Assembly (NCBI GenBank): GCA_043799545.1
Contig: JAZDNO010000026.1
Span: 76,340 to 140,339, forward strand
DNA: 64,000 bases
Direction of reading: 5' to 3'
Source of the DNA: Methanobacteriota archaeon
GTDB lineage: Archaea > Thermoplasmatota > Thermoplasmata > SG8-5 > DAIRED01
Below, piece by piece: positions 1 to 64,000 of this stretch (its first letter is position 1; each line of letters begins with the position of its first letter). Below the pieces are notes generated by a model. The model did no database searches. It saw only the letters and a program-made list of their open reading frames with translations, and was not told where the DNA came from. The translations under genes and the position numbers were made by a program.

Positions 1-19
1 GTGACGTGGAGATAGTGGC

Positions 20-772
20 TCACTCCTTCAGCCGCACGTACACGCCCGCCCCGCTTCCCCGGAACTCGAAGAAGCTCTCCTGGTCCTTGAACAGGGGGAG
101 CATCTGCCTGTACCCGTAGTCGCGCGGGTCGAAGCTGGGGTCTATCTTGCTCAGGCTCTCCCGAATCTGCGATAGGTGCGCCCAGCCGTCGTCCAGCACC
201 GCCATGTTGTAGGCTTTAATCAGGAGCTTGATGAGCTTGGCGTTCTTCGCCTTCGAGGGCTCGACGATGACCTTCGCAATCTTCTTCTCCACGGGAGTCT
301 CGGGTCCGTCCCCGCGCATCAGGTTCTCGGTGTACACGAATATCTCGCAGCTCTTCACGAAGGCGTCGGGCGTCTTGCGCTCGCCTATCCCCATCACGAA
401 GATTCCGTGTTCGCGGATGCGCGTTGCCAGGCGCGTGTAGTCCGAATCGGAAGATATTATCGCGAAGCCGTCCACCAGCTTCGAGTGCAGGAGGTCCATC
501 GCGTCTATTATGAGCGCCGAATCCGTGGCGTTCTTCCCCACGGTGTTGCGGAACTGCTGAATCGGCTGGATGGCGTGCTCGTGGAGGTACCGCTTCCAAG
601 AAGTCATCGACTGCTGGGTCCAGTCGCCGTAGATGCGCTTTATCGTGAGCGTGCCGTGGCGGCTCGTCTCCTGGATTATCTTCTCGATGAGCTTGGGCTG
701 GGCGTTGTCGCCGTCGACCAGCATGGCAATCTTGCGCTGCGGCCTCATGGCTTCGGAGGTTTTCTCGACCAT
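20..772 (-). CDS. NYN domain protein (LabA/DUF88, PIN-like) with C-terminal OST-HTH/LOTUS domain
   Basis: Motifs LVDGDN, IKRIYGDW, GKNATDSALIIDAMD, ISSDSDYTRLA and C-terminal PSFDPRDYGY. Start taken at ATG 772 (781 and 748 are alternatives). Confidence 0.9.
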   Translation of the reverse strand: MVEKTSEAMRPQRKIAMLVDGDNAQPKLIEKIIQETSRHGTLTIKRIYGDWTQQSMTSWKRYLHEHAIQPIQQFRNTVGKNATDSALIIDAMDLLHSKLVDGFAIISSDSDYTRLATRIREHGIFVMGIGERKTPDAFVKSCEIFVYTENLMRGDGPETPVEKKIAKVIVEPSKAKNAKLIKLLIKAYNMAVLDDGWAHLSQIRESLSKIDPSFDPRDYGYRQMLPLFKDQESFFEFRGSGAGVYVRLKE

Positions 773-839
773 ATGAAACACTTCTCGTCAAACGATAGCG
801 GATATTGATAGAAAAGGCTGCCGGAGCCTCGGAGCTGGG

Positions 840-1445
840 CTACCGCGTACTCCCCCCCCTGCGCTGGGTTCGCAACAATTTGTAGGCACCCCCGACCTCC
901 AGGATGATGTATTTGTACCGCTCCGAGGATGCCTCCCGGCCTATGCCGAGCCGCTCAGCATAAATATCATAATTGTGCGGCGCGTACATTTTCGCCATCG
1001 TCCGGTACGCCTTGCGCGCGGAGTCCACCGAGGTCTTCCACGGTATCGAGATGCCCAGGGAGGCAGCTTCTTGACGGATGAGCGAGTATGCGGCACGGGG
1101 CGTCAGTTCCTTGCGCTTGGCCAGTTCCAGCGTCCCGCGCAGCCCGTCGATGTCGCTTCCGATTTTATAATGGTCGATTTCCAGGTCGTTCAGCCAATTG
1201 TAGGCTCCTTCCAGTTGAGCCAGCCTTATATTCCCTTCGAGATAGCTCCTGCTGCCGCGCTTTATCTCGTCGATGCGGAACCACGGCGGCGAGGCCTGGG
1301 TTTTGGCCTTCTCTATGTCTTTCTCCACGAGCTTTATCTCCTTCTTCAGGACTGCTAGCTCCTCCTTGACTGCCCGTATCCTGGCCTCCCTGATTTTTCC
1401 GAGGCCTTCCTTGCCGACGAGGATTATCTCCGTTCCCTTCGCCAC
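840..1445 (-). CDS. Hypothetical protein: N-terminal coiled coil and C-terminal degenerate J-domain-like region
   Basis: 201-aa ORF with TATA-like TTTATAAT about 35 bp upstream. C-terminal SLGIS...ARKAYRTMAKMYAPHN...ERYKYII...AYKLL resembles a J domain lacking HPD. Confidence 0.6.
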   Translation of the reverse strand: MAKGTEIILVGKEGLGKIREARIRAVKEELAVLKKEIKLVEKDIEKAKTQASPPWFRIDEIKRGSRSYLEGNIRLAQLEGAYNWLNDLEIDHYKIGSDIDGLRGTLELAKRKELTPRAAYSLIRQEAASLGISIPWKTSVDSARKAYRTMAKMYAPHNYDIYAERLGIGREASSERYKYIILEVGGAYKLLRTQRRGGSTR

Positions 1446-1508
1446 GATTCTCCCTTCGGGTAATTGTCTTGGAGATTATAAAATGATTATCGCGGGAGAA
1501 GATGCCGC

Positions 1509-2033
1509 TCAGATATCCAGTATCATGTGTATGTCTTCCGGCTCCTTGGCGAAGAGCCCTGGATCGGGCTTCTCCGCCAGGCGCGCCCCCTTCGAGAGAT
1601 AGAAGCCTACGGCGGACTCGGACGGCGTCGCGGAGATGTAGAGGCGCTTCCGGCTGCGCATCCTGGCCTGCCTCACGCACTCTGCCACGAGCGCGGAAGC
1701 CACGCCCTTGCGCCTCTGGGCTCTCGACACATGTAGAAAAACCAGCTGCGCGGTCTTGGGGTCGCCCCCGACGGGCCTGTTTCCCAGAACGGCCAGGCCG
1801 AGAAATTCTTCGCCCTCGAACGCGCCCAGAAGCACTCCGCCATGGGAGAGCTCGTACTCCTGCCAGGCGATGTGGGAGGCGCACTGCGCCTCGGTCCACT
1901 GTTGGACATCGATGCGCTTGCTTTCCTTCACCAGCCGCCCACCTACGCTCCGGTGCAGCGCGCGGACATCCTCCGTCCTGTCGATGTCGCGGATGCGAGC
2001 CAGCTCGTCCCGCCCCATGACGCGGACGTTCAT
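1509..2033 (-). CDS. GNAT family N-acetyltransferase
   Basis: Acetyl-CoA motif FLHVSRAQRRKGVASALV and SAVGFYLSKG. The real start is MNVRV at 2033, overlapping the upstream stop (ATGA); the longer ORF-track extension is spurious. Confidence 0.88.
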   Translation of the reverse strand: MNVRVMGRDELARIRDIDRTEDVRALHRSVGGRLVKESKRIDVQQWTEAQCASHIAWQEYELSHGGVLLGAFEGEEFLGLAVLGNRPVGGDPKTAQLVFLHVSRAQRRKGVASALVAECVRQARMRSRKRLYISATPSESAVGFYLSKGARLAEKPDPGLFAKEPEDIHMILDI

Positions 2034-3391
2034 TCTGCAGGCCCCATCTGTTTCAACACGAGCTCGTCGGCGAGCGCGAGGAACTCGTCCTCCTTGCCAG
2101 ACGGCACGTTCGCGCCAGAAGCCACGTTGTGACCCCCTCCGCGGCCGCCTAGATTCTCTGCGAGCGCGCAGACCTTCCCCAGGTGCAGGCCGCGCGCCAC
2201 CATCGCCCTGTTGCCCCTGGCAGATATCGAGGTTTCGCCGCCGTCCGGGCTGATTGCGAAAACCGGTTTGTCCTTTCGGAGTATGAACTGGATTCCGAGC
2301 CCCGCCTCGCTTCCCGCGAACGTCGCCCCCTCGGTGCGGAAGTACTGGATTGCCTTCAGCTCCTTCGCCCCCTCGCGCTCCAGCCTCACCAGCCCGTCCT
2401 TGAGCCGCGAGCGGTACGCCTTGCGGAGGATTTTCGCCTTTTCCAAGGACGCCAGGTCGCCCAGGCACGCCCCCAGGCCGACTTCAGGCTCGTCCATCCG
2501 CCCGGAGGCGTTCACGAGCGCGGAAAGCTCCGCTGCGTCCATCCCCAGCTTGGGGCAGGCGAACCGCGGGGCCGTGAACTCGGCGACGCTCTCGGGATGG
2601 ACGTTCGATTCAAGCAGCCGCAGGGTGAGGAGCGAGGCCAGCAGCCTCATGCTCTCCCCCTCCAAATCCTTTGGCGCGCCGTCGTCCAACCCTGACTCGG
2701 AAAGGAACTTCGACGCGGCAGCCGGATTCCCTGTCAGTCCCAGAAAGTACGGGTTTATGGAATCGGCTATTCCCTTGGAAATCGTCGCGCCGCGCAGGGA
2801 TATGCCTTTTTCCTGGACCACGCTTCCGCCCTCGATGGAGTGAGCGACCAGCGCGGCGTTGACCCCCTTGAAACCGCCGAGCGACTGCTTGTCGCCGATT
2901 ATACCGGCGAGCGCGTAGGGGAAGAGGTCTGCGTTGCAAATGTCAAGCTCATAGGCGAACGCATATGCCAGGCTCGCCGCGCAGAGCTCCGTCGCGCCGT
3001 CGACGCCGAAGAAATGGGGGTTCACCTGGACTACCCGCTCGGACTCGCGCTTCGGAGCGTGATGGTCCAGTACGATGACGTTGCCAGGGAGCCTTTCCAC
3101 GAGGTCTATCTGCGCGCTGCCAGCGTCCGAGATGATTGTCAGCGCGTTTCCTTCTGCCGAGAGAGCCTCGAAGAACGGGGCGTCGAACTTCCTCGCCAGC
3201 GTGGCGTGGAACTGCGCCCCCCGCCTGTGCAAGGCCCTGCAGAGCACGCCAGCGGCCGAGATGCCGTCGGCATCGTAATGCGAAACCACGCGCACGAAGG
3301 GGGCGCCCCCCCGCACGAGTTCTGCAGCGGTCTTGACCCGCTTTGCCATCTCGGGCGGGAGCCCATGCATCGTGGCGCTCTTAACGGACAT
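2030..3391 (-). CDS. DHH family phosphoesterase, RecJ/GAN (Cdc45-like) with DHHA1 domain
   Basis: SHYDADG, ISDAGS, LDHH, ISARG and GGGHNVASG motifs; directly downstream of rps15 as in many archaea. Confidence 0.92.
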   Translation of the reverse strand: MSVKSATMHGLPPEMAKRVKTAAELVRGGAPFVRVVSHYDADGISAAGVLCRALHRRGAQFHATLARKFDAPFFEALSAEGNALTIISDAGSAQIDLVERLPGNVIVLDHHAPKRESERVVQVNPHFFGVDGATELCAASLAYAFAYELDICNADLFPYALAGIIGDKQSLGGFKGVNAALVAHSIEGGSVVQEKGISLRGATISKGIADSINPYFLGLTGNPAAASKFLSESGLDDGAPKDLEGESMRLLASLLTLRLLESNVHPESVAEFTAPRFACPKLGMDAAELSALVNASGRMDEPEVGLGACLGDLASLEKAKILRKAYRSRLKDGLVRLEREGAKELKAIQYFRTEGATFAGSEAGLGIQFILRKDKPVFAISPDGGETSISARGNRAMVARGLHLGKVCALAENLGGRGGGHNVASGANVPSGKEDEFLALADELVLKQMGPAE

Positions 3392-3395
3392 GGCC

Positions 3396-3854
3396 TCAGC
3401 GGCTCAGCTGAATCTCCGCGGTGGCCAGGGAATAAGTCCAGCCCTCGGGCAGCACTTCGTTCCGCCTGTAATAAGTGACGAGGCGCCTGATTCTGGCCTC
3501 TATGAGATGCAGGCCGCGCTTGTTGTGCGTGTCCTTTGGATTCTCCACTATGTGAACGTTCAGCTCGACGGCGCGCCGCATCAGCGCCGCCAAGTCTTCC
3601 GGCAGGCTCGGCTTCACGCCCCTGGCTGTCAAAATCTGGGTGACGGACTTGCCCGTGGCCAGCATAACGTCGGGGACTCCGAACTGGTCCCTGAGCTTTA
3701 GGCCAATCATGGGCGCGGCCATCCCCTCGTTCGCCAACTGGACTATTTTTTCCTCTATCTCCGCAGCGTCGAGCGGCACCCACTCTGGGTTCTCGCTTAT
3801 GTTCGGGCGCTTCGAGCTCGACCGGCCCTTTCTCTTCGAATGCATTCTAGACAT
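3396..3854 (-). CDS. rps15: 30S ribosomal protein S15 (uS15)
   Basis: MSRMHSKRKGRSSS...LRDQFGVPDV...LPEDLAALMRRA...RGLHLIEARIRRLVTYY. SD GGAGGT lies 6 nt before ATG 3854. Confidence 0.97.
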   Translation of the reverse strand: MSRMHSKRKGRSSSKRPNISENPEWVPLDAAEIEEKIVQLANEGMAAPMIGLKLRDQFGVPDVMLATGKSVTQILTARGVKPSLPEDLAALMRRAVELNVHIVENPKDTHNKRGLHLIEARIRRLVTYYRRNEVLPEGWTYSLATAEIQLSR

Positions 3855-3899
3855 GTTCATACCTCCAGTGGCGAAGGTGAAATTCCCGATACAGTTACT

Positions 3900-3908
3900 C
3901 CTATATAA
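3900..3908 (-). promoter_or_regulatory. TATA box for rps15-DHH-GNAT operon
   Basis: TTATATAG on the minus strand about 45 bp upstream of the start, in a short AT-rich intergenic gap. Confidence 0.6.
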
Positions 3909-3917
3909 TATTGCATG

Positions 3918-6900
3918 TCACCAGTCGACGGTCCAAACTGCATCCGCAGGCACGTAGACCCAATACGCGGTGCAGCGCTTGAGGATCAATCCGTACGCCA
4001 GCGTCGTCACCAGGTATTCAGCAGCCGGGTCGAACCCCTCCAAAATCGTCGCCCCGGTATCCGTCCTGAATTCCACAGTGGAGTAGAAGCTGTCGTTCGC
4101 TGATGGATAACCCACGAGGTTCCAGCCGGCACGGAGCTCTATCGTCGTCGAGCCGGGAGGCAGCCCACACACTCTGAGAGTGCACGCGTCGGAAACCCTC
4201 AGCCAGAATCCAACCCGGTGGTCCAGCTTCGTCAGGTCGTTCATCGATGCCGACCATCCAGTGAAATACTGCTTCCAGCGGTTCCAGGGATTGCCCGGGT
4301 CCCAGGCCATCACATGGTCCCATTTCCCCTTGATTGACGACAACGCGGACTCCACGGACTCGTTGAGCTGGACCAAGGGCAACGAGACGAGGTTCCAGCC
4401 CTTGTCTAGGGGTATGTCGACGAAGGTGACTGCTGTGAAGCTCCAGGAGCGGTCCATGAGGTTTCCGGCCGGGTCGCGGGCGACTATGCGGCAGCGCACG
4501 ACGTCGCCTACGGAGAAACCCGCCGCGTGCCAGTAGCTGACGTTGTATCCTCCGGAGACAGGGGCGAGATCGTAGAAGACTGCGTAACCCTGGACGTAGA
4601 GCCTAATGCTAGATTGCACAACTCCCGAGACGTCTGTGACTTGGACGGATATCACCGGGCTCAAATCGGTGTAGCCCTCCCCGGGGGCGGGCCACTCGCG
4701 CGATGCCGAAGGCGGATATATATCCGACTCGGTGATGAAATTCCATCCGTACGCGCCCATTGAGTTCCCGGCGACGTCCTCGATGCCGGCCTCGATGTGC
4801 GCCGCGTATGCCCTGGATGGCAGCAGCTGCTCCCCGGGGACGAAAACCATCGTCGCGCCGTCCGCCCAGTAGAACTCTCCAGAAACCGGGGGATCGAACC
4901 ACAGCGCCATCTCCGCGCCCACCTTGCGGACTGGCTCGTTGAAACGCACCGTTATGTTGGAGAAAACCCCCACTCTGGCCTCGCCATCGAATGGGTCGGT
5001 CCAGAGAATCACGGGCGCGCTCAAGTCCGCTGTGAAGTTCCAGTAGAAATCCGCGAAATTCCCATACATGTCGGTCGCCGCGATGCGGCACCTGATTACC
5101 TGGCCATCATTGGCTCCGACCTCGTAGAAGTAGGACACGTTGTAGCCGTCGGTCACCGCGCTGAGGTTGTAGTACACCCTGTACCCGTCGACGTACAGCT
5201 TGATGGAGCTTGCATCGATTCCATACGGGTCTATCGCGAGGATTGAAATCGTTGGGTATGGCGCGTTGACGAAGCTGTCCGGCGCGGGACTGGCCTCCAA
5301 AAAGGTCGGGGGAGTGCGGTCCGTGGAGAAGATTTCCAGGTGGCTCTCCGCCATGGGGACCAGCCTCGGGTTCAGGTCGAATTTCGCCCCGAGGTAATCG
5401 ACACGGGCCAGCGTTTCGTTCTCCCACGCGCCCGTGGAGTTGTGCATGCGGTCCGTGACCCGGCTCCAGTCCAGGCGGCCGTCCTCGGATGTGAGCGAGT
5501 CCAGGGCGAGGGTCCCGGAGTCGTAGGCGCGGACGCGCGCGCCTGCCAGCGGGCTGCCTTCCTTGTCCTCTGCCAGAACGTGGAGGAAGTTCCTCACCGT
5601 GACGTTCGACCGCGCGTCCGAGAACGCAAAATCGCCGTCGAAGGTGCAGTTGAGAAGCTCCGGATTTGAGCCGCCAGCGGCATTGATCTCTGTGCCGGGA
5701 AGAGCCAGCGTAGCGTTGACCAAACGGAAGTCCGAGTCCCAGCAATAGACGCCGGCGGCTCCGTCGCCCGTGAAAGTCGTCCTCTCCGCCAGACCTGGCA
5801 CCTCGTAGGTGAGTTCCAGCCCCGAAAGCCTCACGCGCCCCGTGGAGGAGCTTCCGATGCGGATGGGCACGGTCGTCTCTGCGTCACTTTCCGAGTTCCG
5901 CACAAATCCGGCGAACGCCTTGGCCAGGACTGTGCCGTTCATTCGGACTGTGGATGTGAACTCTCCCGCGCGGGCCCACTCGGCAGAACCGTCGTCCCCG
6001 ATGTCTACCCATGGATTCGTCGGGAAACCGGCGTAGCGCTGGTCGTAGACCCAAATGTCGCCGCCTCCGCTCTTGTTGACCCACGCCACGCGGGGGCCGT
6101 TGGCGACGGGCCACGAGTCGCCTCCCGTCTCCCTTTCCAGCGTCTCCGTCGTGCCGGTCGTGATGTTGTGCATCATCACGCTCCATCCCTCTATCGTGGC
6201 TGGCAAGGAGTCGTCGAGGGTCCTGTCGTGCCAGTACCAGACAACCTTGTCGCCGCTCAGGTCCGGGGCGAAGCTCGCCTGCCCGTCGAATGTGAGCCGG
6301 CGCTCCTCCTCGGTCGAGAGGTTGTACAGATATATATCCCACTCTTTCCAGCCATCCAGGTTGGTGTCCCCCTTTCGGTCGTCCTGGTACGCGAGCCAGT
6401 CTCCCCAGAGTGTCGGCAGGCACTGCTGCGACGGCAGCGCCTGGACAAGCTTGTCCTCGCCTGTCGTTAGGTTGTACAAATGGATGTCCGCCAATTCATA
6501 GTATGGGTTCCCCTCGTAATCGTGCCAGACGACCTCGTCCCCGTGTATGTCCGGGTTGATGTTGTAGCGCGAGTTGTTAGAGAGCTGTTCCGCCCCCCCG
6601 GATAAATTTCCTGCGAATATCTTCTGTTTGCCGTCGATTGCGGACCAAGCCAGGCGGTCCCCCCAAATGGACGGCTGCAAGTCCATCGACGCGCCTGGAA
6701 CGGCAGGCCAGGTCGTTCCGTTCGAGAGGTCGTGCGCCATGATGTCGTACCCGGCCGCAGCGTCCCACCTCGTCCAGACGATCGTAGTCCCCCATATGGC
6801 TGGGTCGTAGTCAAGCGTTGCGCCGTCCGTTATCACGGTTACCGCGGGGTCGGGGTCCAGGTGCGGGTATTCCATGTAGTTGAAGATGCCGTCGCCGTCC

Positions 6901-9900
6901 GTGTCCGCGGTCAGGTTGTACGCGCGAATAGCCCACACGCCGCCCCTCTTGTCCGCGTAGGCGACCGTGTCGCCCCAGACGGCCGGGCTGAACTGGAGGG
7001 CGCTGTCGGACGTCATCGCCGACTTCTTCAGGTCGACTCCCGTGACTGCCATCGAGGCGCCGAGAATCCGCGCCCTCTCGGGAAGCGTGACCGAATTCTT
7101 CGCGCGCGACCCTCCGCCTATGAAGGACTCCATTGCATCCTCCAGCCCGTTCGAGAACGACTTGACGGAGCGCACGTACATGCCGTTGGAATAGATGCCG
7201 TACTGGTTCCCGTCGAAAGAGCCCCCCGTGAGATGCGGGGCCGAGTTGTACGAATACAGGCCGTAGTAGTTCGAAACCGCCGTCAGGTTCTGAATCATCG
7301 GGGCCGAGTCGTCGAGGCGCACGCCGACCTGGTTTCCGCGCGCCTCCACCCCCCGCACAACGGCGCCGCAGTTGGCCAGATACAGACCGCTCCCGGTGTT
7401 TCCTGTGAAAAGCGATTCGGCCACTGCGACATCCGACTCCTTGATCCAGCAGCCATCCGAGTTCCCGCTGATGTCCGCCCCGGTGATGTTGCCGCGCGAG
7501 CCGTCGTTGATGGACAACCCATAGAGGTTCGCGCGCGCCTTCGCCCCGGAAATCTCCAGCGCGCAATTCGACGCCAGCGTGCCGGAATCCGCGCAGTTGT
7601 CCGCGCTTGCGTTTTCCATTGTGATGCGGGAGTCGTAGGCTTCGATTCCGTCGCGGCAATAGGAGATGTTGGAGTTCGCCAGCGTCACCTCACCCGAGAC
7701 TGAATAGATTCCCGCGGAGAACGATTCGTGGACGTCGGTGCGGCTGATGTCGGCCCTGCCGTAGACGTTGACGGGAACCCACGCGAGCTCAGAACCGCTC
7801 ACGGTGAGGTTCGCCCCCGGCGAGACTGTCACAGGGACCGACAGCGGCCTGCCAGGAGATCTTGACTGCGTCGGGGCTGCGCGGCATCCTTCGAGTGTTA
7901 TGTCCCCCATGTACGCCCAAAGGCCGTACGAAACCTGAGGCGTGCTCCAGAGAAGCAGGTCGCACGATTCGATGTCCAGGTTTCCTCCCTCCATGACCTT
8001 CACGTCGCCCTTCACCACGATTGTCTCGTTGGCGTGCCGCTCGTCGCCCCAGACCTCCCTGTCGGCGCCCCACACCAGGCAGTTGTCCGAATCTGGAAGT
8101 TCAAGGGCATAATTAAATCCCTGAGATAGAGCGAGGTCAACAGAAGCGAGCCTCGATGCGTTTGCCTCCGCTAAAATGGCGGTCACTTTAACCGGTTGAG
8201 GGCTCTCATAGCCTGTGGCCGTAACCCTGTGGTCGCAATACGCCATCCACCCAGTCGAGCCGTTCGTTCCCGAGGTGGCGCTGTAGAAGCCCGCGCCAAG
8301 CGAGACGAGCGCGCCAGCTGCCGGCAAACCAGATTCTGTCACATTGAACCGCGCGAACCCGCCTACGTTGACGTACGAAGATTCTGGCACGAGCAGCTTC
8401 TCCTCGGAAAAGACGCAGTTCAGCAAGGCGGGCCTCGAACCCCGAGCCGGAACGGCGTCCCACGTGTTGGACAGGGTCGAATTCGCGAGCACCGGCGCGG
8501 CGGAGCTGGACGATAGGCCGATGGCGTTGCCTACCAGTTCGCATCCCTCGGCCCATAAATTCGCGCTCCCGTCGGCGATTCCGACGTTGTTTCCCACAAT
8601 CGTGCAAGCCTCGAGGCGGACCTTTCCGCCCTGGAAATCCATGCCTATGCCGTCGCACCCCCCCGTTCTGGTTCCGAGCAATGCGACGTCGCAGGACGAC
8701 GACGCCAAGCCGTTGTCGCAATCGGCGAACAAGGAATGCTCGTCCAGGTAGCTCGAATCCGATGCGAAAACTCCGTAGCTGGCATTTCGCACGGTCAGGT
8801 TGTAGGTCTCGACCACCGAGCCATATGCGGAAAATCCGTTGCCTGCGAGGTTGTCAAATCGGCAATCCGCGAGGGTCAGCTCCGTCCCGTAGGCTGCGAC
8901 GCCGGACTTGGACAGGAATACCGAGAACGCCCCGGGCGAGCACGACGCGCCTTCGAAGGTCAGGGCGTCGGCCTTGGCGTGCAGGAACGAAGTTCCAGCG
9001 GCGTCGAAATCGCCAGTCTTCACAGAAGCCCCGTTCGAGCTGACGATGCTTGAATTCCGGATGCTGGCTGAGGAGCCTGACGCGAAGAGAAGCGCGTATC
9101 CGGCGCTCTGCAGCGGGCGCGGGCTCCAGACGCTTAGGATGCGGCATCCTTCGGCGCGCACGCTCCCTCCAGCGTAAGTGTGGAGTCCGGCGTTTGCCTC
9201 CTCGGACGCGTCGAAGAGAAGGGTCACGTTGTCGAGGGAAAGGTTTCCGAACTCGGAGACGTCCAGTTCGCGCGAGAGGATGTACGTGGCGTTTGCCAGC
9301 GCAACGGAATCTGTGATGTTGATTGCTTGGTTGAAGTACTCGATTTCCAGCGACACTGAGGTCGCGACGACGGCCGAACCGTTTAGCGGCGACGAGCCTG
9401 CTTCCGTCCAGCCGCCGTAATCGACGTATGCGTATGCGGTTCCGCCCGAACGGTTCGAAACGCCCCCGGATGTGACTAGCTGGATTCTCTCGATTGCGAC
9501 GGCCGTCCCATCCTCGGAGGCGCGACCGGACCACGACGCGAGCCCTTCGGAATCTATCAGGGACACCTTCGCGCCATCGGCTGGATAACCCGATTCGTTG
9601 AAAACCGACACTGGTGAATACCGTCCTACGGAGATGTGCTGTCCGTTGCCCACGATCGTCCTCGATGACGAGAAAGTGGTGTTGACCAGCCCCGGAAATG
9701 AATTCCAGTCCGCCTGCACGTCGACTCCCCCAACAATCGACGAATCGTATATCAAGGGGGAAGCTTCCCAGCAGTAAACGGCTGTGCCAGCGATTCCTGA
9801 GATTTGAAGCCCTCCGATTTCCGGGTTGGAGTATGAGAGATATATCCCCCCGTAACCCCCGAGGATGCTCATCCCCGAAATCTGGAGGTTCGCAAACTGC

Positions 9901-10565
9901 GCCCTCACGGCCCAGTTGCTGGAGGAAACGACTGTGCAATTGCGTATCTGAGCCGACGATTGATGGGCGTCGATGCCGTACTGCGCGGATTGGAACGTGC
10001 AGCTCTCGACTGTCGGCGACGACGAGGCGATGCTCAACCCGGCAAAACAGCTAGAGAAAGTGGTGTTCAGCATCAAAGCGGTGCTGGTTTGAATTGCGAA
10101 ACCCATGGCTGATTTCGCGGCCCCGCAGAGCGATACCTTGCTGTTCGTGACGTTCGCCACGGAGCCGGCCCTCGCGTAGAAAGAGTACCTGTGGAGGCCG
10201 TCGTGCGAGGTCAGCCCGCCGGAGTCGTTCGCCGTCGCCGGGTCACCGTCGAGGTCGCCCATCATGAATTTTCCTCCAGATTTCACCTCCCCCGCGAACT
10301 CCAGGTCCTTTCTGCAGTCGAACCTCAGGGTCGAGTTGCGCAGGTCCAGCGTTGCCCCGCCGGCAACCGATAGATTACCCCTCAGGATAATCGTTTTGTT
10401 CGTGTAATTCTGGTATCCGTAAACAATCCAATCCTCGTAGATATATATTGTGCCGGGTCCGGGAGCGGCTGGTGTCGGAGGTGTCGGCGCCAACGCGGTC
10501 CCCGCTTGGAAAGTACCTGGAACGAAGAAAAGGGCGGCCAGCAAAATGACGAGAAGCTTCCTCAT
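3918..10565 (-). CDS. 2215-aa secreted surface protein: right-handed beta-helix repeats, 7-blade beta-propeller, Ig-like domains, C-terminal GWNL-repeat domain
   Basis: Signal peptide MRKLLVILLAALFFVPG. Parallel beta-helix repeats (N-x-x-G-I/V-x-L). Seven blades of PxxxGDxxxW type. Ig-like PVILWTDPFDGEARV...ITVRFNEPV. Ca-binding-like DTDGDG. Terminal GWNLVSLP and GWNLVGYP. Confidence 0.88.
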   Translation of the reverse strand: MRKLLVILLAALFFVPGTFQAGTALAPTPPTPAAPGPGTIYIYEDWIVYGYQNYTNKTIILRGNLSVAGGATLDLRNSTLRFDCRKDLEFAGEVKSGGKFMMGDLDGDPATANDSGGLTSHDGLHRYSFYARAGSVANVTNSKVSLCGAAKSAMGFAIQTSTALMLNTTFSSCFAGLSIASSSPTVESCTFQSAQYGIDAHQSSAQIRNCTVVSSSNWAVRAQFANLQISGMSILGGYGGIYLSYSNPEIGGLQISGIAGTAVYCWEASPLIYDSSIVGGVDVQADWNSFPGLVNTTFSSSRTIVGNGQHISVGRYSPVSVFNESGYPADGAKVSLIDSEGLASWSGRASEDGTAVAIERIQLVTSGGVSNRSGGTAYAYVDYGGWTEAGSSPLNGSAVVATSVSLEIEYFNQAINITDSVALANATYILSRELDVSEFGNLSLDNVTLLFDASEEANAGLHTYAGGSVRAEGCRILSVWSPRPLQSAGYALLFASGSSASIRNSSIVSSNGASVKTGDFDAAGTSFLHAKADALTFEGASCSPGAFSVFLSKSGVAAYGTELTLADCRFDNLAGNGFSAYGSVVETYNLTVRNASYGVFASDSSYLDEHSLFADCDNGLASSSCDVALLGTRTGGCDGIGMDFQGGKVRLEACTIVGNNVGIADGSANLWAEGCELVGNAIGLSSSSAAPVLANSTLSNTWDAVPARGSRPALLNCVFSEEKLLVPESSYVNVGGFARFNVTESGLPAAGALVSLGAGFYSATSGTNGSTGWMAYCDHRVTATGYESPQPVKVTAILAEANASRLASVDLALSQGFNYALELPDSDNCLVWGADREVWGDERHANETIVVKGDVKVMEGGNLDIESCDLLLWSTPQVSYGLWAYMGDITLEGCRAAPTQSRSPGRPLSVPVTVSPGANLTVSGSELAWVPVNVYGRADISRTDVHESFSAGIYSVSGEVTLANSNISYCRDGIEAYDSRITMENASADNCADSGTLASNCALEISGAKARANLYGLSINDGSRGNITGADISGNSDGCWIKESDVAVAESLFTGNTGSGLYLANCGAVVRGVEARGNQVGVRLDDSAPMIQNLTAVSNYYGLYSYNSAPHLTGGSFDGNQYGIYSNGMYVRSVKSFSNGLEDAMESFIGGGSRAKNSVTLPERARILGASMAVTGVDLKKSAMTSDSALQFSPAVWGDTVAYADKRGGVWAIRAYNLTADTDGDGIFNYMEYPHLDPDPAVTVITDGATLDYDPAIWGTTIVWTRWDAAAGYDIMAHDLSNGTTWPAVPGASMDLQPSIWGDRLAWSAIDGKQKIFAGNLSGGAEQLSNNSRYNINPDIHGDEVVWHDYEGNPYYELADIHLYNLTTGEDKLVQALPSQQCLPTLWGDWLAYQDDRKGDTNLDGWKEWDIYLYNLSTEEERRLTFDGQASFAPDLSGDKVVWYWHDRTLDDSLPATIEGWSVMMHNITTGTTETLERETGGDSWPVANGPRVAWVNKSGGGDIWVYDQRYAGFPTNPWVDIGDDGSAEWARAGEFTSTVRMNGTVLAKAFAGFVRNSESDAETTVPIRIGSSSTGRVRLSGLELTYEVPGLAERTTFTGDGAAGVYCWDSDFRLVNATLALPGTEINAAGGSNPELLNCTFDGDFAFSDARSNVTVRNFLHVLAEDKEGSPLAGARVRAYDSGTLALDSLTSEDGRLDWSRVTDRMHNSTGAWENETLARVDYLGAKFDLNPRLVPMAESHLEIFSTDRTPPTFLEASPAPDSFVNAPYPTISILAIDPYGIDASSIKLYVDGYRVYYNLSAVTDGYNVSYFYEVGANDGQVIRCRIAATDMYGNFADFYWNFTADLSAPVILWTDPFDGEARVGVFSNITVRFNEPVRKVGAEMALWFDPPVSGEFYWADGATMVFVPGEQLLPSRAYAAHIEAGIEDVAGNSMGAYGWNFITESDIYPPSASREWPAPGEGYTDLSPVISVQVTDVSGVVQSSIRLYVQGYAVFYDLAPVSGGYNVSYWHAAGFSVGDVVRCRIVARDPAGNLMDRSWSFTAVTFVDIPLDKGWNLVSLPLVQLNESVESALSSIKGKWDHVMAWDPGNPWNRWKQYFTGWSASMNDLTKLDHRVGFWLRVSDACTLRVCGLPPGSTTIELRAGWNLVGYPSANDSFYSTVEFRTDTGATILEGFDPAAEYLVTTLAYGLILKRCTAYWVYVPADAVWTVDW

Positions 10566-10710
10566 GACGGTGTCAAATATCCCTCCCCAGTTACTTAAAA
10601 CTTTGTGCGAAAACGGTTTTATGGCTATGAAAAGCGCCGTGGCTGCGGCGACGCGGCTCCGCCGCGCCCGTCGGTTCCGCCCGGTTCCATCTGTCTCGGG
10701 GCTGACCGCG

Positions 10711-10742
10711 GGCGCGCCTCAGCCTCCCGGCTGGGGCGCGCC
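10711..10742 (-). terminator. GC-rich hairpin downstream of rpl12 (possible terminator or processing structure)
   Basis: GGCGCGCC-C-CAGCC-GGGA-GGCTG-A-GGCGCGCC on the minus strand: 13-bp stem with one mismatch and a GNRA loop. Confidence 0.4.
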
Positions 10743-10780
10743 TCGAGCGCGGCGTGTCGCGTCGAAAGAGGACGATGCGC

Positions 10781-11086
10781 CTACCCGAAGAGCGCGCCCA
10801 GACCGGCCGCGGCTTCGTCTTCGGAGACCTTCTTTTCCTCTTTCTCTTCCTTCTTCTCCGCTGCTGGTGCGCCGGCTGCCGCCGCTGGAGCCGCCGCCGC
10901 CACCGGGGCGGTAGCGGCCTTGGCTATGACATCCTTTATGTCCACTCCCTCGAGGGCCGCGGTGAGCGCCTTGACCCTCGCCGGGTCGGCCGCGACGCCC
11001 GCTGCCTTCAGGACATTCGATATCCCAGCTTCGTCCACCTTCTTTCCAGCTGCGTGGAGAACCATCGCGCTGTACACATATTCCAT
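10781..11086 (-). CDS. rpl12: 50S ribosomal protein L12 (archaeal P1/P2 stalk)
   Basis: [11 protein letters not shown], Ala-rich hinge, acidic [10 protein letters not shown] tail, GLGALFG end. Confidence 0.97.
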
Positions 11087-11110
11087 TTTCTTACCTCCTT
11101 TCTTTGAGCC

Positions 11111-11974
11111 TCACTTTCCCCCCGCATCCGCCTTGGCCTTCAGCGCAAGCATCTGGGCCTGCGCCCTCGCCAGGAGGAACGGGACGGATTCCTTGTTCAT
11201 TATTCCTGCCTCTACGGAGAGCGCCAGCGCGCTCTTGTAGGCCTTCGCGACCATCGGCTGTATCGTGAAACTGGTGACGTAGCCCATCTCCATCGCCAGG
11301 CCGAGAGCCTGGTTCGCGGCCATCATCACGTTCGATATGTACGTCCTCGGGTCCACGGCCATGACTTCCTTGGAGAATATCGTTCCCTCGTCGTAGGCCA
11401 TCCGAAGGTCCATGCCGACAGTCAGAGGGAATATCTCCAGCTTAGTCAGGACAGGCGCGACCTCGCGCGGAATCTTGTCACCCGCCTTTACCAGGAGCTT
11501 GTCCTTCTTGATTACGACCTTGCCGTCCTGTATGGCAGCCGGTATTCCGGCCTTCTGCAGTTCGCCGACAATCGGTCCGGGCTTGAAGGGCGTGTCCCCG
11601 GCCTTTATCTCTATGTCATCCGGAGCCGTTTCCCCGCCCCTCGCCGCCATCTTGGACTTGTTCTCCTCGAGGAGCTGGTAGAGCTTGAACGGGTTCATGT
11701 CGGTGGTGATGATTGCGGTCTGGCCCTCCATCTTTGGCGTGAGGGACTCCAGGTTCGGCTTCTTCTTCGAGGCGTGCTGGATGGCCAGCGATGCAATCGT
11801 GTTCTTGACCACGATGATGTCCGCCTTCCCGAGCAGGTCCTTCCTCATCTTCTGGATGGCCATGCCCGGTATTCCGCCGACGAAAGCGATTCCGACGACG
11901 CGCTTCGAGTCCAAAGACGCCTGCAGCTGGTTGAGCTGGGTTGTCTTCCACTTTGCGACTTCGCTTTGGTCCAT
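11111..11974 (-). CDS. rplP0: 50S ribosomal protein L10 (P0, uL10)
   Basis: VAKWK, IVVKNT, AARGGETAPDDIEIKAGDTPFKPGPIVGELQKAGIPAAI; located between rpl1 and rpl12. Confidence 0.97.
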   Translation of the reverse strand: MDQSEVAKWKTTQLNQLQASLDSKRVVGIAFVGGIPGMAIQKMRKDLLGKADIIVVKNTIASLAIQHASKKKPNLESLTPKMEGQTAIITTDMNPFKLYQLLEENKSKMAARGGETAPDDIEIKAGDTPFKPGPIVGELQKAGIPAAIQDGKVVIKKDKLLVKAGDKIPREVAPVLTKLEIFPLTVGMDLRMAYDEGTIFSKEVMAVDPRTYISNVMMAANQALGLAMEMGYVTSFTIQPMVAKAYKSALALSVEAGIMNKESVPFLLARAQAQMLALKAKADAGGK

Positions 11975-11985
11975 CTGGAGCCCCC

Positions 11986-12624
11986 CTACATCAGCCTCAC
12001 TGACGGGCCCATCGTCGTCTTGATGAAGATCGACCGTATGTTCAACTTTCCGCGCTCCAGCTTCGTGGTCAGACGCTTGACCACCAGGTCGATGTTCTCG
12101 GCTATGTCCTCGACCGGCATCTCCTTGCTGCCGACGGGCATGTGGAACGTCTTCCTGTCTTTTGATTTTAAATTGATGGTCCTCTTGAGATTCGCCACGA
12201 TGTTGACGGGGTCCGCCGCTGGCTGTATCGGCTTCGGCATCTTCCCCCTGGGCGCCAGGACCTTTCCCAGCTTTTTACCGATGAGCGGCATCAGCGGCGC
12301 CTCGGCGAGGAAAAACGTGTTGTCGGAAGCCAGCTTCTTCGTCTTCTTGCTGTCCCCGGCGTACTCCTCTATCTGTTCGGGGGAGATGACCAGGTCGGCG
12401 ACGCCCTTGGACTTGCGCGCCAGCTCTCCGCCGCAGAATATCCCTATCTTGATGTCCCTGCCACGGCCTTTCGGTAAAATGACGTCCTCGTCTATCCTGT
12501 TCTTGGGGATTGCGAGGTCCACGTCCTTCAGATTGACAGCCAGCTCGACGGTCTCCTTGAACTTGCGTTGCTTGGAGCCCTCGAGGGCTTTCTTGACCGC
12601 CTCGATTGTTGTTTTCTCGGCCAA
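11986..12624 (-). CDS. rpl1: 50S ribosomal protein L1 (uL1)
   Basis: RKFKETVELAVNLK, LAPRGKMPKP, KTTMGPS. TTG start 6 nt after SD GGAGGT. Confidence 0.97.
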   Translation of the reverse strand: MAEKTTIEAVKKALEGSKQRKFKETVELAVNLKDVDLAIPKNRIDEDVILPKGRGRDIKIGIFCGGELARKSKGVADLVISPEQIEEYAGDSKKTKKLASDNTFFLAEAPLMPLIGKKLGKVLAPRGKMPKPIQPAADPVNIVANLKRTINLKSKDRKTFHMPVGSKEMPVEDIAENIDLVVKRLTTKLERGKLNIRSIFIKTTMGPSVRLM

Positions 12625-12630
12625 TTACAT

Positions 12631-12669
12631 ACCTCCTGTAGTTTTATCGGGGCTTCCGCCCCTCCTACA
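12631..12669 (-). promoter_or_regulatory. L1-binding autoregulatory mRNA leader followed by Shine-Dalgarno site
   Basis: UGUAG-GA-GGGGC-GGAA-GCCCC-GAUAAAA-CUACA forms two stems around an asymmetric GGAG/GAUAAAAC loop, like known L1-binding sites. It abuts GGAGGU. Confidence 0.75.
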
Positions 12670-12766
12670 TGGAGCAACACTTGGATTGGGCTCAAAGGAC
12701 AGGTGGTAGATAAGTGTTTCGGAGGGCATCCGCTCCGACGCAGCGGAAGAATGGCCGATATCGGGT

Positions 12767-13906
12767 TTATCCATCCGCATTGACTTTCTTCATCGTTTTC
12801 AGGAGACTCCTGACCTTGCGGGCTTCCGCCTCGATTCGTCCCCTGCCGGCCTTGACGTCTATCTTCGCGTACATCGATTTCAAGTAATGGATGTCCTCCT
12901 CGGTCAGGTATTTGCAGCTGAACGGGAAGAACGTTTCCTCCTCCAGCTTGAAATGGGGCCCGATTATCTCGATGTATCTGGAGATGGTCTTCTTCAACGG
13001 AGCTGTCAGCCTCTTGCGCTCCGCGTAATAATTGCCCAAATCCCTGTAGATGTCAGCGAGGCATTTCTCCATCTCGTCGTCCCTGTCGCCAATCTGCAGG
13101 CCGATGTCGTAGGCCTGAACGGACTGTGTGACTGGCTCCAGCAATTTCATCTTGTCTTCCAGATATTTTTCCAGGTCATTTTTCATGTCCTTGAAGATGG
13201 CCTCAAGCTCGTCGTGCTGCTCCTGCAGTATTGCGAACGAAGTCTTGGACATCTCGGCGAACCAGTCGGGATGCTCCGTCACGACTCGTTCTATGAACTT
13301 GTCGGTATATATTCGTTCCTTGGCGACGTGTACCTCGTAGTCCGCCATGAACACGACCGATACGCACCACGAGAGCACGTCCTTGGGAATGCCCCTGTCC
13401 AGGTTTTCGTTGACCAGGGTCATCAAATCCCTGATGTCGCGCAGCAACGGATGCTCGGCTACGAGCATATCCGTTATCTCGTTCGCGTGCTTCAGATGTT
13501 CGCCCTTCTCCAGCCCATCCAGCAGCCCCAAGCCGACCTGTACCCTCGCCACAAGAGTGGAAGGCGTGAACGGAATGGCCAGGAAATCATCCACACCCGC
13601 CTTTAGAGCGGTGATGAGCCCCGATGCGTTTTTTCTGGCATCCGTCAAAAGGATGATGTAGCACAGCCGTCCCGCCTCCTTCGACACCTCTCGGATGTCG
13701 TGGCCCAATGTGGGAATGCTGACGCCCTTAATCCGTTCGTCCAGTATGGCGACTTGGAGCTCGTTGTCCGATTCGAATGCCCTGATGACCTCGGTCCCGT
13801 TCGAAACGCCCGAAACCCTGAAGCCTTCGCTCTCCAATGCCTTGGTAATTTGGGAATTGGATTCCTGATGAGCGGTCGCCAGAAGGATTCTGTTGGCCCG
13901 GGTCAT
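12767..13906 (-). CDS. Atypical receiver (REC) domain fused to hemerythrin/HHE cation-binding domain
   Basis: REC fold (RILLAT, AILDE, IILLT, AGVDDFLAIPF), then EHPLL...HVAKER...EQHDEL...HFKLEEETFFP. Confidence 0.8.
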   Translation of the reverse strand: MTRANRILLATAHQESNSQITKALESEGFRVSGVSNGTEVIRAFESDNELQVAILDERIKGVSIPTLGHDIREVSKEAGRLCYIILLTDARKNASGLITALKAGVDDFLAIPFTPSTLVARVQVGLGLLDGLEKGEHLKHANEITDMLVAEHPLLRDIRDLMTLVNENLDRGIPKDVLSWCVSVVFMADYEVHVAKERIYTDKFIERVVTEHPDWFAEMSKTSFAILQEQHDELEAIFKDMKNDLEKYLEDKMKLLEPVTQSVQAYDIGLQIGDRDDEMEKCLADIYRDLGNYYAERKRLTAPLKKTISRYIEIIGPHFKLEEETFFPFSCKYLTEEDIHYLKSMYAKIDVKAGRGRIEAEARKVRSLLKTMKKVNADG

Positions 13907-14002
13907 TCAATCGGCCCTCCGTGGGATTTTCAGCTTATCACGGTGGCAAAAGAGTGCTAACGATTATAAATAAATGCCCTTGAATATATATTTAAATTTC
14001 TC

Positions 14003-14668
14003 TCAATCGTCCTTTATTGAAACGACCATCGCCTCGTGGTCCTTCTCATAGGGCGCCAGGTCGATGCGCTCCTCCACTTCGTAGCCCCGTTCCACAAGCT
14101 GACCCTCCACTCTGGCGAATATCTTGGCCGGATTCGCCGAGACATCAATGCTCCTGGCCTTCACCATCAAAATCGCCATCCCAGTCGAGGGCGGCAGCGC
14201 GTCCAGGTTCTTGTGCAGTATACCGACCTGGTCCTTCTGAGATATGTCTTGGTACGCCACATCTACCGACTGCACGATTGGCGCGTAAGACCCGGGGTTG
14301 CTGGCGTCGGACAGGATGGGATGCATGTTCTTCCGGCGCTCGCAAAGCGCCACCAGGTCCCTGAACGGCCTCGACGCGATTTCCACGCAGAACACCTGGC
14401 CGTCGGTCGCTATGTCTGAAACGTGGCTGGCCGTCGTGCCGCTGGCCGCGCCCAGGTACAGAACGCGGGACGAGGCCGTGAACGGGAAGCTCTCCAGCCC
14501 ATTCAGAAGGGCGGCAGCCAGCTTGCTCCTCCGCGGGTCCCAGGCCCTGTACTCCGCTCCGTCCGTCGTTGCCAAATCCTCGCCGTAGACCCTCTGCCCG
14601 GGGTCCCTGTTCAAGGTGAATTGGCGCGAGCCATCGGTGTATACCCCTCCGAACCGCGACTGCTTCAT
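14003..14668 (-). CDS. flpA: Fibrillarin-like rRNA/tRNA 2'-O-methyltransferase
   Basis: EYRAWDPRRSKLAAA, VLYLGAASGTTASHVSDI, YQDISQKDQ, PYEKDH. Start at 14668 or 14677. Confidence 0.96.
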   Translation of the reverse strand: MKQSRFGGVYTDGSRQFTLNRDPGQRVYGEDLATTDGAEYRAWDPRRSKLAAALLNGLESFPFTASSRVLYLGAASGTTASHVSDIATDGQVFCVEIASRPFRDLVALCERRKNMHPILSDASNPGSYAPIVQSVDVAYQDISQKDQVGILHKNLDALPPSTGMAILMVKARSIDVSANPAKIFARVEGQLVERGYEVEERIDLAPYEKDHEAMVVSIKDD

Positions 14669-14731
14669 TCCTGGCATCGGGCCGCAAACGTGGACGCTAC
14701 TTTTAATACTTGGGTCAGCCATTTCAGCGCG

Positions 14732-15202
14732 ATGGAAGACGACGAGGTCAAGGCGCAGCTGAAGGCCATCAACGAACGGATGATAAAGCTCGAGGAGGCC
14801 TTCCTCGACGTGGCCAGGCCATACGCCGAGATATCCGAGCAGATGCAGTCCTTCCAGGAGATTTCCAAGGGCTACTTCAAGCTCATGGGGCTCTACCAGA
14901 AGCACGGCCAGATATCGCCGGAAATGGCGGTCCCGGGGCTCAAAGACCCGATATCGAAGGACCTGCTCCAGATTGTCATAGAGAAAGGGCCGGTGAACAT
15001 CTCCGAGGCCACGGACCTTCTGAGGGAGAAGCGCGGCCGTTCGTCCAGGCGCATCGTGCGCGAGAGGCTCCAGGAGATGGAGAAGGCGGGCGTGGTCATC
15101 GCGGAATCGAGGGGGAAGCAGAAGCGCTACTCCGCGTCCGAGGAAGTGACCGATAAATGGTTAGAACTGCTCGGTTTGGTTAAGAACAGGGAGCACGCAT
15201 AA
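14732..15202 (+). CDS. Winged-helix (ArsR-like) transcriptional regulator with N-terminal coiled coil
   Basis: DPISKDLLQIVIEKGPVNISEATD...SRRIVRERLQEMEKAGVV...KRYS. ATG 14732, divergent from flpA. Confidence 0.75.
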   Translation: MEDDEVKAQLKAINERMIKLEEAFLDVARPYAEISEQMQSFQEISKGYFKLMGLYQKHGQISPEMAVPGLKDPISKDLLQIVIEKGPVNISEATDLLREKRGRSSRRIVRERLQEMEKAGVVIAESRGKQKRYSASEEVTDKWLELLGLVKNREHA

Positions 15203-15223
15203 GGATACACAGAGGTGAAAAAC

Positions 15224-15637
15224 ATGACAGACGATGAAAAGAAAAAGACGCAGGAACATGACCACGACCACGGAGACCACACGGACGTCAAGGAGGTCCG
15301 CGAGATTCTCGACGTCGTCGGGGAGAAGATACCGAAGCTGCTGAACGACCTCACGGACGTTCTCTACGGCAAGGAGCAGTCCCAGAAGTACGGCACTGCC
15401 GTCGCGGGCTTCTACAAATCCCTGAAGGACGCGGGGATTACGGACGCGCAAGCCTTCGAGCTCACCCAGCAGTACATGGGGACCCTGAACATAGGAAACG
15501 CAATCGCAAGCGCGATAGGAAACCACGGCGGGCACGACGACGATGACGACATGGGCGACGACATCAAGAAGGCCATCAACATAAAGATTAAGAGCAAGCT
15601 CAAGGAGAAGGGCCTGGACACTGACGACGAGGCCTAG
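15224..15637 (+). CDS. Hypothetical helical protein with His/Asp-rich termini
   Basis: SD GAGGTG before ATG 15224; HDHDHGDH and HGGHDDDDD tracts; host-like codon usage. Confidence 0.75.
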   Translation: MTDDEKKKTQEHDHDHGDHTDVKEVREILDVVGEKIPKLLNDLTDVLYGKEQSQKYGTAVAGFYKSLKDAGITDAQAFELTQQYMGTLNIGNAIASAIGNHGGHDDDDDMGDDIKKAINIKIKSKLKEKGLDTDDEA

Positions 15638-15648
15638 GGAGGCCATAG

Positions 15649-15915
15649 ATGCCAGAGGAGGCGCGGGAGAACCCCGCCGACGTCGTGATAATAATGGCCA
15701 AGTCCCTGTGGCTGGCGATGAAGCTGCTCTTCGTGCTCATGCGCTTCAAGCGCAAGGCCAACCGCGCCGCGCGCAACTTCCGTAAGGCGGCGGTCAAGGG
15801 CGGCATGGACAGGCGCATGGCAGACCAGCTCACCGAGCAGTACGTGGAGTTCGCCAGCATCCGGAAGATGGTAAAGAACGTGACCGGGAGCGGAAAGATA
15901 CCGTTCATGAACTAA
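15649..15915 (+). CDS. Small basic hypothetical protein, partly paralogous to the upstream gene
   Basis: SD GGAGG upstream. Shares an F-x-K-x4-G-x5-A-x2-LT-x-QY motif with 15224-15637. Confidence 0.7.
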   Translation: MPEEARENPADVVIIMAKSLWLAMKLLFVLMRFKRKANRAARNFRKAAVKGGMDRRMADQLTEQYVEFASIRKMVKNVTGSGKIPFMN

Positions 15916-15970
15916 AACCTTTCAGATTCGTTCAGCAACCTTTTTCAACCCCCACCTCCTTCTTAGAGCG

Positions 15971-16756
15971 ATGAGGAGCCTTCTCTTCGAGATTGCGGAC
16001 GCGGTCCAGAAAGCCGTACAATCCACCGACGGCGCGTTCGAAGACGTCGACGTCGCCATGGGCGCGGACGGCACCCCAACGACGCGCATAGACAAGATTG
16101 CCGAAGATGCTGTCCTGAAAGTACTGGCCAAGCATGGCAACCCCCTGAACGTGCTCAGCGAGGAATGCGATTTCCAAGACAACGGGCGCGAGATGACCCT
16201 CGTCCTGGACCCGATAGACGGGACCGTGAACGCGACCTCGGGATTCCCGTTCTACGCCGTGTCGCTCGCCGTCGGCTCGCGCGACCTGGACGGCGTGGCT
16301 TTCGCCCTCGTGAGGAACCTCGCCACGGGCGAGACTTTCTACGCTGGAAAAGGAATGGGCGCATTCAGAAACGGCGAGAGAATCAAGGTCCGCGGCTACG
16401 ACCCAGAGAAGGGGATTTTTCTAGTTTACCTCGGCAACCATGCTGACAAAAGCGCATGCCGCATCGCGGGAGTTCCTCGCCGCACGCGCTCCTTCGGCTC
16501 TGCGGCTTTGGAAACGTGCATGGTGGCGTCGGGCTCTGCGGACATGTATGCCATCATCGCGGACCAGAGGATACGGGGATTGCGGGTCGTGGACATCGCC
16601 GCTGCGTCACTCATTCTGAGGGAGGCCGGTGGAGAGTTGTACGAGCCGAACGGAAAAAAATTCACCATGGCCTACGACATCAAGGATCGGAAGAACGTGG
16701 TCGCGGTCGGAGACAGGAAGGCGCTGGAAGCAGCAGGCATGGGGGCGGCAATATGA
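15971..16756 (+). CDS. suhB: Inositol monophosphatase / FBPase family protein
   Basis: IDKIAED, LSEE, VLDPIDGTVN, RSFGSAALE, DIAAASLILREAGG. Confidence 0.93.
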   Translation: MRSLLFEIADAVQKAVQSTDGAFEDVDVAMGADGTPTTRIDKIAEDAVLKVLAKHGNPLNVLSEECDFQDNGREMTLVLDPIDGTVNATSGFPFYAVSLAVGSRDLDGVAFALVRNLATGETFYAGKGMGAFRNGERIKVRGYDPEKGIFLVYLGNHADKSACRIAGVPRRTRSFGSAALETCMVASGSADMYAIIADQRIRGLRVVDIAAASLILREAGGELYEPNGKKFTMAYDIKDRKNVVAVGDRKALEAAGMGAAI

Positions 16757-17562
16757 AGGTCGGTGTTGTGGCCAATCCGGACCTGCAAAAATCAGCGGCG
16801 GTGGTCAAGCGCGTCATGAAGTTCTTCGCGGGGCGGAGGATTGAGCTGGAGATAGACGAGGCAATCGCCGCCAAGCTGGGCAAGAAGGGAGTCCCGCTTT
16901 CGGAGATGGAAAGCGCAGTGCTCGTCACGATAGGCGGTGACGGGACGGTCCTGAGGGCGCTGCAGCAGACCCGTGCAAGGGTCCTGAGCGTCAACGCGGG
17001 CGAGGTGGGCTTCCTCACGGAAATCAGCCCGACGGACATAGAGGAGAAGCTCGCCCAGTTCATAGCCGGCAAGTACCAGATAGATTCGAGGATTCGCCTG
17101 AAGACCCTCCTGGGCAAGCGCAGGCTGCCGGATTCTCTCAACGAAGCCGTCGTCCACACGTCCCAGATATCGAAGATGCGCAGGTTCAAAGTGTGCGTGG
17201 ACGGAAAGCTCAGCATGGACGTCAGGGCGGACGGCATCGTCGTGGCGACCCCAACTGGCTCGACCTGCTACGCGATGAGCGCAGGCGGTCCGATAGTCGA
17301 CCCGGACGTGGACGCTTTCGTCATCGCGCCGCTGGCGCCGTTCAAGCCTTCGATGCGCCCGCTCGTCGTCCCTGCGACAAGCGTGCTGACGGTAGAGACT
17401 GGCCACAGGAAGGACTGCCTCCTCGTCCTCGACGGCCAGCAATACGAAGAGATAGGTGCGGGGAGCGTGCTGACGTTCAGCAGGTCCGAGCGCGACGCGG
17501 AGCTGATAAGGTTCAGCGACGATTTCTACAAGCGCATACATGAGAAGCTGGGGATGCTGTAG
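16753..17562 (+). CDS. nadK: NAD(+) kinase
   Basis: TIGGDGTVL, NAGEVGFL, LNEAVV, ADGIVVATPTGSTCYAMSAGGP. ATG 16753 overlaps the IMPase stop (ATGA). Confidence 0.95.
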   Translation: MKVGVVANPDLQKSAAVVKRVMKFFAGRRIELEIDEAIAAKLGKKGVPLSEMESAVLVTIGGDGTVLRALQQTRARVLSVNAGEVGFLTEISPTDIEEKLAQFIAGKYQIDSRIRLKTLLGKRRLPDSLNEAVVHTSQISKMRRFKVCVDGKLSMDVRADGIVVATPTGSTCYAMSAGGPIVDPDVDAFVIAPLAPFKPSMRPLVVPATSVLTVETGHRKDCLLVLDGQQYEEIGAGSVLTFSRSERDAELIRFSDDFYKRIHEKLGML

Positions 17563-17934
17563 ATGGAAAAAATCCATTCCATCAGGTTGAAGGTCCTGAG
17601 GATGATTCTGGCGGCCTCGCGCGACCAGTACCCGAACGAGTTCTCGGCCGCCCTTCGCGCCAAGGACGGCGTCGTCACCGAGCTTCTGCTCATGCCCGGA
17701 ACGACGTCAGGCAGGAGGAGCGCCATACCCGGAATCCACAATCTGGCCATAGACTTCTCGGTGGCCGGGAGCGTCCACTCGCACCCTAGCGGATACCCCA
17801 TCCCTTCGGATGCCGATTTGAATTTCTTCCAGAAGTTCGGCACTGTGCACATCATCGTGGCCAGGCCGTACGGGGAGAACGACTGGATGGCCTACGACAT
17901 AAGGGGAAACCGTGTAAAACTGGAAGTGGTTTGA
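17563..17934 (+). CDS. MPN/JAMM (Mov34) metalloprotease, desampylase-like
   Basis: YPNE glutamate plus JAMM motif HSHPSG...PSDADL. Confidence 0.9.
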   Translation: MEKIHSIRLKVLRMILAASRDQYPNEFSAALRAKDGVVTELLLMPGTTSGRRSAIPGIHNLAIDFSVAGSVHSHPSGYPIPSDADLNFFQKFGTVHIIVARPYGENDWMAYDIRGNRVKLEVV

Positions 17935-17983
17935 GCTTTTTTTCAATCGGCGATGCACTTCGCCTGACTGGAGCGTCGTTGTT

Positions 17984-18610
17984 TCAAAGGGCGTAGCTCT
18001 CGCCGGGCTGGAACGTCGATTTCAGGTAGTCCAGCAGCATCTGCCTGTTCTTTCTCAGGTGCGACTCGTACCAGGTCTTGACCAATCCTGCGAAGATGTC
18101 GTGGACCGCGTCCAGGTCGAACGAGTCCAGCGGCGAGTCGTACAGCACGTACTGGCCGAAGATGCGCTTCCACCCCGAATACTTGTAGTAGTGCTCGCCC
18201 TCGCAATACTCGAACGTTATCCTTGCGTGGGTCACGCCCTCTTCGACGTAGTAGCGAGCCTTCAGCGTGTCTCCGATGCGGCCCTGCTCCTGCGTCCTGT
18301 CTGTGACGAGAATCTGGTTCAGCTCCCCGAAGTTGTAGTTGTCCTTCAACGCCCACTCGAAGGGATACCTCTCGAACTTTGCGAACTTCTCATGCGGCGG
18401 GTCTATGGCATAGTGTATCCCTATCTGCTCGAACCTGAGCAGCACCTTCCAGAAATCTGCAACGAGGTTCTTATTGAGCTCGAACTTCTTCGTGTACTGC
18501 GCGTCCACGGTGCGTTCGATCTCGTTTGTCTTCTTGCTCAGCTCAGTCTCGAGCGCTTCGAACCAATCGCCGGTTTTCTCGGCTTTCTTTGCGGCCTTCC
18601 TTCGAGCCAT
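17984..18610 (-). CDS. Conserved hypothetical protein
   Basis: About 208 aa with strong host codon bias; start MARRKAAKK at 18610. No family recognised. Confidence 0.75.
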   Translation of the reverse strand: MARRKAAKKAEKTGDWFEALETELSKKTNEIERTVDAQYTKKFELNKNLVADFWKVLLRFEQIGIHYAIDPPHEKFAKFERYPFEWALKDNYNFGELNQILVTDRTQEQGRIGDTLKARYYVEEGVTHARITFEYCEGEHYYKYSGWKRIFGQYVLYDSPLDSFDLDAVHDIFAGLVKTWYESHLRKNRQMLLDYLKSTFQPGESYAL

Positions 18611-18804
18611 TGCCATTCCCCAACGCAGGATATACTCCCTGCATATAAACGTTGTGCAAATGACCCCGCGCGGCGGCAACGCCAGCAATCGTGGAGCCGT
18701 GCTGAGACGCAATTCTTCCGCACGTCGAAGATTTTATAAGGTACGTCGCTTTTTACACCTCGTAAACCATATATGGCTTGACTTGTGCGCGCGAAGGAGG
18801 GTAA

Positions 18805-20847
18805 ATGCCGATTTTTGGCGGGGGCAAGAAGGATGGCAAGAAGGAGAAAAAAAGCAAATCCGTGGGGCATATAGAGGAAATCCTCAACGACGCCGACAAG
18901 CTTCTCCAAAGCGGTGACATCGACAAGGCCGCCGCGGAATACCGCAGGGCGCACCGCACGCTTTACAAGGATGAGAACCTCAGCTCCGACCCGCTTGATT
19001 TTTCGAAGGTCTTCACGCGGACTGGCCACGGTCTTTTCGAGACCGAGGAAATAGACCGGTCGATCGAGTGCTTCGAGAAGGCCGCGCAGTTGGACCCGAA
19101 AAACGTCGACGCCTGGCTAAGCAAGGGGATAGCCCACCTGAAGACGAAGCAGATGCTCAACTACGCGGTCCTGTGCTTCAACGAGGTCATCAAGCTCAAG
19201 CCCAACAGCGAGGAGGCCTGGGAGAACAAGGCGGAGACCCTGATTCTCGACGACAAGAAGAGCGAGGCCATAGAGTGCTACGAGAAGCTGGTGGAGCTCA
19301 ACCCCCAGAAGGAGAAGTACCGCAAGAAGCTGGATGAGCTCTCTCCGATGACTTCGGAGGCTCTGGATGCGAAGCTCGCCGAGGAGCCCGACAGCGTGGA
19401 GCTGCTGACCAAGAAGGCAGGCCTGCTCCTCCGGGAACAGCGCAGCGCGGAAGCCGTGGAGGTGTACGTCAAGCTGCTCGAGCTGAATCCGAAGGACATC
19501 GGCTGGCCGAAGAAGATACTGGAGCTCCAGCCCGAGAATCTGACGGCCATCAACAGGCTGCTCGTCAACACCCCCAAGGACATTGACCTCCTGAAGATGA
19601 AGGCCTCCGCCCTCCTTTCAAAGAAACGCATGGCCGATGCCATCGAGACCTACGCAATCCTCGGTGAGCTGGAACCCACGAACTCTGAGCACTTCTACAA
19701 GATGCTGGAGCTCAACCCCCACAACATCGTGGCCATGGAGAAGGTCATAGCGCTCGAACCTGACAACCTCGGCCTGCACGAGAGGCGCGCGGTCGGGCTG
19801 CTCGAACAGGGAAGGAAGAACGACGCCATAGAGGAATACGAGAAGCTTGTCAATGCCGCCCCCGACAACCAGAAGTACGCCGAGGAATTGAAGAAGCTGA
19901 AACCCAGCGAGAAGGACGTCCTTGAGAAGCGCGGAATCGAGATGATGGCGATGGGGGAGAAGGCGCAGGCGCTGGAAATCTACGAAAAGCTGCTTTCCAT
20001 GGAACCGGGAAACCCGAAATTCGAGGAGATGATTCGGAAGCTGAAGCCCGCGCCCAAACCCGAGCCTAAGCCAGAACCCAAGGCCGAGCCTAAACTTGAG
20101 CCAAAGGTCGAGCCCGCAAAGCCCGTTGCAATCGCCGAGCCCACCGTAACGCCGAAGCCGGAAGCGAAACTCGACGAGATGGCTGCCGTGGACGCGGCTC
20201 TGAAGAAGAACCCCAAGGACACCGCCGCGATACTCAAGAAGGCGCAGCTCCACGAGAAGCGCGGCGAGAAGGAGATGGCGGCCAGGAACTACCAGCGGCT
20301 CCTCGCGCTCGAGCCCGAGAACCTCGATTACATCGACATGGTCCTCAAGTTCAAACCGGACGACGTTAACCTACTCACTGCCAAGGGCGACAAGGCGTAC
20401 GAGAAGGAGGACTTCAAGCGCGCCCTGGAGGCGTTCGACAGGCTGTCCGTCCTCCAGCCGACCGACGAGAACAACTGGCACAACAAAGGCGCCGTCCTGT
20501 ACAACATGGACGACTACGCCGAGGCCGTTAAGTGCTTCGACAAGGTGCTGGAGATGAACCAGGACGACACGGTCGCCTGGCTCACCAAGGGCGTGTGCCA
20601 ATACAAGATGGGCAAGTGGGAGGATTCCATCGCCAGCCTCAACAACGTCGTGAAGAGGGACATGAACGAGGCCGCCGCGTGGTTCTACAAGTCCGCCGCC
20701 GAGGCGAGGCGCGGCAACATGAAGCCTGTCGTGGCGTTCCTGAAAAGGGCCATAGACCTGGACGCGAGCTACAAGGAGACCGCCGCGGGGGACGAGGCCT
20801 TCGCCGCCGTGAAGAGCGACCCATCGTTCCAGAGCCTGGTGAAATGA
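18805..20847 (+). CDS. Tetratricopeptide repeat protein (680 aa) with PEPK linker
   Basis: Multiple TPRs (AWLSKG, AWENKA, WHNKG, AWLTKG, AWFYKS); SD GGAGG upstream. Confidence 0.88.
   Translation: MPIFGGGKKDGKKEKKSKSVGHIEEILNDADKLLQSGDIDKAAAEYRRAHRTLYKDENLSSDPLDFSKVFTRTGHGLFETEEIDRSIECFEKAAQLDPKNVDAWLSKGIAHLKTKQMLNYAVLCFNEVIKLKPNSEEAWENKAETLILDDKKSEAIECYEKLVELNPQKEKYRKKLDELSPMTSEALDAKLAEEPDSVELLTKKAGLLLREQRSAEAVEVYVKLLELNPKDIGWPKKILELQPENLTAINRLLVNTPKDIDLLKMKASALLSKKRMADAIETYAILGELEPTNSEHFYKMLELNPHNIVAMEKVIALEPDNLGLHERRAVGLLEQGRKNDAIEEYEKLVNAAPDNQKYAEELKKLKPSEKDVLEKRGIEMMAMGEKAQALEIYEKLLSMEPGNPKFEEMIRKLKPAPKPEPKPEPKAEPKLEPKVEPAKPVAIAEPTVTPKPEAKLDEMAAVDAALKKNPKDTAAILKKAQLHEKRGEKEMAARNYQRLLALEPENLDYIDMVLKFKPDDVNLLTAKGDKAYEKEDFKRALEAFDRLSVLQPTDENNWHNKGAVLYNMDDYAEAVKCFDKVLEMNQDDTVAWLTKGVCQYKMGKWEDSIASLNNVVKRDMNEAAAWFYKSAAEARRGNMKPVVAFLKRAIDLDASYKETAAGDEAFAAVKSDPSFQSLVK
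20047..20121 (+). repeat. Low-complexity 4-aa repeat (PKPE/PKAE/PKLE/PKVE) in the TPR protein
   Basis: PAPKPEPKPEPKAEPKLEPKVEPAK; 12-nt degenerate period. Confidence 0.85.
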
Positions 20848-20855
20848 GGTGCTGA

Positions 20856-21815
20856 ATGGACGACGTGTGGGTTGAGAAATATAGGCCGCGGGTGCTCACG
20901 GACGTCGTGGGCCAGGGCGACATCGTCGACAGGCTCAGGGCGTACGTCGCGAGCGGCAACCTCCCCCACATCCTGTTCGCCGGCGCCCCCGGAACAGGAA
21001 AGACCACCTGCGCCATAGCCCTCGCCAAGGAACTCTTCGGGGATGTCTGGAAGAACAACTTCCACGAGCTGAACGCCTCGGACGAGCGCGGGATAGACAT
21101 CGTCCGCGGCAAAATCAAGGACTTTGCCAGGACCGCGCCTTTCGGCGACGCCCCGTTCAAGATAATCTTCCTCGACGAGGCCGACGCTCTGACGAACGAC
21201 GCCCAGGCCGCGCTGCGGCGCACCATGGAGCGTTACACGTCCACCTGCCGGTTCGTGCTTTCCTGCAACTACTCGTCCAAGATAATCGAGCCCATCCAGT
21301 CCAGGTGCAGCGTCTTCAGGTTCAGGCGGCTGACGGACGAGGCGGTGCGCGGGTACCTCGGGCGCATAGCGCAGGCCGAGGGGCTCACGGTCGAGCCGGG
21401 CGCGATGGACGCGATAATCCATTTCGCCGAAGGGGACATGCGCAGGGCCACGAACGCGCTCCAAGTGGCGGCAGCGTCGACGAAGAAGATAGACCAGGAG
21501 CAAATCTACACGGCCACGGCGACGGCCCGCCCCGGAGAGATACGCGAGCTGCTGGAAATCGCCGTTTCGGGTTCGTTCGGGGACGCCCGGAAGCGCCTGG
21601 ACGGCCTGCTGGTCAGCTACGGGCTGTCCGGCGAGGACCTCATCCGGCAGATGCACAGGGAGCTGGTCGAGTCGACGATAGACGACTCGCTCAAGGTCCA
21701 GATAGCGGACAGGATGGGCGAGACGGAGTTCAGGCTCGTCGGCGGGGCGAGCGAGAGGATACAGATATTGGCGCTGCTGGCGTACATGGCCAGCCTAGGG
21801 AAGAAGAAAGCCTGA
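20856..21815 (+). CDS. rfcS: Replication factor C small subunit
   Basis: WVEKYRP, GAPGTGKTT, ELNASDERG, DEAD, SRC, GDMRRATNALQ. Confidence 0.97.
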   Translation: MDDVWVEKYRPRVLTDVVGQGDIVDRLRAYVASGNLPHILFAGAPGTGKTTCAIALAKELFGDVWKNNFHELNASDERGIDIVRGKIKDFARTAPFGDAPFKIIFLDEADALTNDAQAALRRTMERYTSTCRFVLSCNYSSKIIEPIQSRCSVFRFRRLTDEAVRGYLGRIAQAEGLTVEPGAMDAIIHFAEGDMRRATNALQVAAASTKKIDQEQIYTATATARPGEIRELLEIAVSGSFGDARKRLDGLLVSYGLSGEDLIRQMHRELVESTIDDSLKVQIADRMGETEFRLVGGASERIQILALLAYMASLGKKKA

Positions 21816-21837
21816 ATCTATTTTTCTCCAAACCATC

Positions 21838-22353
21838 TCAGTAGTTGAATCTCCACCGTTCCAGCACCGGAGTCTGGTTGATGGTCGGGTTCTCCGCAAT
21901 CTCCTCTTCGAACTCCTCCTTCTCGTGCTTCAGGAGCTCGTAGTGGCCCTTCTCCATCAGCGCCAGGCGCTTGTAGAACTTCTTGTTCTCCTTCTGGTGG
22001 TGGGCTAAAAACTTGTAGACCTTCTGCGCGTTGTGCTCGTTCTGCATTCCGATCGTCAGCGCCTCTATCATGTTCTGGACTGTCTCGATGTGTATCGTGC
22101 TCTCGAAGGGGGGCAGGCCCTCGGGAACCTTGTAATTCTCATCCCCGAAGCTCTTCTTGTAGAGGCACAGCAGAGCCTTCTTGTGGACGTCCTCGTCGTT
22201 GGCCATCTGCTCGAACCTGTGGGAGACCATCTCGTTGATGTTCTCGTCCTTGACGAGGTGGCGGTAGAACTTCGCCGAGGCCTCCTCGGAGGCGATGGCG
22301 TAACCGAGGATGTCCTGCACGGGCATGGTCTTCAACTTCTCGTAGACGTACAT
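21838..22353 (-). CDS. Ferritin-like / rubrerythrin family di-iron protein
   Basis: AIASEEASAKFY...DEDVH...NEHNAQKVY...MEKGH (paired ExxH motifs). Confidence 0.9.
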   Translation of the reverse strand: MYVYEKLKTMPVQDILGYAIASEEASAKFYRHLVKDENINEMVSHRFEQMANDEDVHKKALLCLYKKSFGDENYKVPEGLPPFESTIHIETVQNMIEALTIGMQNEHNAQKVYKFLAHHQKENKKFYKRLALMEKGHYELLKHEKEEFEEEIAENPTINQTPVLERWRFNY

Positions 22354-22375
22354 GAAGTTGGGGATTGGTTGTACA

Positions 22376-22383
22376 TATATAAA
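22376..22383 (-). promoter_or_regulatory. TATA box for leaderless ferritin-like gene
   Basis: TTTATATA preceded by AAAA (BRE-like), about 23 bp upstream of ATG 22353. Confidence 0.7.
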
Positions 22384-22465
22384 TTTTCTCAGAGCGCCTC
22401 GGATGCGCCGCCCGCAGCATCTCCCCCAATGCCAAAGCGGGAACTCCCGCGCTACGCTGGATTCC

Positions 22466-23446
22466 TCATAGCCCGTCCGCGCCCAACTTCTTCATCTTCT
22501 TGACGTTGTAGTAGTTGACGTCCTCGGGGTTCTTGATGCGCCCGTCCCTGAATGCCCCCGCGACCTCGCGTATCGCGTCGCGTATCGTCTTCCTGGGCTC
22601 GTATCCCAGCACACGCTTGATCTTCTCGGAGGAAATGTGGTACGAGCGCGGGTCGTTCGTGGGCTCGGTGGCGATGGCCACGTCCTCCCCGACCTCGGCC
22701 CTCACCATCTCGGCAATCTCCATGACCGTGTGGTTCTCGTAGCCCGCGTTGAATGCCTGGCCTCCCAGCTTGGATGCGGGGGCTTTGAGAAGCCTTTCGT
22801 AGTAGTCGCATATGTCCCAGATGTGGATGTTCGGGCGCTTCTGCGCTCCTCCGAAGACGCGGATGCGCCTGTTCAGGAGCGCGTGCATCGTAAGTATGTT
22901 CACGGTGAGGTCCAGCCGCATGCGGGGCGACCAGCCGCAAACGGTCGCTGGCCGTATGCTGAAAGCGCAGAATTCCGGCGAGTTCTCCGCATGCACCGCT
23001 CTCTCCGCCTCGGCCTTGGTCTTGGAGTAAACCGTGAGCGGCTCCAAGGGCAAATCCTCGGTGACGTTCGGCGCCTCCTTCACTCCGTACACGCTAGAAG
23101 TGCTCACGTTCACGAACCTTTCCACGCCCGCCTTCTTTGCCGCCTTTACAAGCCTGACCACCGCGTCGTAGTTCACCTGCCGGGTCAGCTCCGGGTTGAG
23201 GTCCGATGAAGGGTCGTTCGATATCGATGCCAGGTGAAGGACGGCCTCTTGCCCCTGCAGAAGCCCGCCCATGTCGTTGCGGATGTCGTCTTTCACAATG
23301 CGGGCCTCCTTCTTAACTTTGGCCAGTCCGGCGTCGCCGAAGTACATCGTATCGACGACGGTGACCTCGTGCCCCCTTTCGACCAGCATCTCGCACAGCA
23401 CGCAGCCTACGTATCCCGCCCCGCCAGTCACCAAGACCTTTGTCAT
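22466..23446 (-). CDS. NAD-dependent epimerase/dehydratase (extended SDR)
   Basis: VLVTGGAGYVG, STSSVYG, YSKTK; start MTKV at 23446. Confidence 0.92.
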   Translation of the reverse strand: MTKVLVTGGAGYVGCVLCEMLVERGHEVTVVDTMYFGDAGLAKVKKEARIVKDDIRNDMGGLLQGQEAVLHLASISNDPSSDLNPELTRQVNYDAVVRLVKAAKKAGVERFVNVSTSSVYGVKEAPNVTEDLPLEPLTVYSKTKAEAERAVHAENSPEFCAFSIRPATVCGWSPRMRLDLTVNILTMHALLNRRIRVFGGAQKRPNIHIWDICDYYERLLKAPASKLGGQAFNAGYENHTVMEIAEMVRAEVGEDVAIATEPTNDPRSYHISSEKIKRVLGYEPRKTIRDAIREVAGAFRDGRIKNPEDVNYYNVKKMKKLGADGL

Positions 23447-23518
23447 TTCAGACGCCTCCCGGACTTTCTGCCTGTGCCTGAGGGATAACACAGCATGGAT
23501 AAAAAACCGCTGCGCGCC

Positions 23519-24235
23519 TCAGCTGCGGGCGACGACGTAGATTTCTCCGCAGAACTCGGGCGGGATATTCCGGCTCAGCCTGTTCAGTCCGTCCAGGATT
23601 TCATCGCTCCAATCCAGCATCTGGACGTTGCTGAGCGGCTTCAGCATGATGCCTCCCCCCTCCAAGACTTTAAAACCGCTTCTTGCGACGGTGGCCCTCA
23701 GGGTTTTTATCGAGAAATACCTTCTGTGGCCCACGTCCAAATCGTTTTTCGACAACTCGCCCAAGTCGCCAATCATCCCCATCTCGACTCCCAGCCTTCT
23801 GTGGAACGACTCCTTGTTCGGCACGGTAACGATTATCTTGCCGCCCTCGGTCAGCCAGTTCTTTCTGATGTGGCGTAGCAGCGTCGTCGGCGACTTGACG
23901 TGTTCCAGGATGTGGCCGGCGATGACCATGTCGTACCTCCCATCCGGGAAGAAGTCCTCGAACATGGCGCAGTGGAACGTCGCCTTTGTGCAATTCCTTC
24001 TCGCTCTTGAAATAAGTTCTTCGGACCCGTCAATGGCATGGATGCCCCTGAAGTGGGCGGTCATCGCTTGGGTCAGGACGCCGTCCGCGCAGCCCACGTC
24101 GAGAATTCTCTTGGCTTTGTATTTTTTGCATAGTTCGATTATCTTACCGATCCTGTATTTGTTTATCTTGAAATCCTTACCCTGCTCGAGCGTGAACCCC
24201 TTGGAAACCCTCTCCAGCCGGATTTTCTCGGACAT
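23519..24235 (-). CDS. Class I SAM-dependent methyltransferase
   Basis: ILDVGCADG, AIDGS, GHILEHV, IIVTVPN; start MSEK at 24235. Confidence 0.9.
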   Translation of the reverse strand: MSEKIRLERVSKGFTLEQGKDFKINKYRIGKIIELCKKYKAKRILDVGCADGVLTQAMTAHFRGIHAIDGSEELISRARRNCTKATFHCAMFEDFFPDGRYDMVIAGHILEHVKSPTTLLRHIRKNWLTEGGKIIVTVPNKESFHRRLGVEMGMIGDLGELSKNDLDVGHRRYFSIKTLRATVARSGFKVLEGGGIMLKPLSNVQMLDWSDEILDGLNRLSRNIPPEFCGEIYVVARS

Positions 24236-24259
24236 GTGCATTATTGTCCTCCCCCTTCG

Positions 24260-24928
24260 CTAACCAACGCCCATATGGCTTTTGCGAGCGCCGCCAATCG
24301 TTATCTCGCCCCAGATTGCGGGCGGGTAGCAATCCACATCTCTTATCTCAACCGCCATCGTGGTCGTGTCCATCAAAGCAAACGTCGCCTTTTTGTTTGC
24401 GCCTCTCGGCTGCCCAACTGAGCCGGGATTTATAATCGTTTTGCCCGAGTCGTTATTCAGGAGCGGGTAGTGCGTATGCCCCATGATGACGATTTCCTCC
24501 TTGATGTTTTGAAAATCTGGAAACCGTTTCGAGTCCGGGTAGATGTACTCCTCCAACGGGTCCCACGGGCTGCCATGGCAGATGAGAGCCTTCCGCCCCC
24601 CGAGGGATGTTGACAGGGTCGGTGAGAGCCCGCGCAGGAAACGCATGTTCTCAGGCGAGATTTTCCCGCGGCTGTATTCGGCGGACTTCTTTATCTTCTC
24701 GTCCTTCCCCGATGGCGCGCCGCGGAGGAGGTAGCTGTCGTGGTTCCCCAAAACGCTCAACGAATCGACATGCAAGCCCCTGAATCGGTCCATCGCCTCG
24801 TTGACTTCGGTGTGAAAGCCTGTGAAATCTCCGCAATTGACAACCATATCCACCTCTCCCATCATCTTCAGGACCGACGCGAGGCCGATTGCGTTGGCGT
24901 GGATGTCCGAGATTATCCCCACCTTCAT
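24260..24928 (-). CDS. Metallophosphoesterase (YfcE/calcineurin-like)
   Basis: SDIHAN, CGD, GNHD, CHGSP, GHTH, NPGSVGQPR. Confidence 0.92.
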   Translation of the reverse strand: MKVGIISDIHANAIGLASVLKMMGEVDMVVNCGDFTGFHTEVNEAMDRFRGLHVDSLSVLGNHDSYLLRGAPSGKDEKIKKSAEYSRGKISPENMRFLRGLSPTLSTSLGGRKALICHGSPWDPLEEYIYPDSKRFPDFQNIKEEIVIMGHTHYPLLNNDSGKTIINPGSVGQPRGANKKATFALMDTTTMAVEIRDVDCYPPAIWGEITIGGARKSHMGVG

Positions 24929-25974
24929 TAAAAACCCTCGAACAGTCTTGAACGGGGGCTATCCAGATGCCCATCCTGCCTCATCCGCTCGTAATCCTTT
25001 ATAGAGACAAGGACCTCGTTCATGTACCTCATCGAAACTCCCGTTCTCCATTTCAGAGAGGAAGAAATGTCTGGCTCACCCAGGACGAAATGCCGCACCG
25101 CAGCCTCGGGGGCGTTGTATCCCATCTGCGCCCTCATCCCGTCGGAGCAAGAGAATCTGGGGTTAATCTCGAATATGACCGGGCCGCGAGATGTCAGCCT
25201 GAACTGGAAGTTGATGGGCCCTTTAGCCTTCAGCGCGAAGGCGACCTTGCGGAGGTCCTTGTTGATTTCCTTGTAATCGTCCACGATGCCCCTGTACGTG
25301 CCTCCGGCCACGAGCTCCCTCTTCATCGCGATGGTCCCTTGGCACTTGGATTTGGAGTCGAAGAACAGGCCGGCGGTGTACTCCTCGTCGTCGGGCTCCA
25401 GATACTCCTGCAGCACCGAGGGCTTCTTCGGGTTGTGGAGCCGCTTGAGCATCTCCCGGCTATCAATCTTGAAAACCCCCTTGGCGGCGCAGCCCTCGTT
25501 TGGCTTGAGTATCAGGGGAAAACCGCACTTGTCGATGAGGCGCCCGACATCTTCGCTGTCGCCGGCGTCTGCTGTTTCCGGATACCGGAATCCACCGTCC
25601 TTGAGAAATCTGTACGTCAGATACTTGTCCGCGCACATGTCCACAATCTTCGAATCGCTCGTCAGTACGACAGCATCCGTGCCATTTTCTATCAGCTTTT
25701 TGTTTTTCGCGATGACAGGGACCTCTGGCGTGGAGGCCACCATGACGATTTGCACCTTTTCTTTGTTGCAGATGTCTATCAACCTAGGTATATATTCCTT
25801 GGTGTTGGCGAACGGCATGATGTATGCCGCGTCAGCCCTGTACAACCCGGCAGACATCGGCTCCGCATCCAGGCCGACGATTCTGCAGGGCACTTTCGAA
25901 ATCCGAAGGCCCTTCATCACGCTTTGGCCGGGGGTTCCACCAACACCGGTCACCAACGCCGTTACCTTTTTCAT
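24928..25974 (-). CDS. ATP-grasp domain protein (carbamoyl-phosphate-synthase-like)
   Basis: LVTGVGG, PLILKPNEG, LQEYL, EYT, INFQF, FEINPRFS. Confidence 0.9.
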   Translation of the reverse strand: MKKVTALVTGVGGTPGQSVMKGLRISKVPCRIVGLDAEPMSAGLYRADAAYIMPFANTKEYIPRLIDICNKEKVQIVMVASTPEVPVIAKNKKLIENGTDAVVLTSDSKIVDMCADKYLTYRFLKDGGFRYPETADAGDSEDVGRLIDKCGFPLILKPNEGCAAKGVFKIDSREMLKRLHNPKKPSVLQEYLEPDDEEYTAGLFFDSKSKCQGTIAMKRELVAGGTYRGIVDDYKEINKDLRKVAFALKAKGPINFQFRLTSRGPVIFEINPRFSCSDGMRAQMGYNAPEAAVRHFVLGEPDISSSLKWRTGVSMRYMNEVLVSIKDYERMRQDGHLDSPRSRLFEGF

Positions 25975-25976
25975 GG

Positions 25977-26894
25977 TTATCGCTCCAGCTCTTCGTGATA
26001 TTTATATTCTTTCAGTCCTGCCTTCAGAGTATAAGCTGGCGAAAATTTCAGCACTTTCCTGGCGCGGGAAATGTCGAAGCAGAAACGCTTGCCCGACGAT
26101 GGCTTGGACCGGTCGAAGCGAATCTTCGCTCGAGGGAACATCTTGACCAAATCTTCGGCCAGGCGCTTGACGCTGGTCTCCTTCCCGGATCCGATGTTGA
26201 CCACTCCCTCATACGTCGATGAGCCGGCTAGGACGACTGCCTCGGCAGCGTCCTTCACATACAGGAAGTCGAAGGAATCCTTACCGTCGCCCCAGATGAC
26301 GACCTCCTCGCATTTCTTCAGCTGCGCCATGAACCTCGGCAACACGAAATGCGGTTCCTGGCCGGGGCCGTAGACGGAGGAGAACCGCAGGATGATGACC
26401 TTCATTTTCGGGTCGCCGTTCCGCCTGCACAGCAGCTCCCCGACCATCTTGGTCACGCCGTACTCGTTTCCCGGGTCCATGACGCTCTCGTCCGCCCCGA
26501 GCCTGGATTTTCCATTGCAAACCGAATAACTTGACGTGTAAACAAAGCGCTTCGCGCCGCACATTCGCGCGCACTCCAGCAGGTTCCTCGTCCCGATGAC
26601 GTTCACCCTCGCGCACCTCTCGAGCTCCTCCTCGGACTTGCCGTTCGGGACGTAGGCCGCTAGGTGATAGATTTGGCTGAACGTTTTCCCTTTCAAGAAT
26701 TTTTTCAGCGCCGCAATATCAGAAATGTCCACCGCGTGGGCCTTCTGGCCAGCTACCGAGCCGCCACCGCGCGATATCCCGACGACCTTCTGACCGCGCT
26801 CTTTGAGTACTTCCATCAGCTCCCTTCCGATGAAGCCCGTGGCGCCCGTGACCAGAATCGTCTCCGGCTCCTTCTGGCCGCGCGGTTCCGCCAT
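25977..26894 (-). CDS. NAD-dependent epimerase/dehydratase (extended SDR)
   Basis: LVTGATGFIG, HLAA, YGVTK, LRFSSVYGPGQ. Confidence 0.9.
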   Translation of the reverse strand: MAEPRGQKEPETILVTGATGFIGRELMEVLKERGQKVVGISRGGGSVAGQKAHAVDISDIAALKKFLKGKTFSQIYHLAAYVPNGKSEEELERCARVNVIGTRNLLECARMCGAKRFVYTSSYSVCNGKSRLGADESVMDPGNEYGVTKMVGELLCRRNGDPKMKVIILRFSSVYGPGQEPHFVLPRFMAQLKKCEEVVIWGDGKDSFDFLYVKDAAEAVVLAGSSTYEGVVNIGSGKETSVKRLAEDLVKMFPRAKIRFDRSKPSSGKRFCFDISRARKVLKFSPAYTLKAGLKEYKYHEELER

Positions 26895-26931
26895 GCCGCC
26901 TAGCGCCTCCGCATCATGGGATTCCGGCCCG

Positions 26932-28452
26932 TCACTTCAGCAGTCCCCCGACGAACTTCAGCAGGGCTGGCTTGCGGATGGATTCCTTGTTGCCCAAAAT
27001 CCTAATCTTCATGGCGCCGACGCAGTTGCCGACGAACGGGATGACCTCCGGCGGCGCGTTTCGAGAAGCCAGGAGCGACGTTATCGCGAACACGGCGTCT
27101 CCCGCCCCGACGCTGTCCACAATATCAGACGAGAACACGGGCACGAAGTGGAAGTCTCCGTCGTGGTAGTAGAGCGAGCCGGATTTTCCCAGCGTGACGT
27201 TGATGCGGTCGCATTTTGTGAGGTCGGACATCCGCGCCACGCACTCCTCGACTGGGCCGAACTTGTCGCTCAGCGGCAGCCGCAGCTCGCGCTCGTCCAT
27301 GCAGAGATAATCCGCTCCGACATACTTGGTCACGGGATTGTATCCGTAGTTGGCGCTGTTCGTCTGGGCGTTCGCGGCCACGAACCCGCCGAGCTCGCAG
27401 ACCTGTTCCACGATGCTCGGGGTCATGAAGCCGTGGCCGAAATCCGCCGCAAGGGTCAGCGAGCATTTTTTGGCGAGCCGCCTGACATGAGACATGGCCT
27501 CGGATTCCTGCGCTGTGCTCAGGGGGGAATCGTCGAGCTTGGTCACCTCGAGCATCTTTTGGTTGTTGAACTGCTCGATGAAGCGCCTCTTGACTATCGA
27601 CGGGGCCTCGGGACGCTCGATGACGTGAAGCTCCACGTTCTTTCCCAGGCCAGTGCTGACGAACTGCCTGACGTCCGTCTCCCAGCCCAGCGAAGTGACG
27701 AGGTGGACCTTCTTCACGAAGTTGGATACGTGGTTCGCCACCGCCAGCGCGCCGCCCGCGTACCTCTCGGTCTTGAGCTCCCTCGCCGACACGATGGGAG
27801 CCTTGATGACCATGCCCATCGCCTTGCAGAAGGTGTAATCGTCGATGATTGCGTCTCCGACCACGAGGACCTCGAGCTTTGCCAGGCCTTCGAGCTGTCG
27901 AGAGATTTCGCCCGCGCCGTGCAAGGGCCTGAAAGACCTGAGGTACTGGTTCGCCTCGTCCGAGAGGACCGAGTAGAATTGGTTTATCAGCCCCGTGGAG
28001 GAGAAAGTCACCTCCTCTGTGAAACGCATCTCCCCGCCGACGGATTTGACCGCCGCCTCTTCCTCGTATATTTTGCCAGTAACGTCGTCCTTGCGGTCCT
28101 TGTAGTCCTGGCCCTTGACGTAGAATCTGGGCTTGACCAGCTTTATCGTATTGGCGGCGTCCGGCCACTCGTTCAGCGCGACGTAGTCCACGAAGACCAG
28201 CGAGGCTATCGTCTCAGCGCGAAGCCGCTCGTTGTAGACCGGGCGGCCGGGCCCCTTGTTCACGAAGCGGTCCGGGGTAACGGTCACGACCAGTATGTCG
28301 CCAAACTTCTTTGCAGCCTCGAAATGCTTTACATGCCCTGGGTGCAGGAGGTCGAAGCAGCCGTGGCACTGGACGACATTCTTCCCCTTCTTCCTCTCGC
28401 GCTCGAGGACCTTCGCGAGCGCGCCCAGACTCAATATCTTTTTCTCGTACAT
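26932..28452 (-). CDS. Bifunctional nucleotidyltransferase (N-terminal) / PfkB sugar kinase (C-terminal), RfaE/HldE-like with reversed domain order
   Basis: GCFDLLHPGH (HxGH), KGPGRP, KGQDY; then VGDAIID, GGALAVANH, DSVGAGDA. Confidence 0.9.
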   Translation of the reverse strand: MYEKKILSLGALAKVLERERKKGKNVVQCHGCFDLLHPGHVKHFEAAKKFGDILVVTVTPDRFVNKGPGRPVYNERLRAETIASLVFVDYVALNEWPDAANTIKLVKPRFYVKGQDYKDRKDDVTGKIYEEEAAVKSVGGEMRFTEEVTFSSTGLINQFYSVLSDEANQYLRSFRPLHGAGEISRQLEGLAKLEVLVVGDAIIDDYTFCKAMGMVIKAPIVSARELKTERYAGGALAVANHVSNFVKKVHLVTSLGWETDVRQFVSTGLGKNVELHVIERPEAPSIVKRRFIEQFNNQKMLEVTKLDDSPLSTAQESEAMSHVRRLAKKCSLTLAADFGHGFMTPSIVEQVCELGGFVAANAQTNSANYGYNPVTKYVGADYLCMDERELRLPLSDKFGPVEECVARMSDLTKCDRINVTLGKSGSLYYHDGDFHFVPVFSSDIVDSVGAGDAVFAITSLLASRNAPPEVIPFVGNCVGAMKIRILGNKESIRKPALLKFVGGLLK

Positions 28453-28463
28453 CTCAAGCGCTC

Positions 28464-29465
28464 CTACCTTCCATCCTTTCCCAGGTACTTAAACCAGTCT
28501 TTCGTCGCCTCGGCTATGGCATCGGGAGTCCAGACCGGGGCGTTCTTCCAGTAATCGATGTTCTTGACCATCTCGGCGACGCCCTCTTCGAACGCGACCT
28601 TGGGCTTCCATTTCAACAGCTTCTTAATCTTCGCAATGTCGGCCTGGGTGCAGTCCGGTTCTCCAGGCCGCTTCGGGATGTGGACGACCGGCCCGCCAAG
28701 CAGTTCCACCAGGCGGTTGACGCTGTAGGTGTTGTCGCTGCCGACGTTCATTATCTCGCCGGATAAGTCCGACCTGACCGCGGTCCAGATGGCATCCACT
28801 ATGTCCGTGACGTATGTGAAGTCGCGAGTCTGTTTCCCGTCGCCCACGACCGTGAACGGCTTGCCGTGGATTTTCTGCGAGAGGAAGACTCCGAAGACCG
28901 CGCCGTAAGTTCCGCTGGTGCGGGAGCGCGGACCGTAGACGTTGAAGAACCTCAGCGAGACTATGGGCATCTTGTAAATCTTGTGCCAGTTCATGCAGTA
29001 GCATTCGCCGAGCCACTTCGTGGCCGCGTACGGATACATCGGGCGCATCTCTGCCGTTTCGGGCGTCGGGAATTTGTCCGGTAAGCCGTAGCAAGACGAC
29101 GACGCCGCATAGACCAGCTTCTTGAGACCTTTGACCTTCCGCGCCGCCTCCAGCACGTTCAGGGTGCCATCGACGTTCGAGCGGTGGTAGCCAACGGGAT
29201 TCACAATCGACGGAACGATGTCGGCCAGCGCCGCCAGGTGGACGATGTAGTCCGCTCCTTCGAAGACCTTCTCCAGCCCCGAATCGTATTCTGAGATGTC
29301 GAGCTGGTGGAAGTGCAGCAGCTCGTTCCCCCTCACATGGGCGAGGTTGTCCAGATGGCCCGTGGAGAGGTTGTCGACGACGTGAGTTTCGACGCCTTCC
29401 GCGAGGAGCCTGTCGACCATGTGGCTGCCTATGAAGCCCGCGCCGCCGGTCACGACCGCCTTCAT
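28464..29465 (-). CDS. NAD-dependent epimerase/dehydratase (UDP-sugar 4-epimerase-like)
   Basis: VTGGAGFIGSH, ASSSCYG, YAATK, RFFNVYGPR, GDGKQTRDF. Confidence 0.93.
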   Translation of the reverse strand: MKAVVTGGAGFIGSHMVDRLLAEGVETHVVDNLSTGHLDNLAHVRGNELLHFHQLDISEYDSGLEKVFEGADYIVHLAALADIVPSIVNPVGYHRSNVDGTLNVLEAARKVKGLKKLVYAASSSCYGLPDKFPTPETAEMRPMYPYAATKWLGECYCMNWHKIYKMPIVSLRFFNVYGPRSRTSGTYGAVFGVFLSQKIHGKPFTVVGDGKQTRDFTYVTDIVDAIWTAVRSDLSGEIMNVGSDNTYSVNRLVELLGGPVVHIPKRPGEPDCTQADIAKIKKLLKWKPKVAFEEGVAEMVKNIDYWKNAPVWTPDAIAEATKDWFKYLGKDGR

Positions 29466-30569
29466 TTATTTCTTCCCCCCGTAGAAATCAAGGATGGCAT
29501 CGGCGACGTATTCCCGTTGAGCGGCCGTAAGCTCCGGATAAACAGGAATCGAGAGTATGCGCTTTGCCTGGCGCTCGCAGACGGGGAACATGCCCTTTTT
29601 GAAGCCGTATCTGCGGGCGGCGGCCTGCATGTGGATGGGTATCGGGTAATGCACTTTGGAGCCCACGCCCCTTGAAGACAGGTGCGCCAAAAGCACGTCG
29701 CGCTGGTCCGCCTGGATGACGTAGGTGTGGTAGACGCATTTCATGCCGGGGCCGTCAACCGGCGCATCCACGGCATCCTTGAGCCGCTTGTGATAGTATT
29801 TTGCGTTGGCCCTGCGCCCGCGCTCCCACTCCGGGAGGTATTTCAGTTTGACCAGCAGCAGCGCGGCTTGCAGCTCGTCAAGACGCGAGTTCGTCCCCCA
29901 GATGTCCGACTCGTCGCGGTTCTTCAGACCGATGTTGCGCATCTGCCTCAGCGACTGGTACCTTTCCTCGTCGTCCGTCGTGATGAAACCGGCGTCTCCG
30001 CATGCGCTGAGGTTCTTGAGCGGATGGAGGCTGAATGCCCCGCAATCTCCGAAGGAGCCGACCTTCTTCCCGTTGAGCGAAGCGTTGATGGCCTGTGCGC
30101 AGTCCTCGACGACGGCGATGTCGTTCTCCCTGGCAACCTCCATTATCCTTTCCATCTGCGCGGGCCTGCCAGTGAGGTGGACGGGGATTATCGCCTTCGT
30201 TTTCTTCGTGATGGCCTTCACGACCTTTTCCGGGTCGATGTTCAAGTCGGCAGCTACGTCGGCGAATACCGGTTTCGCCCCGACCGCTACCGTGCACGAA
30301 GCGCTCGCCAGGAAAGAGTTCGGCGCCGTTATGACCTCGTCGCCGGGGCCCACTCCCAAAGCCTGGAGGGATAGGATGAGGGCGTCCGTGCCTGAGTTCA
30401 CCCCGACGGCGTACTTCGAGCCGCAAAGCTTCGCGATGCGCCTCTCGAATTCTGAGACCTTATCGCCGAGGATGAACTGGCCTGAGTCGAAAACCGCTCC
30501 TGCAGCGGCCAGAAGCTCGCGCTTCAGCGCCTTGTGCTGCTCTTTCAGGGCCACGTATGGGACGTCCAT
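29466..30569 (-). CDS. DegT/DnrJ/EryC1/StrS PLP-dependent sugar aminotransferase
   Basis: VNSGTDAL, PVHLTG, EDCAQA, FSLHPLKNL, NSRLDELQAA; start MDVPY at 30569. Confidence 0.95.
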   Translation of the reverse strand: MDVPYVALKEQHKALKRELLAAAGAVFDSGQFILGDKVSEFERRIAKLCGSKYAVGVNSGTDALILSLQALGVGPGDEVITAPNSFLASASCTVAVGAKPVFADVAADLNIDPEKVVKAITKKTKAIIPVHLTGRPAQMERIMEVARENDIAVVEDCAQAINASLNGKKVGSFGDCGAFSLHPLKNLSACGDAGFITTDDEERYQSLRQMRNIGLKNRDESDIWGTNSRLDELQAALLLVKLKYLPEWERGRRANAKYYHKRLKDAVDAPVDGPGMKCVYHTYVIQADQRDVLLAHLSSRGVGSKVHYPIPIHMQAAARRYGFKKGMFPVCERQAKRILSIPVYPELTAAQREYVADAILDFYGGKK

Positions 30570-30652
30570 TCTACCCTCGCTCCGTAGCGCTGGTCGCCGA
30601 TACGGCCTTGCCTTATTATATGTTTTCCTCGACACCCGGCAAATGGAACTTC

Positions 30653-31837
30653 TTAAGCCAGTTTCCTGTAAAACTCAAGGAGCCTTATCGCCTGGCTCGA
30701 GAGCGAGAGGCGGTTCCTGGCGCGCTCGACCGCCTCCTGAAGCCCCCTCATGTCTGCAGCCTTGAATCTTTCCGCCAGCGAAGGCAATTCCTCCGCGCCA
30801 GCGACTATGCCGGCACCATCCTCCGAGACCATCGTGGCGCTGTACTCCAACCGTTTCCCGACAACGACTGGCAATCCGGCCTCGTAGTAGGTCGGTATCT
30901 TGTTTCCCGCCGCGGTCCTCAGCTTCTTGGATTGGCTCGGGAACTTGGCCGAGTCCAGGTCGAAATAGTACAGCCCCAGGTCGTACCTGGCCAGCTCCTT
31001 CACGAGCTCGGGATAGGGCAGGGTCTGGTGCATGTGAATCTTCCCACCGCCGACGCCTGGAGCGGCGTAAGCCGTCAAATCTTCGTGCGCCTGGCTGTAC
31101 GGCGCCGGATAGATGTGAACGTGAATCTTCTGACCTGCGAGGACTTCGAACTCGGGAAGAAGCCAGCACGGCTTCCCCGACCCGTGGATTCCTCCGGCGT
31201 AGGCTATGTGCCATTCGCCATCCTTGTCACGCAGCTTAGCTCCCCCGACGGGCTGGAACATCGACTCCTCGCATCCATCGGGGTAGGACAGCTCCGGACC
31301 GGCCAGATTGTACCCCTGCTGCCTGTAGAAATCCAGTTCCGCCTTCGGCCCCTTGTGGACGTAGCCTTGCGCGTGCTCGAAGCACCAGCGCTCGTCTTCG
31401 ATCTCCTTCGGCCACCGGTGCCCCTTTCCGTAGGATTCCAAAATCAAATCGTACTGGTCGAAGACCGCCGGCGCCGCAGCGCACTCAATCGCCAGCTTGG
31501 ACAGCGTTACCGGAGGCGTCATTGCATGCAGCACGTCGTATGGCTCCAAATTGCGCATCTTGCTGCCGAGCCAAACCTTTAGAAGATGCTTGGAAGGGAG
31601 GTCGGCACGCCCCCTTGACGCGAGGTCCAGCATGCGGTAAATGTAGAACGAATTGTTAAACGCCCCACCGAGGCTTGCCGCCCTGCTGAAAGCCGGCGCG
31701 TGTATGGCCCGGTCGTAGCCCGCCGCCAGGAGATATGGCTCGCACTCGCCCGTCGCGAGCAACCCCTTGGCCATCTTGTGGCACCTGAAATCGGGCCTGT
31801 CGCAGACGAAGAGCACCCTCTGCTTGTCGCCGGTCAC
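30653..31837 (-). CDS. Glycosyltransferase, GT-B fold (GT4-like)
   Basis: YAGG, LPYPELVKELARYDLGL, GNKIPTYYEAGLPVV; GTG start. Confidence 0.8.
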   Translation of the reverse strand: MTGDKQRVLFVCDRPDFRCHKMAKGLLATGECEPYLLAAGYDRAIHAPAFSRAASLGGAFNNSFYIYRMLDLASRGRADLPSKHLLKVWLGSKMRNLEPYDVLHAMTPPVTLSKLAIECAAAPAVFDQYDLILESYGKGHRWPKEIEDERWCFEHAQGYVHKGPKAELDFYRQQGYNLAGPELSYPDGCEESMFQPVGGAKLRDKDGEWHIAYAGGIHGSGKPCWLLPEFEVLAGQKIHVHIYPAPYSQAHEDLTAYAAPGVGGGKIHMHQTLPYPELVKELARYDLGLYYFDLDSAKFPSQSKKLRTAAGNKIPTYYEAGLPVVVGKRLEYSATMVSEDGAGIVAGAEELPSLAERFKAADMRGLQEAVERARNRLSLSSQAIRLLEFYRKLA

Positions 31838-32075
31838 GTTCGTTCATAGACGTCAATCAGATATATAATTTCTGCTCTTCAATCAAATGACGCTTCGGTA
31901 TGGCAGGCCTTTCGGGAGGCAAGCGAAAAGCCAGCGGGAGGGCGGCGGGCGGATGGACAAATGGTGAGGGGCGGGCGCTGCCGTATGGGCTGGCATGTAT
32001 GGAAGTGGCGGCGATGGCGTGCATAGGCTTGCGCAACCTTGATAACGCCGAAGGTCATCATCGATTTGTGAACAC

Positions 32076-33518
32076 ATGAGCAGACGCACGAAGATTCTCT
32101 GCACAGTCGGGCCAGCGTCCGAATCCAGGCAGGTCCTCAGGAAGCTGATGAAGGCCGGCATGGACGGCGTGCGCATCAACTTCAGCCACGGCACCCATGA
32201 GGAGCACGGTAATGTCATAGAGACAGTACGCCAGCTCGCCCGAGAGCAGCGCCGGCCAGTCGCAGTCGTCATAGACCTCCAGGGACCCAAGTCCCGCATC
32301 GGTAGCGTCGAGGAGGGCGGCGTATTCCTCAAGCCAGGCCACGGCGTGACCGTCACGACGAAGGAGATTGTCGGCAGCGCCAAGCTCGTTCCGACGCAGA
32401 ATCAAGCCTTCCCGGATGAAGTCCGCGCGGGGGACGAGGTTCTCCTCTCAGACGGGCAGATGAGCTTGAAGGTTCAGAAGGTCCACGGCAGCGAGGTGGA
32501 CTGCATCGTGCTCAGGGGAGGGATTCTACAGAGCCACAAGGGGATGAACTACCGCACCCGGTCGTCGAAGCGAGGGCTGACAGACAAGGACTGGACCGAC
32601 CTGAAGTTCGGCATAGACCACGAAACGGATTACGTCGCGATTTCGTTCGTGAGGTCAGCGAAGGACGTGACAGAGGTCCGCAAGTTCGCAGAGTCCAAGG
32701 GCTCGGATGCCCACCTCATCGCCAAGATAGAGAAGGCCGAGGCGGTCGAGAACATCGACGAGATTCTGGACGTCGCAGACGGCATCATGATTGCGCGCGG
32801 CGACCTCGGGGTGGAGATTCCGCTGGAGGAGATGCCACTCATTCAGAAAGACATCATCGCCAGGTGCACCCAGGCTTCCCGCACGGTCGTAACTGCGACG
32901 CAGATGCTAGAATCCATGACATGGAACCCGACGCCGACGAGGGCGGAGGTCCTCGACATCGCAAACGCCGTGCTGGACGGAACGGACGTGCTCATGCTCT
33001 CGGGAGAGACCGCCGTCGGCAAGTACCCTGTGGAGGTGGTGAAGATGATGTCAAGAGTCGCCATGCGGGCAGAGAAGAGTGCCCCCTGGGATTCGGCTCT
33101 CCACGAAGACCTCCGCGAGGATTTGCGAATCACGAACACGGTCGGCCACGCGGCGACGACCATCGCCCACAACCTCGGCGCGAACCGCATCGTCGCATTC
33201 ACGATGGGGGGATCGACCGCGCGGGTGATTTCCAAGTACCGCCCGGAGATGCCGATACTCGCGCTGTCGCCGAACCACAGGGCCGTACGCAGGATGGCCC
33301 TCTACCGCGGCGTGGAACCTAAGACCATAGAGAATTCCAAGAGCACTGACGACATGATCGCCTTGGTCGAGAGGACGGTTCACAAGGGCAAGATGCTGGA
33401 AAAGGGCGAATTGTGCGTCATCACCGCGGGCGTGCCCGTCTCGACCGAGGGGATGTCGAACCTGATAAAGGTGCACAGGGTCGGCTCAGGGCGTTGGGAA
33501 TTTCTATCGAATAGATGA
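32076..33518 (+). CDS. pyk: Pyruvate kinase
   Basis: TKILCTVGPAS, RINFSHG, DLQGPK, IAKIEK, MIARGDLGVE, ATQMLESM, MLSGETAVG. Confidence 0.98.
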   Translation: MSRRTKILCTVGPASESRQVLRKLMKAGMDGVRINFSHGTHEEHGNVIETVRQLAREQRRPVAVVIDLQGPKSRIGSVEEGGVFLKPGHGVTVTTKEIVGSAKLVPTQNQAFPDEVRAGDEVLLSDGQMSLKVQKVHGSEVDCIVLRGGILQSHKGMNYRTRSSKRGLTDKDWTDLKFGIDHETDYVAISFVRSAKDVTEVRKFAESKGSDAHLIAKIEKAEAVENIDEILDVADGIMIARGDLGVEIPLEEMPLIQKDIIARCTQASRTVVTATQMLESMTWNPTPTRAEVLDIANAVLDGTDVLMLSGETAVGKYPVEVVKMMSRVAMRAEKSAPWDSALHEDLREDLRITNTVGHAATTIAHNLGANRIVAFTMGGSTARVISKYRPEMPILALSPNHRAVRRMALYRGVEPKTIENSKSTDDMIALVERTVHKGKMLEKGELCVITAGVPVSTEGMSNLIKVHRVGSGRWEFLSNR

Positions 33519-33600
33519 AGGCCGAGCGCGAGCGCGGCCGAAAGGCTAATAGGCATCCTCGCGCATTACGCTTCTTGTATTTCATAGGGATGGGATTGGG

Positions 33601-33924
33601 ATGAATTCGCAGCATCTTGAGCGCAGTTGCATGAACCACCACGGCGGCATATGCCGGATAGACTTCCAGGCGTGCTCGCTGTGCGCCCAGTGGAGTTCGG
33701 CAGACACGGACATGGTAGACGAAGTCTATGCGTCTGTGACGAACAGGGACAACCGCAGGGCGCTGTCGGCGAAGGGCATCGCCGAGTACTACGACCTGCT
33801 GATGACCAACGAGAACATCGAGTCCGCATTCTCGACGCGGGAGTCCGAGAAAAGGCTCATGTCCGCAAGCCCGACCGTTCAGTCGAACATGACGCATTAC
33901 AAGGACCCCGGCGCAAGCTCGTGA
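33601..33924 (+). CDS. Small hypothetical protein with Cys/His-rich N-terminus
   Basis: 107 aa with host-like codon bias; C-x2-HH-x3-C-x5-C-x2-C; tail overlaps the dph6 3' end. Confidence 0.55.
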   Translation: MNSQHLERSCMNHHGGICRIDFQACSLCAQWSSADTDMVDEVYASVTNRDNRRALSAKGIAEYYDLLMTNENIESAFSTRESEKRLMSASPTVQSNMTHYKDPGASS

Positions 33925-34567
33925 CGTCGAGCCTGCCCGAGTGCCCGGTCCAATTCTGCGACGACGATTCGATTTCAAGCCCATATTCGAAGTTCGGGCC
34001 GTTCAGCACGATTGTTTCGTACTCGCCGCCCTCCCCCGCCACGTTGAGCCGGTGCTTCTTGGCCAGCGCCTCCAGCCTCGGCAGAGAATCAAAATCCAGC
34101 TTCGCACCCAGCCACTCGCGCCCCAACCCCTCTGCCTGCACCGCAACGATTCGGATATCGAAACCCGCTTGAACCTCCTCCCGCAGGACGCGAAGCTGGT
34201 CTTTTCGCCAGAGGGGAGAGAAGCATCGCTTGCCGAGCTTCTCGCATATCCTGTTGATGCGCGACCACTGGTAATCGGAGGCTATGGCGCCGGTCAGGAT
34301 TCCGGGCGCATCCGTCATGGCGATGGCATCCTCCAGAGGTTTCAGCTCCTCTTCGGGGTCTCCCGAGGATTCCACAACAATCGGATGCATACCCATCGCC
34401 TCGGCGATCTCCGATGCCAGCCGCGCGTTCGGGTGGTGGAACATGAACGATTCCGCGCTCGGCGGGACCATGATTATCGCCTCGTCGACCGTCCAGCCGT
34501 ATTGCCGAGCCAGGTAGGCGGCGTAGACCGAATCTTTGCCGCCGGAGAGGAGGAGGGAGAGGCGCAT
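33857..34567 (-). CDS. dph6: Diphthine--ammonia ligase family PP-loop ATPase
   Basis: LLSGGKDS, SFMFH, GAIASDYQ, PLWRKD, AGEGGEYETIV; start MRL at 34567. Confidence 0.9.
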   Translation of the reverse strand: MRLSLLLSGGKDSVYAAYLARQYGWTVDEAIIMVPPSAESFMFHHPNARLASEIAEAMGMHPIVVESSGDPEEELKPLEDAIAMTDAPGILTGAIASDYQWSRINRICEKLGKRCFSPLWRKDQLRVLREEVQAGFDIRIVAVQAEGLGREWLGAKLDFDSLPRLEALAKKHRLNVAGEGGEYETIVLNGPNFEYGLEIESSSQNWTGHSGRLDVTSLRRGPCNASCSTERSGLRT

Positions 34568-34615
34568 GACTCCCATTATGCTGGTTCTGAAGATAACGGT
34601 TTCTATTCGCCGGGT

Positions 34616-34831
34616 TTGAATAATCGTACCAGAAGTTATAAGTACAGCAGGCATGCGCGTTTACGCATGGTAGAGCGGGGCATTTCCGAAAGGGAAGTAT
34701 CTGACGCCGTGCGCAAGGGGCGAAAGGTGACGAGGGATGGGGAAATCCGTTCTATCCTCCGCCACTTGGAGGTCGTCCTGAGAAAGGTCGGCGACGATTG
34801 GTACGTGATAACCGTCATGTTGAGGTGGTGA
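34616..34831 (+). CDS. DUF4258-like protein (putative RelE-fold toxin)
   Basis: YSRHARLRMVERGISEREVSDAVRKG...VITV. Start uncertain (TTG 34616; ATG 34667 would lose the HA-x2-RM motif). Confidence 0.7.
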   Translation: MNNRTRSYKYSRHARLRMVERGISEREVSDAVRKGRKVTRDGEIRSILRHLEVVLRKVGDDWYVITVMLRW

Positions 34832-34832
34832 A

Positions 34833-35165
34833 ATGAGCAAATGTCCGGTATGCGGCAAAGGGAGCCTGAAGAAGGCGCAGGTAGAGGAATCGATGTTCGG
34901 AGTGCCCCTGGGCAGATACCAAGGCGAGGTTTGCGATTGCTGCGGCGAATCGTTCCTTGATGAAACCGCAATGAGGAAAATCGAGGCGCGGGCGAAGGAG
35001 TTGGGCATCTGGGGGCTGTCGAAAAACCTGAAGCTAATCAAGACTGGCAATTCTCTGAGCGTGCGAATACCGGCCAAGATAGCGCGGTTCCTGGAACTGA
35101 GCGAAGGAAAAGATGTCGTCCTCTATCCCGATGGCAAGAAAAGAATAGTGGTCGAGGTCACGTGA
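34833..35165 (+). CDS. YgiT/MqsA-type zinc finger fused to AbrB/MazE-like DNA-binding domain (putative antitoxin)
   Basis: CPVCG...CDCCGE zinc ribbon, then KTGNSLSVRIPAKIARFLELSEG; SD GAGGTGG. Confidence 0.85.
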   Translation: MSKCPVCGKGSLKKAQVEESMFGVPLGRYQGEVCDCCGESFLDETAMRKIEARAKELGIWGLSKNLKLIKTGNSLSVRIPAKIARFLELSEGKDVVLYPDGKKRIVVEVT

Positions 35166-35169
35166 AAAA

Positions 35170-38100
35170 TCAGACTTCGTACGCGCTCCCCTTCAACATC
35201 CACAGGTCGACATTTTCATTCTCGGGACTTCCCAGGATTTTATGGAGCAGCGAGCCGGGGACGTCTTCGAGATAGAGGCCGAAGTTCACGCGCCAGCGGC
35301 CCATGTCCTTGCCGACCAGAACTGCCAGCGCAGGGACGTTCGCCTCGATTCTTCCGACTAGCTTGAGCTGCGCCGGGGCCGAGCTTCCTGGCGCCAGCTT
35401 GCCCAGCATCTTCGGCGTAGATACAATGCCGTAGCCCTCGAATCGCAGGTAGAGATGTTCGGGCACGCCGGAATCGAGCCGCGGGAACTTTGCCGGAGCT
35501 GATGGCCGGACGAGGTTTTCGGCGAATGCCTCCAGCGAGCCGACGAGCCATTCGAGTATCTGCCTGGCTGTTTCGCCACCCTCGATAATAAAAGAGAGAG
35601 ACACCCCGCCGCCAACAGAACCGGAAGCATCCGTCAGTTCCACTTCAAGGAAGAACCTCACCTCGATTACCGAAGCCTCGACCAGGTCCAGCACGTCCTC
35701 CACGAACTTCTCTATCGTGGCGCGGGCGATGCCCACAAAATATTCGAAGGACATCTGGAGCCCCCCGGCTTCGTCCCAGGCCGACCGGAACGCCCTTTCC
35801 AGGGTCGCCATCACGAGCTGCCTGAAGGTGGCGTTCCCCGCCCCGTTCGAGGCGTTGAGCGTGCCCTGGCGGAACGCCCAGTCGAGCGAGAGGTCTGCGT
35901 CTGCGGCGTTCGGGGAGCGCTGCCACGTCGAAGCTCCGCCAGTTTCCGGAATTATCTGGTTCCCGACGAACGCCCCGGGCGGCTCTTTGAGCCAGTGAGT
36001 CGAATCTACGACCGCGCCCGATGGGTTCGCGAGGCTGAGGCGGCAGCCGCCGTCATCGAGCCGCTCGTCGGGCATCCCGACCACGAGGAAACCCCTCGCC
36101 GGAATACTGGAGCCTTCCCCGAGAACCACCGTCCTGTTGCCAAGCGTTCCGTTGCTGCAAGTGAAAATGGACCAGCCAGAAAGGTCTGCTTGTTCCTTGA
36201 ACGGGTTGAAAAGCTCGACGCGCTCGGTGCCGTTGTCGGAACCGCGGGGGTTGACCTCGACCTCGTTTATCACGATATGGTCCGGGAGGAAGCCAGGCTC
36301 GGAGTACGCCACCTCGAACCCCGCGTCGACGCTGGCCTTCGCGCCCAGGAACGGAATCGGGATGTTCTGCAGAACGGCGCCGACCCCGGCGATGTCCTGG
36401 AGCGAATATCCGAAAGTGTCGTACCTCCGCTCTGCGACCGGAAGCGCGAAATCCAGCTTCCATCCAGGAGCCCCCCCGTGCGCTTCCACCATGAATTCGC
36501 TCGCGGCCATCAAAGGGTCGATGGCGATGTCGATGGCGAAGCCGCCTGCGCCGACTTTCGCATCGAACAGAATGTCGTATTCCGAACCAGTCTGGTTTTT
36601 CGCTGCCCGCCCGAGCCTCAGAAGGCTCATGCCCATTCCGAGCCTGGCGCCCAGCAAATTGCCGCCGATTGTGAGGTCAAGGAGGGAAACGTCGTCGGCG
36701 GGGGAATTCTCATCCAGCGCCCCCTCCGGGTCGAACCGCGCTGTGAAACGGAAGCCGAACAGCTCGAAATCGATGGTAAGCCCGTCGGGCAGCCAGTCCA
36801 GCAACCAGCCCATGACTGAGTCGAGAACCTGCCTTGCGACGTCCTTGATGAACTCCTGCAGCATCTCCGCGGCCATCTGGACGACCTCCGAGATTATCTG
36901 CACTATGCGCTGGGCGCAGCTCAGGAGCCGGTTGAGAACGTTGCCCAGGATATCCACGAGTTTCGTGACCTGGTCAATGAGCCATTTTATCGGAGCCATA
37001 ATAGTGTCCAGGACCCAGGAGAAAAATTCTTTGACCATGTCCGCAAGCCTCCCCAGGTCTCCGGCCAGGGTGGCGCTGTTCACGTATTCCACGCCCACCA
37101 GGTCCCATCCGGAATAGACGCAAATCGAGATGCTGAACGATATCGGGACCCGCGCCTTGGCCTCGGTCGCGGCGTGGCTGCCGTCGTAGAACAGGTCGCG
37201 CTTGTCGCTCGCCGTTTCCACCCCGACTTCTCCGGAAACAGTCAGAGACCATGTCGTTTCGAAGGGCCTCGCGTTGTATTTCAACAGGTCCGTGTAGTGA
37301 GTTCCAGTCGGTTCGGAAAGAGCGTATGAAAACTCGCCGTCGGGCGCTGCCAGTCCGCCTGAAACGTCGAATGCGCCCAAGTGCGAGGGGGACATCCGGA
37401 CGCTCGGTCTCAGCTCGGCGATGACTCCGCCTTCGCTTTCGAGGGAGAAAACCGTCCCAAGCAGAGCAATCGGACGGAATGCCAGGTTCGCCACCTCGCC
37501 AGCTCCGACAATGGCTTTGATGCTCCGCAAGACGAAATCCTCGGCCGATGGAAAGAAACCCCAGTCATACGCCGCGCTGACGATTGTGTCGACAATGAAG
37601 TTGCCAGTCTCGAGCGCATCCGACTCCAACGCCTTGACGACGTATCCATTGCTCTGGCTGTACGGCCCGACGAAGCGCGATTCCTCCATTGCCAGGTAAA
37701 CGTAGCTCGATTGGGCGTAGGGGGTGGCAAACGAGTCCATGGCGGCGGCGTTCCCGTTGGCCAGCTCCGCCCGTATCGTCGGTTCTGCGGGAACTTCGTC
37801 GTAATCGTACGCCGGCCGTAGCTCGTCCACGTACCCTTGCGCCAGACCCGCCGCGTTGTAAACATTGTATGTCAGGACGGAATCGCTGTACGTCGTGGCC
37901 AGCGTCGCATTGCCCCAGAGCGCCGCGGCGAGGCTCGAAGCGGCAGAATCCACTGCGGCGCCCTCGTCCGCGAAGTCGCCGTAATGCAGCGAAATGAACC
38001 GCGCCAGGTCTTCCTTCAGCTTTTCCTGCCTGCCTATGACGCCCATCATGATTCCTTTCAGGGCGGCCCTGTTTGACGAGTAGTACCCGAAGCATTCGCC

Positions 38101-39900
38101 GGAGGCCGAATCCAGCATCCCAGTCAGGTCGTCCAGGAGCGACGCGTTGTCCAGCGGGTCGGGGGCGAATGCCCCGCCGGCGAAGCCGGAAAGGCTCGTG
38201 TCCCGCGCGGCGAAGTATCCGGCAACCTCCGCCGCGGCGTAGCTGCAGAGAGCTTTGATTTCCTCTCTCAGGGTGTCGTAGGTCAGGTCGACGTTTTCCG
38301 AGTAATTGTTGGCGTAGAAATCGTTCCACAGCGCCTCGTTGCCAGACCGCGTGAGATCGGCCTCCTCGAACTTGACGAGATAGCCCGCGGCGAAGCCAGC
38401 CTGCGCGCTCGTCTTCGTGGTCAGGCTGTAATCGAGCGAGCGTATCGTCAGAAGATGCTCCGTCCCGATGACATCCCCCGTTGCGTTCCTCACTTCGGCC
38501 GCGTCTTCATCGACGAGCGCGTCGCAGAGCATTTGATAGCTCGCCGATGCATCGACTTCGGTCAGCACATCGCTGACCATCAAGTTCGGCCTCCCATCTC
38601 CGCCGTGCGGGACGAGCCTTTGAGGCACATCGGTTTGCCGGGGCGGATATGCGCTCCCGAGCAACCTCATTGTTTTGTCGGTCCAGCGCATCGCCTGACC
38701 GGCGCCGTCGACATCCTCTCCATCGTCGCTTCCCAGCCATTGGCATAGCGTTTTTGCCGTTCCCTCCACGGCCTCGGCCAGGCTAGCGACGACTCCGTAT
38801 ACCTTGTCCGCGGCCTTCATGATTCCCAAGTAGTCCAAGAGCTTGAGGATGAACTGGTCTATTACCGCGTTGAAGCCCTGGGCCAGAATCATGTCGACAG
38901 GAACTTGGCGCGTGTCCAGCCCTCTGTGGAGGACCACGATGTCCGCAGGGTCGAGCGTGCCGTTCCATGCGTACTCCTGGACGAGCGAGCCGAGCGCACC
39001 GCCGTCTCCAAGCGCCGCAAGAGCGGCAGGGTCTGCGGCCCTCAAACGCCTGGCAATCTCCAGCACGACCCCCAGGTTCATAGCCAGCTCGACATCCGCC
39101 TGTGAAACGACTGAAGCGGTCGAACCGGGCGATCCCGCCAGCCCGCTGCCGTAGCCCTCAAGCACCTTGAACTGCGCCAGCGTCGTCAAGACGTATTTTA
39201 CGACGCGCGCTATGGGGGAGAATGCTCCATCCCCTCCGGCTGCGATGGTGTCCAGCTTTGCCCGGAGGAGAGGATAGGGCGTCTGAATCTCCCGCTCGAC
39301 CTCGATAGCCCTTTTCATTTTCATTCCATTCTCCGCCTCGACCGTCACTTCCGCGTGTCCTGCCACGGTGTAGAAAGACGGGAGCTCGGTTTCGTTCACC
39401 TCGTCCGGCCTTGCATTGTCGAGCGCGCTGCCCTCCGCCGCCGGAGCGTCTTCCTCCTGGCTCGTCACGATGTCCTCGCTGACGTTGCCGATGCTCTCCA
39501 CAGAATCCACGCACGACCGGTCGCTCGGCATCACCCAGACCGAGCATTCCTCAAGCGTCACTCTGCAACCGGAGAAGACCCCCGGAAAGGCGCCTGCCAG
39601 GTAGTCTGCGAAGCCGCTCTGGAATTCGCCGTCGATGCGCGTGGCGTTTTCGTAAAATTGAGTCGAGAGCGCCACCGCCCTCATGGCCTCCGAGTACGCA
39701 GCCGCCTCGATTTCCGAGCTGACCGATTCTGACACCCAGCTTAACCGCTCCAGGCTGAGGCGCGTTTCCCTGTCATCGGCGTAACGCTTCGTCAGCGCCG
39801 AGAGGTAGACCGTGCTCATTGTCGACAGCAGCAGTACCAGCACCGCCACGACGGCGAACGGTACGCGGCCCTTTGAATCCCAACGCTCGCCCCCGGCCAT
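35170..39900 (-). CDS. 1576-aa prepilin-like (class III signal) surface protein with lamin tail domain
   Basis: N-terminus WDSKG|RVPFAVVAVLVLLLS. LTD IVINEVEVNPRG...ERVELFNP...DLSGWSI...IPARGFLVV at about 35990-36283. Long amphipathic helical segments. Confidence 0.8.
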   Translation of the reverse strand: MAGGERWDSKGRVPFAVVAVLVLLLSTMSTVYLSALTKRYADDRETRLSLERLSWVSESVSSEIEAAAYSEAMRAVALSTQFYENATRIDGEFQSGFADYLAGAFPGVFSGCRVTLEECSVWVMPSDRSCVDSVESIGNVSEDIVTSQEEDAPAAEGSALDNARPDEVNETELPSFYTVAGHAEVTVEAENGMKMKRAIEVEREIQTPYPLLRAKLDTIAAGGDGAFSPIARVVKYVLTTLAQFKVLEGYGSGLAGSPGSTASVVSQADVELAMNLGVVLEIARRLRAADPAALAALGDGGALGSLVQEYAWNGTLDPADIVVLHRGLDTRQVPVDMILAQGFNAVIDQFILKLLDYLGIMKAADKVYGVVASLAEAVEGTAKTLCQWLGSDDGEDVDGAGQAMRWTDKTMRLLGSAYPPRQTDVPQRLVPHGGDGRPNLMVSDVLTEVDASASYQMLCDALVDEDAAEVRNATGDVIGTEHLLTIRSLDYSLTTKTSAQAGFAAGYLVKFEEADLTRSGNEALWNDFYANNYSENVDLTYDTLREEIKALCSYAAAEVAGYFAARDTSLSGFAGGAFAPDPLDNASLLDDLTGMLDSASGECFGYYSSNRAALKGIMMGVIGRQEKLKEDLARFISLHYGDFADEGAAVDSAASSLAAALWGNATLATTYSDSVLTYNVYNAAGLAQGYVDELRPAYDYDEVPAEPTIRAELANGNAAAMDSFATPYAQSSYVYLAMEESRFVGPYSQSNGYVVKALESDALETGNFIVDTIVSAAYDWGFFPSAEDFVLRSIKAIVGAGEVANLAFRPIALLGTVFSLESEGGVIAELRPSVRMSPSHLGAFDVSGGLAAPDGEFSYALSEPTGTHYTDLLKYNARPFETTWSLTVSGEVGVETASDKRDLFYDGSHAATEAKARVPISFSISICVYSGWDLVGVEYVNSATLAGDLGRLADMVKEFFSWVLDTIMAPIKWLIDQVTKLVDILGNVLNRLLSCAQRIVQIISEVVQMAAEMLQEFIKDVARQVLDSVMGWLLDWLPDGLTIDFELFGFRFTARFDPEGALDENSPADDVSLLDLTIGGNLLGARLGMGMSLLRLGRAAKNQTGSEYDILFDAKVGAGGFAIDIAIDPLMAASEFMVEAHGGAPGWKLDFALPVAERRYDTFGYSLQDIAGVGAVLQNIPIPFLGAKASVDAGFEVAYSEPGFLPDHIVINEVEVNPRGSDNGTERVELFNPFKEQADLSGWSIFTCSNGTLGNRTVVLGEGSSIPARGFLVVGMPDERLDDGGCRLSLANPSGAVVDSTHWLKEPPGAFVGNQIIPETGGASTWQRSPNAADADLSLDWAFRQGTLNASNGAGNATFRQLVMATLERAFRSAWDEAGGLQMSFEYFVGIARATIEKFVEDVLDLVEASVIEVRFFLEVELTDASGSVGGGVSLSFIIEGGETARQILEWLVGSLEAFAENLVRPSAPAKFPRLDSGVPEHLYLRFEGYGIVSTPKMLGKLAPGSSAPAQLKLVGRIEANVPALAVLVGKDMGRWRVNFGLYLEDVPGSLLHKILGSPENENVDLWMLKGSAYEV

Positions 39901-40419
39901 CTACGGCCTCCATGTGTGAAGGGTTATCCGCGCCCTGCCCGCATAGCCGTCGGCCATCTGCGGTTCTGAACTCGCCGAGAACCTCTGGATTCCCAGTTCG
40001 GAACCGATACTGAAGCTGGCGCTTCCGAGCGTTGCGTTTTCGTACACGCACTCGAGCCTCCATTCCCTGCCGTCGGCGAGCAAACCTGCGATTTCCGATA
40101 TATCGGCATTGCAGTTTTCAAAATTCGGGCTGTTGCTTGCCATCAACACAGCCAGTTCCTCCACGAGAACAGTCCCGACAGGCGCGCCCGGAACAATCAC
40201 CACTTCCCCTTGGAGTGTGTAACTGGCGTTCGCCAATGTCGTTCGCATGAGCGCGCCCAGCATCGTTCTTGCGTAGGCTATCTCGTCCGCCGCGTTCGAC
40301 GCGCGCGTTTCCCTGGCGAGCATCCCTGAGTATGCGTACAGGGACGAGGATGCCACCATCATTATCACTAGGAACGCCGTCGCGTCGAAGAGTGCGCTCT
40401 GGCCTCTGCGGTCGATCAT
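39901..40419 (-). CDS. Prepilin-like protein (class III signal peptide)
   Basis: MIDRRG|QSALFDATAFLVIMMVASS. ATG 40419 overlaps the upstream stop; its TAG abuts the ATG of the giant gene. Confidence 0.75.
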   Translation of the reverse strand: MIDRRGQSALFDATAFLVIMMVASSSLYAYSGMLARETRASNAADEIAYARTMLGALMRTTLANASYTLQGEVVIVPGAPVGTVLVEELAVLMASNSPNFENCNADISEIAGLLADGREWRLECVYENATLGSASFSIGSELGIQRFSASSEPQMADGYAGRARITLHTWRP

Positions 40420-40892
40420 CTTCCCAGCCCCCAGGCTTCTACGGTGAGCAGAGCCGGTTTCACAAAGCCTCCTTTGTCCACGAGGTTGCATGCCTTCGCA
40501 ATCCGGACCTTTTCTCCTCCAGTGTACTCCAAATCCGAAGAGAAAATCCACGCATCTGCCCCGGACAAATCCGAGAATGTGGCCTTGTATCCGAAACCCA
40601 TTTTAGAGGAATTATAGCGCGAATGGAACGTATCGGACGCGTTGGAATCCGAGAGCGATGCGATTTCGAACATCGCCAGCTTTCCGTTCCACGTCAATTC
40701 CGACTCCGCGCACAGCTGCACCGCGAAAGATTCGACGCGCTCCCGGTCGCGGATGGCCGACTGGCGCGAACCGTACGAGGCGTACGCCTGGGCCGCGCTC
40801 GCCACGAACAGCGATATTGCTACCAACACCACCAGCAGCGCCGGAAGCTCCTCTGCGAAGCCCCCGACGCCCTTCCCGTCCCACCGCCTCAT
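40416..40892 (-). CDS. Prepilin-like protein (class III signal peptide)
   Basis: MRRWDGKG|VGGFAEELPALLVVLVAISLF: basic leader, Gly cleavage site, hydrophobic helix. Confidence 0.75.
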   Translation of the reverse strand: MRRWDGKGVGGFAEELPALLVVLVAISLFVASAAQAYASYGSRQSAIRDRERVESFAVQLCAESELTWNGKLAMFEIASLSDSNASDTFHSRYNSSKMGFGYKATFSDLSGADAWIFSSDLEYTGGEKVRIAKACNLVDKGGFVKPALLTVEAWGLGR

Positions 40893-40926
40893 TCCACTCC
40901 GAGAAAGGAAACGGTGTAAAAAAAGA

Positions 40927-41988
40927 TTACTTTCTGTAATTCTGCAATTCTATCTTTACATCTGAATTTTCAGTGCTTGCCCACTCCATCTTGCCGCGTG
41001 TCTTCGCCCTCAGCTCCCTGATGGCCTCCATCGATTCCTCGGTCAGCCTTTCCCATTCGTAGCTCTCCGGCTCGCTGCACCAGGCGCGCACGAGTTCCTT
41101 CCTGTCCTCCTCCGAGAGCGAGCCGACGATTAGCCAGAAGTCGTACATCTCGTAGTAGAGGCTGCGCTCCTTCGTCTCCCGCCCAGTGACCGCCATCGCC
41201 GTCCAGTCCGCGATTCCTTCGTCTATCCACTCGCAGCGCAAACGCGTTCCTGGCTTTTTCTTCTCGTGCACGTATGCGTGCGCGTGCTCGTGGACTTCGT
41301 GGAACTCCCCCGCTTTCTCGTGGAGCAGGATCCCTTCCGGCACTGGCGTCCCGTCCGGCATCGAGGAGCTTCGCGGCATGAACAAAGCGCTCAACGCGAT
41401 GAACGCCGGGACAGGCGGGGCGACTGCGTCGAAGAGGTGGCAGTCCGCGCAGTTCGTGCGTTTGGCCTGGGGCGCGCCCTCGATTTCAAGCCACGAAGGA
41501 TAGTAAGCCAGATGCGCGAAGAATGTGTCGATGAGCTTTCTCTGGAGGAGGTTCCATTTCATGGAAAAGTCTATCGCCTTTGCGAAGTCCCGCATGTCTT
41601 CCTCGCCGTACGTTTCGAGCTCCGCCAGCAGAATATCGATGCCCTCGAACTGAGCCCTCATCAGGTTCCTGAAATCGCCGCTGTAGCAGAATGTGCCGGG
41701 TGTACCTTCGTGGCCGGAAACGCAATGCCGCCAGGCTGCGAGATAAGAACGCGCGGAATCCAGCATCTCCCTCGCCTCGCCGTAACGTCCCAGGATTCTC
41801 TTTTGCACAGCCAGCTTCTGCATGAAATCCGCCCTGCAGATGGAAGTCGGATACGGCACGTACTCTCCGATTCCCAGCGCCTCCTCCAAACCTCCTCGCA
41901 TCCTGAACTCGGACGGGCGCGCGGGCTTTTGCGAAACGATTTCGACCAGCCCGCCGCAACCGGGCAATTTCCGGGCCACCACCCTCAC
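40927..41988 (-). CDS. Hypothetical protein with gluzincin-like HExxH metallopeptidase motif
   Basis: HEVHEHAH followed by EWIDEGIADW; GTG start overlaps the GNAT stop. Confidence 0.65.
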   Translation of the reverse strand: MRVVARKLPGCGGLVEIVSQKPARPSEFRMRGGLEEALGIGEYVPYPTSICRADFMQKLAVQKRILGRYGEAREMLDSARSYLAAWRHCVSGHEGTPGTFCYSGDFRNLMRAQFEGIDILLAELETYGEEDMRDFAKAIDFSMKWNLLQRKLIDTFFAHLAYYPSWLEIEGAPQAKRTNCADCHLFDAVAPPVPAFIALSALFMPRSSSMPDGTPVPEGILLHEKAGEFHEVHEHAHAYVHEKKKPGTRLRCEWIDEGIADWTAMAVTGRETKERSLYYEMYDFWLIVGSLSEEDRKELVRAWCSEPESYEWERLTEESMEAIRELRAKTRGKMEWASTENSDVKIELQNYRK

Positions 41989-42464
41989 CTCTCCGCGCGG
42001 TCCAGCCGCCTCTCCATCATCAGCAGCTCCTCGTCCATGCCGGCCTTCCTGTAGAATTCGAGAGCCCTGAGATTCTTCGGCTTGACCGGGATGTGCATCG
42101 CAACGACGCCGCGCCGTTTGGCTTCCTCCATAAGGTTCTCCAGAAGCTTTGTTCCGAGCCCTTTCCCCCTCTGAGCTTCACGCACGTAGAGGTTGTTCAG
42201 GTAACCGCTCAACCCCCCGTGGAGGAACTCCGGGTATGCCCAGAAATCGGCCATCCCGACCAGATTTCCCTTCTCCTCGGCAACGACGATGTAATGCTTT
42301 TCGTCGCCGAGGCCTTGGCGGAGGACTTTTTTGAAAGCCGCTTTTGGCGGGGGGGTTTCCATGAGCGTATCGTCCAGCTTGATGAGGTAGCCTTCGAACT
42401 CGTAGGCCATCTCGGCCATCTCGTCCACGTCCTTCAGCGTTGCGCGTCGGATTTTCATTTCCAT
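41985..42464 (-). CDS. GNAT family N-acetyltransferase
   Basis: IRRATLKD, YLNNLYVREAQRGKGLGTKL, NLRALEFY. Confidence 0.92.
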   Translation of the reverse strand: MEMKIRRATLKDVDEMAEMAYEFEGYLIKLDDTLMETPPPKAAFKKVLRQGLGDEKHYIVVAEEKGNLVGMADFWAYPEFLHGGLSGYLNNLYVREAQRGKGLGTKLLENLMEEAKRRGVVAMHIPVKPKNLRALEFYRKAGMDEELLMMERRLDRAER

Positions 42465-42480
42465 GCCTCCCTTCGCAGCA

Positions 42481-43560
42481 TCATTTGCCCACCGCCATCA
42501 ATTCCCTCACCGGGGAGACCAGCTTCCCGCACCCGTGCCACAGCGGATCGCACGCCGGCAGGCCGTATGTCTTTTCCCACTCAGCGACTGCGGCGTCGGC
42601 TCCCGCCCTGTCCATCCCCTCGTGGTTGAGCGTCAGCGCGATGACGTCGGCGCCCGTGAACGCCCTCACGAGCAGCCTCTCGGCCTCAATCGTGGACGGC
42701 GGCATGTTCAGCTCCGGATGATAGTTGCGGTGAGTCCTCCGCGGCGCGTGCTGCATCACGACTCCAGATGGATGGCTCGCCATTGCGATCGCCCTGCTCC
42801 CGCATACGTACGCCGGATGAGACAAAGCTCCCTGGCCCTCGATTACGATAACTTCAGGCTTCTCGGCCTCCCAAGCGCACATTATCGCGTTCTCAAGCTC
42901 GCCGACGATGAAGTCGCCGGGAATCGAATCGAGAGGGACGCCGTACTTCGACCCCTGAAGCAGACCCGTCTGGCCAGTCGCCAAGAAAACCGTCTTGATG
43001 CCGTCTTTGTTCAGCGCGTCCGTGAGCTCCCAGGCGGTCGTGCGCTTGCCTATTGCGCTGTCCGTGCCCAGCACGGGAATCCGAAGCGCGGGGATGTGAC
43101 GCGCGCGGTCCGCGAAATGGTGGCGCTGGCCGAGCGGCGGGGGCCTGCGAATGTCGAGAAGTGTCACGCCGTGTTCCTTTGCCAGCTGCGAGAGTTCCTG
43201 GTTCTCCGAGAGATATTCGTGAAGCCCCGACACCACATCCATGCCTGAGTCTATGGCTTTGCGAATCGCCGGCAAGAATTCAGGCGGCAGCATCCCGCCG
43301 ACCGTGGCCACGCCTATGATGAGCGCCTTCGGCTTGGTCGTTTCCAAAGCTTCTGGCAGGGATTTGAAGACGGGTATGCCGCTTCTTTTTCCGTCGATGA
43401 TTTCGCCCGCGTCTTTTCCGGCCTTCGTGCTGTCCAGTATCCCGACGATGCGGTACTTGTAGGAGCGCCTGACGAGCCCCGCGGCGGTCTTGCCGGTGGT
43501 CGTGCCGAACTTGCCTTCGCAGAGGACTAGCGCGTCGAGCATCGCTGGCGAATCACACAT
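42481..43560 (-). CDS. DUF1611 domain protein (P-loop; D-glutamate N-acetyltransferase DgcN-like family)
   Basis: GKTAAGL, VVSGLH, VLGTDSAIGKRTT, ATGQTG, EGQGALSHP; start 43560 (or 43542). Confidence 0.88.
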   Translation of the reverse strand: MCDSPAMLDALVLCEGKFGTTTGKTAAGLVRRSYKYRIVGILDSTKAGKDAGEIIDGKRSGIPVFKSLPEALETTKPKALIIGVATVGGMLPPEFLPAIRKAIDSGMDVVSGLHEYLSENQELSQLAKEHGVTLLDIRRPPPLGQRHHFADRARHIPALRIPVLGTDSAIGKRTTAWELTDALNKDGIKTVFLATGQTGLLQGSKYGVPLDSIPGDFIVGELENAIMCAWEAEKPEVIVIEGQGALSHPAYVCGSRAIAMASHPSGVVMQHAPRRTHRNYHPELNMPPSTIEAERLLVRAFTGADVIALTLNHEGMDRAGADAAVAEWEKTYGLPACDPLWHGCGKLVSPVRELMAVGK

Positions 43561-43580
43561 GATGGATAAGAAGCTTGGCA

Positions 43581-43610
43581 AAGTATATATTTTAACGCAA
43601 CCTTTAAATT
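43581..43610. promoter_or_regulatory. Divergent TATA boxes for DUF1611 (minus) and coaBC (plus)
   Basis: AAGTATATATTTTAA and CTTTAAAT, each about 25 bp from its ATG. Confidence 0.6.
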
Positions 43611-43632
43611 CCCCGAGCCGCTGACACATTTC

Positions 43633-44829
43633 ATGCACCCGAGCGAGGAGATTAGGGGGACCATCGACTCGAAGCTCGCCGGCAGGAGAATCGTTCTTGG
43701 CATAACGGGCAGCATTGCCGCCGTCAACTGCGTCAAGCTTGCCAGGCTTCTCATCAGAAGGGGGGCGGACGTCATCCCCGTCATGTCGTACGCGGCGACG
43801 AAAATAGTGCATCCAGATGCAATCCATTTCGCCTGCGGGCGCAAACCAATCTTGGAGCTGACGGGGGAGGCGGAGCACGTGTCGCTCTGCGGCCAGGTGC
43901 CGGACAAGGCCGACCTTCTCCTGATTGCCCCCGCAACGGCGAACACGATTTCCAAGATGGCCTGCGGGATAGACGACACCACCGTCACCACGTTCGCGAC
44001 GACGGCAATCGGCACGGGAATCCCCGTCCTGGTCGTTCCGGCCATGCACGGGAGCATGTACGGTCATCCGATTGTCCAGGAGAACATCGAACGGCTCAAG
44101 GCGATAGGCGTCCACTTCGCTGGACCGGTCATGGAGGCGCAGAGGGCGCGGATGGCTGAGGACATCGAGGTGTCCTCCATGGTGGCCAGGGTGCTCTCGG
44201 GCATGCCGCTCGCTGGCAAAAGGGTCGCCATCATCTCCGGAGGTTTCTCTGCGCCCTGGGACGACGTGCGCGCCATCACCAGCAAGGCCTCGGGCGAGAC
44301 GGGCGTAGCGCTCGCGGTCGAAGCCTACGTGCGCGGCGCGGAGGTCCTGCTCCTCATGGCTGGTCAGGCTGAGATACCGGCTTTCATCAACAGCGACCGC
44401 GTGGACACAGTAGACGAGCTGTCGGAACTGGTCGGGGGGCTCCGCGCGGAGGCGATAATAGTGCCCGCGGCGATTCCGGATTACGCGCCGGAGCAGGTGA
44501 AAGGAAAGGTTTCCTCGGACAGCGAAAAGCTCAATCTGAGCTTGAAAAAGGTGCCGAAAATTCTGGGAATCATCCGGAAGCAGCACAAGGGCGTCCTCGT
44601 CGGGTTCAAGGCCGAGTCAGGCGTCTCTGAAGCAGAGCTGGTGAAGCGCGCCAAGGCCAGGATGAGGGAGCACAGGCTCGACCTCATCGTAGCGAACGAC
44701 GTGAGAAAGGTCAAACCCGGCCAGGCCGACTCCGTCATAATCGGCGGGAAGACGCGCAACGTGAAGGGGACGAGGAAGGAGCTGGCCATCGCAGTGATTG
44801 ACGAAGTCCAGCGGCTTCTGGAGAAGTGA
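43633..44829 (+). CDS. coaBC: Bifunctional phosphopantothenoylcysteine decarboxylase / phosphopantothenate--cysteine ligase
   Basis: LGITGSIAA, APATANTISKMACGIDD, PAMH, DDVRAITSKASG, VGFKAE, IVANDV. Confidence 0.96.
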   Translation: MHPSEEIRGTIDSKLAGRRIVLGITGSIAAVNCVKLARLLIRRGADVIPVMSYAATKIVHPDAIHFACGRKPILELTGEAEHVSLCGQVPDKADLLLIAPATANTISKMACGIDDTTVTTFATTAIGTGIPVLVVPAMHGSMYGHPIVQENIERLKAIGVHFAGPVMEAQRARMAEDIEVSSMVARVLSGMPLAGKRVAIISGGFSAPWDDVRAITSKASGETGVALAVEAYVRGAEVLLLMAGQAEIPAFINSDRVDTVDELSELVGGLRAEAIIVPAAIPDYAPEQVKGKVSSDSEKLNLSLKKVPKILGIIRKQHKGVLVGFKAESGVSEAELVKRAKARMREHRLDLIVANDVRKVKPGQADSVIIGGKTRNVKGTRKELAIAVIDEVQRLLEK

Positions 44830-44836
44830 ACTCTGG

Positions 44837-45727
44837 ATGATGCGGTACGGCAAGGCGTTTTGTCCAGGGCACGTCACTGGCTTCTTCGAGATTTGCGATT
44901 CAGACAGCGATCCATCGAGGAGAGGCTCCAGGGGAGCCGGGTTTTCCGCTGAGCTCGGTGCGGTCTCGCACGCCATGGTGGAGCCCAGAGATCACAGGAA
45001 AATCACGGTTGTAGTCCACGGGCTGGATGACTATGTCGGCGGGGACGTTTCCATCCGCGCCATCAAGCATCTCATCGGCGAGCGTAAGTTGAAGGTCGAG
45101 GTCGAGACCGACCTGCAGCTCCCGCTGAGCCAGGGGTTCGGGATGTCGGGGGCTGGAGCGCTCTCGGCAACGCTGGCGGTCGTCGCCGCAGTCGGAGACG
45201 AATACGGGCTGACCCGCGAGGACGCGATAAAGGCGGCCCACCTGGCCGAGGTGGAATCGAACACGGGACTGGGAGACGTCGCGGGCCAGTCGGTCGGCGG
45301 CTTCGAGCGCCGGCTGGAGCCTGGGCTTCCGCCCGATGGGAAAATCGCCAGCGCGAAGATGGACACCGAGGTCGTCCTTTGCGTCCTCGGGGGGGCGCTG
45401 GAGACGAAATCCGTGCTCGGTGACGCCGAGCAGCGCCAGAGAATCATCGAAGCCGGGCGCAAGGCCATGGGCGATTTCGGCCAGTCTGAAAACCTGAAGC
45501 GCTTCTGCGAGGTCTCGTGGTCGTTCGCCCGCGATGCCAGGCTCGCGACGCGGGAGATTGAGCGCGCCGTGGCGGACGCCAGTCCGCACGGATGCGCCAG
45601 CATGTCGATGCTCGGGCGCTCGGTCTTCGCCTTCGGGCACGCCGACGAGCTGGAGAAAGTCCTGCAGAAACACGGAAAGATGTTCAGATGCCGGATTGCG
45701 TCCGAAGGGGCGAAGGTTGTGGAATAG
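44837..45727 (+). CDS. pok: Pantoate kinase (GHMP family)
   Basis: AFCPGHVTGFFEI, SRGAG, LPLSQGFGMSGAGAL, AHLAEV...TGLGDV, SMLGRSVF; next to coaBC. Confidence 0.92.
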   Translation: MMRYGKAFCPGHVTGFFEICDSDSDPSRRGSRGAGFSAELGAVSHAMVEPRDHRKITVVVHGLDDYVGGDVSIRAIKHLIGERKLKVEVETDLQLPLSQGFGMSGAGALSATLAVVAAVGDEYGLTREDAIKAAHLAEVESNTGLGDVAGQSVGGFERRLEPGLPPDGKIASAKMDTEVVLCVLGGALETKSVLGDAEQRQRIIEAGRKAMGDFGQSENLKRFCEVSWSFARDARLATREIERAVADASPHGCASMSMLGRSVFAFGHADELEKVLQKHGKMFRCRIASEGAKVVE

Positions 45728-45749
45728 TTTAACTGAATGTCGAATCGCC

Positions 45750-46355
45750 CTAACGCTCTGGTCCGTAGGCTTTCTTCGTGGTCATCGCCGAGCCAATTCC
45801 CGCAGCCGCTATGGACTTGCAGATGTCCAGCCCGATGAACGGCAGGAAGCCCATGGCGAGCGCATCGCCGATTGATGCGTTGACGGCTACTGCGAGCCAG
45901 GCCGTCCCGAATAGTAGTATTGAGATGGACGATGCAACCATCAGTGGAAGCAGGTATTTCACCTTACGCGCCTCGAGCTTCTTCTCGGTCATCCATCCGA
46001 CGATGAAGGCGATGATGATGAAAGCGACCAGGTATCCGGCAGTCGCGCCCGTTGCGTACTCGACTCCCCCGTTCATCCCCTGGAACCATGGCATCCCCAT
46101 GACGCCTATGCCGACGTACATCAGCATGCTCGCTCCGCCCCAGTATGTGCCGAGCGCTACACCGGCCAGGAGGACTCCGAACGTCTGCCCCGTGAGTGGG
46201 ACCGGCGAAAATCCAAGCGGTATCCTGACCTGCGCCAGCAAACCGAGCAGGCAGGCGAATCCCAACGCCAGCATGACCTTCTGGACGAAATCCAGGCTGT
46301 ATCTCCATTCGTGGTACCTGTGCCTCAAGTGCGCGTAACCGTCGACAAGCTCCAT
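45750..46355 (-). CDS. bioY: Biotin transporter BioY (ECF S component)
   Basis: AQVRIPLGFSPVPLTGQTF, GVMGMPWF, TAGYL; SD GGTGA. Confidence 0.93.
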   Translation of the reverse strand: MELVDGYAHLRHRYHEWRYSLDFVQKVMLALGFACLLGLLAQVRIPLGFSPVPLTGQTFGVLLAGVALGTYWGGASMLMYVGIGVMGMPWFQGMNGGVEYATGATAGYLVAFIIIAFIVGWMTEKKLEARKVKYLLPLMVASSISILLFGTAWLAVAVNASIGDALAMGFLPFIGLDICKSIAAAGIGSAMTTKKAYGPER

Positions 46356-46441
46356 CTGTTCACCTTTGGTCGGGGAACGGCGATTACGTAATTAACCATT
46401 GTGCCCAGCCATGAGGACACTCTGGATGAACTGGCTCGCAT

Positions 46442-46738
46442 TCATTCGTAAAGCGTGAAGAGTTCGTCGTCCCCGCCCACGTCGAAGAGCCCCATCCTCG
46501 CCCCGCAATCGAGCCAGCCGTGCGCGTAGTTCACGCACGCGAACGCGTTGACCAGGTCGCCGGCTTCCCTGAAGTGCCTGGCGTCTTTGAAGTACGCCGT
46601 CGCCATAGCCATGAAGTCGTCCGCCAGCTTGCGGTTGAAGGAGCGCTCCGGAGCCGCCAGCTTAATTTTCGAGAGGGCTCTCTGAGTCTTCGCCAGATAA
46701 TCGTCGAGGTGCTTTTCCGTGATTCTGTCTGAAGGCAT
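46442..46738 (-). CDS. DUF357 domain protein
   Basis: MATAYFKDARHFREAGDLVNAFACVNYAHGWLDCGARMG; own TATA (TTATTAAG) at about 46763-46770. Confidence 0.92.
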   Translation of the reverse strand: MPSDRITEKHLDDYLAKTQRALSKIKLAAPERSFNRKLADDFMAMATAYFKDARHFREAGDLVNAFACVNYAHGWLDCGARMGLFDVGGDDELFTLYE

Positions 46739-47303
46739 GCAAAATCGGCAAGCGCTTCGCCCTTAATAACGCATCGGCGCGGGCGTTTAGCCTGTCGAAT
46801 ACGTCCGGGGTCCATCCCTCCGCAGCCAGGTGCTTCCGCCTGTCGCGCCAGGCCGAGAAGGCGTAGAGCGCGAGCAGCAACGCGTAGGCCGAGAACACGA
46901 CCGCCGGGGTGCCCCATGACCATCCCTGGAGCTGCACGCCCGGAAGGACTGGATAAAGGACGCGCGTCGTGAAAGTGCCCTCGTGGACCGGAATATCCAC
47001 GAGGATGTGCAGCAGCCAGGCCAAGAGCGCGGGGAGCAGCCGGGGCCGCACCCTCCAGACAATAGCGGCCACGATTCCGAACACGAGGAGGCTGTGGAAC
47101 AGGCGGTATACAACGAGTAACGACTGCGGGACTGTCGCCATGGCGTCGGCGTAATTCACGCTGGCCGTCACGTAGAAGAACAGGTAGAGCTCTATGAGCA
47201 GGAAGCCCAGGTCCGGCAGGACCGAGAAAACCAGGGCCTCGTCGCGCCACCGCTCGTCCCTCGCGTAGAGATTGGTGAACAGCAAGTGGAATATCGGGTC
47301 CAT
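46662..47303 (-). CDS. Membrane-bound metal-dependent hydrolase-like protein (YdjM-type)
   Basis: FH...SVLPDL...FHSLL...LLHILVDIPVH with hydrophobic helices; C-terminal tail overlaps DUF357 by 77 nt. Confidence 0.75.
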   Translation of the reverse strand: MDPIFHLLFTNLYARDERWRDEALVFSVLPDLGFLLIELYLFFYVTASVNYADAMATVPQSLLVVYRLFHSLLVFGIVAAIVWRVRPRLLPALLAWLLHILVDIPVHEGTFTTRVLYPVLPGVQLQGWSWGTPAVVFSAYALLLALYAFSAWRDRRKHLAAEGWTPDVFDRLNARADALLRAKRLPILHAFRQNHGKAPRRLSGEDSESPLEN

Positions 47304-47392
47304 CGAAAGGAAAATATGGATTTTCTAGCGTAAATAATGATTGGTAGGGGTTTTGTGAATGGTGACCCGTCCATCTATCATCTGATTTAGAG

Positions 47393-47579
47393 CCGCTGTA
47401 TCTACGACTCTCAACGAAGTACTAGCATGGTTGATTCTACAAGAGAGTCGATGAATCAATCCTCTATAACTTTGATAGACTCTCCGCAGAATCTACGACT
47501 CCCAGCAATATACCAGCATAGTTGATTCTGCTTAGCGAGTCCGTGAATTAATCTTCAATGACTTTAATGGACTCGCCGC
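47393..47579 (-). repeat. Two tandem 91-92 bp direct repeats containing the herA 3' end (GESIKVIED*) plus about 62 nt of downstream sequence
   Basis: GCGG junctions at 47579-47576, 47487-47484 and 47396-47393. Units are about 75% identical. Copy 47485-47456 reads gga gag tct atc aaa gtt ata gag gat tga versus native ggc gag tcc att aaa gtc att gaa gat taa. Confidence 0.9.
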
Positions 47580-49050
47580 CATGTTTCGTCTCCCTCGCCC
47601 TCACCTCGACTATCATCGGGAATCCGAGGTTCCCCCCGGCGATTAGAGCCATGCCGATGGGGAGGCGCTGGATCTCGTCGTCCATCCCCTTGGTCAGGCC
47701 CTCAATGGACGAAGTCACGGCCTTCAGGTCGAGCGGGTTCGTTATCTTGAGTATGAGCTGTGTGTTGCACTGGCTCAGGACGGATTTGTCCACGCGCGCA
47801 GGCCGCTGGGTGATTATGCAGAGCCCCAGGCCGAACTTGCGGCCTTCGGCCGCTATCGTGCGGATTATCTTGCTGCACGCCTTGACCTCGCCCTGGGGGC
47901 AGTAGTTGTGCGCTTCCTCGAACAAAACCATCATCGGCGGGACCTTCCCCTCCTTGCTCAGCTCATAAAGAGCCGTGGCCAGGCGGTTGACTATCATCTC
48001 GGAGATGTCCGCGTGCACCCCCCTCATGTTGAGGATGGTCGTCATCCCCTTCTGGACGATCTCGCTTATCTTCGTCCCGTTGGCCGCGAAGATGTCGATT
48101 TCCTTCAAATATTGCAGGTCGGATATCAGCGTGCCGCAGTCCACGTCCTCGTTCGCGTCCAGTATGTTGACCAGGTCGTCGATGGTGAAGTTCGGCTTGG
48201 CTGTCTTCAGGGCTTCGATGGCGCTCTTTAGCGTGGGAAGGACGTGCTTGATGTCCTTGACGTTGAGCAGCGAGAGCAGCTCCCTGGCATCCATGTTCGC
48301 CAGCGTGAATTTCAAAGGCTTGGCGTGCGGGTTGGCCTTGGTGTTGGGGGAGAACTCGACAACCTTGTCCTTGTAGCCCCTCGGCGTCACGCCGAAGCGA
48401 TGGGTCGTCGCGTCGCTCTTGCCGCTCTGGCCGAGCGTGGAATATTCGCCGTGCGGGTCCACGATGACGACCGTGACGTTGTGCTTCATCAGCTCCTCGA
48501 TAACCACGCCGCTGATGTAGGACTTGCCGCCGCCTGTCTTGGCGAGGATGCTCATGTGCTTGTTGACGAGCGTGTTGATGTCCAAAAACACCTGGAGGTC
48601 GTGCCCTTTCAGCAGCCCGACGTAAGCGCCGACCTTCTCTCCAGCCTTCAGCCCCAGCACCTGCCGTATCAATGAGTCCTCGGCCTTGAAAACCAGCTCG
48701 CCGGCCCGGACGGGCGTTCCGGGGCTCTGGAGAAGGTTGCGCTCGTCCCTGTACCCTATGACGCTCACGCTCGCCCTGACCTTCTCGTTTATCGGCATCG
48801 GTTGCCCGCTCGCCAGGCGCATGGCCCGCGCCTCTGAGAGGTCGCTGTGGCGCTCGACCTCCATGATTTGGCAGAGCATGTTCCCGTAGCTCTCGTGCTT
48901 CACCTGGACGTAGTCCATGCGCTCCAGCGGAGCCGTGACGCTGCAGCTGAAATCCTGCGTACCTATCTCACCGTAGACTATCCCCACTGGTTCCCCAGCT
49001 TCCGAAGAAGATTGCTCCTGAACAGTATCCGACGCAGCATCCACGCGCAT
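47548..49050 (-). CDS. herA: HerA-like FtsK/HerA family ATPase with N-terminal HAS barrel
   Basis: Walker A ILAKTGGGKS, IVDPHGEY, FEEAH, EGRKFGLG...ITQRP, SQCNTQ. Start at ATG 49050; the ORF-track extension is spurious. Confidence 0.9.
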   Translation of the reverse strand: MRVDAASDTVQEQSSSEAGEPVGIVYGEIGTQDFSCSVTAPLERMDYVQVKHESYGNMLCQIMEVERHSDLSEARAMRLASGQPMPINEKVRASVSVIGYRDERNLLQSPGTPVRAGELVFKAEDSLIRQVLGLKAGEKVGAYVGLLKGHDLQVFLDINTLVNKHMSILAKTGGGKSYISGVVIEELMKHNVTVVIVDPHGEYSTLGQSGKSDATTHRFGVTPRGYKDKVVEFSPNTKANPHAKPLKFTLANMDARELLSLLNVKDIKHVLPTLKSAIEALKTAKPNFTIDDLVNILDANEDVDCGTLISDLQYLKEIDIFAANGTKISEIVQKGMTTILNMRGVHADISEMIVNRLATALYELSKEGKVPPMMVLFEEAHNYCPQGEVKACSKIIRTIAAEGRKFGLGLCIITQRPARVDKSVLSQCNTQLILKITNPLDLKAVTSSIEGLTKGMDDEIQRLPIGMALIAGGNLGFPMIVEVRARETKHGGESIKVIED

Positions 49051-49162
49051 CCCATCCTGCTGTCTTGTATATAACGAATCTCGGATAAAAAGGTTTTCAT
49101 GCATTGGGGGCGAAGGAATAAATACGGTCTCGCGGTATCTAGAAATGGACATGGGTGACTGC

Positions 49163-52100
49163 ATGAGGTTCAAGGGATTCATCGCGGCGGCAGTTGGTTT
49201 CTTGGTGGTGTCGAGCGCTCTGATGGCCGTGCTTCCCGGGGGGGTGGCTGGCGCCGTCTGGAGCACGAATACCGTTGTAAACGAGCCGTCGGGCGCGCAG
49301 CAGAAAAACCCGAGTATGACCGCCGGTCCGGACGGCATCCTTCATTTCGCCTGGGTCGACAACCGGAACGGCGGCTCCGGCTCGGACATATTTTATTCGA
49401 TGAGCGGAGATAACGGCACATCGTTCCTTTACCCCAACATAGAGGTGAGCGAGGGGCGGCTGAGCGGCTACACCCATGGAGCGCCAGACATCGCCGTGAA
49501 CGCCAGCGGAACTGCCTTCGTGGCCTGGCACGAGTTCAACGGTCAGGACACGAACGTCAGGGTGGCGAGGAAAACCCCGTTCGCGGACGCGTTCCAGTCC
49601 CTGGGCATAATACACAAGGTCACCGACGGTAGCCAGGATTCGCCGTCCATCTCGTCGGGCGGAAGCAGCCTGGCAGTCGCGTGGAAAGACGGGCGGTCGG
49701 ACAACCTCGTGAGGATTTGGGACTCGGAGACAGGGGCGCTAGTAAAGGACTTGGCCGGCCACAACGGCTCTGTGACCTCGGTGGCCTTCTCCCCCGACGG
49801 AAAGAGGCTCGCCTCGTCCTCGGAGAGTGGAATAATAAAAGTGTGGAACGCGACCAGCGGGGCCCTCCTTTCAAACCTGACGGGGCATTTGGACATCGTG
49901 ACCTGCGTCGCATGGTCGCCGGACGGCTCAAAGCTGGCATCCTCGTCATGGGACCACACGGTCAAGATATGGAGCGCCGCAGACTACGCCCTCGTCAAAA
50001 CTTTGAGCAATTCGAACAACCCCGTCAACTCCGTAGACTGGTCTCCCGACGGCGCGCTCGTCGTCGCGGGCTACAACGGCGAGGGGATATACACCTCGGA
50101 GATTCCCGGGTTTCCGAACAGCCATTTCAACGTGACAGTCTGGAACGTCGCGTCTGGGACCGCCACCCTGGTGGGCGTGCATAACAACTCGGTCAACTGC
50201 GCGAGGTTCTCGCCAGACGGCGCGCACATCGCTTCTTCGTCCGGGGCAGTGAGCGACTCTTCGCTTGACAACTCCATCAGGATATGGAATGCGGGCTCGC
50301 TGTCGCTGGTTAGCGTAATCAACGTCGCGGGCGGATACGTCAATTCCGTGTCGTGGGGCCAAAACGGCATGCTCGCCGCGGGCGTCGAGAACGGTTCGGT
50401 GACGACCTACTGGAACCCCGCCATCAACAACACCGCCAGGGGGTTCATGTCCGCCGGGCCCGGAGCAGTGAAGGCCACAGACTGGCTGGCAAGCGGTCAG
50501 CGCATAGCCACCGGCGGGATGTCGGCGATAGCCACGGTCTGGAACTCAAGCTCGGCCGCGCGGGTCGCCGCGACGAGCCGAGGCGCCAACACCATACACG
50601 GGGTCTCGCTCTCGCCCGACGGGCGGTTCCTGGCGACGGGCAGCGGCAACTCGGCGCTATACAGGCGCTCGGAGAGCCATGTCTACTGCGCGGTATCTGT
50701 CAACGGTGGCGTCACCTGGCCTATCCAGACGAGGGTGGACTCGGTGGGCGCGTTCGAGCTCGGCTCGCCAAGCGTCAGCATCGGCGCGAACGGCGACATA
50801 GGCGTTGCCTGGTGGGAGGCCAGAAACGGGGGCACTCCGAACATTTACTATGCGAATTCCACGGACGGCGGAGCGACCTTCGCCCAGGACACGAGGCTGA
50901 GCGGCGGGGGCGGAGCCAAATTCGATCCATCCATTGCGCTTGATGAAAAGGGGGTCGGCCACGTCGCCTGGCACGATGAGAGGGACAAGGACATCACGGG
51001 CTACCTCGACCGTTTTGACATCTACTACGGCAGGTCGGATTCGCCGGGGGTCAACGTGCGCGTGAACGCAACCGCCGTGGATGTCCAGCAGCAGAGCGCC
51101 GACATAGACGTCTCCAAGAACGGCAGCACCGTGGCCATCGTTTGGGTGGAGGACAGCGTCTCCATCAAGGTCGCGCAATCGAACGACGGTGGCGCCTCCT
51201 TCGGACTGCCCTCGGTAATCAGCGACACCGCGGTGGGCGTGCGCTACCTGCCGACGGTTGTCATCGCAGGAGGACATGTCCATGCGGCGTGGGAGGATTA
51301 CAGGCGGGGAGACTCCAACGTCTACTTCTCCAGCACTGTCCAAAGCGACGAGTGGCCGCCATCGGTCATAGGCGTTCAGCCCGCGCCAGGGGCGGCGACT
51401 GTCTCGGCCTACTCGCCCATCGTCGTCAAGTTCTCCGAGCCCGTGAAACGCACTTCCTTCGAATCGGCGTTCCGGATATCCGACGGCACCACTGCATGGA
51501 CGGCCGAGAACCTGGTAATGACCTGGTCCGCTTACGGCAATTCCGTGTCCTTGGAGCCGTTTGGCTGGCATCTGTCGTATTACAGGACGTACACCGCGAC
51601 TATCTCGGCAACTGTGGAGGACATGAAATCCAACGTAATGGCCGCGCCCTATTCGTGGACTTTCTCGACCGGAAGCGACCTCGACGGTCCGCTGGTCAAG
51701 CTAGTTTCAGCTCCCGCGGAGGTGGACTACGGCGCAACGGCGACAGTCATGGTTTCCGTTGTCGAATACACCGGCATCGCAAACATCACATTGACCTACA
51801 AATTGAACGGAACTGGAGCCTTTGCAAGCACCGCCATGGTCGTCAACTCGGTCCATAACTACGAAGCGGCGATACCGGCCCAGGGAGTGTTGGGAACCAT
51901 CGTTTTCTACGTCTGGGCGAGCGACACACTGGGCAACATCGGCACCCTGCCAGCAAACCTGAGTGCCGACCGGTATCTGGAGATAAAGGTCGTCGACCGC
52001 ACGCCTCCCGAGATATCCCACACCCCGGTTGAAAGCCTCGAATTCGACCGTGAAGTCACGGTGAGTGCGATTGTGACAGACGGAATCGGCGTCACGGCCG

Positions 52101-52834
52101 TCAGCCTCGAATACAACACGGTTTCGAGCGACGTCGTCCACGTTTCGAACATGACGAACGGGCCCGTAGGCAGCGACTACACGGGTACGCTCCCGGTCCA
52201 GGGGAACATCGGAACTTACTCCTACCGCATCGTGGCCACCGATTCTTCGAACAACACGGCTTCGACATCGTTCTACAACGTCCTATCCGTCGACCTCCAG
52301 AGCCCGACCCTGACAACGCCCGTTGCGAGCCAGCAATCCGACGGAAGCATCCTGATCACAGTGACCGCCTCGGACAACCACGAGCTTGCGAGCGTCACGC
52401 TGCACTTCATCCCGGTGGGAGGCTCGCGCTACATCCAGAAGGACATGTCACCCGCAGGGCCGGCCGGAGAATACTCCGCGACCATCCTGGAGCAGGAGCA
52501 GACCGGCACGTTCAAGTTCTACGTCAACGCGACCGACCCGTCCGGAAACTCGGCCTCGTCCCTAAGCATGAACGACGGGAAGCCATACTCCCTGTGGGTG
52601 GAGGGAAAGCTGCCGCCGCTGTCCGTGATACTGGTCATCTCGCTCGTGGTCATAGCCATCGGGCTCGCGGCTCTGGTTTATCTTCTGAGAAGGAGGCGCC
52701 GGCGCCCCCGCGCGAAATCGGGAATCGTCGGCCAGCCAGAGCATCCGCTGGAGTCGGTAAACGTGCCTGTGAATGCGCCGCAAAAGCCCGGAAAGGCTCC
52801 GCCTGCCCAGGGCAAGCCCCCCAAAGCGGGCTGA
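49163..52834 (+). CDS. Membrane-anchored surface protein: BNR/sialidase-like propeller with inserted WD40 propeller, Ig-like domains, C-terminal TM and basic tail
   Basis: Signal peptide. WD40 repeats GHNGSVTSVAFSPDGKRLASS and GHLDIVTCVAWSPDGSKLASSSWD. Asp-box-like SxDGGxTF. Big_5-like domain and three tandem Ig/Fn3-like units. TM VILVISLVVIAIGLAALVYLL followed by RRRRRR. Confidence 0.88.
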   Translation: MRFKGFIAAAVGFLVVSSALMAVLPGGVAGAVWSTNTVVNEPSGAQQKNPSMTAGPDGILHFAWVDNRNGGSGSDIFYSMSGDNGTSFLYPNIEVSEGRLSGYTHGAPDIAVNASGTAFVAWHEFNGQDTNVRVARKTPFADAFQSLGIIHKVTDGSQDSPSISSGGSSLAVAWKDGRSDNLVRIWDSETGALVKDLAGHNGSVTSVAFSPDGKRLASSSESGIIKVWNATSGALLSNLTGHLDIVTCVAWSPDGSKLASSSWDHTVKIWSAADYALVKTLSNSNNPVNSVDWSPDGALVVAGYNGEGIYTSEIPGFPNSHFNVTVWNVASGTATLVGVHNNSVNCARFSPDGAHIASSSGAVSDSSLDNSIRIWNAGSLSLVSVINVAGGYVNSVSWGQNGMLAAGVENGSVTTYWNPAINNTARGFMSAGPGAVKATDWLASGQRIATGGMSAIATVWNSSSAARVAATSRGANTIHGVSLSPDGRFLATGSGNSALYRRSESHVYCAVSVNGGVTWPIQTRVDSVGAFELGSPSVSIGANGDIGVAWWEARNGGTPNIYYANSTDGGATFAQDTRLSGGGGAKFDPSIALDEKGVGHVAWHDERDKDITGYLDRFDIYYGRSDSPGVNVRVNATAVDVQQQSADIDVSKNGSTVAIVWVEDSVSIKVAQSNDGGASFGLPSVISDTAVGVRYLPTVVIAGGHVHAAWEDYRRGDSNVYFSSTVQSDEWPPSVIGVQPAPGAATVSAYSPIVVKFSEPVKRTSFESAFRISDGTTAWTAENLVMTWSAYGNSVSLEPFGWHLSYYRTYTATISATVEDMKSNVMAAPYSWTFSTGSDLDGPLVKLVSAPAEVDYGATATVMVSVVEYTGIANITLTYKLNGTGAFASTAMVVNSVHNYEAAIPAQGVLGTIVFYVWASDTLGNIGTLPANLSADRYLEIKVVDRTPPEISHTPVESLEFDREVTVSAIVTDGIGVTAVSLEYNTVSSDVVHVSNMTNGPVGSDYTGTLPVQGNIGTYSYRIVATDSSNNTASTSFYNVLSVDLQSPTLTTPVASQQSDGSILITVTASDNHELASVTLHFIPVGGSRYIQKDMSPAGPAGEYSATILEQEQTGTFKFYVNATDPSGNSASSLSMNDGKPYSLWVEGKLPPLSVILVISLVVIAIGLAALVYLLRRRRRRPRAKSGIVGQPEHPLESVNVPVNAPQKPGKAPPAQGKPPKAG

Positions 52835-52849
52835 GCGCGGGGTGCGCGC

Positions 52850-54970
52850 TTGCACGTGAACGACCTGGACCTGCCAGAGCGCGCTCGCCTTTTGCTCTCG
52901 AAGCTGGGCTACGGTGAGCTGTACCCGTCGCAGGAAGAGGCCATTCCCAAGGTCATCGCGGGGGAGAGCGTCGTACTGGCAGCCCCGACGGCCAGCGGCA
53001 AGTCGCTCGTCGCCTACTGCGCCTGCCTGAAGCACGCGCTCTCGGGTGGGAAGGCCATCTACGTCGTTCCGCTCAGGGCCCTTGCGAGCGAGAAGCAGGA
53101 AGACCTCAAGACATTCGAGCCGCTGGGGATTAAGGTCGCATACTCCGCAGGGGATTTCGACGGCCCTGACCCAAACCTTGAGAAGTACGACATCATCGTG
53201 GCCACATCGGAGAAAGCGGATTCGCTCATGCGCCACAAGTCGCGCTGGCTGGACGACCTGACGCTCATGGTCGCCGACGAGGTGCATCTCCTCCACGACC
53301 CCGAAAGGGGCCCGACGCTGGAGGTCACCCTCGCCAAGTTCCGCAGGTGCAACCCCAAGGCGCAGGTGGTCGCACTCTCCGCAACCATCGGCAACTCGAA
53401 GGAGATTGCGGACTGGCTCAAGGCTACTCACATCCGCAGCACATGGAGACCGATACCGCTCAAGGAAGGTTACCACCTTGAGGGCGTCGTGAGGTTCACG
53501 GATAACACAGCCCGCGAGGTAAAACAGACTTGCAAGGACGAGCTGGAGTCGCTGGTCATCGACACATTGGTGGAGGGCGGGCAATGCCTCGTCTTCGTCA
53601 ATACGCGCCGCTCCTCGGAAAGCCTCGCCGAGCGCCTGGGGAAGCGCATCAAGCGCCACGTCAGCGACGAGGGCCTGGAAGCCCTGGCCACGCTGTCGCA
53701 CAAGCTGGGGGAATGCCAGGACGAGCCGACGTCCGTCGGCGACAGGCTTGCGACCTGCGCGCGGGACGGCGCCGCGTTCCACAATGCGGGCCTGGCGAGC
53801 GCGCAGCGCAAGGCCATCGAGAATGGCTTCAAAGGCGGCGTGCTGAAATGCCTCGTGGCGACGCCGACCCTCGCTGCAGGCATCAACCTCCCGGCCAGGC
53901 GCGTCATAGTGCGCGACGTCCACCGCTACGACGCGAACTTCGGGAACATGCCCCTGCCCACGCTGGAGGTCAAGCAGATGTGCGGTCGGGCAGGCCGACC
54001 ACAATACGACCCGTACGGAGAGGCGGTCATCATGGCCAAATCCCCCCGTGACGCAGAGCGCATACAGGAGGTATACCTTCTTGGTGACGCGGAGCCCGTC
54101 GAGTCGAAGCTTATGGTCGAAGGCGCGCTCAGGACGCACGTGCTGGCGACAGTTGCCACGGGCTTCGTCTCCGACGTGCGGGGCCTGGAAGAATTCATTG
54201 GTTCCACATTCTTCGCCCACCAGAGGGAGACGTGGGAGATTTCCGACAACCTCGAGAAGGCGCTTTCATTCCTAGAAAAGAGCGGATTGGTGCAGCGCTC
54301 CGATGATTCGCTGCGCGCGACCGCTTTCGGCAAACGCACGTCCGATCTTTACATCGACCCCATGACCGCGGTGAAGCTCCGGGAGGCGCTGGAGAGCGGC
54401 GTTGAATCGCCGAGCGAGCTGGCGCTGCTGCACGCGGTATGCAGCACTCCGGATGTCTCGACCCTTTACCTCCGCTCCAAGGACGACTGGGTGCGCGATT
54501 CGGTATCGGACGATGAGAAGTTTCTCGTGAAGCCCGAGGAGGAGGACGGCGACGATTTCTTCCTGGCCGAGTACAAGACCGCGCTGCTGCTTTCTTGGTG
54601 GATAGACGAGCGCACCGAGGGGGAGATTGCGGATAGGTTCGACGTGGGGCCAGGCGACATCAGGTCGCGCGTGGACACAGGCGAATGGGTCGCGTACTCG
54701 TTCCGCGAGCTGGCCAGGCTCTTCGGCAGCCCGATGCTGCCTGCGATTGACGACATCGTTCTGAGGCTGCAAAAAGGGGTGAAGAAGGAGCTGCTGGATC
54801 TGGCGAGGCTGCGGGGGGTGGGGCGCGTGAGGGCGCGGATGCTGTGGGGCAATGGCTTCAGGGGGCCCGAGGACGTCGCCAAGGTTCCGGCCGAGAGGCT
54901 GGCCGCCCTGCCGGGAATTGGAGAGAAGCTCGCAGCGGCCATCAGGGAGCAGGCTATCCGGTCCCGGTGA
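52850..54970 (+). CDS. hel308: Hel308 / Ski2-like ATP-dependent DNA helicase
   Basis: APTASGKS, DEVH, ALSAT, HNAGL, TPTLAAGINLPA, QMCGRAGRPQYD, C-terminal HhH GVGRVRAR. Confidence 0.95.
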   Translation: MHVNDLDLPERARLLLSKLGYGELYPSQEEAIPKVIAGESVVLAAPTASGKSLVAYCACLKHALSGGKAIYVVPLRALASEKQEDLKTFEPLGIKVAYSAGDFDGPDPNLEKYDIIVATSEKADSLMRHKSRWLDDLTLMVADEVHLLHDPERGPTLEVTLAKFRRCNPKAQVVALSATIGNSKEIADWLKATHIRSTWRPIPLKEGYHLEGVVRFTDNTAREVKQTCKDELESLVIDTLVEGGQCLVFVNTRRSSESLAERLGKRIKRHVSDEGLEALATLSHKLGECQDEPTSVGDRLATCARDGAAFHNAGLASAQRKAIENGFKGGVLKCLVATPTLAAGINLPARRVIVRDVHRYDANFGNMPLPTLEVKQMCGRAGRPQYDPYGEAVIMAKSPRDAERIQEVYLLGDAEPVESKLMVEGALRTHVLATVATGFVSDVRGLEEFIGSTFFAHQRETWEISDNLEKALSFLEKSGLVQRSDDSLRATAFGKRTSDLYIDPMTAVKLREALESGVESPSELALLHAVCSTPDVSTLYLRSKDDWVRDSVSDDEKFLVKPEEEDGDDFFLAEYKTALLLSWWIDERTEGEIADRFDVGPGDIRSRVDTGEWVAYSFRELARLFGSPMLPAIDDIVLRLQKGVKKELLDLARLRGVGRVRARMLWGNGFRGPEDVAKVPAERLAALPGIGEKLAAAIREQAIRSR

Positions 54971-55017
54971 GCACAAGTTATTTAGCTTCTGTCAAGCATC
55001 CATGGAACGGTGAGTTC

Positions 55018-56157
55018 ATGGCTAAGGGCACGGTGTTGACTCCGCAGGAAGCCGTGGAGCGCGGCCGCGAGTACGTGGAGGGCTATTTCGACAGGGTGAG
55101 GGACAGGGGCCTCTCCGGCGAGGCGTCGCCCGCATTGTTCCGCGGCCAGCCTTACGAAGTGCACTGCCATCCGCTCGGCAGCGGAGGGCTGATGCTCTTG
55201 TTCAAGCGGGACTCCAAAGGGAGCTTCAGGGCGGTTGACAGGGAGGAGATGGGGGCGCACTCATACGATTTCTCCGTTTACATCTCAAAGCGCGAGGCCC
55301 AATCGGGCGAGGCAAGGTCGCGGGGTTCCTCCGACGCGGACAGGGACTGCGCCCTCTCACAGGCTCTGTCGAGCCTCGTGCTGGCCCGCGAGGAGGCGAA
55401 TTCAATCCTCGAATCCACGGAGAGGCTCCTGAAGACCAATCCCTGGCTCGACGAGTACGCCAGCTCCAGCCTGGGCGCGTCCGAGAGGCTGATGCGCACC
55501 CTCGCGGAGCAGTCTGAGGCCCTGCGAAGGGAATTGGCATCGCTGGCATCCAGCCACAGGTCTGCGCTGACGGACCTCGCATCTGGGCTGGCCCCCCTCG
55601 AATCCGCGGCGGTAAGGGACGAGGCGCTGGTGCTGGAGGTCAAGTCGCGCCTATCCGACCTCGAGGACGAGGTGGACGAGCGTTGGAACAAGGCGGCGAA
55701 GGACTTCGCAGTGCTCGCGGAGGTCGCCAGAAGGGTCGACACCGTCGCGGACGACCTCGACGCCCTCAAGCTCTCCAAGGACTCGGAGGAGTCCGGGGGG
55801 AAGAAGCTCAAGGAGGCGGTCGCACCGATGGGCCAACGTTTGGACGCCCTCGATTTCCAGGTGGCTAGGCTGAGCGAGGATGTCAAGGTGTCGGAGGAAA
55901 TCAAGGACACGCTTTTCCGCGATTCGAAGCGCCTTCACAACATGAACGAGAGGCTCAACCTCCTCGAAACGGAAACTGGAGAGTCCGGACTAGAGGAGAA
56001 GGTGGCCGAGCTGAAGAAGCGCCTCGACGCGATGGAGCGCCGCATGACGACCGAGATTAACATCGCCGTGGGTGATGCGCTGAAAGCGTCGCAGCCTCCG
56101 GTCGAGGAAACCGCTGGCAAGCAGGGAAAGCCCCGATCCGAAAGGAAGAAGAGGTGA
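55018..56157 (+). CDS. Hypothetical coiled-coil protein
   Basis: ATG 55018 with TATA-like TTATTTAG about 33 bp upstream; long heptad-rich acidic C-terminal two-thirds. Confidence 0.75.
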   Translation: MAKGTVLTPQEAVERGREYVEGYFDRVRDRGLSGEASPALFRGQPYEVHCHPLGSGGLMLLFKRDSKGSFRAVDREEMGAHSYDFSVYISKREAQSGEARSRGSSDADRDCALSQALSSLVLAREEANSILESTERLLKTNPWLDEYASSSLGASERLMRTLAEQSEALRRELASLASSHRSALTDLASGLAPLESAAVRDEALVLEVKSRLSDLEDEVDERWNKAAKDFAVLAEVARRVDTVADDLDALKLSKDSEESGGKKLKEAVAPMGQRLDALDFQVARLSEDVKVSEEIKDTLFRDSKRLHNMNERLNLLETETGESGLEEKVAELKKRLDAMERRMTTEINIAVGDALKASQPPVEETAGKQGKPRSERKKR

Positions 56158-57161
56158 AGATGCGCGTCGCGGTTCTGCCGGGGGACGGCATCGGCCCCGA
56201 GGTGATGGAAGCTTGCCTGGCAGTTCTTGGTGAATTGGATGCCGAGCTTGCCTTCGAGAGTGCGGACATCGGCCTGAGCAGCAAGGCGAAGCACGGCGAA
56301 TACCTCACCGGGGACGCCCTCGATCTGGTAAAGTCGTCCGACGCGGCGCTGATGGGCGCCATCACGACCCCGAAGGACACCAGGGGATACGTTTCGCCGC
56401 TGCTCCTGATGCGCTGGGAGCTAGAACTCTACGCCAACCTGCGACCGGCCAGGTGCCTCATGCCATCCCTCTGCGTCCATCCCATGGACGTCACAATCGT
56501 GCGCGAGAACACCGAGGGGATGTACGCCGGAATCGAGCGCGCCGAGGAGGGCAGGGTCGTCCTAGAAAGGGTCGTTTCTGAAAAGGCCTGCAAGAGGATT
56601 ATTGATTTCGCGTTCAAGTATGCCATCGACAACGCCAGGTCGAAGGTCACATGCGTCCACAAGGCGAACGTGATGACTGTCTCGGACGGCATGTTCCGCA
56701 ACATATTCTACGGTTCGGCCGTCAACTACGCGTTCTACAACAAGATACGCAGCGACGACATGCACGTCGATGCGGCGGCGATGTGGCTGGCCAAGGACCC
56801 CACCAAGTTCGATGTAATCGTGACTCTCAATCTCTATGGGGACATACTCTCAGACGAGGCCGCCGGGTTGACGGGAGGCCTGGGGTTCGCGCCCTCGGGA
56901 AACATCGGCGATAAGCACGCGCTGTTCGAGCCTGTGCACGGCTCGGCGCCGGACATCGCGGGCAAGGGCATCGCCAACCCCGCGGCGATGATTCTCAGCG
57001 CCGCGATGATGCTCAGGCACCTCGGGATGGCCGCAAAAGCGAAGGCGCTGGAGGGAGCTGTCGTGCGGGCGCTGGAGTCGGGGGCGCTGACGCCGGACGT
57101 GGGCGGGACGACGACGACGTCGGGGTTCGCCGAGGCTGTCGCGAAGGCGCTCAAGGAGTGA
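56154..57161 (+). CDS. Isocitrate/isopropylmalate/homoisocitrate dehydrogenase family protein
   Basis: PGDGIGPEV, YANLRP, RENTEGMY, VHKANV, NLYGDILSD, FEPVHGSAPDIAGKGIANP. Substrate cannot be resolved by eye. Confidence 0.93.
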   Translation: MKMRVAVLPGDGIGPEVMEACLAVLGELDAELAFESADIGLSSKAKHGEYLTGDALDLVKSSDAALMGAITTPKDTRGYVSPLLLMRWELELYANLRPARCLMPSLCVHPMDVTIVRENTEGMYAGIERAEEGRVVLERVVSEKACKRIIDFAFKYAIDNARSKVTCVHKANVMTVSDGMFRNIFYGSAVNYAFYNKIRSDDMHVDAAAMWLAKDPTKFDVIVTLNLYGDILSDEAAGLTGGLGFAPSGNIGDKHALFEPVHGSAPDIAGKGIANPAAMILSAAMMLRHLGMAAKAKALEGAVVRALESGALTPDVGGTTTTSGFAEAVAKALKE

Positions 57162-57263
57162 ATGCAAGAACTTTGGTGTGTCGGTGTTTTCCTGGTGTCC
57201 CCCCGGCTAACCTTTTATACCCCCTCATTCATCAACCAAGCATACAGCAAAGCGGGGGCGCGC

Positions 57264-58991
57264 ATGATAGAGAAGGGGTTCAACTACCTGATTTACGAGG
57301 AGAAGACGGACATCACGTTCAAGCTGTTCGCCGAGCTCGTCGCCGGAGGCTCGCCCGGCCTCTGCATCACGACCCTCTACCCGGCCAAGCTGAAGAAGAT
57401 GTACAAGATGGGCGAGGCGAAGATACTCTGGCTCTCCGACTCCAAGGACGAGCCCGGAGCCCTGAGCCCCACGAGGCTCGATTTCGAAATCACGCGCGAG
57501 CTGACGCGCTTCATCAAGGACCAGAAGGATGCGGTCATACTGATGGACGGTTTCGGCTACCTTACGCTGGAGAACGAGTTCGACAAGGTGCGCAAGTTCA
57601 TCAAGCGCACGAACGACCTGGCATCTATGAACCAGTCCACGTTCATAGTCGTCGTGAACCCGAACGCTTTCAGCAAGGAAACCGTCACCACCCTCTCGAG
57701 GGACTTCGACAAGGTCGAGGACATAGCGAGCCTGACCGATGCTCCGACGCCAGTGGCCCCTCCACCATCAGCACCCCAACCGGCAGTTCCAGCGTCGCCC
57801 GCCCCGCAGCGGGAGATTCCACAGCCTCAACCTTCTGCGGTCCCCGCGCAGCCATCGCAGTTCCAGGCCGCGCCGACAAGGATAGAGTACAAGGGCCCGC
57901 CCATCACAACGCCGACTCCAGGCGCCGAAGAGATTGAAATCGAAGACATATATCTCATACACCGTGCCTCCGGCACGCTCATCCAGAGACGCACGTGGCG
58001 AGACAACGACCTCATAGACCCGGACCTCATTGGCGGAATGTTCCAGGCCATCATGGACTTCATCAACAACTCGTTCGCAGCGGGGGAGAAATCCGAGTTC
58101 AGCAGAATAGACGTTAAGGGGTACATCATACTCATCGGCGACGGCGAGTACGTCTCCCTGGCCATGGTCTTCTCGGGCACCGTGGAGCATATCATCAACA
58201 AGGCCATGAACACCATCAAGGACGTGATGAGGAAGAACATCCAGCAGATGGAGAAGAACTTCGGAAAGGTGCTTGGCAGCTACGACGGCGACGTGGAGAA
58301 GCTGCGCGGGACGAGGAAGCTGCTGGATCAGCTGGCCATGGATATCAACAAGGCGCTGGAGCCCCAGTTCGCGGAGATGGGCATCGGACGGAAGTTCTCC
58401 CAGATGGAGCAGCACAAGATGAACGAGGTCTTCGGTACCGCGTCGCAGCTCGCGAGGCAGGGCAAGTACGCAGAGGCCCTGAAAAAATACGACGAGGCGC
58501 TGGCCATCGACCCGAACAACCTCCAAAGCCTGTTCAACAAGGGCGTCATCCTCCAGATGTCGGGTCAGGTCGGCGAGGCGATAAAGTGCTACGACCGGCT
58601 GATACAGCTCAACCCGAAGGACCCGGAGATATGGAGCAACAAGGGAATCGCCCTGCGCGGAATCGGAAAGACGCAGGAGGCCATCGAGTGCTACAGGGGC
58701 GGGCTGGAGCTGAACCCCCGCGATGCGACCCTCTGGAGCAACCTCGGTATAGCCCTCCGCAACATCGGTCGCATCAAGGAATCGCTCGAGGCGTACGACA
58801 CGGCGCTTTCGATAAACCCCAACGACGCGTCCGTCTGGAGCAACAAGGGGGTCGTCCTCGGCAGCATGGGCCTGTTGAAGGAGGCCATCGAGTGCTACGA
58901 CAAGGCGCTCTCCATCAACCCCGGGCGGGAGATGGCCAAGAAGAACCGGGAAATCGCTCTCAAGGAGCTGAAGAAAAGGGGGCAGGCTTAA
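57264..58991 (+). CDS. DUF835 (KaiC/RecA-like inactive ATPase) - Pro-rich linker - longin-like domain - TPR protein
   Basis: DUF835: GLCITTLYP, LWLS, ILMDGFGYLTLENEF. Longin-like: IEDIYLIH...DPDLIGGMFQAIMDF...YVSLAMVF. Six TPRs. TATA CTTTTATA at 57212. Confidence 0.82.
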   Translation: MIEKGFNYLIYEEKTDITFKLFAELVAGGSPGLCITTLYPAKLKKMYKMGEAKILWLSDSKDEPGALSPTRLDFEITRELTRFIKDQKDAVILMDGFGYLTLENEFDKVRKFIKRTNDLASMNQSTFIVVVNPNAFSKETVTTLSRDFDKVEDIASLTDAPTPVAPPPSAPQPAVPASPAPQREIPQPQPSAVPAQPSQFQAAPTRIEYKGPPITTPTPGAEEIEIEDIYLIHRASGTLIQRRTWRDNDLIDPDLIGGMFQAIMDFINNSFAAGEKSEFSRIDVKGYIILIGDGEYVSLAMVFSGTVEHIINKAMNTIKDVMRKNIQQMEKNFGKVLGSYDGDVEKLRGTRKLLDQLAMDINKALEPQFAEMGIGRKFSQMEQHKMNEVFGTASQLARQGKYAEALKKYDEALAIDPNNLQSLFNKGVILQMSGQVGEAIKCYDRLIQLNPKDPEIWSNKGIALRGIGKTQEAIECYRGGLELNPRDATLWSNLGIALRNIGRIKESLEAYDTALSINPNDASVWSNKGVVLGSMGLLKEAIECYDKALSINPGREMAKKNREIALKELKKRGQA

Positions 58992-58994
58992 GAT

Positions 58995-60254
58995 ATGATT
59001 GAACGAGGGATGAAGCACCTGATATACGAGCTCAGGACGACCGTGACCTATGAGCTGTTCTCCGAGATGGTCCACGTCGGCATCCCCGGCCTGTGTTTCA
59101 CCACAACGGCTCCGCAGCGCCTCGCCAAGGAGTACAAGATGTCCGAGGCCAAGATTTACCTTGTCTCGGAGTGCGAGAACATCAAGGGAGTCATCCACCC
59201 CAAGTCCCTGGAAGGGCGGATGATAGACGTCATCCAGCGGTTCATCAAGGACCACCACGAGTCCATAATCCTCATAGACGACGTGGAGTACCTGATAATG
59301 GAGAACGGCTACGACCAGGTCGAGAAGTTCATCTCGAAGGTCGGCAGGATGACGAAGGAGAAGAACTCCACTCTGCTGGTGCCTATCAACCCGAACTCGA
59401 TGAGGGACAACGTTGTAAAAGCCATGACCTCCAAGTTCGACGACGTGCGGGATGTCAGGAACATCCTCGTCACCGGAGACAAGATAGAGTGCCCCGAGTG
59501 CGGCGCGATGTGGTCCGCGACTACGAAGCTGTGCGACATCTGCGGTTACAACTTCGAGAAGCCCTCGACGGCCAAACCGAAGGCAGCCTCGGCCCAGCAG
59601 GGGCCGGCCCCGAAGGGCACTATCAAGCCTGAGCCCAAAAAGGTCGCGAAGCAGGCGCCGGAGCCAGAGCCGAAAAAGACCGAGAAGGTCCTCGTATCGC
59701 CTCCCTCGGGCGACAACTGGTTCAACCGGGGAGTCGCGCTGGAGAAGATGGGAAGGAGCGACGACGCGGTCGACTGCTTCGACAAGGCCATCCTCGAGCG
59801 CCCCGACGATTCATGGGCCTGGTTCAACAAGGGCGTCTCCCTGCACAGGATGGGGATGATAGGCGAGGCCATGAAGTGCTACGACAAGGCGCTGGCAATC
59901 GAACCGAACGACCCCGACGTGCTGTCGAACAAGGGCATCGCCCTGCGCTCGATAGGCAAGACCGAGGAAGCAATCGAATGCTACCTCACTGCCCTCAAGT
60001 ACGCGCCGAAGGACGCGGGCATCTGGTCGAACCTGGGCGTCACGTACCGCGTCCTGGGGCGAACAAAGGACGCACTCGATTGCTACGGCAAGGCGCTGTC
60101 TCTAACCCCGAACGATGTTTCGATACACCTCAACAAGGCCGCGGCGCTGCAGTCCGAGGGGCACAATGCCGAGGCTCTGGAATCTTACAAAAACGTTCTG
60201 GCGATAGACCCGAACAACCCCGTCGCCTTGAGGAACATGAAGCTTGTCCAGTGA
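58995..60254 (+). CDS. DUF835 - zinc ribbon - Pro/Lys linker - TPR protein
   Basis: GLCFTTTAP, ILIDDVEYLIMENG; CPECG...CDICG; TPRs WFNRG, WFNKG, SNKG, WSNLG. Confidence 0.85.
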   Translation: MIERGMKHLIYELRTTVTYELFSEMVHVGIPGLCFTTTAPQRLAKEYKMSEAKIYLVSECENIKGVIHPKSLEGRMIDVIQRFIKDHHESIILIDDVEYLIMENGYDQVEKFISKVGRMTKEKNSTLLVPINPNSMRDNVVKAMTSKFDDVRDVRNILVTGDKIECPECGAMWSATTKLCDICGYNFEKPSTAKPKAASAQQGPAPKGTIKPEPKKVAKQAPEPEPKKTEKVLVSPPSGDNWFNRGVALEKMGRSDDAVDCFDKAILERPDDSWAWFNKGVSLHRMGMIGEAMKCYDKALAIEPNDPDVLSNKGIALRSIGKTEEAIECYLTALKYAPKDAGIWSNLGVTYRVLGRTKDALDCYGKALSLTPNDVSIHLNKAAALQSEGHNAEALESYKNVLAIDPNNPVALRNMKLVQ

Positions 60255-60302
60255 CTTCTGAGATGTAATTCACCAGAGGCGGATTTTCAAGCGCTCCCCC
60301 GT

Positions 60303-61067
60303 TCAGGAGTTGGTAATCGCGACGCTTGTGAACGCCACCGGGCTGTTGAGCATATTGATGCCACCGGATGAGGTGGTCGGCATGCCCGCTATCTGGTCGA
60401 CGATGTTGTATCCGGAAACGACCTTTCCGAACACCACGTAGGCGTATTGGCTGTCGAGGTTGGTGTTGTCCGCCAGGTTTATGAAGAACTCGCTGGACCC
60501 CGTGCCAGACGACGCTATGTCAGAAGGAGTTCCGGACCTGGCCATTGAAATCGTGTACTTCTTGTTGAGCAGGCCTGTATCCTCCCACGCGACCGTTTCC
60601 GAGGAGCCGGATTGCGTTCCGCCCTGGATTACGAAACCTGGTTCCGCGCGGTAGAACTTGCCGGCGTCCTCGAAATACCCCGAATTCACGAGGCTCGCCA
60701 TGTGTGAAGCCGTCACGGGGGCGTTCGTCGTGTCTAGCTCAATCTTTATCTGCCCCAGGCTGGTCCCGATGACCATGTACGACTTCCCCGTGCTCGTGTT
60801 GCCGCTCGTGCTGCTTCCCCCTCCGTCAGGAATTTCGTCACCCCCGTCGTAGCCCTCGTGCCCGGGGGCCAGGTAGTTGTAGAAAAACGCGCCCATGCTG
60901 GCCATGACCACTATCGCGACCACGGACAAGACGATGGCCTTCTTGCCGGACGAGAACCACTTCTTGCATCTGGGGCACCTCATCGCGTTCTCGTGGACCC
61001 CCGCCCCGCAGTAGCTGCACTCGGATTCGAACTTGTCTTCGTCCTTCTCCTGCCTTCGCATGGACAT
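60303..61067 (-). CDS. Cyclophilin-type peptidyl-prolyl isomerase with N-terminal zinc ribbon and TM anchor
   Basis: CSYCG...CPRC, TM AIVLSVVAIVVMASMGAFFY, then APVTASHM, FYRAEPGFVIQGG, ISMAR, SEFFINL, YVVFGKVVSG. Confidence 0.9.
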   Translation of the reverse strand: MSMRRQEKDEDKFESECSYCGAGVHENAMRCPRCKKWFSSGKKAIVLSVVAIVVMASMGAFFYNYLAPGHEGYDGGDEIPDGGGSSTSGNTSTGKSYMVIGTSLGQIKIELDTTNAPVTASHMASLVNSGYFEDAGKFYRAEPGFVIQGGTQSGSSETVAWEDTGLLNKKYTISMARSGTPSDIASSGTGSSEFFINLADNTNLDSQYAYVVFGKVVSGYNIVDQIAGMPTTSSGGINMLNSPVAFTSVAITNS

Positions 61068-61113
61068 GCCGGATGGATTGGGGACGGGATATTAAAAGTT
61101 GTTGGCGTCACCC

Positions 61114-61151
61114 TAAATCGTCGGCTTTGCGTTTGCTCTAGCGGCGATTTA
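61114..61151. repeat. Inverted repeat at the GC-content boundary
   Basis: TAAATCGTCG ... CGGCGATTTA (10-bp arms, one G-T mismatch). Confidence 0.5.
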
Positions 61152-61363
61152 CCGTTTTCCAGGGTGCAGATTGCATAACAGAAGATTATATGATGATGTA
61201 TATTGATGAAACATATTGTATCCTTCTTGGCAAGGCAAATGGCTGATGCTATCGAGATCACCTGAAGTCACCACAGAATATACAAAACGCATCAAGGACA
61301 TTTTTGCTAGATTAGGGCTAAAAGACATGGTGCCTACAAGTTGAGGAGTTCAGGAGATCAGCG

Positions 61364-61507
61364 ATGGACGAATACGGCAACGGCGTAGACCTCGATGAAG
61401 TTGTCGAGATACTTGAGGACGGGTTCGATTACTCACGGAGCAAGCGGAGCAAAGTGTCAAACTTGGGGTATATCTCAGAGATCTTCCAAATCTTCAATCT
61501 CTTTTAA
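61364..61507 (+). pseudogene. Possible truncated DUF4258-like gene fragment
   Basis: SD AGGAG, then MDEYGNGVDLDEVVEILEDGFDYSRSKR running into the antisense tail of the low-GC gene. Similarity is judged from memory only. Confidence 0.35.
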
Positions 61508-62506
61508 AATCTTTTCCTCTAGCGATTCTTCTTTCTTTTTCGCCCGACGCCGTGTCAAATCATCTCCTTTGTTGGTCATCAACAGGGAATCTAATTGGGA
61601 TAGAATATCGTCGTCTTCAACCGCTCTAGAAGTATCCTCAAGAATGGATTTTTTTAGGTCTGGGAACTGTACCGCCACTGCTAGATTAGTCCGTTGAGCC
61701 AAGGCGTTTTCTGTCTGTCCGATCGCTAGGTCTTCCTGGGACGGGGCGATGGTGTTCTCGTAGGTTTCATTCGAAATCTTATCCTTCCTATTTGTCTCCT
61801 CAATATTCGATTCCCCAAGCCCAATCGTTAACGGATCGATAACAGATTTGCGATTTTTATTTTCATCGGGATTATTAGTAGAATTGAATTCTATAAGATT
61901 TTTCATTTTTGTAGACGCTGTTTTGTAATCGCCTAGGATCATCAATTTGATAACATCGCTAATCATCAAGTTTCTATCTACATCTGAAGATTCATAGTCC
62001 CTTAATGAAGAGTCATGGCTATGTATAATTTTCATAGCTTCCGTTGGGTAACCGACGATGCACACTAAATTAAAAATTAACATAAACATCACGGATGTGA
62101 GTAGTATGTAGAAAAAAAAAGATATATTTTCAGAATCGACGTACATAATAGAGATTATGCAAATTAGAACCGTGGTGGGGATCGTAGCTAATATTAAATT
62201 TTTCTTTGTATCCCTCATGTGCAAATATATAATCATTCCTGAAAGAATGGTGACTGAGAACAACCATCGCGTATCTGAGATAAATAATTCTGTTGGATAG
62301 GATAATAAAGCTGTGCTGTGATTTAAATAGACGCCAGCTAGGCATATTGACAAACTGGCAAGGAAAAAAAACCATATAAAAATAAAAAATGAGATCAGAA
62401 TAATATTTAGTTTCCAATAAAGTCTTGGGCCCCTAGTTGGAAATAAAGTCAACGTAAAGTAATGCATAATTTGTCGCATATATTTATATCTCCCCATATT
62501 TTTCAT
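61475..62506 (-). CDS. Hypothetical multi-pass membrane protein with acidic cytoplasmic tail (low GC)
   Basis: 343 aa; about four hydrophobic helices in the N-terminal half; overlaps the upstream gene. Confidence 0.7.
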   Translation of the reverse strand: MKNMGRYKYMRQIMHYFTLTLFPTRGPRLYWKLNIILISFFIFIWFFFLASLSICLAGVYLNHSTALLSYPTELFISDTRWLFSVTILSGMIIYLHMRDTKKNLILATIPTTVLICIISIMYVDSENISFFFYILLTSVMFMLIFNLVCIVGYPTEAMKIIHSHDSSLRDYESSDVDRNLMISDVIKLMILGDYKTASTKMKNLIEFNSTNNPDENKNRKSVIDPLTIGLGESNIEETNRKDKISNETYENTIAPSQEDLAIGQTENALAQRTNLAVAVQFPDLKKSILEDTSRAVEDDDILSQLDSLLMTNKGDDLTRRRAKKKEESLEEKILKEIEDLEDL

Positions 62507-63140
62507 CGATTATTTCTAGCAACCTATTACGATTATAGCGCTTTTTACCTACGAGGGTAGCAATAGCTATGGCGAGCATTATTGATGCCAAAAAAATCCA
62601 GATTTGAAACGATGACCGGTTACCAACAAAATTGTAAGGCGTTTGTATTGACGCAGACAGTCCTCCGAGATCATTGATCAAAATATCTATACTTTGTGCG
62701 TTTCTGAATGGGTGAAAAACGAAATAAACTGTGAGCGTCGTTCTCACGATGTAATCTTCTCCAGACTCTGGTCGTGATACATTACAAAGGTTGAGTACTA
62801 TATTTTCATTTCCGATAATTTCATTAAATCTGTTTATTCGCACGTTGATTGATAAATTTTCGTATTGTTCGAACATGAAAAGCGAAAGTGTATTATTATT
62901 ACTATCTAAAATACGGATTGAAATATTTGAAATATCCTGCCAAGAATTGTAATCGATTACTGTCAAGGCGATATTGTCGTATTCATTGCTTTTTGAAAAA
63001 ATAAAGGAAGATATTTCTGGAGGAACATTCTGGATTGATAGAGTATTAGGGGCGGCCATCGCTATTTGTCCTCCATTAAATACTATTGTATTGAGAACGA
63101 AGATACATAACACTACCGAGGTAATTGAGGCGAACTTCAT
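62484..63140 (-). CDS. Hypothetical secreted, C-terminally anchored protein (low GC)
   Basis: Signal peptide MKFASITSVVLCIFVL...AMA; beta-rich ectodomain; TM IWIFLASIMLAIAIATLV plus KKR; ATGA overlap with the upstream gene. Confidence 0.72.
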   Translation of the reverse strand: MKFASITSVVLCIFVLNTIVFNGGQIAMAAPNTLSIQNVPPEISSFIFSKSNEYDNIALTVIDYNSWQDISNISIRILDSNNNTLSLFMFEQYENLSINVRINRFNEIIGNENIVLNLCNVSRPESGEDYIVRTTLTVYFVFHPFRNAQSIDILINDLGGLSASIQTPYNFVGNRSSFQIWIFLASIMLAIAIATLVGKKRYNRNRLLEIIDEKYGEI

Positions 63141-64000
63141 TGTTTTTTCCTCTTCTTAAAAATGCCTTCCTTATTAAATAAAAGAAAAAGGGTTATTATA
63201 GCTACAAATGTGGGAATTAGGATAAGAATCGATTTTAATATGAAAATCGAGAACTGCGAGTTATGAGGCTCATATGTTATGGCTTCCGAACCTACGTTTA
63301 TAACCGTAAAAATATCCTCTCGCAGTGCAGTTCCGTTCACAGATATGTTATATATCAACAGAGCCAAAGTATTTTCTACATTTAAGAGTAAAGTGATTAT
63401 TATATTTTTATAGTTGTTATTTAAAGTCAGATTTACGGGTGAATTACTGTAAACGGAATCATACTCAACTGACAAAATACTTGCATTTACACTCTCCGGC
63501 GAGATCGTGACATCCCCCGTACCGATTAATTTAAGAGGTACTGAGACTATTTGGTTGTAATTCGCACTTAGGGATATCTCATACTGCGCGATTATGCCAT
63601 TAATGAACACAACACCATAATCGAAAGGATTAACCCCGACTCGGATTTCAACGTTGATAATTTCTTGAAGTGTTTGAAAGATGCCAAACGATGAGTTCGT
63701 AGGTATCATATGTAGGGCCTTTGTTGTTATTATCCCATCCACTTTTATTATGGATGGCGACCAATTTCCGGTATGAAGTAAGATGTAGTGTTGGGTCTTA
63801 TCGGCGATGTGTATAACATTTGAAAAATTCGTCACGCTAAACCGCTCTGTCAAATTGCTGAAGGTTATATTCACTCCCAGGGGAACATTTTTCTGATTGG
63901 TCAATATGAATTTTTGACCATTCGAAAATGAGCTTAACTCAGACTCCCGGTATTCGGGCACGTTGAAGATAAAATCGGACGATTCCAACGTATGGCCTGA
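63137..64000 (-). CDS. Hypothetical surface protein with C-terminal TM and KKRKKQ tail, 5'-truncated by the window end
   Basis: Frame is open to the window edge; Asn/Ile-rich beta region with many N-x-S/T sequons; TM SILILIPTFVAIITLFLLF. Confidence 0.7.
   Translation of the reverse strand, partial: SGHTLESSDFIFNVPEYRESELSSFSNGQKFILTNQKNVPLGVNITFSNLTERFSVTNFSNVIHIADKTQHYILLHTGNWSPSIIKVDGIITTKALHMIPTNSSFGIFQTLQEIINVEIRVGVNPFDYGVVFINGIIAQYEISLSANYNQIVSVPLKLIGTGDVTISPESVNASILSVEYDSVYSNSPVNLTLNNNYKNIIITLLLNVENTLALLIYNISVNGTALREDIFTVINVGSEAITYEPHNSQFSIFILKSILILIPTFVAIITLFLLFNKEGIFKKRKKQ

Follow-up and report, generated by a model that had tools for sequence, protein, structure and literature searches.

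Silently recoded copies of the herA gene end stand in tandem with a structured, gene-less module in an uncultured Thermoplasmata archaeon

What leaves a second copy of a gene's last codons behind the gene, encoding the same residues with different codons? Duplicated gene ends are usually taken for marks left at tRNA genes by large integrating elements. In the present case the gene codes for a protein, and the codon pattern can therefore inform where tRNA cases cannot, the displaced copy apparently having been shaped by coding selection. The locus lies in a stretch of 64,000 nucleotides from an uncultured Thermoplasmata archaeon, analysed as a whole and termed the window. The gene in question, herA, encodes a HerA/DUF87 repair helicase with the Pfam domains DUF87 and HerA_C and occupies 47548–49056 on the minus strand, corresponding to ~502 codons by comparison with homologues (490–530 aa), with a mechanical open reading frame reaching up to 49338; its alignment with congeners spans 1509 nt. 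The C-terminal peptide of HerA is conserved in four families of the order. Divergent from herA lies a gene for a 1229-codon WD40/Big_5 repeat protein (49145–52834, plus strand), and the same neighbour is present in the closest relative (L047) and in a further congener (G001). All data used were metagenome assemblies (MAGs or metagenome contigs).

The working end of herA, here termed A1 (47577–47548, minus), encodes the residues G-E-S-I-K-V-I-E-D followed by a TAA stop. Starting 92 bases downstream (47485–47456, minus), the identical nine residues are encoded once more, this time followed by TGA (copy 2, termed A2). The two segments differ at 7 of 30 nt, six of these being third codon positions and one the middle base of the stop, so that all seven differences are silent. 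No ATG, GTG or TTG precedes the second copy in its frame, which opens only after a TGA overlapping the last herA codons. The units measure 92 and 91 nt with a GCGG at each junction, the array region has a GC content of 43.3% against 59% for the window, and the GC content at third codon positions is 0.84 for herA and 0.50 and 0.33 for its two end copies. All of these properties had been listed in a preliminary description of the locus, namely the tandem second end with its silent differences, the missing start codon, the spacing, the GCGG bounds and the low GC and GC3 values, and all of them held on re-measurement.

The same description had argued that the silent-only pattern is not a product of chance, and our calculations agree. 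Seven random substitutions retained the peptide and the stop in 0 of 300,000 trials, and codon position alone gave P = 2.8e-4. For a duplication with one selected and one neutral copy, the kindest drift model, we obtained P = 6e-4 for the window pair. In line with these statistics and with the origin proposed at the outset, the second copy resembles a formerly coding herA end, selected elsewhere or earlier, and not a drifting local duplicate. A diversity-generating retroelement was considered as a source of the differences and rejected, as the substitutions are mixed (C/A, C/T, T/C, T/A, A/G) and all silent.

The array is built from units that each comprise the herA end, i.e. the last nine codons and the stop, and a 61–62 nt spacer module with two hairpins. 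Unit 1 (92 nt; 47486–47577, minus) consists of the working end A1 including its stop (47548–47577) and spacer S1 (47486–47547), and unit 2 (91 nt; 47395–47485, minus) of the displaced end A2 (47456–47485) and spacer S2 (47395–47455). Past the last junction, alignment revealed a decayed third gene-end remnant (47360–47394, minus), the same remnant being present in L047. A 213-codon gene without a Pfam family (46662–47303, minus) directly follows the array both here and in L047. The first structural element of the spacer is an inverted copy of the start of the coding segment. In unit 1 it covers 8 nt (47535–47542, minus), lies 5 nt past the stop and pairs with 47569–47576. In unit 2 it covers 7 nt (47443–47449, minus) and contains one compensatory pair relative to unit 1 (C-G to A-T), a silent change in the Gly codon being mirrored in the inverted copy. 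The second element, hairpin 2, extends over 47486–47531 (minus) in unit 1, where 8-bp arms (47524–47531 and 47486–47493) enclose a 30-nt loop and the structure abuts the GG of the next copy; its counterpart in unit 2 (47395–47440, minus) is partly decayed and retains six of the eight arm pairs.

These features extend beyond the window. Hairpin 2 generally has 8-bp arms and a loop of 27–30 nt, its fold is predicted by ViennaRNA in the intact units, and its 3' arm directly abuts the GG that opens the next gene-end copy. A compensatory change in the arms (T-A to C-G) is present in the congener L049. Spacer length stays within 59–66 nt and the structure is conserved across lineages, the only invariants at the junctions being GCGG at herA and GG at other loci. 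The spacers had initially been described as diverging freely and the ~92-bp unit as a collapsed remnant of something larger. Neither view stood, S1 and S2 being 76% identical (47/62) with two conserved hairpins in common, and the 61–62 nt spacer being a conserved structured module. The 5' arm of hairpin 2 together with the bases that follow resembles the start of the herA-end segment, and hairpin 2 itself may have originated from herA-end copies of an earlier layer. Ten GANTC motifs were counted in the 187 nt of positions 47393–47579, where ~0.7 would be expected. They are located in the Glu-Ser codons, the inverted copies of these codons, both hairpin arms and one loop copy, the excess arising because the Glu-Ser codon core is repeated within the unit in both direct and inverted orientation. 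Rfam covariance models yielded zero matches for window positions 46500–48500 at E values up to 1, and Tandem Repeats Finder did not report the herA array, its units being too diverged.

The relationship between the inverted copy and the coding segment is specific to each unit. For helix 1, column-based covariation was replaced by matching within each unit, since MAFFT shifts the register between rows. Every spacer-bearing unit was found to contain, just past the stop, an inverted copy of the start of its own coding segment of 7–13 nt, compared with mean matches of 1.5 nt for shuffled sequences and 2.9 nt across units. The match of the inverted copy to the coding segment of its own unit, which lies upstream, exceeds that to the following one (8 versus 5, 9 versus 8 and 13 versus 5 nt in examples), and this own-unit fit also holds for the now non-coding A2 of the window, consistent with A2 and S2 having formed the terminal unit at an earlier time. 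Terminal gene-end copies that have no spacer lack the inverted copy. It is our conjecture that the hairpin formed by the last codons and the inverted copy acts on the 3' end of the herA mRNA.

Comparing the locus among congeners revealed that the number of units varies: one in L047 and L048, which represent the closest relative with a HerA 95% identical to that of the window, two in the window and in L049, three in G001, and at least five in L050. In L047/L048 the single gene end is followed by a shortened spacer and then by the decayed remnant, as behind unit 2 of the window. The two copies of L049 lie 96 nt apart with seven differences, all silent, and among the three of G001 the second differs from the first silently only, while the third carries one V-to-A change. 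L050 contains its working end and at least four further 92-nt units that are near-identical to each other and reach the end of the contig, the coding-like part being changed non-silently from unit 2 onward. Outside the genus, a second, silently different copy lies 290 nt downstream in G015, a member of another family in the same order. Silent differences are thus present in four more secondary copies, A2 and A3 of G001 (A3 with the additional V-to-A change), A2 of L049 and A2 of G015. As judged from this set of relatives, a recoded copy of the herA end is a recurrent feature and not an accident of the window assembly. The preliminary description had asked for relatives with a single unit, which L047 and L048 provide, and would have been refuted by the same two units in all relatives with no island ever at the site; the counts run from 1 to at least 5. 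Repeated stacking, also suggested there, is apparent from the three units of G001 and the at least five of L050. A search of the source genome with the 91–92 nt unit, one of the checks recommended there, returned only the herA locus; relatives contained the arrays described above, and a scan of viral contigs gave no match.

Between the two herA-end copies of G015 lie two members of a dispersed repeat family (L012 2049–2700; G015:C127) that was matched 38 times in G015 and up to 28 times in congeners. In the genus of G015, the herA spacers are thus made up of a dispersed repeat different from the 100–130 nt family described below. A member of this family has a hairpin at both ends, the right-end hairpin abutting the next GG junction. 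The idea that copy 2 of G015 is part of the flanking repeat was rejected, as another tandem pair of the repeat has unrelated sequence at this position.

The spread of copy numbers bears on two simple origins of the array. Two co-occurring strains might have been joined in tandem by the assembler, and every sequence at hand indeed comes from a MAG or a metagenome contig, L049 and L050 even from one sample with two related strains. Yet the junction has 4 nt in common and the longest exact match between units is ~11 nt by reading, too short for a k-mer join, and differing copy numbers and unit types recur in independent assemblies from different sources, which renders an artefact hardly credible. 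Slippage between two GCGG motifs followed by drift, with the silent pattern arising by chance, would account for the GCGG microhomology bounding the units, for head-to-tail units whose number varies (1, 2, 2, 3, at least 5) as in a minisatellite, and for the recent in-situ amplification of near-identical units in L050. It is contradicted by the low probability under the most favourable drift model for the window alone together with the recurrence of the pattern in four further copies, by the presence of the same module at unrelated loci, and by the distribution of the differences, as 6 of 9 third positions of the sense codons differ compared with 24% of the spacer sites. Neutral divergence from a local duplicate fits only the young L050 array, and as an origin of the window pair we regard it as very improbable.

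The spacers belong to two types, alpha in units 1 and 2 of the window and unit 1 of G001 (identity 0.53–0.76; 0.63 between the first spacers of G001 and the window) and beta in unit 2 of G001, unit 1 of L049 and L050 (0.63–0.73), with identities of 0.42–0.55 between the types. The unit order of G001 is therefore chimeric, an alpha unit being followed by a beta unit, and this second unit is only 2 nt apart in its coding part from unit 1 of L049, which is the working end there; both carry a beta spacer. A1 of the window has 3 differences to A1 of G001 versus 7 to A1 of the closest relative L047, opposite in order to the identity of the entire herA gene to that of the window (0.80 for G001 and 0.87 for L047). 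Toward the far side of the arrays the copies decay, as seen for the remnant in the window and L047, for units 2 and beyond in L050 and for the V-to-A change in A3 of G001.

To these observations we give a reading that we consider to have an even chance of being correct: whole units would be added at the side of the array that faces the gene and would pass between diverged lineages, each displaced copy preserving a former working herA end. The array would accordingly constitute a stack, with the copy in use nearest the gene and the formerly used ends farther downstream. Diverged relatives would be the source of the new units; arrays might recombine unequally through their homology, or an excised unit might insert again at the GG junction, any enzyme in this step being conjectural. 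The incoming copy would become the working herA end and push the previous one downstream, where displaced copies would then decay; local amplification or loss of units may also occur, as in L050. If both copies had been under coding selection in separate lineages, differences that are exclusively silent would be expected alongside nearly saturated silent sites. Gene-side stacking would further account for the own-unit inverted copies even in non-coding units, for the alpha-beta order in G001 and for the decay of distal copies. Neither a donor nor an excised unit nor a recombination junction was observed in the assemblies compared.

Several points temper this reading. The silent sites in the coding parts of A1 and A2 are far more diverged than the spacers S1 and S2, which requires either constraint on the spacer or a crossover between coding part and spacer and counts against gene-side gain from another lineage as the best explanation. 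For the unit order of G001, an ancestral alpha-beta array with differential loss fits equally well; it needs, however, the second copy to stay intact while non-coding. A sliding-window comparison of herA gave weak hints of mosaicism with no clear breakpoint near the 3' end, and the genealogies of the units are poorly resolved with ten codons per copy.

Genes other than herA carry the hairpin module as well. The two arms of hairpin 2, spaced as in a hairpin, were located three times in the genome against ~0.03 expected by our own estimate, namely behind herA, behind tRNA-Phe and behind a 97-codon open reading frame without a Pfam family, and at all three an inverted copy precedes the hairpin and GG with a gene-end copy follows it, the gene-end copy flanking the modules being 13–33 nt long. 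The element was thereby found not to be dedicated to herA, as had first been supposed, recoded or duplicated ends also being present at seven or more other genes (see below). The tRNA-Phe module (G000:C10:129496-129536, minus; L073 2997–3037) contains an 8-bp-arm hairpin 47 nt behind the tRNA (L073 3084–3158), with a 10-nt inverted copy of the T-arm before it and GG plus a 13-nt direct T-arm copy after it. One more unit is present at this locus in G001, where 25 nt of the tRNA 3' end are copied and the hairpin exhibits compensatory changes. The third module (G000:C2:48861-48901; L074 3362–3402) lies behind the 97-codon frame (L074 3044–3337) and is present both in the window species and in G001. 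Here the inverted copy, 11 nt long in G001, tracks three silent differences between the orthologous gene ends, while the direct copy past the hairpin has decayed differently in the two genomes. The pairing between working end and inverted copy is thus maintained and the displaced direct copy is not; together with the decay of distal copies, the recurrence of the module at other loci and its compensatory arm changes bear on the module being maintained.

This asymmetry also bears on the possibility that copy 2 is under selection where it lies, through frameshifting, read-through, an RNA processing step that removes one unit, or a tiny peptide. Secondary copies that stay intact over genus-level divergence speak for such a use, as do the second copy of L049, which shares the herA frame with only one TGA and an open spacer in between, and that of G015, which lies within a 17-codon ATG open reading frame. 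The frame relation is, however, not constant, being -1 in the window and G001 and 0 in L049, and copy 3 of G001 lacks a start and is preceded by a stop at a distance of two codons. Non-silent decay affects distal copies as well as the direct copies at the C2 locus, which argues against general selection in place, and inspection of the folds by eye gave no bulge-helix-bulge joining equivalent positions of the two copies. On account of the inconsistent frames and missing starts we rejected translation of copy 2 in place, and selection in place as a whole we consider improbable.

Recoded gene ends were also searched for across the genome by scanning 9,951 open reading frames for C-terminal octapeptides that recur downstream, an approach that detects only pairs that are still coding-like. 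Besides herA, the scan returned at least seven further genes, several of the pairs showing many silent changes and one having nine nucleotide changes over seven codons, all silent. The scan proves, at the level of the encoded peptides, that recoded gene-end pairs exist, and gives no frequency or share of decayed pairs. Three of the spacers recovered in this way are members of a dispersed gene-less family of 100–130 nt with ~28 loci in the source genome (G000) and 13–16 in G001, mostly at different sites (examples are C12:94098-94234, C9:8158-8284, C31:7794-7903, C8:7724-7822 and C28:16281-16370). Its flanking direct repeats measure 13–66 nt and are identical for young insertions, one of which closes the upstream gene copy with its own TGA. 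Some copies are located at gene 3' ends, one duplicates a gene 5' end and one a region upstream of a tRNA. A classification of the modules as classical MITEs was rejected, as the hairpin 2 family occupies only three loci with flanking repeats of 13–33 nt and the other family (~28 loci) has repeats of 13–66 nt.

One member of this dispersed family lies between two copies of a gene end of ~21 codons (G000:C22:129597-129699 and flanks; L118). The two copies in the window genome differ at 20 of 63 nt with only four amino-acid changes, and in G001 the site is empty and the gene end present once. This single copy and its downstream flank group with the downstream copy of the window genome (13 of 63 differences, one amino-acid change), which argues that the two copies were not duplicated in place after the split from G001 and that one of them came from elsewhere or is much older. 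At two neighbouring genes (C24:70340 and C24:65844; L088 and L119) the last 6–12 codons recur in recoded form ~40 nt past the stop, and a recognisable dispersed element was not found between the copies. At each of them the gene end is present once in G001 and is more similar to the upstream copy, the differences being small (4, 5 and 7 nt).

Could the 92-nt units then be attL/attR scars of a classical integrative element, a virus or plasmid using a tyrosine integrase or a casposase at the herA 3' end, that has lost its cargo? Duplication of a gene end, one copy having formerly been coding, is what att sites would be expected to show, the direct repeats of the target 3' end leave the gene intact, and the tRNA-Phe hairpin is accompanied by copied tRNA 3' ends of the kind that integrases typically leave. 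The source genome encodes four tyrosine recombinases and in addition three Y1 single-strand transposases, none of them inside the window; an IS110-type recombinase was not found in this genome, which is 94% complete. The junctions have only GCGG in common. Opposed to such an element is the constant 59–66 nt spacer with its conserved structure, unlike random deletion remnants. The occurrence of copies at many genes would moreover require many gene-specific elements. An integrase- or casposase-bearing island between herA-end copies, the main prediction of the preliminary description, was not encountered in 22 genomes of the order, 401 of the class, the viral contigs and one metagenome scan, all searched with a strict motif that covers lineages with this HerA terminus. 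The pattern scan of the metagenome for herA-end copies gave two chance matches only. Taken together, a lost integrative element seems to us an improbable origin of the array.

In G001, a 1135-codon M6-peptidase/CARDB gene (L022 5602–9009; G001:C47, minus) lies between the array and the downstream gene. This 3.4-kb gene is absent in the window and in L047, and the insert is flanked by a 10-nt direct repeat. We rejected it as mobile cargo, its product being a secreted M6 peptidase with a CARDB domain.

Among known systems, the tRNA-linked repeats (TLRs) of E. coli appear to be the closest description in print to the herA array; they comprise 22 units at ten loci with one to five per locus (Egan and Landy 1978; in PMC8144298), each unit being gene-less, ending in 18–19 bp of the upstream tRNA or rRNA gene and mostly without an assigned function (PMC8144298). 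Like these, the herA units stand in tandem directly behind a gene, each with a copy of its 3' end and devoid of genes, and the tRNA-Phe module of the same hairpin family does follow a tRNA. In contrast to the E. coli repeats, which are confined to tRNA and rRNA genes and carry an identical copy, herA is protein-coding and its copy is recoded at silent sites (7/30 nt), and the unit contains an inverted gene-end copy and a shared hairpin.

Archaeal and bacterial integrative elements leave attL/attR duplications in tRNA genes or gene 3' ends, and cargo-less elements of the CIME type accrete at the 3' end of the streptococcal fda gene. The herA array resembles these systems in its duplicated gene 3' end, intact gene, tandem stacking of sites and non-coding displaced copy, whereas it differs in the constant size and conserved structure of its units, in a core of only GCGG, and in a site without integrase or cargo in the genomes searched. 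Casposons insert at the 3' end of aEF-2 and are characterized by Cas1, a polymerase, terminal inverted repeats and target duplications of ~14–15 bp; the use of the 3' end of an essential archaeal gene is shared with herA, but Cas1, polymerase, terminal inverted repeats and 14–15 bp duplications were not seen at the herA units. Elements of the IS200/IS605 family are not known to make a target duplication and recognize a 4–5 nt target, and their gene-less hairpin derivatives are known as PATEs and REP elements. The modules described here are likewise small, gene-less and defined by hairpins, in a genome with three Y1 transposase genes, yet they are flanked by a gene-end copy of 13–33 nt (hairpin 2 family) or up to 66 nt (the other dispersed family).

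The hairpin shared with tRNA-Phe and a further gene, inverted copies that track silent changes, and the many recoded ends point to small non-coding modules that settle at the gene ends of uncultured archaea and leave the genes unbroken, a phenomenon that would be widespread and is poorly described. If units are exchanged between lineages, the arrays would preserve a natural record of recombination among members of the genus, and the modules may also shape mRNA 3' ends. A bolder reading, which we deem rather unlikely, is that the units constitute an undescribed class of gene-less, guide-bearing insertion modules, in which the inverted copy selects or holds the target and the module lands at a gene end with the gene copy left complete, so that arrays like that of herA would preserve, in dated order, the earlier gene-end alleles of different lineages. 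Were it true, herA would be the first case in which codon patterns reveal both the direction and the source of growth.

Single herA-end copies at contig starts were noted in G117 and G249, the second copy being absent from both genomes. The contig of G117, which belongs to another family of the class, opens with 8 nt that lead into the GGCGG of its herA end (L029 1–570; G117:C118), and this end is followed by a DUF7557 and ParE toxin-antitoxin pair.
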